Source: Paramecium tetraurelia
Taxonomy: Eukaryota
Direction of reading: 5' to 3'
Length of the DNA stretch: 64,000 nucleotides
Assembly (NCBI GenBank): GCA_000165425.1
Contig: CT868041.1
Coordinates: forward strand, 310,001 to 374,000
The position numbers were made by a program, and so were the translations under genes. The notes beneath the pieces are model-generated. The model was given only the letters and a program-made list of their open reading frames with translations. It was not told the origin of the DNA and searched no databases. This document shows, one piece after another, positions 1 through 64,000 of the stretch. Numbering within the stretch: the first letter of the stretch is position 1; every line of letters starts with the position of its first letter.

Positions 1-114
1 AAGCACAGTATTTTATAATGTTACCCAAATAAAGATATTTAGATATAGTAATATTACCTGATTTTGGACTATCAAAAATTACTATTTTTCATAAATAATA
101 TTATTAGATAATAC

Positions 115-1195
115 TCAATCAAATAGCTTTCTCGAACAAGGCTCAAAACATTTTTCAACCTCTTCCACATTCACTTCTTCAATAGTCCTAGGATTAAATT
201 TAGGCACATAGGACCTATCAACAAATAAGCTCTTTAAGCCTTCAACAAGATCAGGTCTTACAACAACTTTATCCAAAATCGATTATTCCATTTTTAGATT
301 ATCTTTAAGAGACAAGTTTAAATTTTTATTTCTCAAAAATGATTCATAGAAACCATAAACACTAAAAGCACTATTTTTTCTAATTAGAGCTGCTTATTGT
401 GGGAATTGTGCATCCATAGCAGACATAATGGAAGGCAAAGATGACAAACTCAATACATTTCCAAATTATTTAGGAACATTGAATTCAGTCTTATGTTTCT
501 TACAATACTTTTTAAGCAAGAACTCATTAATAGATTCTTTATCTCTCAATAAATGTGCATGTTCAAATTCCTTTTCAATTTCAGGTATGCATGAACTTTC
601 AATAAGATAGTCTGCAATACCTAAATGAGCCATTTTTATGCCATCAATTTATTCTCCACTCATACCTAAATATAAACCAAAGTTTTCTGGCATTTTACTA
701 AAATACAAACCACAACCTCCATCAGGTACTATACCAACTTTGCACTCTGGCATAGAAAAAATAGTATTCTCTGTTGCAATTCTGAAATGAGAATGAATCC
801 CAAAGCCAGCACCTATCCCCATAGCAAATCCATTCATAATTGTTACCAAAATACTCTTAGTAGAACTCATAGCATAAACTGCTTTTTTAGCTTCATCTCC
901 TAAATGACCAACTTTAGAAGTGCTAGGTTCATCATTTTTTCGTTGCGATATATTAAAGACATGTCTAATAATGTTTACTATAATACTTTAGATCTCCCCC
1001 AACAGAAAATGCTCTCCCATTCCCTTATAAAATAGTTACCACAGCATGTTCATTCCAAAGCTTGGTACTTTCAAGAATATCTTCACACATTTCAAGATGC
1101 ACAGCATTAAGCTTCTCGGGTCTATTAAAATGAGCAATTGCCAATCCATCTTTAATTTTACTTATTAGACCATTATTTTTGGCTATATGTCTCAT
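115..1195 (-). CDS. HIBCH: 3-hydroxyisobutyryl-CoA hydrolase (crotonase family)
   Basis: FNRPEKLNA, ILQGNGRAFSVGGDL (TAA=Q), MNGFAMGIGAG, FSMPECKVGIVPDGG; one 22-nt intron near 965-986; TGA at 115-117. Confidence 0.85.
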
Positions 1196-1855
1196 TTATA
1201 TAATAATAATTCTTTAGTCTGAAAATAAATAATATTAAATTATGAACTTGAATATATAACTCTCTATCAAGAGACAAAGGATATTGAAATGAATATATTA
1301 AGTTTGTTTCAAAGATAAAATTGTCTCGTATAAATTTATTACTATATTGATGCTTTTATTAGATCAATCAGAGGTCATATAATTTCAATTATGACAAAAT
1401 TATAAAATACATCTTTGAGATGAGATTGCTATAAAATAAGGAAAAATATAGTATGTTTTTGAGAATTGTGAAGTAAATTGATTAATTGCAAATGATTTAA
1501 TTTTCGTAATAGAAATATGAATCTCGCTAGATCTGAAAATAAAAGTTATAGTATTCTTTATAAAGAATTAGCTTTCAAGCACGATATGCCCAAACGTATT
1601 CAACGACTATTTGAACATAAACTGAAAAGTTTAATAAAAAATTTCTTTCCAGTTTATGTTCAAATTCAAACTTTAAGTCTTTATATTAATCTATTAATTA
1701 CTCTAGATCTGCTTAAAATAGAAAAAACTCATAAAAAATTTGAAAATACCTCTGAACAAAAGTAAAAAAATTTTAAGGAATTCATGAATATAATTATTTA
1801 AAACTCCTAATGAAAAAACCTTTAATGCTTGATATTCTTTATATGCTTATTTATA

Positions 1856-2198
1856 TTCAAATTAAATTGGAAGCCTCCGTTGATTGCTAATCCAAATCAT
1901 CTACGAATATCACTTTTTTGCTATTTTTCTATTATTTTTCAACCTTCACTCCCGATACTTTTATAATCTAAGCATTTTTTATTGTGTTTTCATAAGTTTA
2001 CTGTAGAATTTATAAATCCTCATGAGTCATGGTTTTTATTAATTCAGCATAACCAAACATTATCTTTTTTTTTATTCTCTCTTGTAATGTTCCAAACTGA
2101 TCTCTTCTATTTCCTTATTTTTTAAAAAAGCATAGTTTACAAATTCCAATCAATATGAATAGTGGTGCAATTAAAAAGAAATAGAGAGTAAATGACAT
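1856..2198 (-). CDS. small hypothetical protein with N-terminal hydrophobic helix (3' end uncertain)
   Basis: MSFTLYFFLIAPLFILIGICKLCFFKK then an open frame in the ciliate code. Confidence 0.4.
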
Positions 2199-2303
2199 AT
2201 CAATTCAAATACAATAATAATTATTTATGAATATTATTACATAGAATGAGATGACAAATATATTGAGATGTAATTGAATAAATATTTTAGATTTTAATTA
2301 TTT

Positions 2304-4431
2304 TCACTCATCAAAAAAATTTATTTTTTAATCATTCAAGGTTTTTGGTTTAGTTCTTAAATGAACTTTAGCATTTTTTTCATTTTCCTTTTCATCAATT
2401 TTAGGATGAGGTGAGACATTGCCACTTAACAATTTATCAGAAGCTCCAAAATCCTATTAATGTGCTTCTAAATATTTATGATGAGATTAAAGAGATTAAA
2501 TTTCGTAATACTTATCAAAAATCTATACCATAGCTGGTCCCATTAATTAGATTATCCTTGAATCTACAGGAAAATTGCTCTCTTTAAGTTTTACATAAGA
2601 ATTATAAATTTTCACCATCTTATTAGGTTAATGATAGTTTTTATTTCTAATCAATCTATTATATTTCGGATGATTCGATTTTTGTATCAATTGACTCGGT
2701 TCTCCTTCTGTATTTAATATTGCCTTTTGATTGTCTTCTATATTAATAATAGGTTTAGGAGTATAATTAAAAACCCTAATTTATTCTTTCTCCAATAGAG
2801 TTTATTTTAATTTTTCTATTTACTATAATTTCTACAAGATGTCTACAATATCTAAATCCTATTAAATAACAGTTTCACACTACTATAACAATTTTCTTGT
2901 CATTTATATCTTTTATATGCATGGACAACATAGTAACTAATAAAAAATAAAGTTGACTCCCAGTTTTAATTTATGTTGTTAATTACATATTTCATTAAAT
3001 AGATCTTTCAAGAAAGATTCTTTTATTTCGTATAAATTATTTTCTTACTTTTCTAATCGTTCTGAGTTTAATTAGGATTATTCTTGAATTATTGTATTTT
3101 TTTTTTCGTTTTATATATTTTGGCTTGATTGGTTTTTTATTGTGAATGCTTTAGTAATTTTACTCATTTGAACTACATGAATGGTGTGGCTTTTTAATTT
3201 TGTTACCATTTCATCAATTTTATTTATTTGCTTTTAAATGTAATTTAGGAGTTTGTCATATGAAAATTCAACTTTACCATTCTTATTTTCTGGTATATTA
3301 AATTAGTATAATTTATTTGCTAAAGATAGTTTGAGTCCCATAGAATTATATTGCAATGCGATGATTCCAAAAACGGAAGATATGATTTTTAACATACCTC
3401 CGAAATATGAAAGAAATTGATCCAAGGTATTGACTTTTTTCGTTGTTTATTTGAATTCTTAGCTTAATCTAAAGATAACAGAGAATAGAGATCCTGGAAT
3501 ATCATTAAATATTCTAGGATATGATAAAATAAACTTACTTTAATTTCTCTATAACTATAAATTGGGAATACCCAATAATCAATTATTTCATCATCACTAT
3601 AAAAACTAAATATGCTATTTTGATTGACTATTTTGTTTGATTCAAAAAAAATATCAGCTGTAGATTCAGCATCGAAGTTAGTGGCTAAAAAGAAATCAGA
3701 ATTCAAGTATTAATATAATGGGTAATCGGTTTAATTTGCCATGAAGATAGCTGATTAAATGATGGTGGAGAGAGATACCATAATTGAGGAATTCTTAGCC
3801 AATTCTAAAATTTCTGATTAGGAATAACAGTCCTCTGATTTACATAATGAGATGGATAATTTAGGAAATTACATAACATAAGAACTGTAAGTACCTTATA
3901 GCCATAATCGATAATCTGTTGGTAAACAAAGATACTAACTTAATTAATTTTCAATTTAGTGAAATTCTTCAAAATTTATAGAAGGAAAATGCTGAGGGGT
4001 GCAAGTTTCCAATGTATATGTTTTAGTGATATTCTTAGTTCTGGTCCCATTTTTTTAGGTTTCAATTTAAACTTAACTCATAGAGATGGAGAAGGGGTTT
4101 TTTTATATATTGGGAAACCTATCGATAAACGGATTGTCCACTTTAATGGCGAACATAAAGTTTTAATTATTCATTTCTTTTAGATCTGGATCCATATCTT
4201 ACAGTTATTAGACTTCAATCTTTAATAATTTTGGATAATTACAGTGTACGTATCTCTTTGAAAGACGCCAATTAAACCAGAGATGAGAATGTAAATCAAG
4301 ACGACTGTCATCATAAGAGATAGCACTCCACCGCAAACGCTTTTATACTCTTATTGTTTATTTATATTGAGATTAGGTGGAACTCCAAAATTGTCATAGC
4401 TTCTGATGGCCTTGTTTATTTTCTATAGCAT
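2304..4431 (-). CDS. ciliate two-transmembrane protein with large Cys-containing ectodomain
   Basis: YDNFGVPPNL..YKSVCGGVLSL-TM1, NFMFA, LETC, YLCLP, TLDQFLSYFGG-TM2, DIVDILQKLQQIEKLK..FNYTPKP; tiny introns. Confidence 0.75.
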
Positions 4432-4549
4432 TTCAATTCAAATATCTGTAAAAGTTATTAATATTATAATATAAAAAGGGCTAATCATACTCTAAAACGA
4501 GGTTTTAATTTGAATAGTTAAATAAATATATATACATATAAGTATTTAA

Positions 4550-5115
4550 ATGGCTGGAAACTTTTTTAAAGGGACGTCGACTGATCAGGATTCTCGATTT
4601 GGCGATAAGGAGCGTAAACTCATTATGAATAAACAATGGCCCGAAGTTTTCAATCGCAAGCTAAATATGAAAAATGTAGAAGTTCCTTATATTAACTAGA
4701 TTGATTTATCAGTGATAAAACCTTGGATTGAAAAAAAAATGATATAGTATATTGGAATAGAAGATGAAGTAGTTTAGCGATAAATAATTAATTACTTAGA
4801 ACAATAGAGCGAAGATATTAGAGGACCTGATCCGAAAGTTCTAAGCATTTAAATAATGGGATATTTTGAAAAAAATACACTGCCATTTATGACTGAACTA
4901 TGGAATTTATTGGTTGATGCAGAGGGACAAGATTCCGGAATTGTAAATTGATTAAATGTTATTTTGAGCCAAATTAATTGTTGGATAGTAAGAAATTGGA
5001 GTACGAGGAGAAGAAAAAGGAATTGCAAAGATTATTAGACAGACAGAAGTTGCTATATCAAGCCATTGAATATTCGGAGAAGACGAGAAAAAAAATAAAA
5101 TCAGAATAACAATGA
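4550..5115 (+). CDS. SRRM1: PWI-domain splicing factor (SRm160/SRRM1-like, no RS domain), 171 aa
   Basis: FFKGTSTDQDSRFGDKERKL, IKPWI, EDEVV, PDPK, FMTELWNLL; introns 4676-4699 and 4943-4968. Confidence 0.85.
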
Positions 5116-5274
5116 ATTTATAGTGTTAAAACATAATTATATATATATAGGATGATCCCTTTGATGGAGATTCTAAGCATTTTAATATAGGAGACAATAA
5201 TGATCATAATAGAGAATTCGCAATATGAAATGCAAAGTTAAATATATTATGAATGTGTACTATTGTAATTGATT

Positions 5275-5624
5275 TCAATCAAATAAGCCTCCCATATCAA
5301 CATCTTCTTCAGGTTCTGGGTCTTTTGGTTTTTCAGCTACCTTTGGAGCTTCAGCTGGCTTAGCAGCAGCTTAAGTTGTTTAAGCAGCTGGGGCTGAGCC
5401 TTATCCTCCTCCAACAGAGAGTAAACTGAGGATGTCTTTACCCTCGAAAGCTTTAACGAATGCGGCTGCCAATTATTTTGGAACATTCACTCCTGCCTGT
5501 AAATCATTTCGAATATGTGAAATACTTTTTTGGTCAATTTTTCAACATTATCAGCTGTTAATGGAGTATTTGAGCCTGCTAAAAGAAGTGCTGCATATGC
5601 TACTGCTTATGGTTATTGTGCCAT
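5275..5624 (-). CDS. RPLP1: 60S acidic ribosomal protein P1
   Basis: YAALLL, Ala-rich hinge, C-terminal EEDVDMGGLFD*; one 29-nt intron. Confidence 0.93.
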
Positions 5625-5769
5625 TATGATTATAATTATATTTTTAAATTAAAAGATTTCCTTGTTTAATTAAATGCAAACACTTCTTAAGTAAATAATA
5701 TGAAAACTCATGTATTAATGTCCATTTAAAGCCAAATGCAATCTTTATTGATGCACTACATTAATTTAT

Positions 5770-6760
5770 ATGCTTAGTAGTAATAGGCGCAACGGTATCC
5801 AAATAGCCTTGTCATTTGACGATGTTCTTCTGGTTTCCTAAAATTCAATATTGAAAGCAGAAATTATTTCATTTATGAAACTTACTGTAGTTAAAATATC
5901 AAGCTCAAAACCCAATTTGTATGTAGTCCTTTGGATACAATTACAGAAACTGAAATGGCAATTCGTATGGCAGCAAATGGTGGGTTAGGTATAATCCATA
6001 GATTTATAACAAAAAACTAAAAAGGTTAAAGATCAGAAGCTTATTTTAAAATAGACCATTTGTTGTTGGTCAAAGTTACACCCTCAAGAAAGTCTTTACC
6101 ATAGCAGAAGAATGGAAAAGTATGACATTTTTAGTCACTGATGATAATTTGCTTGAACAAATCAAGATATTGAGGAATCTGATGAAAATGGTTCTCCTCG
6201 TTATAAATCTATCTCTTTATTGAGAATTATTACAAACAGAGATTTTTATGAGTAACCTTTAACATAATTAAAGAAAGAATTGATGACTCCAAAACAAAGG
6301 CTTGTTACTCCTCACTATTTGGGTATCAGTTATGAGAAGGCAAGATAAAAGATGATATCTCATAAATTAGACAAACTACAATGGAAGATAACAAAAATAA
6401 TATTAGTTTAAAAGATTTAATTATGGATTCAATATTGAAAGTTCTCGATTAAATAGGTAGATTAATAATTGAAGGAGCTTTTGTTTCAAATGATGATGAA
6501 ATCACAAAAGCCAAGAAATTAATCAATTTTGGTTGTGATGTTATTGTTTGGATATTGATAATGGATATTCCTGATTGGCAACATTTACCCATTATTAATA
6601 TAGAAAGTAGCAATAGTGTTATCATAATTTAAAAGTGGAATCTACTGTTTTATGAGTTATTGTGGGCCTCTAATATTGCAGGGCTTTAGAAAAATATTTA
6701 ATTTATTTAGATGACAAATGAAGGCTTTGTAGAAGCTGTGGTGTACATGGAATTACAAAA
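5770..6760 (+). pseudogene. decayed IMP dehydrogenase / GMP reductase (CBS-containing) gene
   Basis: [41 protein letters not shown] fall in different frames; frameshifts, deletions, no catalytic GxGSICTT loop seen. Confidence 0.8.
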
Positions 6761-6880
6761 ATATGATTTGGAAATGTGTATTATATATAATAATATTGGT
6801 TAATTTTAGAATTTTAATAATTTGATATGATAAATATTCTATATTAAAAGTATAGACTTTGATGTATCATTGATGAATGT

Positions 6881-8597
6881 TCAAAAAATTAAGTTCAACG
6901 AATGCAAAATTTTCCTTATAAACTACATCCAAATATCATATCTCATTTTTGGAGTTTTCAATTTTGGTAATGGCAAAAATGTTGTTACCTTTTCATATAA
7001 TTTTTATGCTTTTCTAAATTTTTCCAGTCTACATGTTCTTTTAATCTGTTTATATTCTTCATTCTGCTTTTTCATATCTTCAGCAATAGTGGATAATCTC
7101 TTGATGATTACCATTTTGTTTTTTATTTTGAATTAATCTGTTTCAATCGAGAAAACAACTGGAGGTAGATATGTCACTTCTCCAATACCCCCAAAACAAA
7201 ATATATTAGTAGCAAATACACAACTGCAATGACTCCATCTTTTTGTCATTAAACCTTGTCTCTTGACTTAAATCCATTAATTTAAAATCAAGTTGAAAAT
7301 GACTATTTCACTTTAGTATTCTTAGATTGTTTATGATCTGCCTCCAATCAGAATCAAATTATCATTTAAACTTTCCATTGTATGATTGTATCTCCCTTAA
7401 GGAGCAACTCCAGTTCCTTAGACTCTCTCCCAACTTTACGGAGCTTATCCAGAGAAAACCAACCTCATCAAAGGGAAAGAACCCAAAGATTTAGTTTTGC
7501 CACCAAACAAATAAATTGTATCTACATTTCTCTTAAAATCAAAGGCTTCACAAATGGCATGCTAAGCTATTCCCTCATCAAAATATATCTTAGTTCCTAA
7601 CCATCTCCTTGAATCCAAAGAATACATAAGTGTGTCATTCAATAATTATTCACCAGAATCTAAGCCACCAGTTATAACCATATACTTTCCCAAATATAAA
7701 GCAGCCTTATGTTCTCTTCTGGGCTCTATTGATTCTAATGTTATTGACCATTGATTGGTTTGAGTATTAAAATAAGCTAGAGTCGAATAAACCTGCCGTA
7801 TTTTCATCTTGTGATCATAATATCCACTGCCTCCAAAGATTATCAGCAAATGTTTCCATGCTATCATAGAATGATTAGTAACTTTCAAACTGATGTCTGA
7901 TTAATGTAATTGCCACTCTTATTTTTCTAAATTCATAAATCTAAGTATTACTTATATCATAACACCATAAATCACTACTTAAACCTGCTCCACTCATTCC
8001 TCCAAAAACATAAACTTTATCCCTGATAACTGCTATTTGAGCTGATTCCCTCCTACTAGGAATTGCATATGAATAAGCATTTAAAGCTTCCTCAAAGAAA
8101 GCGATATTAGTTTCTGGTTTGTTTTTTGTCTAAGTTGGCATTTATTAAAGGTACATTAAATTTGAATAATCCTCTAAATTACTTCCCATTTATCTCTCGA
8201 GATTTCGGACAGTATATTGTTCTTTATTTGCTATTATTCTTTGATTACAATTAAATTTATTTCTCATATTGCTCATATCTCTCATTGTAATCGACATTTT
8301 AGTTTATTCTAGTTCCAAAAAACTTTGCTGAATAAATTCCAATTAGCATTTGTTCACTTAAAGTTTATCGCTTTATTTTTCAGGAGATTTACTAGAAGTA
8401 ACACATTTATTGAAATGCATTGATATATCTTCGAGAGTACTATTTTCAATAGAAGGCAACAATAATTTGTTCCTTCTAACAGAATTATCCCTTATTTTTT
8501 AGAGACTGTGATACTCATTTCTTTTCAATTTATTAAGAGAAACCTATTCGAAATAAGGGGAATAGTTAATGTCAGTTCTTTTAAAATCCTAATTCAT
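6881..8597 (-). CDS. Kelch-repeat protein (3' end approximate)
   Basis: repeated VYVFGG / IIFGG / VITGG / LYLFGG / IFCFGG blades; PRREHKA, RWSHCS. Confidence 0.75.
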
Positions 8598-8660
8598 AAA
8601 TTAAATTCATATATTTTATATGAAATATACAATAATATTGATTAAATTAATCACTAAGCT

Positions 8661-10033
<1,373 letters not shown>

Positions 10034-10058
10034 TTTTAATTAATTAAATATTAAATAC

Positions 10059-11307
<1,249 letters not shown>

Positions 11308-11467
11308 ATTTATATCGATTTATCGAGAATAACAATAAATAACTTTAAAATATACTTATGTTGATTACCAAACTATTAATTTTATAAGGAACTGTTTTTA
11401 ATTAAAAATTGTTGCTATTTTTAAATGATGAGAACTGTGTTTTTATAATTAATCTATATATCAGAAT

Positions 11468-12747
11468 TCATCTCACTTTGGATGACACCTTTGAGAATCC
11501 ATACAAATTTGTAGACTTTCTGGTTGTTCCAATGTTGCTTTTATCATTTTTAAAATAGTTTAATGTAATCGAGAAAGTTTTCTTTTCATTGGCTTTAGTA
11601 GTGCTTGAATTCAAAAAATCAAAAGCTGATAATCTTCCAGTACTATTTCTACAGCTATTAGCATTTTTTGTATTGATAGTTGGTTTTTCGAATGCATACA
11701 ATAATTCTTTAATATTAGTATACTGTACTTTAAGAGATATCAAATGAATTTTCGATAGTTTGCTTTTGTGCCTTAGAAGAGTCATCCTCTGGTTCATTGG
11801 TGGTTGGCTTGAAAGGTAGATTTAACAATTATGGTTTTTTGATCATAAATTTATTTAAAAAAAACAATAAATTACCGAAAGATAAGTTATAATAAAATTC
11901 ATTGTTAATATAGCATTTGTCTTAATCTTTAGATTTCTTCATTTTTTTGTCTTAGTTAATCTTGTGATTCTTATAATTCATCATTCAATAATAAATTATG
12001 TTCAATCAATAATTTATTTTCTCTTTTATAATTCTCCAGGATTATTTTAGTTTTCGCTAAAACCTTTTTCAGATCTTAAATTGTGAATGATTATTTCTTC
12101 TGCTGATGACCTTTCAATAGAAAAGCCAAGTTTTATGATTCTTTCATTTTTTAGTTTTATTTATTCATTTATTAAAGCTTTTCTGCCAATCTCTTTGTTT
12201 TGCACACAACATCTACGGACAAGATTATGAAATTTCATACCAATGAACTTGTCTTTAATAGGTTTTTTGTCGATTTCATCTGTCAACACACTTTGGCCAT
12301 CTGCTGTCTATGATCGGACTTAACTTGAATCATTTTTGTTTGGAAAGTAGGAATTGTTGGCCTTCTAATTTAAAATGCTATTCGAACTATTGATGGTTGT
12401 GAGATATGATTTCAATCCTTTGGAACTACGCATTAATAATAATTTATTACACTACCTCTTATCCAAGTTGAAATTATCGAGAGAAAATCTATGTACACCA
12501 ACTTCGTTTTTTTTATTTAAATAATGCAGGGAAGTAGATTATTGTAAAGGACTTCTAGCTTCATCCATTTAATGAGATCTTTTCCTCCCCTGACAATTCA
12601 AATATTTTTCATAGAGATTCAAAAAATTGTCCTATCGAAGTGGTGTTCTTTATTAGTAGGATTCTTTGTAAGAATATTTCGAAGCAGCTCTGCATTATCA
12701 AATTGAATTTACTTAGGGGTGTTTTGTTGGCTTACTTAAGTCTTCAT
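11468..12747 (-). CDS. hypothetical low-complexity protein
   Basis: long frame in the ciliate code from ATG 12747 to TGA 11468; no domain recognised. Confidence 0.6.
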
Positions 12748-12897
12748 TAAATAATGAAATTTATGAATTGTAAATCAAATAAATAAGCACATCATTTATT
12801 ACTATTATAAAAATATTGCAATATTCTTTTGTCAAAAATCTGTCGTGATTCGATTATATATTAATTAAAGTAACAATTAATTATACCATTATTATTG

Positions 12898-13605
12898 ATG
12901 GAAATAACTACATTAAAAGACTTGATCATCAAATAAATGCTTGATTTACAAAGTACAGTGTATAGTGGTACTTTATTTTACTGAAATAAGTAATCCCTAA
13001 ATTGCCCTCAATTAAGAGTTCCAACTATTAGGAAGGAGTATTAATTGGAAGAATATTGTTATAGGCGAATGAATAAATTTAGATAATAGTCCAAAAACTT
13101 ATAGATAATTAAAATACTATGCTTACTAGAAGTAAATTAAAAGGATCAAATATCCATAATAATTTAGAGCAAAACCCTCTAAAATAGATTCAATATGAAA
13201 ACCCTCCAAAATAGATTTAATATGAGTCTAATTAGAATAAAGAGAAAAAATTATCAATTAAAATAACTCCAGAACCTAATATAGACAGACCTTGTTGTTT
13301 ATGTTATGAAGGAAATGAAAACACATGCGGCAAAATTATTATTATACCAAATTCTCTTAGGAAATTATAGGCGCATTCCCAGTGCTTTAAAAATATAAAT
13401 AATCCAAAATAAATAGAATTTGATAAAGTATATTTATTATATAGAACATAAGTATATTAGATTAATTTATATTTAGGAATGTTCAATTTGTGAAAAATAA
13501 GGGGCATCATTTGCTTGTGAGAAATGTAATAGAAAATATCATTTTCCATGCTTTGTTGACTCTAACTAAGAAGGTATACTTTAATGCAATTGCTAAAAAT
13601 CTTGA
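12898..13605 (+). CDS. extended PHD-like zinc finger protein
   Basis: CCLC..HSQC..CSIC..GASFACEKCNRKYHFPC. Confidence 0.6.
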
Positions 13606-14352
13606 TTAACTATTATTAATGTTAGTATACTATTCTCATTATCAAAAAATTATCAAGCAGCAATTTTATATTCTTGTCTCTGTTATTGAGATTTCTTTTT
13701 TGAGACAATTTTATTAAATGATATAATCAATAAATACTCATATTAAATAAATAAGGATTATATCATAAATTCTTTCCTTTTAAAATTAATTTCTTCATAG
13801 GAAAAAAATAATATTTTCTTTCTACACATAGGATAATAGTATTATAAACTAAATAAGTGTATGATTATACAAAAATAATTGTGTTATAATCATAAAAAAG
13901 GACTAAAAAAATATTTATATGTTTTTGATATCCAATAAATAGATTTTATTAGTAAGAGATTAGACCAAAGTATATAGATTAGTATTATTTTATAAACAAC
14001 CTAAAACTAAATATAAAATATAGTAAGTGGAATTTATTTATTGAGGTTGCTATCTAAAGCTTAAGAAATCCACAATATACTAAAAATACTTTCATTATAG
14101 AAATCTAGAACTTAATTAAGTAGATTTAATAGGCATCAAAGCTTGATGAATGATCTGAAAGAATAACAAGATTTGATATTATCTCATAAATGACAAAAAT
14201 CGGATTTGATGAACAGTAATTTTACACACTTTTATATTTCTTTTATATTTCTTTATGACAATTTTATATTCTGCATTACACATTAAGTATAGTTTTAACT
14301 ACATTTGTGTTATTTTAAAATAAATAATATTGATTAGGCAATTAATTACGTA

Positions 14353-15225
14353 ATGCTTGACTTTTTACTTTCAGAAGAGGGAGAAGAGTAGTACAAAAGC
14401 GAGGTAGTTAATACTATCAGTAACATAATTGGATGGACATATTTCGTATGTTGGTCTGCTAGTTTTTACGGATAGTTGTATGAAAACTTCAAAGTGAAAA
14501 AGTATGTTGAATTGCAATTATTTAGTGTGAAAGGTATAGCCTTTGAATTTCTTGGCTTGAATTTGACTGGATTCCTGTTTTTAAGCGCGTATAGTTCTGC
14601 TGGATATTACAAAGGAGGAGATAATGGATGGCCATTTAGTGGTGATATAACAGTGCAAGATTTGTTTTTTGCATATCATGCAGTTGCTATAACACTCTTA
14701 ACCATTATCTAAACGGGTTATTACTATAAAAAAGGTGATAACAAAGGAGTAAGCTTATGGTGCATTGTTGTCCTAATTGTTCTTTGGTCTCAAACTATTT
14801 TTTACGTACTATTGACTTGGATATTTGATTGGCAAGTTATATTCTAACAAGAAAAATTAAATGTTTTATATTGGATGGGATATGAGAAACTCTTTATTTC
14901 CTTTATTAAATATGTGCCTTAAGTGTTTCTAAATTACAAAAGAAAGTCAACAGTTGGTTGGAGTATTTTCAATATCTTACTAGACTTTATGGGAGGATTC
15001 TTATCATTCTTATAAATGTTACTTGACTCGCTTAATGGAAGTAATGAATTAATATTAATTTTAGAGAGCGCCAATCTAGTAGATGTGAACATTGTTAAAT
15101 TTATTTTGAGTTGGATAGCCATGGGCTTTGATGGAATTTTCATGTTCTAACATTACATTCTCTATAATCCTAAGAAAAGAACCAGAGATGCTTTACTAGA
15201 TGAATATTCGATTCCAAAAAAATGA
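14353..15225 (+). CDS. CTNS: cystinosin-like PQ-loop lysosomal transporter
   Basis: [55 protein letters not shown]; introns 14502-14525 and 15041-15064. Confidence 0.9.
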
Positions 15226-15257
15226 ATAATCTAAATTATTTAAATTATTTATATTTT

Positions 15258-16600
15258 ATGTAAAATAATATATCAATCCTAAAAGTAATGAAATTAACTC
15301 ATGCTTTTTAAAGAGGACTAAATAAATATAAATTATGTTACTATTCTATTATTAATACAACATAGAAAGGAAAATAAAATAAAAATATCTTTAAAATTTT
15401 GTAAAAGGATCTTAAATTAGAGGATTCTAAATTTAAAACAAACTAATCAGTTAATTTGAGACATTGTTGAAAAAATAGGCATTATGAATATTTAGATTTT
15501 TAATAAAATTTATTATTTTTTTTTTGAAATTTTTAATTATAAATATATTTAAGCAAAAAAGGAAAATTAATTCACTCTCATAATAGGAAAAGAAGAATAA
15601 TGCAATTTACAATCTTTTTGTCTAAATTATATTAAAGGACTGTATTCTCAAGTAAACTGGCAATTGAAATACTTAAATTTTTCTAAAGAGAATAGTAAAC
15701 TGAAATTTAAAAAAATAAGCATCTATTTTTATAGTTGTTATTTTCAAGTAGAGACTAATATAAATGTGAGAGTTTATTTAAATATTTCATAAAAAGTCTA
15801 TTTTAATATTATTTTGCCAATATGACACAACTATATAGGATTTATCTGAAAAATTACTTAAAAAAGAAAAGTGATTAGTCATTTCAACTAGAAGTTTTTG
15901 ATGAATAGTAATTTAATTAATTAAGTATATTCAAATATAGACCCCTATTCTCTATTATTGTTGTTAATCGATAAAAAATAGAATTTAATAATATGTAAAA
16001 GCAATAAGATTTGGTTATAATCACTAAATTAATCAATAGAAATAGATAGTAAGCTTAGATAATCTCTAAGTTCTAATGATTATCCTCTAGTTGGGGTAAA
16101 AGTTTCAGAACTATTTAGACAAAGTTGAATTTTAATATGAAGAAGAAATCAACAAATAAATAAAATAAGAAAAAAGAATTAACGTCCTCAATTAAAAGAA
16201 TTATTAAAAGAGATGACCAAATAGGATTTTAATTTTCTTAAAAAAGAGAAGATCCTAAATATTAAGAAGATTTAGAAAACAAAGAAGAATAATAATATTA
16301 ATATACTGATAATATGATTAGTTAATTTAAAATAAAAGATATCCAACAAAATAGTGGTCTCTATTTGATAGTGTAAAAAGTTCATTTAAAACCAGTAATT
16401 TTTCCATAAGTAGATTAGATGATAGTGGTAAATCCTTTGCATCAAAAGGTGGTTACTGTTAAAACTGTTCAATTTAAAGCTAGAGTAACATGAATATTTT
16501 AGCAAAAGTAAAATATTATAGATATCACACATCTTAGAAGAATAATGATTTGATTATTACAATAATCAGATTAATTTTCAATTTATGTAGTAAACTTTAC
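15258..16600 (+). CDS. hypothetical Gln/Lys-rich protein, possibly degenerate
   Basis: coding-like TAA/TAG-rich stretches; boundaries and integrity not resolved. Confidence 0.3.
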
Positions 16601-16674
16601 AATGTTAGATATAAATATTTCAATAAAAATGTTATTTCATTGTAAACTATTATTATATTTTATTTTAATAAATA

Positions 16675-18188
16675 ATGAATTATGTTACAGCTTCTCTTAA
16701 GGATTTATTACCCTCAAATTAAAAGGCTGTGATTAAGTTCAAAATAACACCTGGTAAGAAAATAGATTCTATCTGCTAATGCAATTAAAAAACCTGTATG
16801 ATATGTTCTCGTAAAAGATCATCATCTATGCTTTCATTAAAATCAATAAAAAATTCAGTTGCTATTGATGAAAATTCTCCTGGACTTAAAAGAACAGATA
16901 ATAAAAACAATTTTGTAATACAATCTAGCCTGCTTTCTAAGTAACTATCAAGGTAAGTATCTAACCATCAAATCCAAAATTAATTTTACAATGGAAAAAT
17001 CAATTAGGAGTCCAAAGGTAGCACTAATTCAACTACCTGGATAATGACTAATTCTCATTCTCGAAAAATATCGGTAGATAGTCCAATAAAGGAAATCTAA
17101 TAACAAACTTTAAATTCAATGGGAATAGGAAGACATTCTTTCAAGTTTCTATACGTAGTTGGTAAGGGAGGGTTTGGAAAAGTATGGAGAGTGGAAATGA
17201 AGGCAAATCGATAGGAATTTGCTTTAAAAGAAATGTTAAAAACCAAGTATTAATATCTAAAATTTTAGGATTATATCTAAGAGATCAGTCAATTCAGTAA
17301 TGAATGAGAAATTCCTGCTCGAACACTTGAAGCATCCATTTTTAGTGAATATGCACTATGCATTTTAGGATAGGGAAAATCTCTACTTAGTTTTAGATAT
17401 ATTAAGAGGAGGAGATTTAAGATATCACATAGGTAGAATGAAAAAGTTCTCTGAAGAATAAACAAGTATTTAAATAATAAAGACTAGAATTTTTCGCTTG
17501 CTGTATATTGTTGTCTTTACAATACTTACATTAGCATGGAATTATCCACAGAGATGTCAAACCTGAGAATTTAGTATTTGATAAGGATGGATTTCTAAGA
17601 CTGACAGACTTAGGAGTGGCTCGTTTAAACAAGGATAGTGTGGCTAATGATACTTCTGGCACTCCCGGATATATGGCACCTGAAGTAATGTGCAGAATGG
17701 AACACTCATTTCCTGTTGATTATTATGCTGTGGGTGTAATAGTCTATGAACTTCTAATTGGTAAGAGACCTTATAATGGGAAGAATCGATAGGAAATTCG
17801 AGAATAAATATTGGCTAAATAAATATAAATTAAAGAAAACACACCAGGAATAAGCAATAAGGCCATTGATTTTGTCAACAAAGTAATTATAAAAATCAAG
17901 AATATTAGTTGCTAATTAGAAAACCTTAACAAAGACTCGGATTTAATGGAATTGATGAGATTTTAAATCATTCTTGGTTACACAATTTTCCTTGGGGCAA
18001 GCTTTTAAATAAAGAAATCAGATCTCTATATGTACCTGGAGTAACGCATCTAAATTATATAGAGTATCGATGGCAACTATGACTTTTAAAGCTAGATCTC
18101 AGCTGACAGCGATCCCTCAGAAGACAGTTCCATGGTATTAAGAAGGAAGAGCGTATAAGGATTATTTGAAGGATACAAATTCCAATGA
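16675..18188 (+). CDS. AGC-like Ser/Thr kinase
   Basis: GKGGFGKV, GGDLRYH, HRDVKPEN, DLG, DTSGTPGYMAPE; four tiny introns. Confidence 0.9.
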
Positions 18189-18271
18189 GATTAATCATTT
18201 GTCTTCCTCCATTTATAATTTTGTGATAAAAATTATCAACTTTAAAAATAATTCTCTAAAAACCTATATTT

Positions 18272-18925
18272 ATGATCAATTCTAAATAAAAAGCATAATA
18301 ATTAATATAAACTATTTCTATGTTATAACATCTGAGTTTACAATAATTGGAGCTTCTGTACACTAAAAGAAAAAGGTAGTAAAAATATTAGTCTGCAGAA
18401 TTAGAATTATCAGCCAAAGAGCTTTAGGATTTCAATAGCAAAAAACCTGAAGACACAAGTTTACAATTTGATAACGAGGATGAAGACTAATTAAATACTC
18501 ATTAGGATTCAATTAATCTATTAAATGAAGAAATAGTGGATCATATCTATTAAAATCCATCAAAAAAAAGATTGATGATCCTTGGAATGGGTCTAATTTA
18601 ATGTGTGTATATTCTTATTACTCATTTTATGGGAGTATTTCTATTTGACTCAGAAATATTTTCTTTCATTTTTTGCACTACTTTAGTTATTTATTTCATT
18701 AAAATAGCCATAAGTTGGATTTAAAGTCCAGATAGAGGCAAATTAATAACAAAATAATAAGTATGTGCATTTGTTTTGGGAATGTAATCGGGAATGATTA
18801 CTGCAATTATATTAAATATCAACCAAGAAAATAAATTATTTAATATCCTGGTTGCTTTTATTCCATGCACAATTATGAATATCATGTTTATATATTTTTC
18901 ATAAAAATATTAAACAATTTTATGA
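18272..18925 (+). CDS. hypothetical multi-pass membrane protein
   Basis: single frame, about 4 hydrophobic helices in the C-terminal half. Confidence 0.55.
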
Positions 18926-19150
18926 TGAAATTATCAACTTAATATAACTATATTAATATGAACTATAATATTTAGAAAGATATCTTTAGATGTACTATTA
19001 CTTAATTCAATATTTTTAAGATCTGTTGATATTATACAAATTAAGAATCAATGCAGAACAAATAAAACAATATCTGAATTTTCTTAATTTAAATAAAATA
19101 TATAAATCTAATATTGAAATCCAAATAAAATATAATCAAAAGTGTCATAG

Positions 19151-20035
19151 TCAATTTAATTCCTTTAATTTAAGTTTTGTTCTTTTTTTATTCACTCTTA
19201 TTGTTCTGTTTGTTTCCTTTTAAATTTATTCAGCACTCCTCACCAAAAAGGATTTATCCCTCTGTCTATTTGAAAGTTCCTCTTAAAGATTTCCGATCGT
19301 AACAATCACTATATCAGGACAATAATGTATAAAAGATTACGATTAGTCATATAATAATCTATTTAAGCTTACGTCATAGATTCTATTTTTTTTTGTTACA
19401 GTCAACAAATCTTGATAGGAATGAACTGTATTTGAAGCATTACTGTTTGAAATAGTGACTTAAGTCATAAAGAAAGATGGATGATGTTGTGTATTAAAAA
19501 AATTATCAGGAGCCTATTCAAAATAGTTTGAATTAAACAAATGTGATACAAATTAGGTAGCATTGTTAACCACTACAACAGAAATAGTTCTATTTTTACT
19601 TTGCACAATTACTCGTTTAAGCTATTATGCTTTACTTTTAAGAGATTACAGTTAATCAGGCTTAAAATGAATTGTCTATAAAAGACTTATGATAGTAGTT
19701 TAATGATAATGATTTTTGGTTTGAAGGATTGCATTTTGATATCTCCGTGATGATTATTCTTATTATTGTTATGCATATATTAAATCCTCCAACTCCAAAG
19801 AAGGTAAATCTGTTTAACTGCTAGCATTATTGTATTATTTAGATTCCTCTTAAATTCCGCTGTTTTGCTGTTTGTAAAATTGGGAGTTAACTCTTCTAGG
19901 ATGCTATTAAAGAGATAGATTATTTAATCTCCCAGTTTTTGGTTGGATATAAGGGGATAATGACAACTATGCCTTATTTTTCATTCTATGGGTTTAAGTA
20001 TCTATTTTTTGGCTCCAAGGTGAAAAATGTTGCAT
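19151..20035 (-). CDS. hypothetical Gln-rich protein
   Basis: MQHFSPWSQK.. open in the ciliate code, one probable intron near 19350-19372. Confidence 0.55.
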
Positions 20036-20147
20036 TCTTTATTATCTAAATAATTTTTAAATTGAAACATAATGTCTGTGCAAACAAACATTTCATAATA
20101 ATAAAATTCTGATTTATTCTATAATTGCTAGTATATATCTATTTCTT

Positions 20148-20989
20148 ATGAAAACTAAAAAAACATAAATTTTAATAATGCATAATTACTCCAAAATTAT
20201 AAAAAACCTAAAATCAGAAGAAATCGATTAAGAATATGAAAGAATTAGAAGTCAGTCAAAAAATAGAAGTTATAGCACAAAAAATAGTAATTACGAGTCA
20301 ACTAAAACATCTTTTCAAGAGAATATATCCCTCAAAGTATTTGTTGAAATTGTATTCATCTTAGAATTAACTCTATATTTTACAGGAATAATTAAATAAT
20401 GAGAAATAAAGAACTAATTAATTAGAAATAGTAATCAAAAAGTTAAAATCTTCCCTGCTCTAATAAGATAAGTATGTTATATAAATATTTTTTGAGTATC
20501 GAGAGATTTGTTGTCGAAATGCGAAGAAAAAATTTAAATTATAATTGAGAAAGACAAACTCATCAAGCAATTACAAGAATAAATGAAATCCTTGCAAGCA
20601 GAGAACGACCATGTTCAAAATACATTATCGGAATTTTAAGATGTATAAATCAATTATATTTACAGTTAGAATTAACTATAAATTAATTAACATCTTCTTA
20701 TAATTCGATAGCTCCTAATATGGTTGATTAATAAACCATCCTTGAATAATGTTTGGATTATCTGAGTTCGTTAAGTAAGCTGGTAAATCCTATTTTAAAT
20801 GGCACATAGCCTTAACTATAAGATCTTTTCAAAACTAAACAAAAATTTAAACCAAGATAAAAGTTTTAAATAACTGAATTGTGCGAGAATAATATGAGGC
20901 ATATTTAGGATATCGAGAAATAACTAGTACATATTCTAGAACTGATTGATTAAAAGTTTATCAATGAGCTTGCTTAATATATTAAATGA
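20148..20989 (+). CDS. hypothetical coiled-coil protein
   Basis: heptad-like LIKQLQEQMKSLQAENDH; several tiny introns. Confidence 0.6.
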
Positions 20990-21499
20990 GATTCTTGTTT
21001 AGATATGAGTTATAACTTAGTTAATTTAGTTAAATAGTATAAATATTATGAAATATAAGTAATTATTATTTTCCCCTGAAATTGAATTAACAAAGATTAA
21101 AATAAAATATGATTTCTTAATTGAAAATAGATAACTGATCATTTATTTCCGTTATAATTAATTTCGTAAATAATTCTATTGTAAATAATGTTTATAATAC
21201 AATATATATTGCTCTTTCAAGATCTTAATATTAATTATTAATAGAATTATGATTTGAATAAGCACTTAATTTTAATAATGAATATCTAAACCCTTATTTC
21301 ATTTAGATTACTAATCTTTAGATATTTTGATAAATAATGATGTTATGAATTGACATAATTTCATTTTTATCAATGAAGCCTAAGTTTAATTTTATTTTAT
21401 TTAATTATAATATTTTTAAAAGATCTAAACTTGTTCTTCATTATAAATCGCTATTACAAATATATATAATCTATACATCGTAATAATTAGTTTAATTAG

Positions 21500-22300
21500 A
21501 ATAAATTTTATAAATAATTTTTTTCTACATTTAAAAGCTGTGTTTCAGTCGAAACAACTGAAGGAGGTTACTAAAAATACATTTATGGTATTCTCTACCT
21601 CTAAAATTTGATGATTAGTTTGGATAAAAAATTAATTTTCTTCACAAGGTAAGAGTTTTGATGATGAATTTTTAAGGGACAGGATAAGTTTAAGCCTGAG
21701 TTAATGAGTTTAGTTCATTATGATAATGTTTGGAAGGTGGCTATGCTATTTTTAAATATACATAAGGGCAAAACTATCAAATTAGATTCAGAGATAATTT
21801 GTTATCGAAATTAACTGTTTTCTGAGAAGAAAATTATTTGAGTTCGGTTTCTCCAAAAAAGGGAATATGTATTCTTTTGTTTGCATTTATTAAATTTTAA
21901 GTTATTGCAAACAAATTATCTATTTTTTTAAGTTACACCAAATATTATATTTATATTAAAAATAGAAAAAGATATTAGATGAATATCCAGGTTTACGCAA
22001 TTAGGAAAAAGCAAGAGATTGATATAGATTCTAAGAATGTTTAATAAGGGGGGCCAATTTTGGATGATAATAGATAATGTTTATTTATAAATAATTAAGG
22101 AAATATTTATTTCCAATATATTATTGCATATTAATTTGAGAAGGCTGAAACGATGTTATTTAATAGTGAAATAGGGGCCAAGTTTTAAAAAGCATTGAAG
22201 AGGGCAAGCAAGTCTTTAACGATTATCCGAAATTAAAAGGTAGAACCAATCAAATTTGAGTTTATCGATTCTTAAACAGAGTATATATTAGTTTTTAAAG
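21500..22300 (+). pseudogene. probable decayed gene of unknown family
   Basis: coding-like blocks (DKFKPELMSLVHYDNVWKV, GGPILDDNRQC) separated by frame breaks and TGA. Confidence 0.3.
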
Positions 22301-22322
22301 CTTAAAATAAATTAGCATCAAA

Positions 22323-22839
22323 ATGGTAATATATGCATAATATAGTGTAGAGTGGCATTGCAAAGAGCGCAAAAGGAGGAAAAGGTGGAAAAGGCGGAAA
22401 AGGAGCAAAATTTGGTCAAGGAAAGAATAAGAAAGCCCCTTAATCCAGGTCTTTGAAAGCAGGGCTTTAAGTAGTGAATTTGACAATAATAAGTTCCCTG
22501 TGGGTCGTATTCATAGATATTTGAAGCAAAGAGTATCAGCCAAGAACAGAGTAGGAACAACATCAGCCGTATACACATCAGCAATTTTAGAGTACTTGAC
22601 AGCTGAAGTGCTTGAATTAGCTGGAAATGCTTCAAAAGACTTCAAAGGTATTGTAATTCTAATTAATTTCCTCTTTAGTCAGAAGAATCACACCAAGACA
22701 TCTTTAATTAGCAATTAGAGGTGATGAGGAACTCGACATTCTTATCAGAGCCACCATTGCAGGAGGTGGTGTTATTCCACATATTCACAAGGCTTTATTA
22801 GGAAAATAAACACCAGAAGGAGGAATTCCAAAGGAATGA
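22323..22839 (+). CDS. H2A.Z: histone H2A.Z (hv1-like)
   Basis: [63 protein letters not shown]; introns 22326-22350, 22471-22493, 22648-22678. Confidence 0.97.
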
Positions 22840-22855
22840 TATATATTATATTAAT

Positions 22856-23858
<1,003 letters not shown>

Positions 23859-24463
23859 TATCAAACAAATTAACAAAAAGAACAAATTAAATAATGTAAA
23901 TTACATATTAATCTTCCCTTTAAAAATTACACTTTTCTAACTATCATTATATAATATTATAATCTATATTTCATTATTTTATTTAAATTATGTTAAAATT
24001 TAGTGGAGAGTTTAATCATGCTTACATTATTACTTATGAAAGAAAACCAAAACTCTATAAGAAACTCACTTACTTGAATTTGCTACTTTTTGTAATAATA
24101 AGTTGGCTTTAATTCAATTTATAGTAAACTATATTGATCACTATAATTTACAACATTTTAATTTATGTAATTGGAGGAAATGAAATAATAATTGAGCAAA
24201 TGCAAATCATCAAGAATATTGGCATACAAATCGAAAAAAGAAAGAGCAATGGAAGCATGTCTAGAGAATTTATTAATTAAAATATTATTAGAGATGTTGT
24301 TCTTTAAGAGGGATTAACCACCTTCACAGTTGAAATTTATCTAGCAATCATCTGCAAAGGCATGAAATAAATGATTTTACCTTTTCAATATAATCTAAGC
24401 ACAGATTAACTAATGTAAATTTATTATCCTTTAAGATAAATGATTATGTGATTAAATTTATAT

Positions 24464-25467
24464 TCAATAGTATATTTATATATATTTAATTAATTGCTAC
24501 CCAATTCTGATAGAGTATTCAAACCTAAGTTTTAAAAATGTAATGTTTAATTTCTTTAACATATGCAGAACTTATTAAATTATTTTAATATTAATTGAAT
24601 GTTGAATTTTGTTTTTGTAATTTAATCTGAGTTTAAATCATAAATAAAATAGATATCTTTTTTTGGATATCTTTTTGTTTAGATAAAACTCTTAATTCAA
24701 TATGGAGAGATGGTAATTTATAGATAGCTATAATAACAAAACATTTTAGAAAATTGCTTAGTCTGAGATTGTGTTGACTCACTCAATTAATACTTTATAA
24801 TGATGTAGGAAAGTTATTTCCTAAATTTTAAATAATATTATATAAGGAATAGAGTTGATTGTTATGCTGGCTAACAAAATGATGGTTTTGAGAAGTGACA
24901 TCATAATCATTAGTCATATGATTTGTTAATAATTTTTTCAGTATTTTCATAAATAAATGAAGTATCTTTCTAATTCTGATTCCCAGTCGTTGGTAAGCCA
25001 TCATCAGGACTATTTAATCTTGATTATAACTAGGAAACTATAATCTATATAGATTTTCTCTTTAATCCTCCTTTGATTCGAAGCTTTTCGACTTTAAGGA
25101 ATAAGTTATCTTAGTTCACTATTCTACTTTGAAGGCAAGGTTTAATTTATAAATTTCCTAATTTGTTTACTCAATCTTTTCTTATCCGTCATCTAAAAAT
25201 TATTTTATAAATTACATCAATCATGATTTAATCTTTAAAGTGATCTAAAACTAAGGAGATCATTCTCTATTGAAATTCCTTATATTCAGATTTTCTTTCT
25301 TCACTCTTAACTGATTGAATTGACTTTATTTTTTTGTTCATAATCTCAGCTATCTCTCTAGAGTTCCTTCCTTAGCTCTTTAACTCCATAATCTGTTTTC
25401 TTTCCTCAATGGAATTGAGATTATACACCATTCCTATACGATTCAATTTTGTATTTTATTTCATCAT
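24464..25467 (-). CDS. hypothetical protein (3' end approximate)
   Basis: coding-like frame from MMKQNTKLNR; no domain recognised. Confidence 0.5.
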
Positions 25468-25821
25468 TAAAATCTAATTAATTAAATCGAAAAAAGAATG
25501 GAAAGAAAAAGATCAGGATTAATTCTGCTCTCATAGTTTAGATTAACCTCAACAATATGTCTAGATGATCTAGCAATAACACTAGGTTAAGCTAGGAGGC
25601 TATTTTTTAGTTGGAATTCATATAATTAATTTTTGATATTTAAAAATAATATCTTAATTAATTAATATCAAATTATAAAAAGAAATTATAATTAGTTTTA
25701 TTGAAATCGACAAAGTGTTGTTTTTCGTTTGTTTCATAAATCCACAAAAAGGATTAGCTTCAAAAAAGGGTGGAAAAATATGTTTAACATATATTTTTAA
25801 TACGATTACCAATAGATATAT

Positions 25822-27108
25822 TCACACTTTCCTTATGATCTATATGAAGCGAATTTACGATTCTATTTTGCATGCTCTCTTCAATTATCTCTAGATCACA
25901 ACAAATAACCAATCTCACAAACTTTTCGCCATAGAACAACTCTCCTGGAAACACTAGAACATTCTACTCCTATTAAAGTTTCTTGGCAAAATCAATAGAT
26001 GTATCAATGTCTGAAAATTCTTCTGCATTAATAATCAAAGTTGAGTACATAGCCCCCTTAGTTTCTCCAACACTTATTCCAAATGCATCATGAAGACCAT
26101 GATGTAATGCCTTGTATCTGCTATGAAGTTCCTCCATTTTTTCAGGAATAATGTCTAAACTCTTTTTATAGACTTCACAAAGCGCTGCTTAACATATTGT
26201 ATTGGGCATTAATAAAATATTGCTGATATTTCTTAATGCCTTTTTCACTTCTTTAAATGTATCACCTTCTCCATAGAGAGCCAACCAACCCAATCTCCAT
26301 CCTGGGACGAGACATTTTTTAGTCAAACCAGAACATCTCAAAACAGGAACAGTTTTAGAATAATCAGAAATAAATTTAAACTCTCTCTTCTCAAAAATCA
26401 TATTTTCATAGATTTCATCACTCACTATTGGAAGATTATTATGTCTTTCACAAACTAAGGATATTGCATGATTATATTACAGTTAACAATTTCTGTCAAT
26501 GCTATTGGACTTAATTCACTTCCCATAGGATTACTTGGAGAATTAACTAAAATAAATTTGATATCTGGATTCTACTCATAGATGTATTCCAATTCTACAA
26601 TATTTACTTACCAAGTTCCTGGATTTAAATCATAAAACACAACTTAAATGCCATAGAAATCAGCAAAAGCCTTTACCAATGGAAATGTTGGTCTGGGCAT
26701 TAAGATCTTGTCTCCAGGTTTTGCTAAAGCCAATGTAGCGTAAAAGAGAGCTCCACTGCCGCCACTAGCAAGTATAATGTCATCTGCCTCTAATTTTCTA
26801 TGATGTGATGATAACACCTCTGCCAACTGAGTTCTCACATTGAAGTCACCAAAAAAATCAGTATATCCATCTATTTTTCCAACAGAATTTGCTACTATCT
26901 CCTTGTATTCATTTGGAGTTTAAAATTTTGGATAAGCTGTAGGATCACCAAGAAGAAAAACAATCTTTTATTCTGGTCGTCCTTCTGATTTTCCTGTTTT
27001 TTCTACCTCAGGCACTACTTGTTCAACCCAATTTCTTATTGGGTTCAATGATACTTAAGCTCTCGCTGAAGGTTTTAACATATTCCATGATCTTTCCACT
27101 TATTACAT
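25822..27108 (-). CDS. TAT: tyrosine aminotransferase (PLP class I)
   Basis: LGDPT, NSPSNPMG, SDEIY, SGLTKKCLVPGWRLGW, VFPGELF. Confidence 0.92.
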
Positions 27109-27694
27109 ATTATTTTATTATGTGATGCAATAAATGATCAAATATTTTTATTATCAGGATTTAAGAATTTATTTCTTTATATTCATTGTTTCACAGCAAA
27201 AGTAAGTCAAAATATAAAGAAATTAATAAATGTGTTTGTGGTGTGCATAAAATATTTTAATATTATATTGAAATTAAAGATTGAAGTTGTTAATTTCTTT
27301 ATTTTAATTTTCTGTTTTTGCTGGCATTGGACTTTTCTTATACACTCAAAAATGAATATATTTCTTTATTTATTTAGTAGTTCAACTTATAAATTAGAAG
27401 GTCTATTGTCATTAATTCTTACTATAGTTCTTAAGAATAGCGAATTGCTTGCTATTTTTCTATTTTTAAATAATTACTTTTCTGCCTTCCGCATAAAAAA
27501 TAAAGTTTCAAGTAATAAAAATATAAAAATTGTGCTACAAAAAAAGTGATCCTAATAAGGTTTAGAATTTTTATAGCATAAATTAAAGATATATAGACAT
27601 GAGATTTTATAATATTTATTAGGTCTATCATTTTTACTTTTGTGTATAAATAGTTAACAATATGAAAATTTAATATTATATTAATTATAGTTTA

Positions 27695-28876
27695 TCAAAT
27701 TATGATTTCATCTTCATCATCATTATTTTAATTTTCATTCTAACTGATAACTTTATCTTAAAGTTTCTCATTAATGTCTTCCTATTTACTTTGATTTTGT
27801 ACAATTTATTAATTCTCCTTTTCTTATTAAGTTTTCTTTCTCTAATTGTTTTCAGTGACCTCCTCCAGTTACTCCTGTTTCTATTGTTGCTATATTGGTT
27901 ATTGATATTCTTGAAAAATATTATTTTCTTAGAATAAATCCAATTTAATATTTAAACTCATCATTTAACAAGTATTTAATAACTATTTTATCATCTAATA
28001 ACCTTCTAAGGATTGCTAGTCATAATTCAGTTTATCTGAGTCATCTAAATTATTATTTCCTCTAAGATACACTAAATCAATATAGATATCATTATCAAAA
28101 TGTTATTAAGAATCTAGATCGTTTATTTTGAAACGAATGATATTTTTGAATAAGAACCCAGTATGAATTTAGAATCTAAATATTGGAAGTAGATCATTTT
28201 CTGGTGTAATGTGCTTGCATTTAAATACAACATCATTGCTTATTTATAAATTTGGGAGAATGAATATGCATTGTTCATTTTTTTGTATGATCTGATTTTT
28301 TTCTTCATATAGTATTCCTTTCCTATCCAATACTTGAAATAATGGTTTCAAATTCTAGAACTACTTTGGAATTCCACTTAAGATAACAGATTTCACCTTT
28401 ATAATTTGAGTGTTCAATTATCCATTAGTCAACAAATGGTGCAAGTACTTATGTATATACATGAGTTAAGATTTTAATGGAGATTTAAGTCCGATTGCTT
28501 TTGCAATAATGTAAAAACTCTCATCAATACTCACCTTAAAAACAAGAGACCAGAAAATCGAAAGGAGTATGGCACTCCTTCCTTTATTTTGTTAACAATG
28601 AATAATTGCAACGTTGCCTTGATGTTGTATCCAGTCCAAAATGGATTTACATATTAATAGTAACTCATAAAGAGGTGGACATGCAAATCCAATGTAAGAA
28701 TGCATTGAAACCTAATTCAGAAATAACTCTCTTGTATAGTCATGTTCACTCAAATTCCAAATATAATACTGATGTCCATATTGTTTATTTAGATACTAAG
28801 AAACAGATACGATGTATTCTTGCTTTGGAAAAGGCATCCAAAATACATTATCTGTAATTTAATATAAAGTTTTCAT
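27695..28876 (-). CDS. PTEN/tensin-like phosphatase domain + C2 domain protein
   Basis: YQITDNVFWMPFP, YYIWNLSE, CPPLYEL, VAIIHCQQNKGRS, DVVFKCKH, FHTGF. Confidence 0.8.
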
Positions 28877-28889
28877 AAAATATTAATTT

Positions 28890-30192
28890 ATGGATTATTA
28901 GAAGCATCTAAAGATACTGAAAGAGACTTTGGAATAACATAAGATTACTCCAGAAAATTTGAGAGAAAAAAGATTGTCCTTCAAAGAGTTCCCAAAACAA
29001 ATAAATAATAGAGTAGTTGATGCCTTTTAATCATTTGCTCCTTTCGATAGAGCACCAGTTTGGATGATGAGGTATATTTTATGTAGAATGTCAAAATTAG
29101 ACAAGCAGGAAGATATCTCCCAGAATACAGAGAAATTAAGGCAGAAATGGATTTTTTTGCTACTTGCCAAAATCCATTCATTGCTGCTGAAATCACATTA
29201 TAACCAACGAAACAATTTGATATTGATGCAGCAATCATCTTTTCTGATATTTTAGTTTTACCTAAAATGATGGGAATGGAAGTAAGAATATTTTTAAGAA
29301 TATTTTAGATCACAATTGAAGAAAAGAAGGGACCAGTAATTGCAAATCCATTGGTTACTCCAGATGATATTTAAAGACTTCATCCTCCTAATCCAGAACA
29401 TTTGGAACATGTTTATGATGCTCTATTTTTGACCAGATTGGCATTACAAGGAAAGTGTAATCTCATAGGATTTTGTGGTGCTCCTTGGACTGTCTTTGCA
29501 TATATGATAGAAGGGGGGTCGAGCAAACTATTTTCCAAAGTTAAGAAATGGCTGTATTTATACACGGAGGGGTCCTTGTAGGTTTTAGAATTGCTAGCAA
29601 AGGAGAGTGCCAAGTATTTAATCAATCAAGTCAAGTAAGGTGGGGCTTAAGTTGTTTAGATATTCGACTCTTGGGCAGGGTATCTCTTATAATTTAATGT
29701 AGTTAAATTCCAGCATAGGATTACATAGAATTTATCATTCCTTCTTTAAGAATATTGTTTGAAGATTTCAAGAAGGAGTGTCCAGATACTCCTTTAATTA
29801 TGTTTCCTAAGGATCAGAATGATAAGAAAGTTATCGTTGAATTTTTAAAATTGATATATAATGATAAACCCTTAGTTGATGGATTCCAACTAGATTCAAA
29901 TGTGAGTGATGAAACTCTGGTTAAGATTATTGAAGCCAATAGAACCATATAAGGAAATCTAGAACCAGGAGTAATTCTAAATACTAATCTATTCTAGGTC
30001 TTATACGGGACTCCTGCAATAATTAAAAAGAGGATTTCGCAAATGATTGAGAAGCTCCAGACCACTAGGAGATACATAGTTAATTTGGCACATGGACTTA
30101 CTCCAGATCATGAGGTGGAGAAAGTCCGATTGTTTGTTTAAGAGTCTTAACGTCAATCAAAATTATACAAAGCCAAGGAAATTTTGGAATGA
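28890..30192 (+). CDS. UROD: uroporphyrinogen decarboxylase
   Basis: [58 protein letters not shown]. Confidence 0.96.
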
Positions 30193-30264
30193 ATTTTCAA
30201 TTCGTGCAGTTAGTCATTCAATTAACTCTTCGAAACTATATATTAGTTTAGTATTATTATAGAT

Positions 30265-30696
30265 ATGTATATAATCAACCAATTATTGCACCCCCTTGCA
30301 GCCATTGTTACATAATTCGATTAGAAAATATTATCATTAAAAAGACAAACAAATTCAGCAAGTTACATTCTATCCCCTTAAATCTATAATAACTTCCAAT
30401 CAGCCATGAAGCCCAGTAGTAAAAGAAAGATCAAGAAAAAAATAACAAAACACATCATACATTTCATCATATTCAAAGAGGAGCATCTAAGTTCTCCTCA
30501 TAATACAAATCAATATCTACTAACAAAACACATAAACTAAGAAATTTGCAAAGATGTTGACCCAAAAGAACCTGGCAGTATGTTATCCTTTTTATTAAAT
30601 GAATAAAGGCCACAATCGAGTGATCCACTATTTTAACTCTAAGACTCAGAAAGACTAGTTAAAGACTGCATTGATATGCTAAACAAATAACCCTGA
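30265..30696 (+). CDS. hypothetical protein
   Basis: uninterrupted 143-aa frame in the ciliate code. Confidence 0.5.
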
Positions 30697-31187
30697 ATAT
30701 ACTCAATCACTATTGTTTAATGTTATTATTTATTCCTTATATTTAGTTTTATATAATTTTATTAATGATGGCTTCTCTATAAATTAAACTAAGTAAATTA
30801 GAGTCTTTTTATACCGACCATCCCTCGAATACAATTAAAGACCCTGCTAATAATGCAATAAAAATTTTTTGAAATTCTAATGAAACGTGTTTTATAAAAT
30901 TTAATTTTATAAAGTCATTTTTTATTAACTGAGTCTAGTAACTCTCCAAACATAATACACCTTAAAGCAATTTAGGATGAGCATTTCTTCCCCCACAATC
31001 ATCAATAAGATCACTGATAAGAATTGTTCTGAGCCTCATTTTGATCGATTCCGATGATTCTGAATGATAATAAATTTGATGGTAGAAAGAATTATTTTAA
31101 TGAGAAAATTCTGGTTATTAAAATTTTCAGTACAAATTGATTATTTTTAAAGCAATAATAAATTAATATTTGTTTGAAAAATAAAAA

Positions 31188-31394
31188 ATGGGTTGTAGTT
31201 CCGCTAAGGGAAAAAGGAAGGGTTCACTCTCTATCCCAAAAAATGGTATTTTGAAAAGACCTAGCAATCAGCAATAAGTGTTATCAGATTTAGTTAGTAC
31301 CAAAAAGAAGACTCTCAGTTTTTAAATGCTATCAATTAATTCCTAAGAAGCAAATAGAAGAAGTAGCCATACAAGGCAGATTATATCTGACTGA
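31188..31394 (+). CDS. 68-aa MGC microprotein with GILK and RVxF-like motifs
   Basis: MGCSSAKGKRKGSLSIPKNGILKRP..KKKTLSF..RRSS; A-rich context before the ATG. Confidence 0.65.
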
Positions 31395-31853
31395 TACGAC
31401 CGAAATGTGTGATTATATTTTGATTATATGTTGTAGTTTATAATAGAGTATTAAAAAATCGTTCTACTTTTATTGTCTTTTCTTTAGTCGATCTCATGAA
31501 CCAATTACTTATTATTTAGAATACCCAAGGGAACACGTCTCAACTTATATATCAACAGTACTGTTTACATTATTGAATGAAGTTTTAAATTGAGGTTACA
31601 TTTTATACAAAATTTGATGATTTTATGACTACATATATATTGAGAACTTCGAATCTCATTTCAACGATATGAACTCTGTTTTGATGTTTTTAATAAATAT
31701 TATTGTTCTTAAATTAATATATATAATGCATTTGTAAATTAATGCAAAAATATTTAATTAAATTTAATTTATTAATTAAATTCCACTTCATAAAATGAAC
31801 TACAAAGCAATGCATAATTGCAAGGAATTCGAATAATTAAATATTTAGAATTG

Positions 31854-32906
31854 ATGAGTTGGGGATAGCCAGAATAAGCACCTTAGCAAGAATAATCTTG
31901 GGGTAATACTGAATCAACATGGGGCAATAATGGTGGTGACTAATAGTAATAGGATAATAAACCTGCTTGGGGAGGAGAATCAAATGATGGTTAGGAGAAT
32001 AGGGAATTCAGAGGAAGAGGCGGAAGAGGAGGCAGAGGTGGAAGAGGAGACAGAGGAGGAAGAGGAAGAGGAGGTGATAGAGGAAGAGGCGGTGATAGAG
32101 GAGGACGAGGAGGCAGAGGTAGAGGAAGAGGCAATGATGAAAACAAGGAGGAAGGAGAGATCAAACCTAAAACTGAAAGCGGAGGCTGGGGATAGTAGAC
32201 ATCAGATGGATGGGGTTAAACTTAGTAAGAGAATAAAGAACCAGCTCAAGGGTAATCCGATGGTAATAATTGGGGGGGAGGAGCACCTACTGAGAATGCT
32301 GGAGGATGGGGATAATCGAATAATGAAGCTCAAGGGTGGGGTGGAAATTAAGAAAATAATAATAATCAGGATGGTTAATAGGAATAATAGAAGGGTAAGG
32401 GGAAAGGAAGAAAGAGAGATTCACCTCCTCCTGCGAAGAGAGTTAGGCCTAATCCAATAGTGATTACAGTAGAAGATGAAGAGGATAGTGAAACTTAACA
32501 TGTTATAATAAATGAATATCCAGTGTTGCAAAACAAGTAGAAGGGACTGATCAAGAGTGAGGAATAGTAAATATGTTTTGAAGGTAATTTGAAGATAGAT
32601 GAAAATAATATGAGTGCATAATTCGTTAGTTTTGATACCGAAATAAAAGTTAAAATTGATTAAATCGAAGATTACACAATAGAGAATTCAAAGGATTTAC
32701 TGAAAACTATTGGAGATTCAATAATAGTAGGAATAGTTCAAGGTGTTGACAAGGATAATCAGAAGGCTATAAATAAATTAGCAGACAATCTTTTGGATAA
32801 GCAACAGTCGATTCACTTCAAAGATGTCAGTCTATTTAGCATCAAATAATTGTATAAGGGAGAGAGTACTTCAAGATTGGCATTCGTCAAGTAGATTTAA
32901 GGGTGA
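31854..32906 (+). CDS. WG/GW-repeat and RGG-box protein with globular C-terminal domain, 350 aa
   Basis: intronless frame with nine WG dipeptides flanking an RGG block, and basic KRDSPPPAKRVR. Confidence 0.88.
32010..32132 (+). repeat. purine-rich AGA-GGA repeat encoding the RGG box
   Basis: RGRGGRGGRGGRGDRGGRGRGGDRGRGGDRGGRGGRGRGRG. Confidence 0.9.
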
Positions 32907-32946
32907 TGATTATGGATATTATTAAATAAAATATGAATGTAATTTT

Positions 32947-33833
32947 TCAATGTTTCACTGGATGTGGGTGTTCGTGATTCCATTCTTCATAAGACCCATC
33001 AAATAGAAGTAATCTAATATATATATGTATTTGCTATTACTCTTTTTTCTTAAGAATTTCTTAGGCCAGAAGTGCAATGCAACTTAATTTCCCAGTTTGA
33101 CAAGTGTTAACAATTTTCTTGGTAATATCAATTTAGTGACTTTTGTATAGCTTTTGTAAATTTTCAGTAGATTTCATGGTGTGATCGTCATTCAAGTACT
33201 CTGAATAGGGTAAATTATACGATCCAGGTATAGATCCCTTCTTGTACCTTGGTTGATCCCTTGCATCCAAAAGTAGCCAATCATCACCTTTTGGGTCCTT
33301 GTGTTGTTTGAGATAGGAAATCACGGATACATCGTTTGTAGTTAAGGAGGTCACTTAATCCTTTGGTTAGTCCTCTTGAAATAAACACTAATCATACACT
33401 TATTCAAATCCTCAAAAACTTTGCTTTCATGTTTATCGATGTCGTGTTGATGATGCCACTTATTAAATCCACCATCTAAGACATAGACTCTTTTGAATCC
33501 GAAATATCTAAAGGTAAACCAAGCTCTGGCAGCGAAATGAATGTGTTCATCAAAAAATACGATGGGAGTCAGATGATCATATTAATTGTCCTGAATATAT
33601 TTCTCAAAAGTGTTTTTGGTTGGTAATTTACGAGGTACTGGAACAGGAGTAGCTGTGATATCAATTAAATTGAGGGTTGATTAGTCCAAAGTAATTCTGT
33701 GAGCATGGGTGAATTTATTGTTTTCTTCTTAGTTATGATGATGATCTGTCATGATTACATTGACTATTTTTATTCTGGATTTATTTTTGACTAGATAATG
33801 CAAGTATGGTGCAGAAATCAATGATCCACGCAT
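32947..33833 (-). CDS. tandem rhodanese sulfurtransferase (TST/MPST family)
   Basis: AARAWFTFRYFG..VLDGG, LLDARD..GSIPGS, TCQTGK active loop, FDGSYEEW. Confidence 0.88.
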
Positions 33834-33970
33834 TTTTAATATAAAATTGATTAATTTAGGAATTCGATATTAAATATTGTGTAGTATTTAATATTAATTA
33901 TGAAAATTGAAATCACTAAATAGACACAGAGGGGATAAATTAAATATCCTTTTGTGAGTAATAAATAATT

Positions 33971-36900
33971 ATGAATTTACTTTTATTTATTACTTTGATT
34001 AAATCATGCTACAACTAGGCTGTGAATACTTATGTTAAAATCGGATGTGTTGAGATAGTAAATGGGAATTGTGTAAAATTATGCAAACTTGGATTGTTCG
34101 ATTGTGATGATTATCAGAATCTTATTTGCGAATATGGATACTTCAACTACGAAAGTACCTGTGTTCAATGTCCGAAATAAAATCTGAATGATGATTCTGT
34201 AATTTATTGTGGAGATTGTATTGATAATTCTAAGACATGGTAAAATTCCAGGTTGTGCACTTACGATTTCATAATAGAAGATGACGATAGATTGAATGGA
34301 GCCTACATAAAACGAATTAATGAGTACAGCGAATTATATGTTATTGGCGTTGCTACCACTTAATTAATGTGGAATAAACCCATTGCACGTGATACAACAA
34401 GACAATACGAATCCTAGATTTGCAGTGGATGTCATACTATTTGTACATCAACATCAGATCCGTTCTGCAATACCATATCCAATGAAGTAGATCAGCTAGT
34501 TAAAGGAATCACTTGTTTGGATGGATATTTTTTTTAGAATGGAGTCTGTGTTGCCTGTGGCATCAATTGCATAGAATGTAAGGATAGATACACTTGTGTT
34601 GAGTGTTATTCTGGTTACTATCTAAATGGTTTAGTGTGTGATAAATGCTAATCCAATTGTTTGGATTGTCTCAAACCTATTACCGAAGCAACCATCAAAT
34701 GCTACTCCTGTTTAAGTCCAAATATCATTTCTATTGATAGATCAGTCTGTGAAAGTTGTGGTGACTCCTGCTTACGATGCGAGTATGTTAGTTATGACTA
34801 GATCACCAAATATAAATTTATCACCAGAGATAACGTGGACCCGGCAATCGATGACATCAATAGATATGTCAAAAGATGCAGACAGTGTGATGGCAATAAC
34901 TTGGTTGATTACAGAGGATAAGATTGTGTACAATGTTAAATCAAAGATTGCTTAAAATGTTATTATACTATCACTATGGGCGGAGTCTCTAGGTCTACAC
35001 TTGATCTAGACTTTTAGCCTCTAAAACCATCAGAGTAGGCATCCTAATAGCTATGTTACTTATGTGCATCTGGCACCTCTCTAAGTCCTGATATGACTTA
35101 ATGTATGCCCTAGGCTCCTACTACACCTGTAGTAGATTGTCTTTACTATGGAGACAGCAGCAACAAATGCTAGCAATGTTAGAATTATCAAATCTTGGAT
35201 TTTGATAACAATCTGTGCAAATCAGATTTCTGCTTTACATAAATCAAAAATTGTCAGAATTGTTATCAATATCGAACAATAAACATAGTCCAATAGAAGA
35301 CATTCTATCATTGTACTAAATGTGAGGAATACTATTATCCTGATTTTTTCACGGGAACATGCGAACATTGTCCCAACCATTGTTCTTCTTGTTGGTAATA
35401 CTCATAGACTTACAATTTCACTTTGTACAATGAAATCCCAAAAATCATTCAAAATAGAAAGATCTATTATTTAGATGGTGCTATAAATATCTATTGTTCA
35501 GAATGTGAAAGCGGCTTTTAATTGTACAATAATTAATGTTTGGGATGCACAAGCAATTGCATGATACCTGCAACTGGAGTAGCAACCTTAAAATCGTCTT
35601 GTCTTTATAAATCTAAATATGCATTATGCTCCTAATGTTATGAACCCTTATATCAAAGATCACTTACTTCTGATCTATCAGAATGTCAAGAATGTCCGAA
35701 TTACTGTCTTGCCTGTCATGAACGATTAAAATCCTAATTTCCTAACAAGTACTTTAACCCAAGCAGTCAAATCCTACAGAAATACAGTAGATCATGCTAT
35801 AAATTATAAACTGTAAGTGGAGGTTCTGCAGTTATTCATTATAATTCCTAACTCAACATGCCTGTTAGTTGTAATACAGATTAGCCTTGTAGATACAAAT
35901 ATGACATTGACTTAATCCTCTTTTGCAGCGTTGAGGATTATCTGTCATAATTGACATTTTCCCCATCGAATGCCAAATTCTATTATAATCTAGCTACCTC
36001 TTATACGACTAAAAGTGAGGATGTTGCCACCATCAAATTTGCAAATCTAGAAACATTAGTGTTTTATGAGTATTTGAACACTCTACCACTTGAAATCCTG
36101 AATTTGAATCTTAAAATTAAAGGTGATAGTAATAATAATTGCAACTTCTCAAAATCTACTAGAATCCTGACCCAATTTCATGAAAATGTCTTTTCTTTAA
36201 TAGACTTCAAGTTCACAATTATGAGTTATTCATCAGACCCCTTGAATTTGTATGTGAATGGAAATTTTACACTCTCCAATTATCCCAATATTATCATCCA
36301 GAATATAAGACTGTACACACAAGAATCCTAGTTCATTTTCAAACTAGATGAATGTTCAAACCTATTTCTTAGCAGTGTTTAATTTCAAAAGGTTTCCTCA
36401 ACTGCACTTTAGATTCTACTATAAAATTTGGACAAACTAGATATGCAAGATGTCACCTTTGACAACTTTACAGGCACTAACGATATCATTTCCTTCTCTC
36501 CAATAAAGCAAATAGTAATGTAGAATGTTGTCTTCAACTCATTAAAATTAAAGTCTATTTATTTAATAGAAATGCACCCATAAGTTGATATTAAGATGAA
36601 CAATATTAAGATAAGCAACTCTGTCTTTGTAGATTTTCATTTCATTGGTGATTTAGAACCCAACGATTAATTGATTGGCAAGACTATTATAATTGGTCTA
36701 GAGATAATCAATAATACATTTAATAGTTCCTTCATTTTTAAGACTTCGAATAGTGAGAAGTTCTTTTTAAGTCAATTATCATTTAAAGATAATCTAATTT
36801 ATGATTCAGAGTTATTTATCTCTAATCATTTTATTTTTTCAAATGCCTTGATTTACAATAATCAATTTGGAGTTGGAGCCAGTTTATTAGGAACTAGTGA

Positions 36901-39900
36901 TGAAATATTTGAGGAACAATTGTATACTTTGAGTGAGTCCAATTTCACAGACGTTCAAATTGTAAACAATAGTTGCTATCAATCCTTGATATAAATACAA
37001 TCACCATTCAATCAATAATATATTGTGATGAATATCAAAATCGATTCACTATATGTAGATCAAATTGAAACTTCAAAAGATGGCACTCCACTTATTTAAA
37101 TTAAGGAAGTTGGATATATTTAAATTAATAATTTAATTATAAAAAACCTCTTAAAAGTAACAGGACTAGAAATCAAGCAAGCTACCTGGGTATGGATTAA
37201 TCAATTTGAGTGTGACTCAGCCAATTAAAATACATAGATGCCTATTCAAGAAAGTTGTTTTGAGCAAAAGGAAGCCAATTCTTATTGCTTGCACATAGAA
37301 GAATTTGATAGGGGAGTGTATCTGTAGAATGGCATAATCAAGAAGCAATTATAGATGGATTCTTCCTTAATTTACATAAAATCCTTTGATTACTTGACTA
37401 AGAACACTGAGAGTAACGTAGAACTGGATAATTCAAAGTTTTTTTTTGGTTATAGTAATGAGTTAGTCAAATTGGAAGATATCAAATTCTATAATAATAC
37501 CTTGGCAATCTTGGATCCGTAGATAAAGATATCATCGATAGTAATAGATTCAACTTAAAGATAAAAGGTTCTTATAAGTGATTTAACTTTTGTTGGAAAT
37601 CATCTGCATCGAATTCCTCCATCAGTCAATGTTGATTTGGTTACGTGCATATTAATAGATTCGCCTTTAGCTGATCTCATTATTACTAATAGCGAGTTTC
37701 TAGATAATAGAGCAACCAAGTCCATTTTAGGTCTAAACAAATTTATAGTGGATAGTGTGATATTGGATAGTCTCAATATGCAAGATACAAATGTAATTTA
37801 GATATATTATGCTGATATATTGGAAGAACACTCATTATTTACTTAAGATCCAAAGGTAGAGATATAGAACATTCAGAGTTACTTTGAAATTTAATCCTTG
37901 GGATCTAATATCTATTTTGATTGTGATAACATAAGTATTTCAAATTTAACAATCAATAATTCAGTTGGATTGGATGGTGCAGGTATGTTTATAGTTGGAA
38001 GCGAGAAATTAGTTGTTAAGATGTCTGATATAGTGATGAAAAACTTGGTTTGTTCGTTGGAATATGATACTCTAGGCTGTGGTATGTACATCAACACATA
38101 GGTGTCTTCACTATCTTTAGAGATTTAGGATATGACCATGGATAAGATAATCGCATATCAAGGAGCTGGTATTTATATTCTGAGTTAACAATTTCTTATC
38201 TAAGTGAGCATCAGAGATTCAATATTCCATCAATGTCAATCTCTTGATTCTTAAGTGTTCTATTTCAAGCAATAGACATTCACTACTTCAATACCTTCAA
38301 TCCTTTTTGACAACTGTACTGTCTATAATAACCATTATGATAACTACTTATTGAATATAATCACATTAAGACCATAAATTGATTATGATGCCAGAGTGGA
38401 GGATGAAAATCAGCTGATTTCTATTGATTATGCCACAATTACGATTACAAATTGTCTATTTACTGATATATCTTTTACTACGATATTGAAATTACAAAAT
38501 ATCATCTAATTGACTATTTTGAATACCAATATCAACAATGTAGCTATTGGATTATCTAAATTGATTAATTTGGAATTCTATAATTAAGTGGGACACATAT
38601 CGATATCTGGATTGATTATTCAAAATGTTTATCCATATCCTTAATGGGATTAGTAGCAGATGGATTATTTAAAATCAAAGTATAGTGATCAACTCGAATC
38701 TTCGACAGTGGCTGAATAGGTTGATCAATTATAAGAATGCAAATTGCCTAAAACTTCTGGTTTTGTAGTGAATCTTGCAACTATTTCATATGACATTGAT
38801 ACTAGCAAAATACCTAGGAATCCTGTTCAATACAGTAAATTCAATACTACATTATATACCTACTATACTAATTATGAAGATACTTCATTAATCACTTATT
38901 TGTACTCCGAATATATTATTAATAATTTAATTAACTCATATCCGGCCTTAATTTACTTACCAGATGTGGACTTCATTAGTACAGATGCTTCAACACTCTC
39001 ACACTCTCTCTAAATTAACAAACTACTCCTAAAATCTATTACATGTGGATATTGCACTTATGGTTTATTTTATATTTAAAATATCAACACCAAAGCAAAT
39101 AAAAGCATTGTGTTGAATGAAGTCAATTGTGTCAACAATGTTGTAGATCAATATGGATGCATAAATTTAAAAGGAAGAACAACTAGTGATTTGAAAAACA
39201 CAAAGATCTATACAATCATAGTTGAGAATAGCAATTTCATGAATAATTAAGCAGTTTATGGGGCTGGTTTGAGTGTGTAAAATGTATCTCTATATCTCAA
39301 GAATACCTCCTTCTTAGATAATACAGCCACTAAAACAGGTGGAGCCATTCTATTCTCTCAATCTAATAAATAAATATATTTGGAGGAGGTTACCATTTAA
39401 GGGAACAAAGCAGATATTGGTGGGGGAATCTACATGAATGGTTAGAGCTTACCTGGTTAGGATGTCAATATTATTGGCAACACAGGTAGAAGTCTAGTTG
39501 AAGAAATACCCTAGCATCTGAGCATTTCGATGATCAAGGGTGCTATTTTACCGACTAAAGTATTTGATACTAATATTGATGCACTCTCATTAACGTTGAA
39601 TCTACCATCTGGTCAAAGCATCTCATCCTACAAACTTTACTATCAACCAACATAGGAGTAAGTCCCATATGATTGGATATTCAGAGTCATGAATTTAGAT
39701 AGAAATCACAATCCAATCTTAACAGCCTCATTAACAGATACATGTAATATCACAGGGAGAATGTAGAATTCTGAGAACTTTGATAAAACTCTCAAATTCC
39801 TTAGTAATTATACATAACCTTCGCTCATCTATTTTAGCGATGAATCATTCAATCTAGATGAATTAATAATTACATTTGATCCATATTTACCTGAATAATA

Positions 39901-41890
39901 CTACCTTCAGTTACAGTTTTAATGTTCAACTATAAAATTACCAATCGAACCATATCCTTATCAATCCTATAGTACAAACTATGCATTATATGTCAATCTT
40001 AGAACATTGCCTTGTTAATTAGGAGAAGCATATACTGCATAAAAGTGTTAAGTTTGTGGGAAAGGTTAGTATGCTTTAACAATCAATTAAGTTATATGCA
40101 CAAATATGGATGTTTAATCAATGGAGGAAGTGACACCAGTGAGAATAAAACTGTTTTCTGGATATTGGAGATACGATAATGATAGAGTAGAGAACTGTTA
40201 TAATTTGGAAGAGAATTGCAATGGCGGATGGATTCCAGGAAATCCTTCCTGTTACTCTGGACACACTGGAGCATTGTGTGAATCATGTGATATCTATGGC
40301 ATCAGGGGAGAACAGTATAGCATAAGTACAAAATACAAGTGTGGATAATGTTCACAAACAAAGTCGAATAATTCCTTAACGATTGCAGCCATCTGCATTT
40401 TCACTCTGCTTTAGATGGTATTGTCGGTTAGAGGTAACTTTTAGATGATCGAAAACTTTATCAAAGAATAAGTATTATAATCAATCGGAGTAAGGATGAA
40501 TGTAACGTAAGCAAACTTGTCGATTTTGATAAAGATCGTAATCAATTATTTCTAGATAATAAGTGCCTTGGGAACATTTCGAATATCCATTCCTACTAAT
40601 TTAATATCCTCAGTTGACATAGTAGCCAATCCTACTCAATCGATGGCTTATTCTTTGGATTGCTTCCTGATTGAGATAACCATTACTGAGATTTTGTATT
40701 TCAGAATGATTTGGGCATTAGTGATGCCACTAATTTATTTGTTAATCTTCTTCATGGGGTATTTCCTTGGAGTCATCACAACCTTCTTACCAGCCAGGAT
40801 GAATATTATCTATACTACCTTCATCTACATGTTCATATATCTGCAGCCCACACTAATAGGTGGGTTCATAGCCTTATTGTCATCGAGAACATTGGGAGGT
40901 GTGGATTTTGTGTAATCAGACGTTCAGTATCTATATGACAGCAGTACTCACTATTTTTGGATGGTAATATTCGCAGCACCGAACATCTTCTGTTGGGGAG
41001 CCTTGTTCCCTTACATCTTCATGCATTTGATCAGGAGGAATAACCAAACGTTGACTTCAATTCAAACTCGCAGGAAATATGGATACTTTTATAATGAATA
41101 TACCTAACATGCTTATTTGTGGGAATTCGTTAAGATCTTTGAAAAGCAGTTTGTGTTGATGGCTCTCACTTATTATGAAGATACGGTGATCATTAAAGGC
41201 CTTATGGTATTTTTGATTGTGTTTATCTATGGGATCCTATCCTTTGAATTTTAACCTTATTAGAGTAAGAGACTTAATTATATTGATCAAATGTCTGCAG
41301 CCGTATGCGTGTTTTCACTCTGTTTGGGAGTTCTAATAAAGGCTTCTTAGAGTGAGAACATGGAATATTTGTAATTTATAATGTTTTCAATTATCGGAGT
41401 TCTGAATTTGCTCTTTTTATTGATCCTTCTCTTTGAAGTGTTTCGTGGATACATCGACAAATTCGAAATTCATATAGACAAGATTAGAGACAAGATCAGA
41501 TAGAAGTACCCGCAATTTTAGAATTACAAATGGATTCGTCAACTTCTGATCAACAGAGGAGAATTAAAGAAGAGAATTAAAATTCTTTGGTCTCATCTGC
41601 GATATCAAACTCACAGAGGAATAATGAGGAGAAGACAGGACAAGAATCTACCTCTATTTGAAGTCAAGTTGATTCTCTAGGACTCAGAGAAAGATATAGA
41701 TCATTCCCGTGCCGAATCCAGAGTGGAATCAAAGGCAAATTCGAGATTGTCAGTCATTGACATAAATCAAGAGGAACTGATGCAGTTAGCTAATTACAGT
41801 AGTTTATAGGCCAAAACGCCAGAGATCCAAAAGATCTACCCTTTGGAGAGTTAGAAGAGTATTGCTTAGTTGACAAAAAAGAGAATATGA
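33971..41890 (+). CDS. giant surface protein: signal peptide, furin-like Cys repeats, beta-helix region, multi-TM C-terminus (2639 aa)
   Basis: 7920 nt; the main ORF-track fragments share its frame; CxxC repeats; GGAI/GGGIY; GHTGALCESC; NYFQ, SLDC, YGYFYNEY, WEFVK. Confidence 0.9.
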
Positions 41891-41914
41891 GTTAGCTTAT
41901 AATTATAATATGCA

Positions 41915-42541
41915 TCAGACTTTTGGTAAGGGTGCTTTATTAATTATCTATTTATTAAATTACTTTTGTTGTGTTTCCTGATGCTTATGTCGACTGTTCT
42001 TGATTGAACTGGAGTTTCGGAGCGGAAATGCTAAGGCAAAAAGCAATTGTAAATTCTCCTTGAATTCTGAGTGATGTTCTTCAGATATTTCTTGCTTTAT
42101 TTATACTCTTTTTTAATCTTATCAAAGGAGATGACTGAACTAGTTTATCTTAACCGTCTCTCTATGGACTAATCTGTCTTCTTACTAACATACTTCATTA
42201 TCTTCGATCAATCTCTTCATATCAATTATTTTCTATCCCAAATTTGATGGTCGTGGGATGTCTGATGTGTCCAACTTCCCATAATAAGATGGACAATGAT
42301 TGATTTCTAGAATCCGCGATACTAGAGCCTTCTTGATTGTTGGGTCTTCCCGTACCTTTTTCAAGCTGCACACCTATTTCTTCCTCATATATGGCTAATC
42401 AACTTGAACTGGAGTAGCCTTGATTTTTATTATCTGATGCAGATGTTTCTGATATGACTTATTGATACTCAACAACTTTACTTTCATTAATTAATACTCT
42501 GAAACTGGCGTGATGATTTCATTTTTATTCCAAATATTCAT
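41915..42541 (-). CDS. hypothetical basic protein
   Basis: MNIWNKNEIITP.. coding-like; intron structure unresolved. Confidence 0.4.
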
Positions 42542-43000
42542 TAAATTAAATAAAATCTCCAACAATCAACAAATAACGACAACCCTCAATCTCTCACTTC
42601 GTTTGTTGACCCTGTTTAAATATATATCAAAATTAAATGTTAAAGAAGTTAAGTCACTTTCTGCTTGTTGAAAATAGAACCATCCTTTCTATAAGAGATT
42701 TATAGATGAAATCTTAAAGGGAATGAAGTAGCTAAAAATTACCTTAGTTAATCCAGCAATTTTAAAGTCTATTACTCTTAATCATAAATCATTTTTTTAA
42801 GCCATCTTGTGTGTACCATTAATGAAAGAATTAGTCGTATTACTCAAAAGGAAGGTACCCAGGTAGGTGTAATATTGCAATGATCAAATCTGGAAGGACA
42901 TAGATAAAATCCTTTAAAGTACTTTGTTCAGCAACATTAACATATTCTTAATAATACATAGAATTAATCTAATCAAATAATATTGATTATTAATTAAATT

Positions 43001-46000
43001 ATGTAAATTCATATTAAAATAATTTCACAGCCTCCGAAAAGAAGTGCATCGGATATTTATTAAGAATTGAAGAATTGGTTAAAGAAGAACGAAATTAATC
43101 TAAATATTCATTGCATTAAATTAAAGCCTGAACCTGTGGAGGAACTCTAAAATCAGATCAAGAAATCTCAATTTTGGAACTCTAAAATTTTAAAATCAAT
43201 CTCTGAAGATTCTATAGTCTAATTTATCTCAAAGATTGAACCGAAACTTTATAATGATTCCAAATTCGTTCTAGGCAAGTAATTAGATTACTGTGAAATG
43301 ATTGAAGATTTATTAGTAAAACCCTAGGAGGATTTATTTGGAGTTCCGAATTGGCACCCTACAATTAGACCATAAAATTTGTAATAAGTGTCTTAAGGCA
43401 ATACACAATGCTACATATATTTTTATGGGTAGGATATCCAAAAACTCAGATTGTATGAAGATGAAAAAAATCAGAAACAAATTAGTCTTTTCGGAAAGCA
43501 ATACCTTCTTAAAGGGTAGGCACAGAGACGTGAGTTAAAAATAATTAAGGACAACTTTAAATCAATACCTGGAATTGAGTTTTAATTTGGAATCTTAAGT
43601 AAGGTTTTTTATTAGTATTGGTCTACTGCCTAAATCTAGAAGTACTACAATGAGGATACTTTTCAAGTCTAAGATATTAATTTAGAACTCTAAAATACTC
43701 AAGTTAGAGTGTATTTTAGTTTGATTTTGGACAGAACTAGAAAAATTAATTGTTTAATCTAATTTCAAACCAAAAAGGATGGAAATGTTAAAGAAGTAGA
43801 ATATAATAAAACATATTCGAATGGAGGCATTATTGTTGATAAATCAAAAGATGAAAATCAAATTAATTTCTATATTAAAGTTCTTGATACACCCAAATGT
43901 TATATTCAAGAGGATTATGATTATGATAAATACAAAAATCAAAAAGATATCAAATTTTGGAGATCATAGAATTTCGTATAAAATGATATAAGGAACATTA
44001 TTTAAGCAGGAATCATAAGACAATCATCTTCTCTAAAGTTCACAGTGCATCATAGCTAAACTTAGAATGAAAATTTTTATAATTTTTGTTAAGAAATTGA
44101 AAATTAAGGATACTTAGAGAAATTTATGGGAGATCAACACATTTAAATGAAAAGAATTTCAGAACTTAGTAAGACTGAGGATAAATTCAACGTTAGAATT
44201 GGTTTAAATTGGATGCTGCTATCTGCTGCCTTTGGTCGATGCAAAATGATTTAACCGAACATAAAATTTCAAGACTTTATAGAATAGGTCAAAGAATTGC
44301 CTCCTTTAGCCATAGCATATTAAATAAAGAACTTGAAATAGAAAAAATAAGAAAAAAAGGATAAGGAAATTTTCTAATTTGACAAATTTTTAGACATGTA
44401 AAATAAAATTAATTATTAGTGTTAAAAAAAATGGTTAAAAACATCCTGAAGATATTTTAGAAGAAACTCTATTGGCAGATCTTACACCTACTGGAATACT
44501 GCCTAATTATTCCATATAGGAGTGCATTCCTTTTTATGATTTAGAAAGGTTTTGGAGATAGTAAATTAAAGGCAAATTATAAACTAAATCAAAAGGACTC
44601 ATGGAGGAAATAGTTAAGATTAGGATTAGAGATGACAACTTTGAAATCTTAAGATAAAAGTAATTTGATAAACATCAATAAAAGCACTTTTTATTTTCAG
44701 GCTATTTTAGAGAACTACTGAAAGGCAAGCTGAACATAGTAGAAAGAAATTATAAATTCTTAGGTTATGATTGCAGAGGACTCAGAAAAGGTGAATTTTA
44801 TGCTATAAACTCTGAGTATTTCGAAAACACATATCAATATATGTTTTAGTAGTTGATGAAATCATATGAAAATAACCAAAGAATAGTGAAATGTTCTTAA
44901 ATTCAGAAGATATTCAATGAACATTTAAATCATATCAATACATCCCTTTCACTGAACGAAATCGAAAATAAGTTATTAGACAAAAAATTTGAACTAGACA
45001 TTTAATAAGATCAACTTTAAAAAGGGCCATTGATTCAAACAAAAGTTGACACTAAATAAATAAATAGGAAAAAGACTTAAGAAAATAATTACAACTATAA
45101 AATACTCATGCCTTAAGGAAAAGCATCAAATGATGTAATAAAATTGATGAACGAAATAGCATTTGAAGGGCAGAATACAGATTATTGTTGTTTTATCATC
45201 AGGTATTAAAATTACAAAGGAATGCTCACCAAAATGGCCAATCCTAATAAAGAAGGTGTTATTCGATTGTATGATAATATGATAGACAAAAATTCTCCAA
45301 CAAATCAATATATGGAAGGATTAAATTAAAAATGTTGGGTAGAGAAGAAAAAATTAGATGAAATACAAATATTAGGAGTGCCTGAATTTAAACCATGTGT
45401 GTTAAGATTGTTTTAGATCCTAAATATAATAAGTCTTGAGGTTGAAACTAATGAAAAGAAAGTGTTTAAGGCCTTTCGGAAATATTTTCATATGTTAAAA
45501 TAAACAGTAAGCAAGTAAAACGACCCAAATTAAGATCCTTTCTATATGAGAACCCTTAAGTAATATGAAAGAAAATAGGAATATTTGCTACCTGTGAAGA
45601 AGGGTGCATATTTAATGGGAGTCTATGATCCACTATTATAACCTGATGAGGTTTTTATCAATGTGTAATACGAAGAAGAGAATTAAAGTTTTGTTGTTTA
45701 AGACTAAAAAATAATAATTTTCAAAAAAAATTATTTGATGAAGGATGCAATCAGTTTGTTTTAAAACACTAGTAAGGCAAATTAGGAATTACTGGCTTAA
45801 CGTTATAAGAATGTGATTGTATTTTCAGTTCATATGCTTGGAGACAAGTTTCCTCAAGATGAGTTTGATGATAAGTAAAAATTTGTAGCAATTTGGGATT
45901 AGAAACTTATACCTGATATTGCAATTACACTTTTTGATGGTAAAAATTATTGTAAAAGTTTCAAAAATAAAATTCAAGGATAAAATTCTCAAAATCAAGC

Positions 46001-46374
46001 TTCAATCGATCAACATTTTGATAAAACTGAATGGCTATCAGGGTTATAAACTTAGGCAATTGATTTCTTCTGTGTATTCCAACAATCTTGTAACTTTAAT
46101 GAACTTAAAACTATTTATACTAAAATTATGCTCCAAAATCTATTGTATTAAAGAGATGCGTCGTTTTAAAAGATCTTTGAAAAAATTACAATCTAATTAA
46201 AGATTATTAATATAATAGGAATGAAATATGCAAGTACTTAGGCTTAAAAGACAAATGTATTTAGTTTAATTTATCGTTTAATAGTATTCTGAAATCTTGA
46301 AGCATCTAAAAAACATCGATAAGGAAATGTTAAATATAGATCTTGCAGTTGAATAATATTTCCAAAAATAATGA
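43001..46374 (+). CDS. divergent cellular RNA-dependent RNA polymerase family protein (non-canonical active site), about 1107 aa
   Basis: LTPTG, IRIRDD, RNYKFLGYDCRGLR, IRYQNYKGML, LMGVYD..LQPDEVFI, NVIVFS..DEFDD..AIWDQKLIP; introns 44398-44419 and about 46256-46283. Confidence 0.85.
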
Positions 46375-46393
46375 ATTTATAATAATATTTAAT

Positions 46394-48033
46394 ATGTCAG
46401 GATAAAAAGACTATTCAGTTCCTAGTAGATTTCCATCCTCCAATAGAAAATTCAAATTGAAAACTCTCTCTCAGTTTGAAGAATCTCAAATCAACCGCAA
46501 TCAAGAACTCGAACATCAATTGAAAATGGTCTCAAAGTAAAATGATAAGTATTAATCATTATTAATGTCTAAGATTAAGCTCCTTAAATTAGTACTTATA
46601 GTCCACACTAAATAAGAGAAATGAAGTAATCTTCGAAGAACGATAACTCTATAATAAGACGAAATCCATAGTAAGTCCTTAGAAATCTAATTCTACATCG
46701 AAACGCTAATCATAATAATTTCATTCGAGGAAAAGTTCAATGCCTTACTTAACATAAACGAGCAGACTGTAATATGTAGGAGAAGAGTATTTTCGATTGA
46801 ATTAAGTCTTAGAAATTAATATATCAGATGAAGAAGCCATCTCGTATTTCGAGAATGATCCAAATATTAAGTTTGTTAGGTAGCTAGATGAGGAAACATT
46901 CGTACAAATAGCAGAAGAATAAAGTATTTAAAGAATTTCTCATTAGATATTAAAAAGTTACTCTAAATACATGATCATATATTGAAGTTGCAAAACTTTA
47001 TAAAGGAGATGTTTGAGGCTATCCTCAAATTTAAAAAGATTATTAAAGCCTCCTATTAAATGAATCAGTAAGGTCAACTTAATGATGCAATTAGTTGTAT
47101 TGTAGATCAAACTTAACAATTGATGAAGTTTTTATAAAATTCATGTCTTTAGTTGTGAACGAGCCACCTGCTACATTGTTGATGAAACTAAAGGGGAAAT
47201 TTGGTCCAGAGTTGCTCAAGGAATAAATTCCATAATCCGTATGCCAATAGACCAGGGTGTAGCTGGCTTTGTTGCATTCAGAAAGGAATCTGTCAACATT
47301 CCCAATGCTTATGCAGATGATAGGTTTAATAGAGAAAGTGATCTGATTAACCATTTCAAAACATAATCTATATTAGCTGCTCCCATCATCGGAGATAATA
47401 ATTAATGTCTGGGTGTGCTTCAGTGTTTAAATAAGAATTAAGGAGTGTTTACTAATGAAGATTCGGCATATCTAAAATACATTTGCAATTTTAGTAAAGC
47501 TGTTTTAAATCATTCTCTTAATTAAAATCAAGTTGAATCTACCCAAAACAAATTGAGACATGTAATTAAATACTTTTTAGATATTATTTAAATTGAAGAT
47601 CCATGGAAAATAATCTCTATTACAGAAAAAGTATTGAAAAAAATAATGAATTGCGAAGAGGCTCGGTTAGTTCTTAAATCCAATGAGTCTGTTTATTATA
47701 TGAAGTATGGAATCTAATAAGAAACTACTGAGTTTTTGGGCATATTCAAAAAGGTGATTGACAGTCAATGTAATGAATCAACTTTGAACAATAATTCTAA
47801 TCCATTTTTCGATCCAACTTTAGATATAGACACATAAATGCCAGCCATTACGATGCCTATTAATAAGAACTCTGCATTCCAAGTATTAAACTTAAAAGGA
47901 GTCAATAAAAAACAATCTTAACAGTAGTCAATTTATCTTTTATATTCATAGGTCTCACAGTGCCTTTGTGTCTGGTCTAGAATTGGAGATGTTAGAATAT
48001 ATTAGATCAATCTTGTTCATTAAATTAAAATGA
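46394..48033 (+). CDS. GAF-domain protein
   Basis: GVAGFVAFRKESVNIPNAYADDRFN..TQSILAAPI..GVLQCLNK..FTNED; degenerate second GAF. Confidence 0.85.
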
Positions 48034-48106
48034 TAGATTTTTATTTAGGCTTAAATATTCAATTATAAAATTTAAATTTTTATATTAGTTAATATCGAAG
48101 GGTAAA

Positions 48107-49432
48107 TCACTCAGTAGGTTTATATCTAGCTTTTAGTTGCTTAGGTTTTTCATCAGAATGAATATCCTATTTCTAATCATTGGTAATACCTTTAAAATAG
48201 ATGAATAGAAGATTGTGTTGGTATTCTAATTGTTATTGACTTTTTATAGTAATTATATAAACTTAGTATTATTGTTAACTAGTATTAGAAAAATGGACAT
48301 AAATACCTTAATCTGGTAATTAGTTTATTTTTTATACTGAACTTTCCAATAGATCAGTAAATAGTTTAGATAATTTTTTCTTAAAAGTCAAATCTTTCAT
48401 TTTTTTGGTAAGACTACTTTGTTCACACTATTGGGGAAGTTATTTAACTATTGTAAAATATAATTATATACATTATTCTTAGATTTCAAATAAAGTACCC
48501 TCAAAAGATTTTAACTTCTCGCTATATTTATTTATTATGATTTTGAAAGGAGCCACATCCATCTAAGTGATGATATTATCAACGTTCTCCATGATATCCT
48601 TTTTAATGTTTTAGAGATCATTTATTTATTGATTAACAACTGATTTAAAGCTATTGAGATTAATCTATTGAGGAAGATCATTAGAAATACTTAAAGAACC
48701 TTGACTTTTTGTTGATTATTTATCAAATAAATCATTTAGAAGTGTCCTACTTATTATTTGTAGTTCATCTAAGATTTTATTAACTTATTGTCTAGGATTA
48801 TCATATGTCATAGATTATTGTTGTATTACTTTTAGAAATTACATATTTTAACTGATAACATCTCCAACCTTTACAATAAAATCTTTTAACTCCTTCTTTT
48901 TTATGATCCCATCGGATTAGGTTTAGATATTTGAGATGTATTAAAGTTCTTTAGATGTATTTTATGTAAATGTCTGGAATTCCTCATGTTCTTCATCTTA
49001 ACCAAATGTAAGCATTTTTCTCTCGAAATCATTATAACGTATAGGCACTCCAAATTGAATGGCATAGTCGATCGCGCATTTACTGCACATTGATTATTAA
49101 TTGATTTCGTATTTCAATTTCTTTTTGTGTTATTGGCAAGAATTCATTTTTATTTCAGTTGGCTATTCCTCTTATTTCTATTTAAGAAACAAACTTATAA
49201 CACTACTTTTGGCAACATTTGGAGTGATATTTCTATCTTACTTGATTAAATGATTTTGGAGAGTTGCTTTAAGATAAGATGGTTTAACAACATTTTCTTT
49301 ATTTCCTCTATTAGGGGATGGTTCAGTTGTAAATCTCAAATCTTTAGTCTGAGATGAACAACTAAACTCTGTTTTTAAATAACTATTAGATGGTTTGCGA
49401 GTATTCGTATTTTGAATTTGATTCTTATGCAT
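48107..49432 (-). CDS. hypothetical protein with B-box-like Cys/His motif and coiled coil
   Basis: CQQHKKK..CSKCA then a helical region. Confidence 0.6.
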
Positions 49433-50253
49433 ATATGTTAAAAATTAATTTAGAGAAAATAAGTTTTTAATCTACCAATAATGAAAAATACATCTATATA
49501 CAAATTAGTATCACTTTTCTTGTGTGTAACTTTTGTCTGACTCTTATTTGTTGTCTTTTTGACACTCTCATTAGCCTCCAATTCACTTAATAATTTATCA
49601 ACTTGATTTTGATTTATCTAATCTAAGCTGAATAAAAAGCTTCATAGCATCGTTGTTTCAACATAACAAGTTCTCTTTTTTTCAATTGAGTCGAAGTATG
49701 CATTTTTATTCTTCTAAAGTAAAATTGTTACCAATATCCTCGATTTTATTAAACCTGATCAAGTTTCGTTATCATAATCATAATTTTTGGATCATTGCAT
49801 TCATAATATGAAATTGGCAATTAATCATAAAGGTCAATTTACATATTTTTAACATAAGAAATAAATGTGCCATTATCATGCATTGTGATAAGTTCCCTTT
49901 TTTAGGAAATTTTTTTATAAATAGAATAGTATAGTTGTTTTTACCTAATAATTATTGTTCTCATGTTTGAATAGTTGTAGCTTTACCCATTAGTTTATGA
50001 CTCGATGAGAAGGATTATCAAGTAGTACCTTTTTTCTTTATAGGCCTTTATAGAGTTTCATAAATTAAATTATATCTCAGAATTTAATTTATAAATCGTA
50101 AGAAGACATCAAATTTGATGAAAACTTAGAATAAAAGGGTGCATTCAAGATATATATATATGAAAAATAAGAGAGGCAAAGTTTAAAAGGAATTGATGTA
50201 GTAATTTTATAGAGCTTTATAGAATGATTGTATTTTATGTTGATTTTACATAA

Positions 50254-51644
50254 TCAATTTGTAATTTTGGATTAAACATCTCTCTTATATGAGGTACTTT
50301 GAGAACCTACTTGACTTGAGTAAATTCTGTAAACATCATCAAAAGTGTTTTATTCCTCTTGAAGAGTTTCACTAACTGATTTGAAGTGAGCCTCAGCACT
50401 AGCCAAATCCTAATTGTATTTATGGTACAAATACTTCATTAGCCAAATCAATAGAATTTTAGATTTTCTTTAATCTATCCTTGCAGGCAGCTGTAGCTTA
50501 TAAAATAGTGATCAATTGGTTTTACAATTTTTCCTATTTAATGATTACTTAAATTAAATACCAAATTGACATCTTCAGCAGCTAAATGTCCTCTGAATGT
50601 TTCATTCTCCTTAGTTATCAAACCTTTAAAATCACTATATCCCATAGCTGAATTGACTTGATCATCTTATTTCTTTCCAAATGATCCTCTGACCTCATCT
50701 TCTAAGATATCCAAAAAGTTTAATAACTCTTATTATGCAACTGTGAATTAGGAGTAATCCTTTCCAGATCCCCCTTAAGCTGGAGCCTTTTGGCCTTTCT
50801 CAATAATTTTATTAAATGCTGCAGCTTCCTTTGCTAATTATTCATTGGTGGCCTTCTCTTCAGCCTCCAAAGGATGTTCAGGCACTGGTTTTTCTGGTTC
50901 ATCTGTTTATTATGCTTCCTCTATTTCATGAGCAGCTGCATCTACTCCCTCTTCTGGAGCAGCAGAGGTTTCTACATCTTATTCAACCTCTTCAGTTTCA
51001 GTTACTGATGTTTCTTCAGGAGTCTCAGCAACTTCATCATAAACATGAGGTGGCTCATTGTCTTCAGATGTCAATTCGGGTTCTTCACCGTCATCAGCCA
51101 AGAAGGATTTGAGTTGAATGAATTAAGCAGATTACAATAGAGTGGGTAAATCAGTCTTATATTGCATAATGATGTACTTCTTTTGCATTTTTGACTGCTC
51201 TTCTGAGGAATGCTATTAAATTAAGAGTTTTCTTTGAATTCTTGATATCGTTAATGAAATTAGCATTTGATTCACATCTGTTCACATCCAATCTTTAGAG
51301 TCTTTCATTATTCTCTTTGATTCTCTTCTCAAGCCAATTAATATAGCTAAGAGTTATTCTAATGTCTCGTTCTTTATTTGCCCATTCTTAATCTCTTCTA
51401 TTGCATTCACCTCTTTGAGTTGATGCCGAACGCTATAAGTCATTAACAATGTCTTGTTTTTGCTGATCGAAAGTCATATTATATACATTACATATTTTGT
51501 GGTTGCCCAATCACTCTCCAATTCTTACAATTGCTTGATTGTACCATTTTTTAAATCAGCAAGCATCTTCAACACAACATCTATTTCGTTTGATTGAGAG
51601 TATGCTGCTATGAGCAACAAAGCCATTATAGCAAAAACCTTCAT
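50254..51644 (-). CDS. trichocyst matrix-like secretory protein with acidic linker
   Basis: signal MKVFAIMALLLIAAYS, VVLKMLADLK, coiled coils with spaced Cys, E/P/T-rich centre. Confidence 0.65.
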
Positions 51645-51949
51645 TTTATTAAATTATCACACAAAAACGGTACATTTATATAGTTTTAATTTATATAATA
51701 TAAAACCTTTAATCTATGCTTTCTCCTCTCGTAATATAATATTTTATGATTTAAGTAATCATTTTTACTATCTCCATTATTAAAATTATCATTAGCAAAC
51801 CACTTTCTAGGACACACTGAATTTAGTTTAATATGATTAAAGTGTTTATTTTAATATGAATCACATTTTTTTAATTTAATTTCTATTTATTAGAATATTC
51901 ATCAAGAATCGGTTTTATATCACTATAATAAAAAAAATGTAGTGTCATA

Positions 51950-54283
51950 ATAACAAGCATTTTAAATATTTAATAAATTTTAATTCGTGCTTTATTTTTT
52001 TTAATTTCTAATCTGTGTTTAAATAAATAAATCCAATCCATATTTTTGTAAAAATAGTTTAAGACTATTTGGAAACTTTGAATTTAATGGCTTTTCAACT
52101 ATTTATTTGATTGTGACATTAACACATAAACAACTTAATTTAAAGTTAATGTTCTTCAATTTTTCTAAAATCAGAGGTTCCTTAATTCATTTTAGCATTG
52201 AGAACACATCAAATATTACGATTTGAAGCAATCTAAAATAATAAGTCTTTTTAAGATAAAAGATGAAAATGAAAAAAAATAAGTACGTAATTCAGGATTG
52301 TGAAATATAATTATAATAAACATAATCACTCTTAATCATTGAAGAGGGATACATTGATTTGAATTAGATTTTGTAGTATTATCTGAAATAACTTTACTTT
52401 TGAATTTTCTTCTTGTCAATAATGTACTCTAAGAAATATCTTCAAGTTTAACTGAATATCTATAAAAAAAATTCTTCTTCATCTTTTTGTTCTGGTCAAA
52501 TTTGCTCGTTTAAGATTCTGTTTAATTAGTAATGATTGGTTTTGCGATTGAACAGCCCATAATTGATTTAATTATTGAGATTTATTACTTTTTAAACTAA
52601 AACTTAAACTGGATTAATCAGATAAGCCCATTTAGAACAATATTTAATAGGAAGCCAAGACAAAAACGTAATGATTCATAACAAAATACTCTTTGTAATA
52701 TTTATATTTGCATCTGATAAGACTTTCAAGTGATATATACTGATATTTATTATAAAGAAAAGAATAAATTTATAGAAAGAGTATTAAATACCTCTTAATC
52801 AAGCAATCAGTGGTTTTTCAGGAAAGAATATATGCAAAAAATTGATTTCTTCAATTTAATCTTGAACCCATTCTTTCATTGTAACTTTTATTCAAGCCTA
52901 TTATTATTTTAAATATAATACAGACCTATAGAAACAATCTAGAAAAAATCATCCAACTCAATTTTGAAGGTAATCTATCTGTTGAAAGAATTTTCTTAAA
53001 TTTAAGTCCTTCTTGGAGAAAATTCAGTCATTTATTTTAAAATAATATACTTTAAAAAAATCATTCTTTGATGTGCGAAACATTTTATAAAGAAAATTTT
53101 CCAAGAATCAAGAATTCAAGGAATAATGAAATTAATTTCACATTCTTGAACGATTATAAATTAACAAAGGTACTTAGAGTCTTAGATTTACGAATAAAAT
53201 ATAGGCTTTAAGATATTACTTAATGCTCTGTCTCAATCATTATTAAAAAAAATAAAATAATCTATATTTTCATAATACATACTTATTCTTATTGAATATT
53301 CACTTTAAGATAACAAGGTAACATATTTTATTAAAAATTATCTTCATATCTCAAAAAGAATTCCTGAGCATAATATTTAAGATAAATTTTAATTTTAATA
53401 TTTCAATGTTTAAATAATTTTAATAAGGAACATGGAAATAATATATCACTGTCTAAATATGCTTACCCAAGATAAAAAGCATTAAAGTGGAATGTGATAT
53501 GTTATCTGTATCTTATCATCTAGCACTCCCATAACACGTAACATAATATAATAAAGTAAACCAGAAACCAAGCAATTACTTCAAACCAAGTATATACAGC
53601 ATAAACAGTATTAACCAACATTTCCTATATCATAAATATTATCAATGCTCTTAAATATTAATGATTTCTTACCTCCACCAATAATCCTTGGCCAAAAAAC
53701 ACTGGATTTTATTTTTTTTATCTATTTAAAAAAATAAGTAGATAATAATGAAATCAAATGTTAACATGATATAGACTATTTCAAGATGAAGAAATGGAAA
53801 TCTAAAAATTACATAGATTGATAAAAAGGTTCTAGTAACGGAATGAATCATCTATTAACTTTGATAGTATATCAACAAATACATATAATAAATAATTATA
53901 TGGTGGAACCTTCCAATCGTCCTGCTTAAATTAAATTTACACAAGGCAATATAGGTAAAAGAAGATGAATATGATGTCAAAAGGATATCTAATTAAATCA
54001 GCAATGTTCTTTCCAAATTTCAAAAGGTACAGTAATAATAATATCCAAAGTGAGAATATGTTCTGTAGAGCAAGCATTATTATATACATTCCTTAGATAT
54101 TTTTGATCTTTTTTATAAATGAATTTCTACTCTTTCCCAATCCATATCTGATTCTTCTATCATCTATTTTAATAATTTAATAGTCTTTTCTTCCTTGTTG
54201 TCTAATTTTATTTCTTCAATAGCCTGTGGCTATTAAGGCTAAACTTCAATCATACTTTCTTCCTATTCATCACTTCTATCCAT
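51950..54283 (-). CDS. multi-pass membrane protein, possibly degenerate (3' extent uncertain)
   Basis: MDRSDEQEE start, hydrophobic segments 53500-54060; several TGA I could not remove by splicing. Confidence 0.3.
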
Positions 54284-54619
54284 TTAATTTATTAATTAAT
54301 CCAACTAAATAAATAAATCGAATTATAATAAGTTCAATATTTCAAGTTAAAAAAATAAAGCATTTACTCTCAATTAAAGCAGAATCAAGTATTAATATAT
54401 CATAATCAATTTAATCTTCGACATTTGAGAATAAATGAATATAATTCATCTTATATTTTTAGATATACAAAAAATAGTAGTAATTATATTATTTAATAAC
54501 GAATAAATTTTATAGATTAAAATATTTAAGGAGACCTTCAATGTTATAATGTGTCTTTAGTACATGAAGAATTCAATAATTTATTCTAAAATATAATTTA
54601 TAAAATTACACTTGATAGA

Positions 54620-55853
54620 TATTAATAATCTAACAAACTTGAATATAGACCTGAAGTGTATATGGTAGATTAATTAATTTTCTTATAAATCTATTATAAT
54701 TCTTGTTTATTCTTTAGGTTCGTTATAGATGATTTAACACTTGGCCCAACCTGATTATGATAAATGTTTTTTTACATCGAATTCATCTGATTATCTTGAT
54801 CTATGTAGTTGAAAATCAGGTTTTTATTAGTCATCAATTAAGTTTAAAAGATTCTTATGACTCATTATTTAACTATCATTATTAATTCGTAATCTTTGAA
54901 TGGGAGTTTATTGAGGGCTTGATTGAATTTAGTTTTTTGTTCCTTTATTGTGTTATTTTCTCGTTGATTTTGCCATTAACTATCGTTAGAACTCAGTTAA
55001 GTTTTTTACTTACTGTTGCAAACTGGTTATCAATTGATTTTTTTCTGCTAATTCTTTTTAGTATTGCAGTATTTAATTTTAATAGTTCGAAATATTATCA
55101 TGAGCAATCATAGCATTAATTTATAAATTTGAAACACTTTAAGAGTGTTATTATCGAGAATTTTATGATTGCCTTGACCCACTTAAATTAAACTCATTTT
55201 ATTGATTAAGATCCCTTCTGCTGGATAGTCCTTTTTCAAATTATAAAGTCTAGGTTCCTGTTACATTTAATTACTCTTTGATTTGTTCATTTTCCTCAAT
55301 CAATTTAGTCAATGTAGAATTAAGCTTTTTATAAACACAAATAAAATACTTTTTATATCTAAATTTTTAATTATGCTATCTCTTTTAGATATTCCACTCC
55401 ATTCTCCTAAGCTTGCTTTAATTCGTTATCTTTGAGTGAAATTCTATTTTACAATAGTTTTAATTCACTTAATAATTTTTTATTTTCCATTTCTGATTTA
55501 TTATATAGACTTTAGAGATCCACATTATTCTATTGTAACTATTAATGATAACGGGATAAATATTGGTTATTCTGTTCTGAGAAGTGTAATGCTTGTTGTA
55601 AATCTATATTGGATTAATAAGCATTGTTTTATTAATGTGTATTCAGAAGCTTTTCAGGACTGTAGAGTGGTTCAAATTAATCGAAGTTTTTAGTGGATGC
55701 AACCTTTTTGACTTCCAAATTTTCTGCTGAAGTTAATGATGATCTAACATTTATTAGAAAAATTAAATACCGAAGAGATTTTGGCATAATGTAATAGTTA
55801 TTTGCTGGAACGACTTCTGATGGAATCTTGGTATGAGACTATCTCTTTTACAT
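54620..55853 (-). CDS. hypothetical Ser/Thr/Gln-rich protein (3' end approximate)
   Basis: MQKRQSHTKIPSEVV.. coding-like, low complexity. Confidence 0.5.
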
Positions 55854-55942
55854 TATTATTTATTTATTTTTATAAAAAAAACTATAAAATAAATCAAATA
55901 GATGATCAAATTATTTATTATTTTAAAATAAAAGTTCTTACG

Positions 55943-57532
55943 TCATGCAATTCATGAAATTACTGTTTCTATAATAGGGATTTTGCTAATAGCATAAAAT
56001 TTTTATATAAAAAAAAAGAAAATTCTTTATGTCTATTTTTTACAGATTTTTAAGCCCATTTATCAAATTCACTTAAGGAATCATCAAAATCGAAATTTGA
56101 AAATTTGGTTACAAAATTATTCCTTAATGTTGGTTCCCCAGGGAATGTGAGAATAAGATGCATTAGCAACACACCCAAAGCTTAAAGACTTTATTATTTA
56201 TATTGAGGTTAATCCTGTTTGAATTATTTTTGCATTTCTTCAAAATATAGGTATTAATGATTCAAGTCTGCCAACATCACCTCATTTATAAAAGAATAGA
56301 ATTACTTAGATATCCCCAGTGATACTTTAAGTCACCATAATGCTCTCTGGTTTAAGATCTCCATGAATTATTTGTTTCTGTTGCAAATACTCCAAACCAC
56401 TTATTATTTGGCAGATTATTTCAATAATTAACTTGCTCTTTTACTCAATTGGCATGGGATTCATATAAAAATAAGAAAAACTCAATAGGTTTTTAGTTTG
56501 TGAGATATATCCTGGATAGATGCAATATTCAATTTGAGTGTATAGGAATATTTGTTAGTTTTTTTATTCAAGCCACCAGTCATAGTGTCTTATAATGTTT
56601 GGATGTGAAATGCTTAAAAGAATACGTGCTTCTTGAATTGTTAAGTTATCTTAATTAAAACTTTTAGTATTAAATATATCTTAAAATGTAACATTAATAG
56701 GTATGTCTTACAATTAAATCTATAATTAGGTTGTTTTTTACTCGTTTAACAAAATAAATTTAATCATCCATTGGCTTATAGACATGATAAGTTGTGCTTT
56801 ATTTCTGTTGATCAAATTCTTCATTTAAGACAATAAAATCATTTTTGAATCTATTGTTTCTTAAAAATTAGTTTTTAAAATCTTATTACACAATTATTTC
56901 TTTCTAAATGTTTATATTAAAAAAGGAGAGAGTCAATCTAGCTCTCTAATTTTTTTGTTCGATTGATATTTTCTTATTTATAAAACTATCAACTAAAGAT
57001 TTTTTGATAAATATGAAAGCTGTCGACTTGATTTGTAATGTGGATGTTATGAATCCAATGTTGATATCTTAGTAAAAGATTTTAAAGAGACTTGATTATT
57101 AATTCTCTATTAAAAAATGAATCGTACTTTAAATTCTTAGACTGATTAGAAGTAATTGGTCTCTTGAGTAAGTCTTTTCTTAATGGCTTTCTTTATAGCT
57201 TTGACAACCATTGTGATATGCCTAAAAAATGGATCATCGCTAGAAAAATTAATCGTAATCAATGAAATAACAAGCAATTATTGAAACTAATTAAAATCAT
57301 CGGAAAGTATGAAATCATTCTTCTCTTTTAAATTTTCTTCCTTTTTCTATAGAGATAAGTATTACAAGTGTTAACATGATTTTGTTCTTATCAGTGTTTG
57401 GTATGTCCACTTTTTCATTCTGCATTTCATCGAAAACCTCTTCAATATAAAATTTGCTAGACATCAATTCATCAAATTACTAGATAAGATTGTAAACAAT
57501 TATTTTACTTCTATGCTACTATACTATTACAT
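55943..57532 (-). CDS. eIF2-alpha-kinase-like pseudokinase
   Basis: HPNIIRHYDWWLE, LYTQIEYC, HGDLKPESI, DLN in place of DFG, no APE seen. Confidence 0.65.
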
Positions 57533-57591
57533 TTTATATTATAAATATTATTTAAATATATATATAAAATACATAAATTAAATTCAAATGC

Positions 57592-58709
57592 TCATTAAAC
57601 TTCTTCTACTATTATTATTATTCATGTTGTCCGTTGAAAATTAATCTGGAATCCAAAGCACCAGATTTCTACAGCCACTAGCCATTAATAAATGTGTAGG
57701 ACAGAATTTAACAACTTTACATCTCTTTTGATGACCCTCCAATCTAGTTACCTAATTCCCATTTGGAAGACTCCAAATATGTATAGTTCCTGTTTCACTT
57801 CCACTTATTACATAATTGCAATCAGGAGTAAAGCCAGCCTCTATCATAGATCCCTAATTGCTGAAATCACTTAATTCACAAATCTATTTATAAATTAATT
57901 ATTTACTGTATCTAATGTATAAGCATCTAATATAAGTATTGCGCCATCTCCAGTAGAACATAAAATAAATTTGTTGTTATTACTAAATTTAATACACTTC
58001 ACTTGACTACAATTAATCTTTTTGGATTAAAATGATCCAGAATGATATTTTTTAAAATCATATAAGTATAACCAATTATTTGATATACAATAATATTATT
58101 CCAAAAACACTACCGCAAATACTTATCCTGATGGATCAAATGCAGCTACACAGAATGTTTTTTTAGCAGATAAATCTAATAAACCATCGGATGTTTAGTA
58201 TTCTGATGCTAAATTCCATAATCTTAATGTTCCATCCATACTACAACTTAAAAAATCATCTGAGACAGGTGATAAATCTAGCCAATGTATCCTATTAGAT
58301 AAGTAATTCAATTAAAATTTACATGTTCGTATGTCCAGTAAACTTCTTCAAAATTTAATTATCGTGTAATGACCAATAATATATGTCATATGGCTCCTTT
58401 TTTGTTACACATAACACACATGAATTATGATGAGTAAATCTTACAAGATCTATTTCCTTCACCTTGTTGTATAAAGTTCTCATTTTCCTATTGATCAAAA
58501 ACTAATATACTTTCCCTAATGGACATCATACACATTTAAAGCTTAATCGTCACAAGAGACCAAATATTACCCGTCTTTTGAAAAATCAATAGCATTTATA
58601 TCTTTTTACTAAATTTAGAATTCAAACTTACGTGGTCTTTGAAGATCTTGCACATTTTCATCGCTTGCAATTATTCATTAGTGATCTCTACTTCCTATTC
58701 TTCTTGCAT
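57592..58709 (-). CDS. WDR82: WD40 protein WDR82/Swd2
   Basis: VRFTHHNSCV, YWSLHDN, LSPVSDDFLSCSMDGTLRLW, AAFDPSG, FTPDCNY, VSGCRNLVLWIP. Confidence 0.88.
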
Positions 58710-59004
58710 TATTCTAATAATATAAATTTATTATAATATATATTTTCAGATATAGAAATTTTTAATCATTAATCTCATATAATGAGATTCCATTATTCAT
58801 CAACTTGATAAATGATTATTATGTATATATATATATCAGATATTGCCACATTAACATCAAACAACATTCAGACGGTAATTCCATCTACAATAAATTTCAT
58901 CACAAAATAAAAAGTTAATTAAAATAAATATATGAAAATATCAATAAAAAATCCGCTTTTATACATAAAAATTAATAAAAAAACAAAAGAAATAAATAGT
59001 TACA

Positions 59005-59718
59005 TCAGCAACACCCTCCTCCATTATTTCTATTCTGGGTCTAATTCTATTGTTGCTAATTTAGATTATTATTCTAATTTTAAGGCTGTTACTATTTCAT
59101 ATTCATGACCTGCTCGCAAATTGAAATGAATAGCCTATCCACATTTTCAGATGTTTTCGCTGATGTTTCCAGAAATTAAGCATTAAATTATTTGGCTTTC
59201 TCTTAACCCTCCTGCTTGCTTATTTTCCTTTTATTTGGTATATCAGCTTTATTGCCAACTATTAATTTTTAAACTGTTTTTCTCCCAAACCTTTGTTAAT
59301 GGCTTAAGAATCAATACTTGTCAATGTCCTCTATCCAACTATCGACTGCATCAAATGTAGATCTTTCAGTCACATCATAAACAATCACAACTCCATGGGC
59401 ATCTCTATAGTAATTATTCGTCAAAGCCTTAAATCTCTCCTATCCTGCTGTGTCCCACTTAAATAATTTTGTATAAATACAATTTGCAATTTCACATCTT
59501 AATTCCCTATTTTGATTACCCTAGTTTTCTCTAAATAAAATCTATTTATACAAAATCTACACCAATCGTATTGTAATATTGTGATGTAAAATAATTTTCA
59601 GAATATCTCATTAAAATACAAGATTTTCCAACATTGCAGTTCCCCACTATAACAACCTTTATTAGAGTATCGCTATTAATCTGATTAAATATTACTAAGT
59701 ATTGGAATTTTTATTCAT
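59005..59718 (-). CDS. Rab GTPase (Rab1-like)
   Basis: GNCNVGKS, TIGVDF, WDTAGQERF, GNKAD, ETSAK, C-terminal GGGCC*. Confidence 0.93.
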
Positions 59719-59909
59719 TCAACAATTATGAAAAATAAATAATCACTAAACACATAAGCATATATTTTAATTAAGATAAATCTGATATACTTTCCATAAA
59801 AACCTAGAGCAATTTTGTGGCACATCTTTATCAAGAATTTAAGGCTAAAATAGAGTAAGGATTTGCGATTAAAAATATATCTACAATTCTTAACATATTT
59901 TAAATAAAT

Positions 59910-60956
59910 TCAAAACTTTTAGACTAGAGACTTACTGAAGAGTTCATAAACAAGAAAAGTAATGCTGTTAGAAGGTAAAACTCTAATTAAATCTGGTATT
60001 GAGACCATTTAGTAGAATCCTTTGATTGAGTCTTGTTCATAAGATGGCTCTGCAAAGTGTCTATAATTCTTAATTCTCGAGCGTGAATCCATTTTTATAT
60101 ATAGTTTTATATATCAAATATATCTTGTTCGAATTACTACATGAGGAATATGTTGCGAATTACAGCAATAGGCTAATTGCATATTTATATATTATTTTTA
60201 CATTTAGATAGTATTGAAGCTTTTAAGAATATCTAAGGGAGAAAGTTAACCATTCTAATCTGTGTAATCTGATTTCAGCTTTTTCATAAAATTGGAAATT
60301 AAATTAGCAACGTGAGACAACCCTAAAACTGTAGCACCCAAACTCCTTATATAATGCAAAGAATCCTTCCTAAAATTAGCAATTTAAAATATACTTCCTT
60401 GTACATTGTAAGAAGTCCTCCAAATACTGATTTATATTTAGCATTATTATGATCATGCAAATATTAGGTTTACATTCTAGTTCTAATCAACTATTTACAC
60501 TTAAACTAAAAATATACCCAAAGTGGATTGGTTATTAAATCACATAAAAACCCTGTTAAGACAGTTGCTGCAGCATGGTTATAAAAACCATAGATTTTAT
60601 ATTTAATTTCCAATATTTCCTTGTTCCATTTGTACAAAGGAAAGAAGAGAGAATGAAAGAGTGGATTTGCAATGGCAGTTGCTCGGTAACCTGTTGTAAA
60701 TTTAAAATGCATGGATTACCTTTATAATAACCGGAGAATCCTTCTTCTTTGAATATTACATAGAGTGTGTTAAGAAATCCGCTGTATTTATTAACAGATT
60801 TAGTAGCATTCTTAATTTGTATATTTTGCATACCTATAAATTTAATCTACTTCTAGCTACTTCTAAAGGATGGCACACAGTCACACTAATAAATCCACCG
60901 ATTAAGCCTGCAATAAAATGATTCCAATATAGATTTCTTTATTTATCTAAATTCAT
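59910..60956 (-). CDS. mitochondrial carrier SLC25 (NAD+/folate carrier-like)
   Basis: HPLEVA, NPLW.IRTRMQ, FPIYE, YPHVVIRTR, RVLPSN. Confidence 0.88.
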
Positions 60957-60984
60957 TTTATTTAATATTATTTTTTTTCAAAAT

Positions 60985-61739
60985 ATGAATATGAATGACA
61001 GTTTTTTTGACAACATAGAAGTTGTGTATGAGAAGCTAACTACATATAATAAACCGTAAACTATTTGCAAATCCTTGGAACGTTCATTCGCAATGTGCAG
61101 CAATCCACCTAAGTATGTATGCCATTGAAATTTATAATTTCAGCAAAATAATATAGCAGCAAACTTCATTTCAGAATGACAATGCTATGTCTAGACACTA
61201 ATCATATAAATTAGATTACTTGTTAAAATAATAAACCAAAAGCTCATAAAATAATACTTAATCTAAAAGTTATCGTAGTATAATATAATAAGATTACAAT
61301 ACTAACAATATAAGTTAGAATCCATAAAGTACAAGAGTAATATTGATTTAGAAACCTATATGAAGCAATAGATGAGACTAAAAATAAACTTAGAAAACGA
61401 TGCCTATTAATCGAATTTAAGACACAAAACTTCATCTTCACATAACACTACAAATCCATACTAGGCATCTTTAGCTACTTTAATGAAACAGCAAGTAATT
61501 TATGATATAAATCGTAAAAGATGCAAAAATAATAGCAAAGTTTTGCCAATATATGCAAGACCTTGAATGACGAGCCAAAACCGCGAATTTCTGCCACACA
61601 CAGACAATCTATTATTCCTCAAAAATTGACTCAGAGATAGGACTCTGTTAGTAATAGAAGATCGAGTAATTCTGTATATATGCAGGAATTTAGAAAGGTT
61701 TTTAGCAAAAGTAAATATAGTTTTCACAATAATATTTGA
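60985..61739 (+). CDS. hypothetical protein
   Basis: frame joined by tiny introns (e.g. about 61495-61520). Confidence 0.5.
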
Positions 61740-61846
61740 ATTTAATATATTTCTCCATTTCAATAATAATAAAGTCAATGGCTTTTTAAATATTGTTTAA
61801 GTTATAGATCAAATTATTTAAATATTTCTAATATATTATTTCTCAA

Positions 61847-63795
61847 TCATGCCAAATATATAAATAAACTCATATCATTTTGATCTCTTTGTAAATACTC
61901 TTTTTCTGTCAATACTTCAATTTACTATTTAATATCCACAGCTTTAAGTGGTAAACCCAAATCTTTTAAAACTAAATTGACTATTTCTTAGAGTGTGTGC
62001 TATTTGTCCCGTTTCATTATTTTAACTATTGAGGCATCAATAACATATTTTCGATCATGCAATAACTTCTGTGTATTTTCTTCAATTTCTTCTTTTTTCT
62101 CTATCTTTTACATTTAATTAATCTTAATGTGAGTTTTCTTACTTTCAAATTCATGATTCACTGAATACACTCCTTGGTTTAAAAGTAATATTTTCTCCTT
62201 TTCAAGTGGAATCAGATTTCTGATTATTTCATCTTTGGACAATCCACTAAGCTGAATAAAGTCCGAAGCCTTGTAAGATTTCTATTTGTTGAACAAATCT
62301 AAAATCATAGCTTAAACAACGGATACTATAAAGATGTACTAATTTATGAATTGTAATTTTTACCTTCTTGAAACCTTTAACAGAGCAATTGCTGCACTCC
62401 AACATCCAAAATAAGATCTTCTACTTAAAATCTTATTTTTTATCTTCTTGGAAATATTCTTATTATTCTTTCAAAAAGAATTTTGGAATTTAATCTTATT
62501 TTAAAGTCCAAGAATTTTAGGAAATAACAACTAGTTTTACTTCGACTCCCGCATGCTAAAATTGATAACATTTTTTATATTCTTTAAGAACTTCCTCAGC
62601 TTTTCTTACATACTAATCTCCACACTATTATTTTAAATTTATTAAGATTTCTGTTTCCAATTCTTAAGAGATGGATAATTCCAAAAGCAATCTTCTTGTC
62701 ATTCTCTAAGTGTAAAAGTGTTCAAATATATCTTTAGCTGAAAAATAAGGCATAAGTTGTAATGATTACTTTATCCTCTCTTTAACTTTTTCAAAATCTT
62801 TATTTTCTTACTTTTTGATTAGAAGTTAATCAAAATAAGACGATAATTATTCAGACAACCAATTTACTTTAATTTGAATGGCTGATTCAATAGCACTAGA
62901 TAAACTTATTTTAATTTTTTCATTACTATTGAAAAGATCTCTAAGTTTTTGCTCATAATACTCTTTTTTGTCAAATATACAAGAGATTGTTTATTATTTA
63001 TCTTCATTATTTATCACTTTAAGCAGATCCTAATATACAGCATCATATCTAAATAAATTATATTATTATATACATCTTCCCCTTCAAAATATTTCCATCT
63101 ATTATTTCATTTAATTCATAAAATATTTTCATGTAAGGCACATTTTCAAGTTAGATTGGGCTATCAGTAAGAATTTTAAAAACCATTTTATTAAATTCTT
63201 CTCTCAAGGATATACTTAATTAGGTATCATTGAATAATTCAATTATCTTCTCTTCTATCAGATATTATTAATATATTTATTCAATCGAGGTGAACTTAAT
63301 ATAAAAGGGTATTGATTTTTCCAAAATGGTCTATTTAAACTCTTAACAAAATTAGGTGCATTTAATAAATTGTATCAATCATAATAGTTTATCATCAATA
63401 CCACTTTAACGCAATGTTAAAAACGATCTTAGAAATAGAGGCAATACTTTATTTTTGTTTGCGTAAATTTAATCTTAGTATATCTAATTTAGCAGCTTAT
63501 TAATGGATTATGTTTGGAATGACTCAATAGTCTTGAAAATTTAATCCATCAACTTAATTATGTTCTAAATTTATAGGTGCTATTATATGATTTAAGAGCA
63601 ATCTTGAAATACTAGCTTATTTTAAGTATATTATTGAAATTCTTTTATTATTAGATTTAATATTTGTTAATTATTCTGCTCATTTTGCTTCAACTTTTAG
63701 TAATAAAATAAATATGGCTTTGATATAGGATTTTTATTGATTATATTTATCATTAATTAGTGGAATTCTTCAGTGTGGTAATTTTCAGCTATCAT
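61847..63795 (-). CDS. divergent cullin (start approximate)
   Basis: VISQNSW, VSVVQAMILDLFN, DRKYVIDASIVKIMK, IEVLTEKEYLQR, FIYLA*. Confidence 0.8.
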
Positions 63796-64000
63796 TTATT
63801 TTAATTATTTAATAAAATATATTAAATATTTTATTAGTAAATGCTCTAAATTGTCTTGATCACAAATTGAAACTGAATTTGGTATATTAAATAATAGGAT
63901 AAAGAATATGATTTTTTAAAGTTTGATGAAATTTAATGTAAAACTAACAATAAATAATTTTATATTAATATCAATTAAATAATGAAGAGGTAAAAGAAAT

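Follow-up and report, generated by a model that had tools for sequence, protein, structure and literature searches.

A compact WG/RGG protein of the Paramecium aurelia complex as a candidate member of the Argonaute-hook class

Our analysis of a 64,000-nt stretch of DNA (hereafter the window) identified, on its + strand, a real, transcribed and unspliced gene of a Paramecium aurelia-complex species, which is under purifying selection and encodes a protein of 350 aa. Judged from sequence, this protein is built of four parts, namely a predicted disordered tail with WG motifs (four plus five) and an RGG block, an NLS-like patch, an invariant hydrophobic-acidic stretch and a conserved domain of approximately 120-150 residues. 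Within the limits of our searches this GW/RGG protein, combining a short one-piece architecture with an orphan domain, appears uncharacterised and is a candidate member of the Ago-hook class. We regard the finding as a sound candidate, cheap to test, and not yet as a discovery; what the earlier note saw is confirmed, and its interpretation has partial support.

The coding sequence (31854..32906, +) is complete and intronless, as indicated by the open reading frame, stranded RNA depth, synonymous variants and homologs. It forms a single ATG-to-TGA frame, open in this code only, under NCBI table 6 (ciliate code), in which TAA and TAG are read as Gln at 30 codons. For its transcription, three oligo-dT stranded RNA runs with the same species label (58-nt reads) were mapped to 30800-34300. 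RNA depth was limited to approximately 31849-32915, with a read direction opposite to that of the rhodanese-like neighbour, fitting RNA from the + strand. No splice joints were present in the 58-nt reads of the three runs and the frame is therefore intron-free, in agreement with the earlier note, which had proposed an intronless 350-aa frame in the ciliate code. Depth per bin along the gene was approximately 320-1740, 29-331 and 0-190 in the three runs, compared with approximately 10-30 for the neighbour, corresponding to a gene-to-neighbour ratio per bin of approximately 5-50 in two of the three poly(A) runs and up to approximately 10 in the third. The gene is thus abundant and also regulated, about ten-fold between three samples of one study, because its depth changed approximately ten-fold between runs while that of the neighbour was steady. 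RNA fragment ends clustered at 31849-31862 and 32913-32915; the 5’ ends lie 1-5 nt upstream of the ATG (53 of approximately 74 at 31853 in the deepest run) and the 3’ ends 7-9 nt past the TGA. The mRNA is therefore little longer than the ORF and seems to be almost devoid of untranslated regions.

The reads also carry sequence variation. In the deepest run, 11 positions between 32051 and 32866 showed a second letter in roughly 5-40% of the reads, and nine of these are third positions of codons in the WG/RGG frame, eight of the 11 being synonymous, including two exchanges between TAG and TAA. A 222-nt contig from a different run showed five differences, each of them likewise synonymous, and inspection by eye of loose ends at 32074 and 32451 revealed an RGG block of different length together with three more synonymous changes. 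These variants are most simply explained by a near-identical paralog that is co-expressed and under purifying selection. As a separate observation, a few reads (18 in run X21 and 5 in run X23) differ over the acidic stretch at 32471-32490, just before 32491, where they would code for non-acidic residues and may stem from a third, more distant copy.

The synonymous nature of most variants supports the code-6 frame over a Glu-rich +2 frame of 176 aa (31930-32460), the sole long ORF of the locus under table 11 and the frame by which, as the earlier note had recognised, an ORF track misreads the locus. This status under table 11 is what speaks for the view that there is no gene here or that the Glu-rich frame is the real product. 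However, the organism reads TAA and TAG as sense, the 350-aa frame contains 30 such codons and has full-length homologs, the nine third-position variants (eight of the 11 variant letters being synonymous) are counted in the WG/RGG frame, and a Pfam scan of the Glu-rich frame gave no match. The code-6 frame, the homologs and the synonymous variants together leave this view with a negligible probability, and we regard it as refuted for practical purposes.

Several other genes were observed in the window. A convergent rhodanese-domain gene (33023-33841, -; Pfam PF00581, E 7e-10) has its 3’ end approximately 100 nt from that of the WG/RGG gene, and two stretches, one of 27 nt at 33014 and one of 23 nt at 33375, are absent from an RNA contig, most likely representing tiny introns of the Paramecium type. 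Approximately 12 kb downstream of the WG/RGG gene lies an RdRP-like ORF (44601-46292, +, perhaps together with 43001-44449, +) with a weak but clear match to the Pfam RdRP family (PF05183, E 9.6e-16, profile positions 30-422 of 582). This would be another gene of the RNA-silencing type in the window; in a eukaryote, such nearness is no evidence for a common pathway. In addition, an unbroken ORF of 2639 aa (33971-41890, +) has a Cys-rich, repeat-like N-terminal part and a C-terminal part with what look like many membrane spans, the two parts that were scanned having no Pfam match, and an ORF at 27695-29716 (-) matches the PTEN C2 domain (PF10409, E 3e-13) and has a poorly reading N-terminal half that probably contains unremoved introns.

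The anatomy of the 350-aa protein is unusually ordered with respect to its tryptophans. All nine (residues 3, 16, 23, 39, 112, 120, 140, 152 and 162) are followed by Gly, four of them being also preceded by Gly (GWG), and all lie within residues 1-186, leaving residues 187-350 as well as the RGG block and the folded part free of Trp. From the N-terminus, the motifs read SWG, SWG, TWG and AWG, then GWG, GWG, NWG, GWG and GWG. The first cluster (31854..32003, +; residues 1-50, with W3, W16, W23 and W39) is rich in Gln, Gly, Asn and Glu and is followed by the RGG/RG block from R53 to G93 (32010..32132, +), in which 41 residues hold eight RGG and 15 RG, with F52 just before it giving one FRG. At the DNA level, this block is encoded by a degenerate tandem array of 9/18-nt units (32011-32131, +). 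The second cluster (32133..32408, +; residues 94-185, with W112, W120, W140, W152 and W162) contains two GGWG as well as DGWG, NNWG and QGWG at spacings of 8-20 residues, and a basic KGKGKG run follows. Across both clusters, the motifs stand in a Gly/Gln/Asn/Glu/Ser/Thr context and are spaced by 7-20 residues within each, while G, Q, N and E dominate the composition of residues 1-186 as a whole.

Downstream of the tail, an NLS-like basic patch, KRDSPPPAKRVR (residues 187-198; 32412..32447, +), contains PAKRVRP, which would fit the consensus of a classical monopartite nuclear localisation signal; its SPPP-KR-R pattern is invariant in all eight family members. It is followed by PIVITVEDEEDSE (residues 201-213; 32454..32492, +), a stretch with an invariant core that consists of a hydrophobic strand and then an acidic/Ser tail. 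Here P201, I202, V203, I204, V206, D211 and E213 are invariant, and the pattern P-I-V-I-x-V-x-D-x-x-D-x-E-T is present in 8/8 members. The succession of IVITV and EDEEDSE would fit the consensus of a SUMO-interacting motif (SIM), and might just as well form the first strand of the folded part. The last part is the conserved C-terminal domain (residues 231-350; 32544..32903, +), which is delimited by alignment and BLASTP and is an orphan by sequence. The arrangement described in the earlier note (four WG, a 41-residue RGG block, five WG and a basic patch) was reproduced by script in each listed detail.

Two controls exclude chance as the source of the WG pattern. Only one in 100,000 shuffles of residues 1-186 attained nine WG, and of the 183 ORFs spanning 100 aa or more in the six code-6 frames of the window, the other 182 contain at most one WG each. 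The WG pattern is therefore not a product of chance.

Sequence searches including BLASTP, the method that the earlier note had advised, returned relatives in Paramecium aurelia species only, in a long and a short form. A collection of 5.8 billion sequences contains no identical protein. The top match, from P. sonneborni, is an unnamed protein with a length of 352 aa and a BLASTP identity of 74% over 97% of the query (83% in the alignment, and 90% in its C-terminal part), and a second long copy of P. sonneborni falls into the same 90% cluster. Both P. sonneborni long forms have ten WG and 13 RG and retain the RGG block, which is nine residues shorter in the alignment. Short forms, 212-226 aa long when measured from the conserved initial MSWG, occur in P. 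tetraurelia (GSPATT00011173001, UniProt Q3SE48), P. octaurelia, P. primaurelia, P. pentaurelia and P. sonneborni, the gene models of P. primaurelia and P. pentaurelia being N-terminally extended. They retain MSWG, the basic patch, the hydrophobic-acidic stretch and the C-terminal domain; all five are without an RGG box and have WG counts of 3, 3, 3, 3 and 1, the lowest belonging to the P. sonneborni short form (P0006), in which the second Trp precedes Ser. C-terminal identity to the protein of the window amounts to 60-88% in the alignment and 62-90% by BLASTP (five homologs), and for the short forms to 60-68% and 62-70%, respectively (four homologs). The annotated proteomes of P. tetraurelia, P. 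octaurelia, P. primaurelia and P. pentaurelia gave the short form only, and apart from this window only P. sonneborni yielded the long WG/RGG form.

Searching 1.84 billion representatives with a family profile yielded only the family’s own two clusters and three weak matches of the repeat type, and this profile search found no relatives in other ciliates. As far as the collections go, in which un-annotated Paramecium species are poorly represented, the family thus appears confined to the Paramecium aurelia complex. The three weak matches (P0007-P0009, E 1e-6 to 1e-5, with 5-9 stretches each) were rejected, P0007 being a tandem-repeat protein. A search for longer proteins gave 12 matches (E 1e-4 to 8e-3), mostly without a BLASTP alignment, which we likewise set aside as compositional, there being no fused form among them. 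Ten of these 12 (P0012-P0023) are CUE-domain proteins (PF02845) of approximately 980-1140 aa, the four named ones being fungal, and proteins of this kind, which share the WG/Gln/Gly-rich composition, may form a separate WG-rich group.

Within the family, MSWG is invariant in 8/8 members and the number of WG ranges from one to ten. Among the three long forms, eight of 11 Trp columns are invariant compared with 79 of 142 other tail columns, a modest excess at shallow divergence and with few sequences; the corresponding values are 33 of 42 columns for the RGG block and 133 of 161 for the C-terminal part. The changes comprise one W replaced by L, one WG that is new in one copy and one that is missing from the protein of the window, and despite these losses and gains the totals hold at nine, ten and ten. 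Such steady totals would be the behaviour expected of a hook platform, the divergence being small enough to make this a weak test. The short forms, for their part, suggest that the family core can manage with far fewer WG.

The C-terminal domain is the part for which the earlier note had seen a loose resemblance to a SPOC fold. In sequence this resemblance was not borne out: Pfam gave nothing above threshold for the protein, no family was common to more than two of the eight members (and those two at E ~5), and SPOC (PF07744) and Ku matches were absent from 8/8 members scanned at E<=10. A DUF3108_like match (E 0.029) was rejected, the Pfam matches below threshold being mutually inconsistent, and so was, as a chance result, the best hit of a PDB sequence profile search (3k6q, E 0.17, 41 positions), which included no SPOC chain. 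At the level of the fold, AlphaFold2 gave an unusable model without an alignment (pLDDT 37.6) and a low-confidence model with the eight-sequence alignment (pLDDT 42.3, pTM 0.36), the latter predicting, for residues 239-347, the order strand, strand, helix, strand, long helix, strand, strand. A Foldseek search with this low-confidence model returned no match at E<=0.001, and below noise level the SPOC domain of SHARP stood at ranks 3, 26 and 49 among kinase N-lobes. In a wide structural search with the same low-confidence model, ten of 50 rows were Ku or SPOC by title, and four further rows (MED25 ACID, two INTS13-14 entries and Chp1-Tas3) belong to the same barrel class; in a second-look ranking, again below noise level, the top five rows were all Ku and SPOC chains. 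The structural half of the resemblance thus persists as a low-confidence model that ranks SPOC/Ku near the top, below noise, and a SPOC/Ku-like barrel is the leading fold candidate for this domain, at what we judge to be roughly even chances.

These results bear on the reading of the protein as a chromatin or DNA-repair adaptor, which would recognise SUMOylated or phosphorylated nuclear partners, have its key parts in the SIM-like stretch and a Ku/SPOC-like barrel, and carry its WG/RGG tail as a minor, lineage-specific add-on. It draws on the distribution of conserved parts, as the NLS-like patch, the PIVI-V-D--D-ET stretch and the C-terminal domain make up the invariant core of 8/8 members and the WG/RGG insert occurs in three of eight, and on the Ku and SPOC chains that fill the top five of the second-look ranking and, by title, ten rows of the wide search. 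However, the model behind these rankings has a pLDDT of 42.3 and a pTM of 0.36, none of the eight members has a SPOC or Ku match in Pfam, the SIM reading comes from a consensus pattern, and even the short forms keep the N-terminal MSWG and mostly three WG. Overall, we consider an adaptor of this kind unlikely.

The reading we favour, at a probability that falls somewhat short of even, is a nuclear RNA/Piwi tether resembling Nowa1/2, for which nuclear location, RNA binding, Piwi binding and the C-terminal partner are all features that we infer. The protein would be a small nuclear tether, a miniature of Nowa1/2, whose RGG box would hold RNA (probably nascent or non-coding transcripts), whose spaced tryptophans would receive Piwi-small-RNA complexes as an Ago hook does, and whose C-terminal domain, possibly a SPOC/Ku-like barrel, would together with the SIM-like stretch anchor the assembly to a partner in chromatin or transcription. 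We see this as the best explanation because Nowa1/2 provide a precedent for an RG-type element combined with GGWG.

A general RGG-box RNA-binding or RNP-granule protein, in which Trp and the Gly/Gln/Asn-rich parts would act as stickers or import signals and not engage Argonaute or Piwi proteins, is the main rival, its probability being only slightly lower than that of the tether. Eight RGG and 15 RG in 41 residues would suit such a protein, the high RNA depth is as compatible with an abundant housekeeping RNP protein as with a protein of development, the WG count varies from one to ten in the family, and the search for longer proteins gave only compositional matches (fungal CUE-domain proteins, E ~1e-4). 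Moreover, a WG/GW screen in Arabidopsis also caught RGG RNA-binding proteins of the RGGA type, eIF4B and Gly-rich proteins, and its authors caution about Gly-rich false positives (PMC2910046). On the other hand, the placement of 9/9 Trp in WG, with none in the RGG block or the folded part, is more ordered than the sticker model needs, the gene is regulated ten-fold between samples, a Paramecium-only family would be unusual for core RNP proteins, and the known ciliate proteins with RG-type and GGWG repeats act in small-RNA pathways (PMC3105430).

The idea of an obligatory hook is nevertheless weakened, because WG numbers range from one to ten, the long form is found only here and in P. sonneborni, and WG screens catch RGG proteins as well. 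Of the interpretation offered in the earlier note, the anatomy has stood, being real, conserved and expressed, and the hook as an obligatory feature has lost ground to this WG range and to the RGG proteins in published screens.

A more ambitious version of the tether would be a Paramecium-specific one-piece coupler that joins a Trp hook for Piwi-scnRNA complexes, an RGG clamp on nascent RNA and a SPOC-like module that recognises either the phosphorylated tail of Pol II or a chromatin partner carrying SUMO; in one branch of the aurelia complex, a recent insertion would have enlarged the hook. We rate this as distinctly improbable; if true, small-RNA scanning would be tied directly to the transcribing polymerase, in a compact analogue of Tas3-Chp1 in fission yeast and SPOCD1 in mouse.

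The literature we searched is consistent with the view that the protein had been uncharacterised, as had been suspected from the beginning. No description of the 350-aa protein was found in work on Paramecium GW, WG, RGG, Ago-hook or SPOC proteins, where the only statements concerned Nowa, and the identifiers of the P. tetraurelia paralog were absent from the papers searched as well as from the searchable supplements of PMC3091696 (three files), PMC5485702 (one) and PMC11602119 (one); pull-down tables under current ParameciumDB identifiers might list it.

In Paramecium, Piwi-bound small RNAs decide which DNA is discarded in the new somatic nucleus, and the way in which these complexes stay on nascent transcripts and connect to the chromatin machinery is understood only in part. 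Being small, abundant and regulated, the protein would make a candidate for this task that is cheap and direct to test, provided that it unites a WG platform of the Ago-hook type with an RGG box and a conserved orphan domain, and its paralogs with one, three, nine and ten WG offer a built-in experiment on what the hook adds. Should the protein turn out to be a plain RNA-binding protein, the case would still caution that the WG count of a Gly-rich tail is, taken alone, no predictor of Piwi binding.

Compared with known systems, the protein shows the traits of two classes, that of the Ago hook, with nine WG in a predicted disordered segment dominated by G, Q, N and E (residues 1-186), and that of the RGG/RG box, with eight RGG and 15 RG clustered between R53 and G93. 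GW182/TNRC6, NRPE1, SPT5L/KTF1 and Tas3 bind AGO-clade proteins, and most of them are much larger and have many more motifs. With these platforms it shares repeated WG/GW in a disordered and compositionally similar segment; their binding has been demonstrated, whereas the 350-aa protein is a putative hook. In Ago-hook platforms generally, only the WG/GW motif and a Gly/Ser/Asn/Gln/acidic composition are conserved, in a disordered context, according to the Arabidopsis study, which also describes in RGGA dense RGG/RG repeats beside WG motifs, similar to those seen here (PMC2910046). Unlike RGGA, the 350-aa protein has no hyaluronan/mRNA-binding or other known RNA-binding domain in Pfam and belongs to a family found in Paramecium only. 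For the C-terminal domain, the systems to compare would be SPOC-domain proteins (SHARP/SPEN, PHF3, RBM15 and SPOCD1) and barrels of the Ku type.

Closer in phylogeny are the Tetrahymena proteins Wag1p and CnjBp, GW-repeat partners of the Piwi-clade Argonaute Twi1p that are tied to scnRNA selection (PMC5666084). They too are ciliate GW-repeat proteins and illustrate that the Piwi proteins of ciliates work with GW hooks, but the profile search detected no sequence relation to the 350-aa protein, and their other domains differ. CnjB has zinc knuckles, and we know of no RGG block combined with the orphan C-terminal domain in either Wag1p or CnjBp.

The closest parallel is provided by Nowa1/2 of Paramecium itself, which are much larger proteins. 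The protein described here, at 350 aa, differs in having one contiguous RGG block between WG clusters instead of interspersed repeats and in its C-terminal domain, for which the profile search of 1.84 billion representatives and word-based searches with 4, 5 and 12 hits (the 12 being compositional) returned no Nowa-named or related protein outside the family’s own two clusters. The folded part thus has no detectable homology to any other protein of these collections, among which Nowa proteins should be included. In a 2011 report, Nowa1/2 are described as carrying FRG repeats interspersed with GGWG, which are read as binding nascent transcripts and as an Ago hook for Ptiwi01/09 (PMC3105430). 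Set beside this description, the protein of the window comes from the same genus and carries in its tail both an F-R-G/RGG-type element and motifs of the GGWG type.
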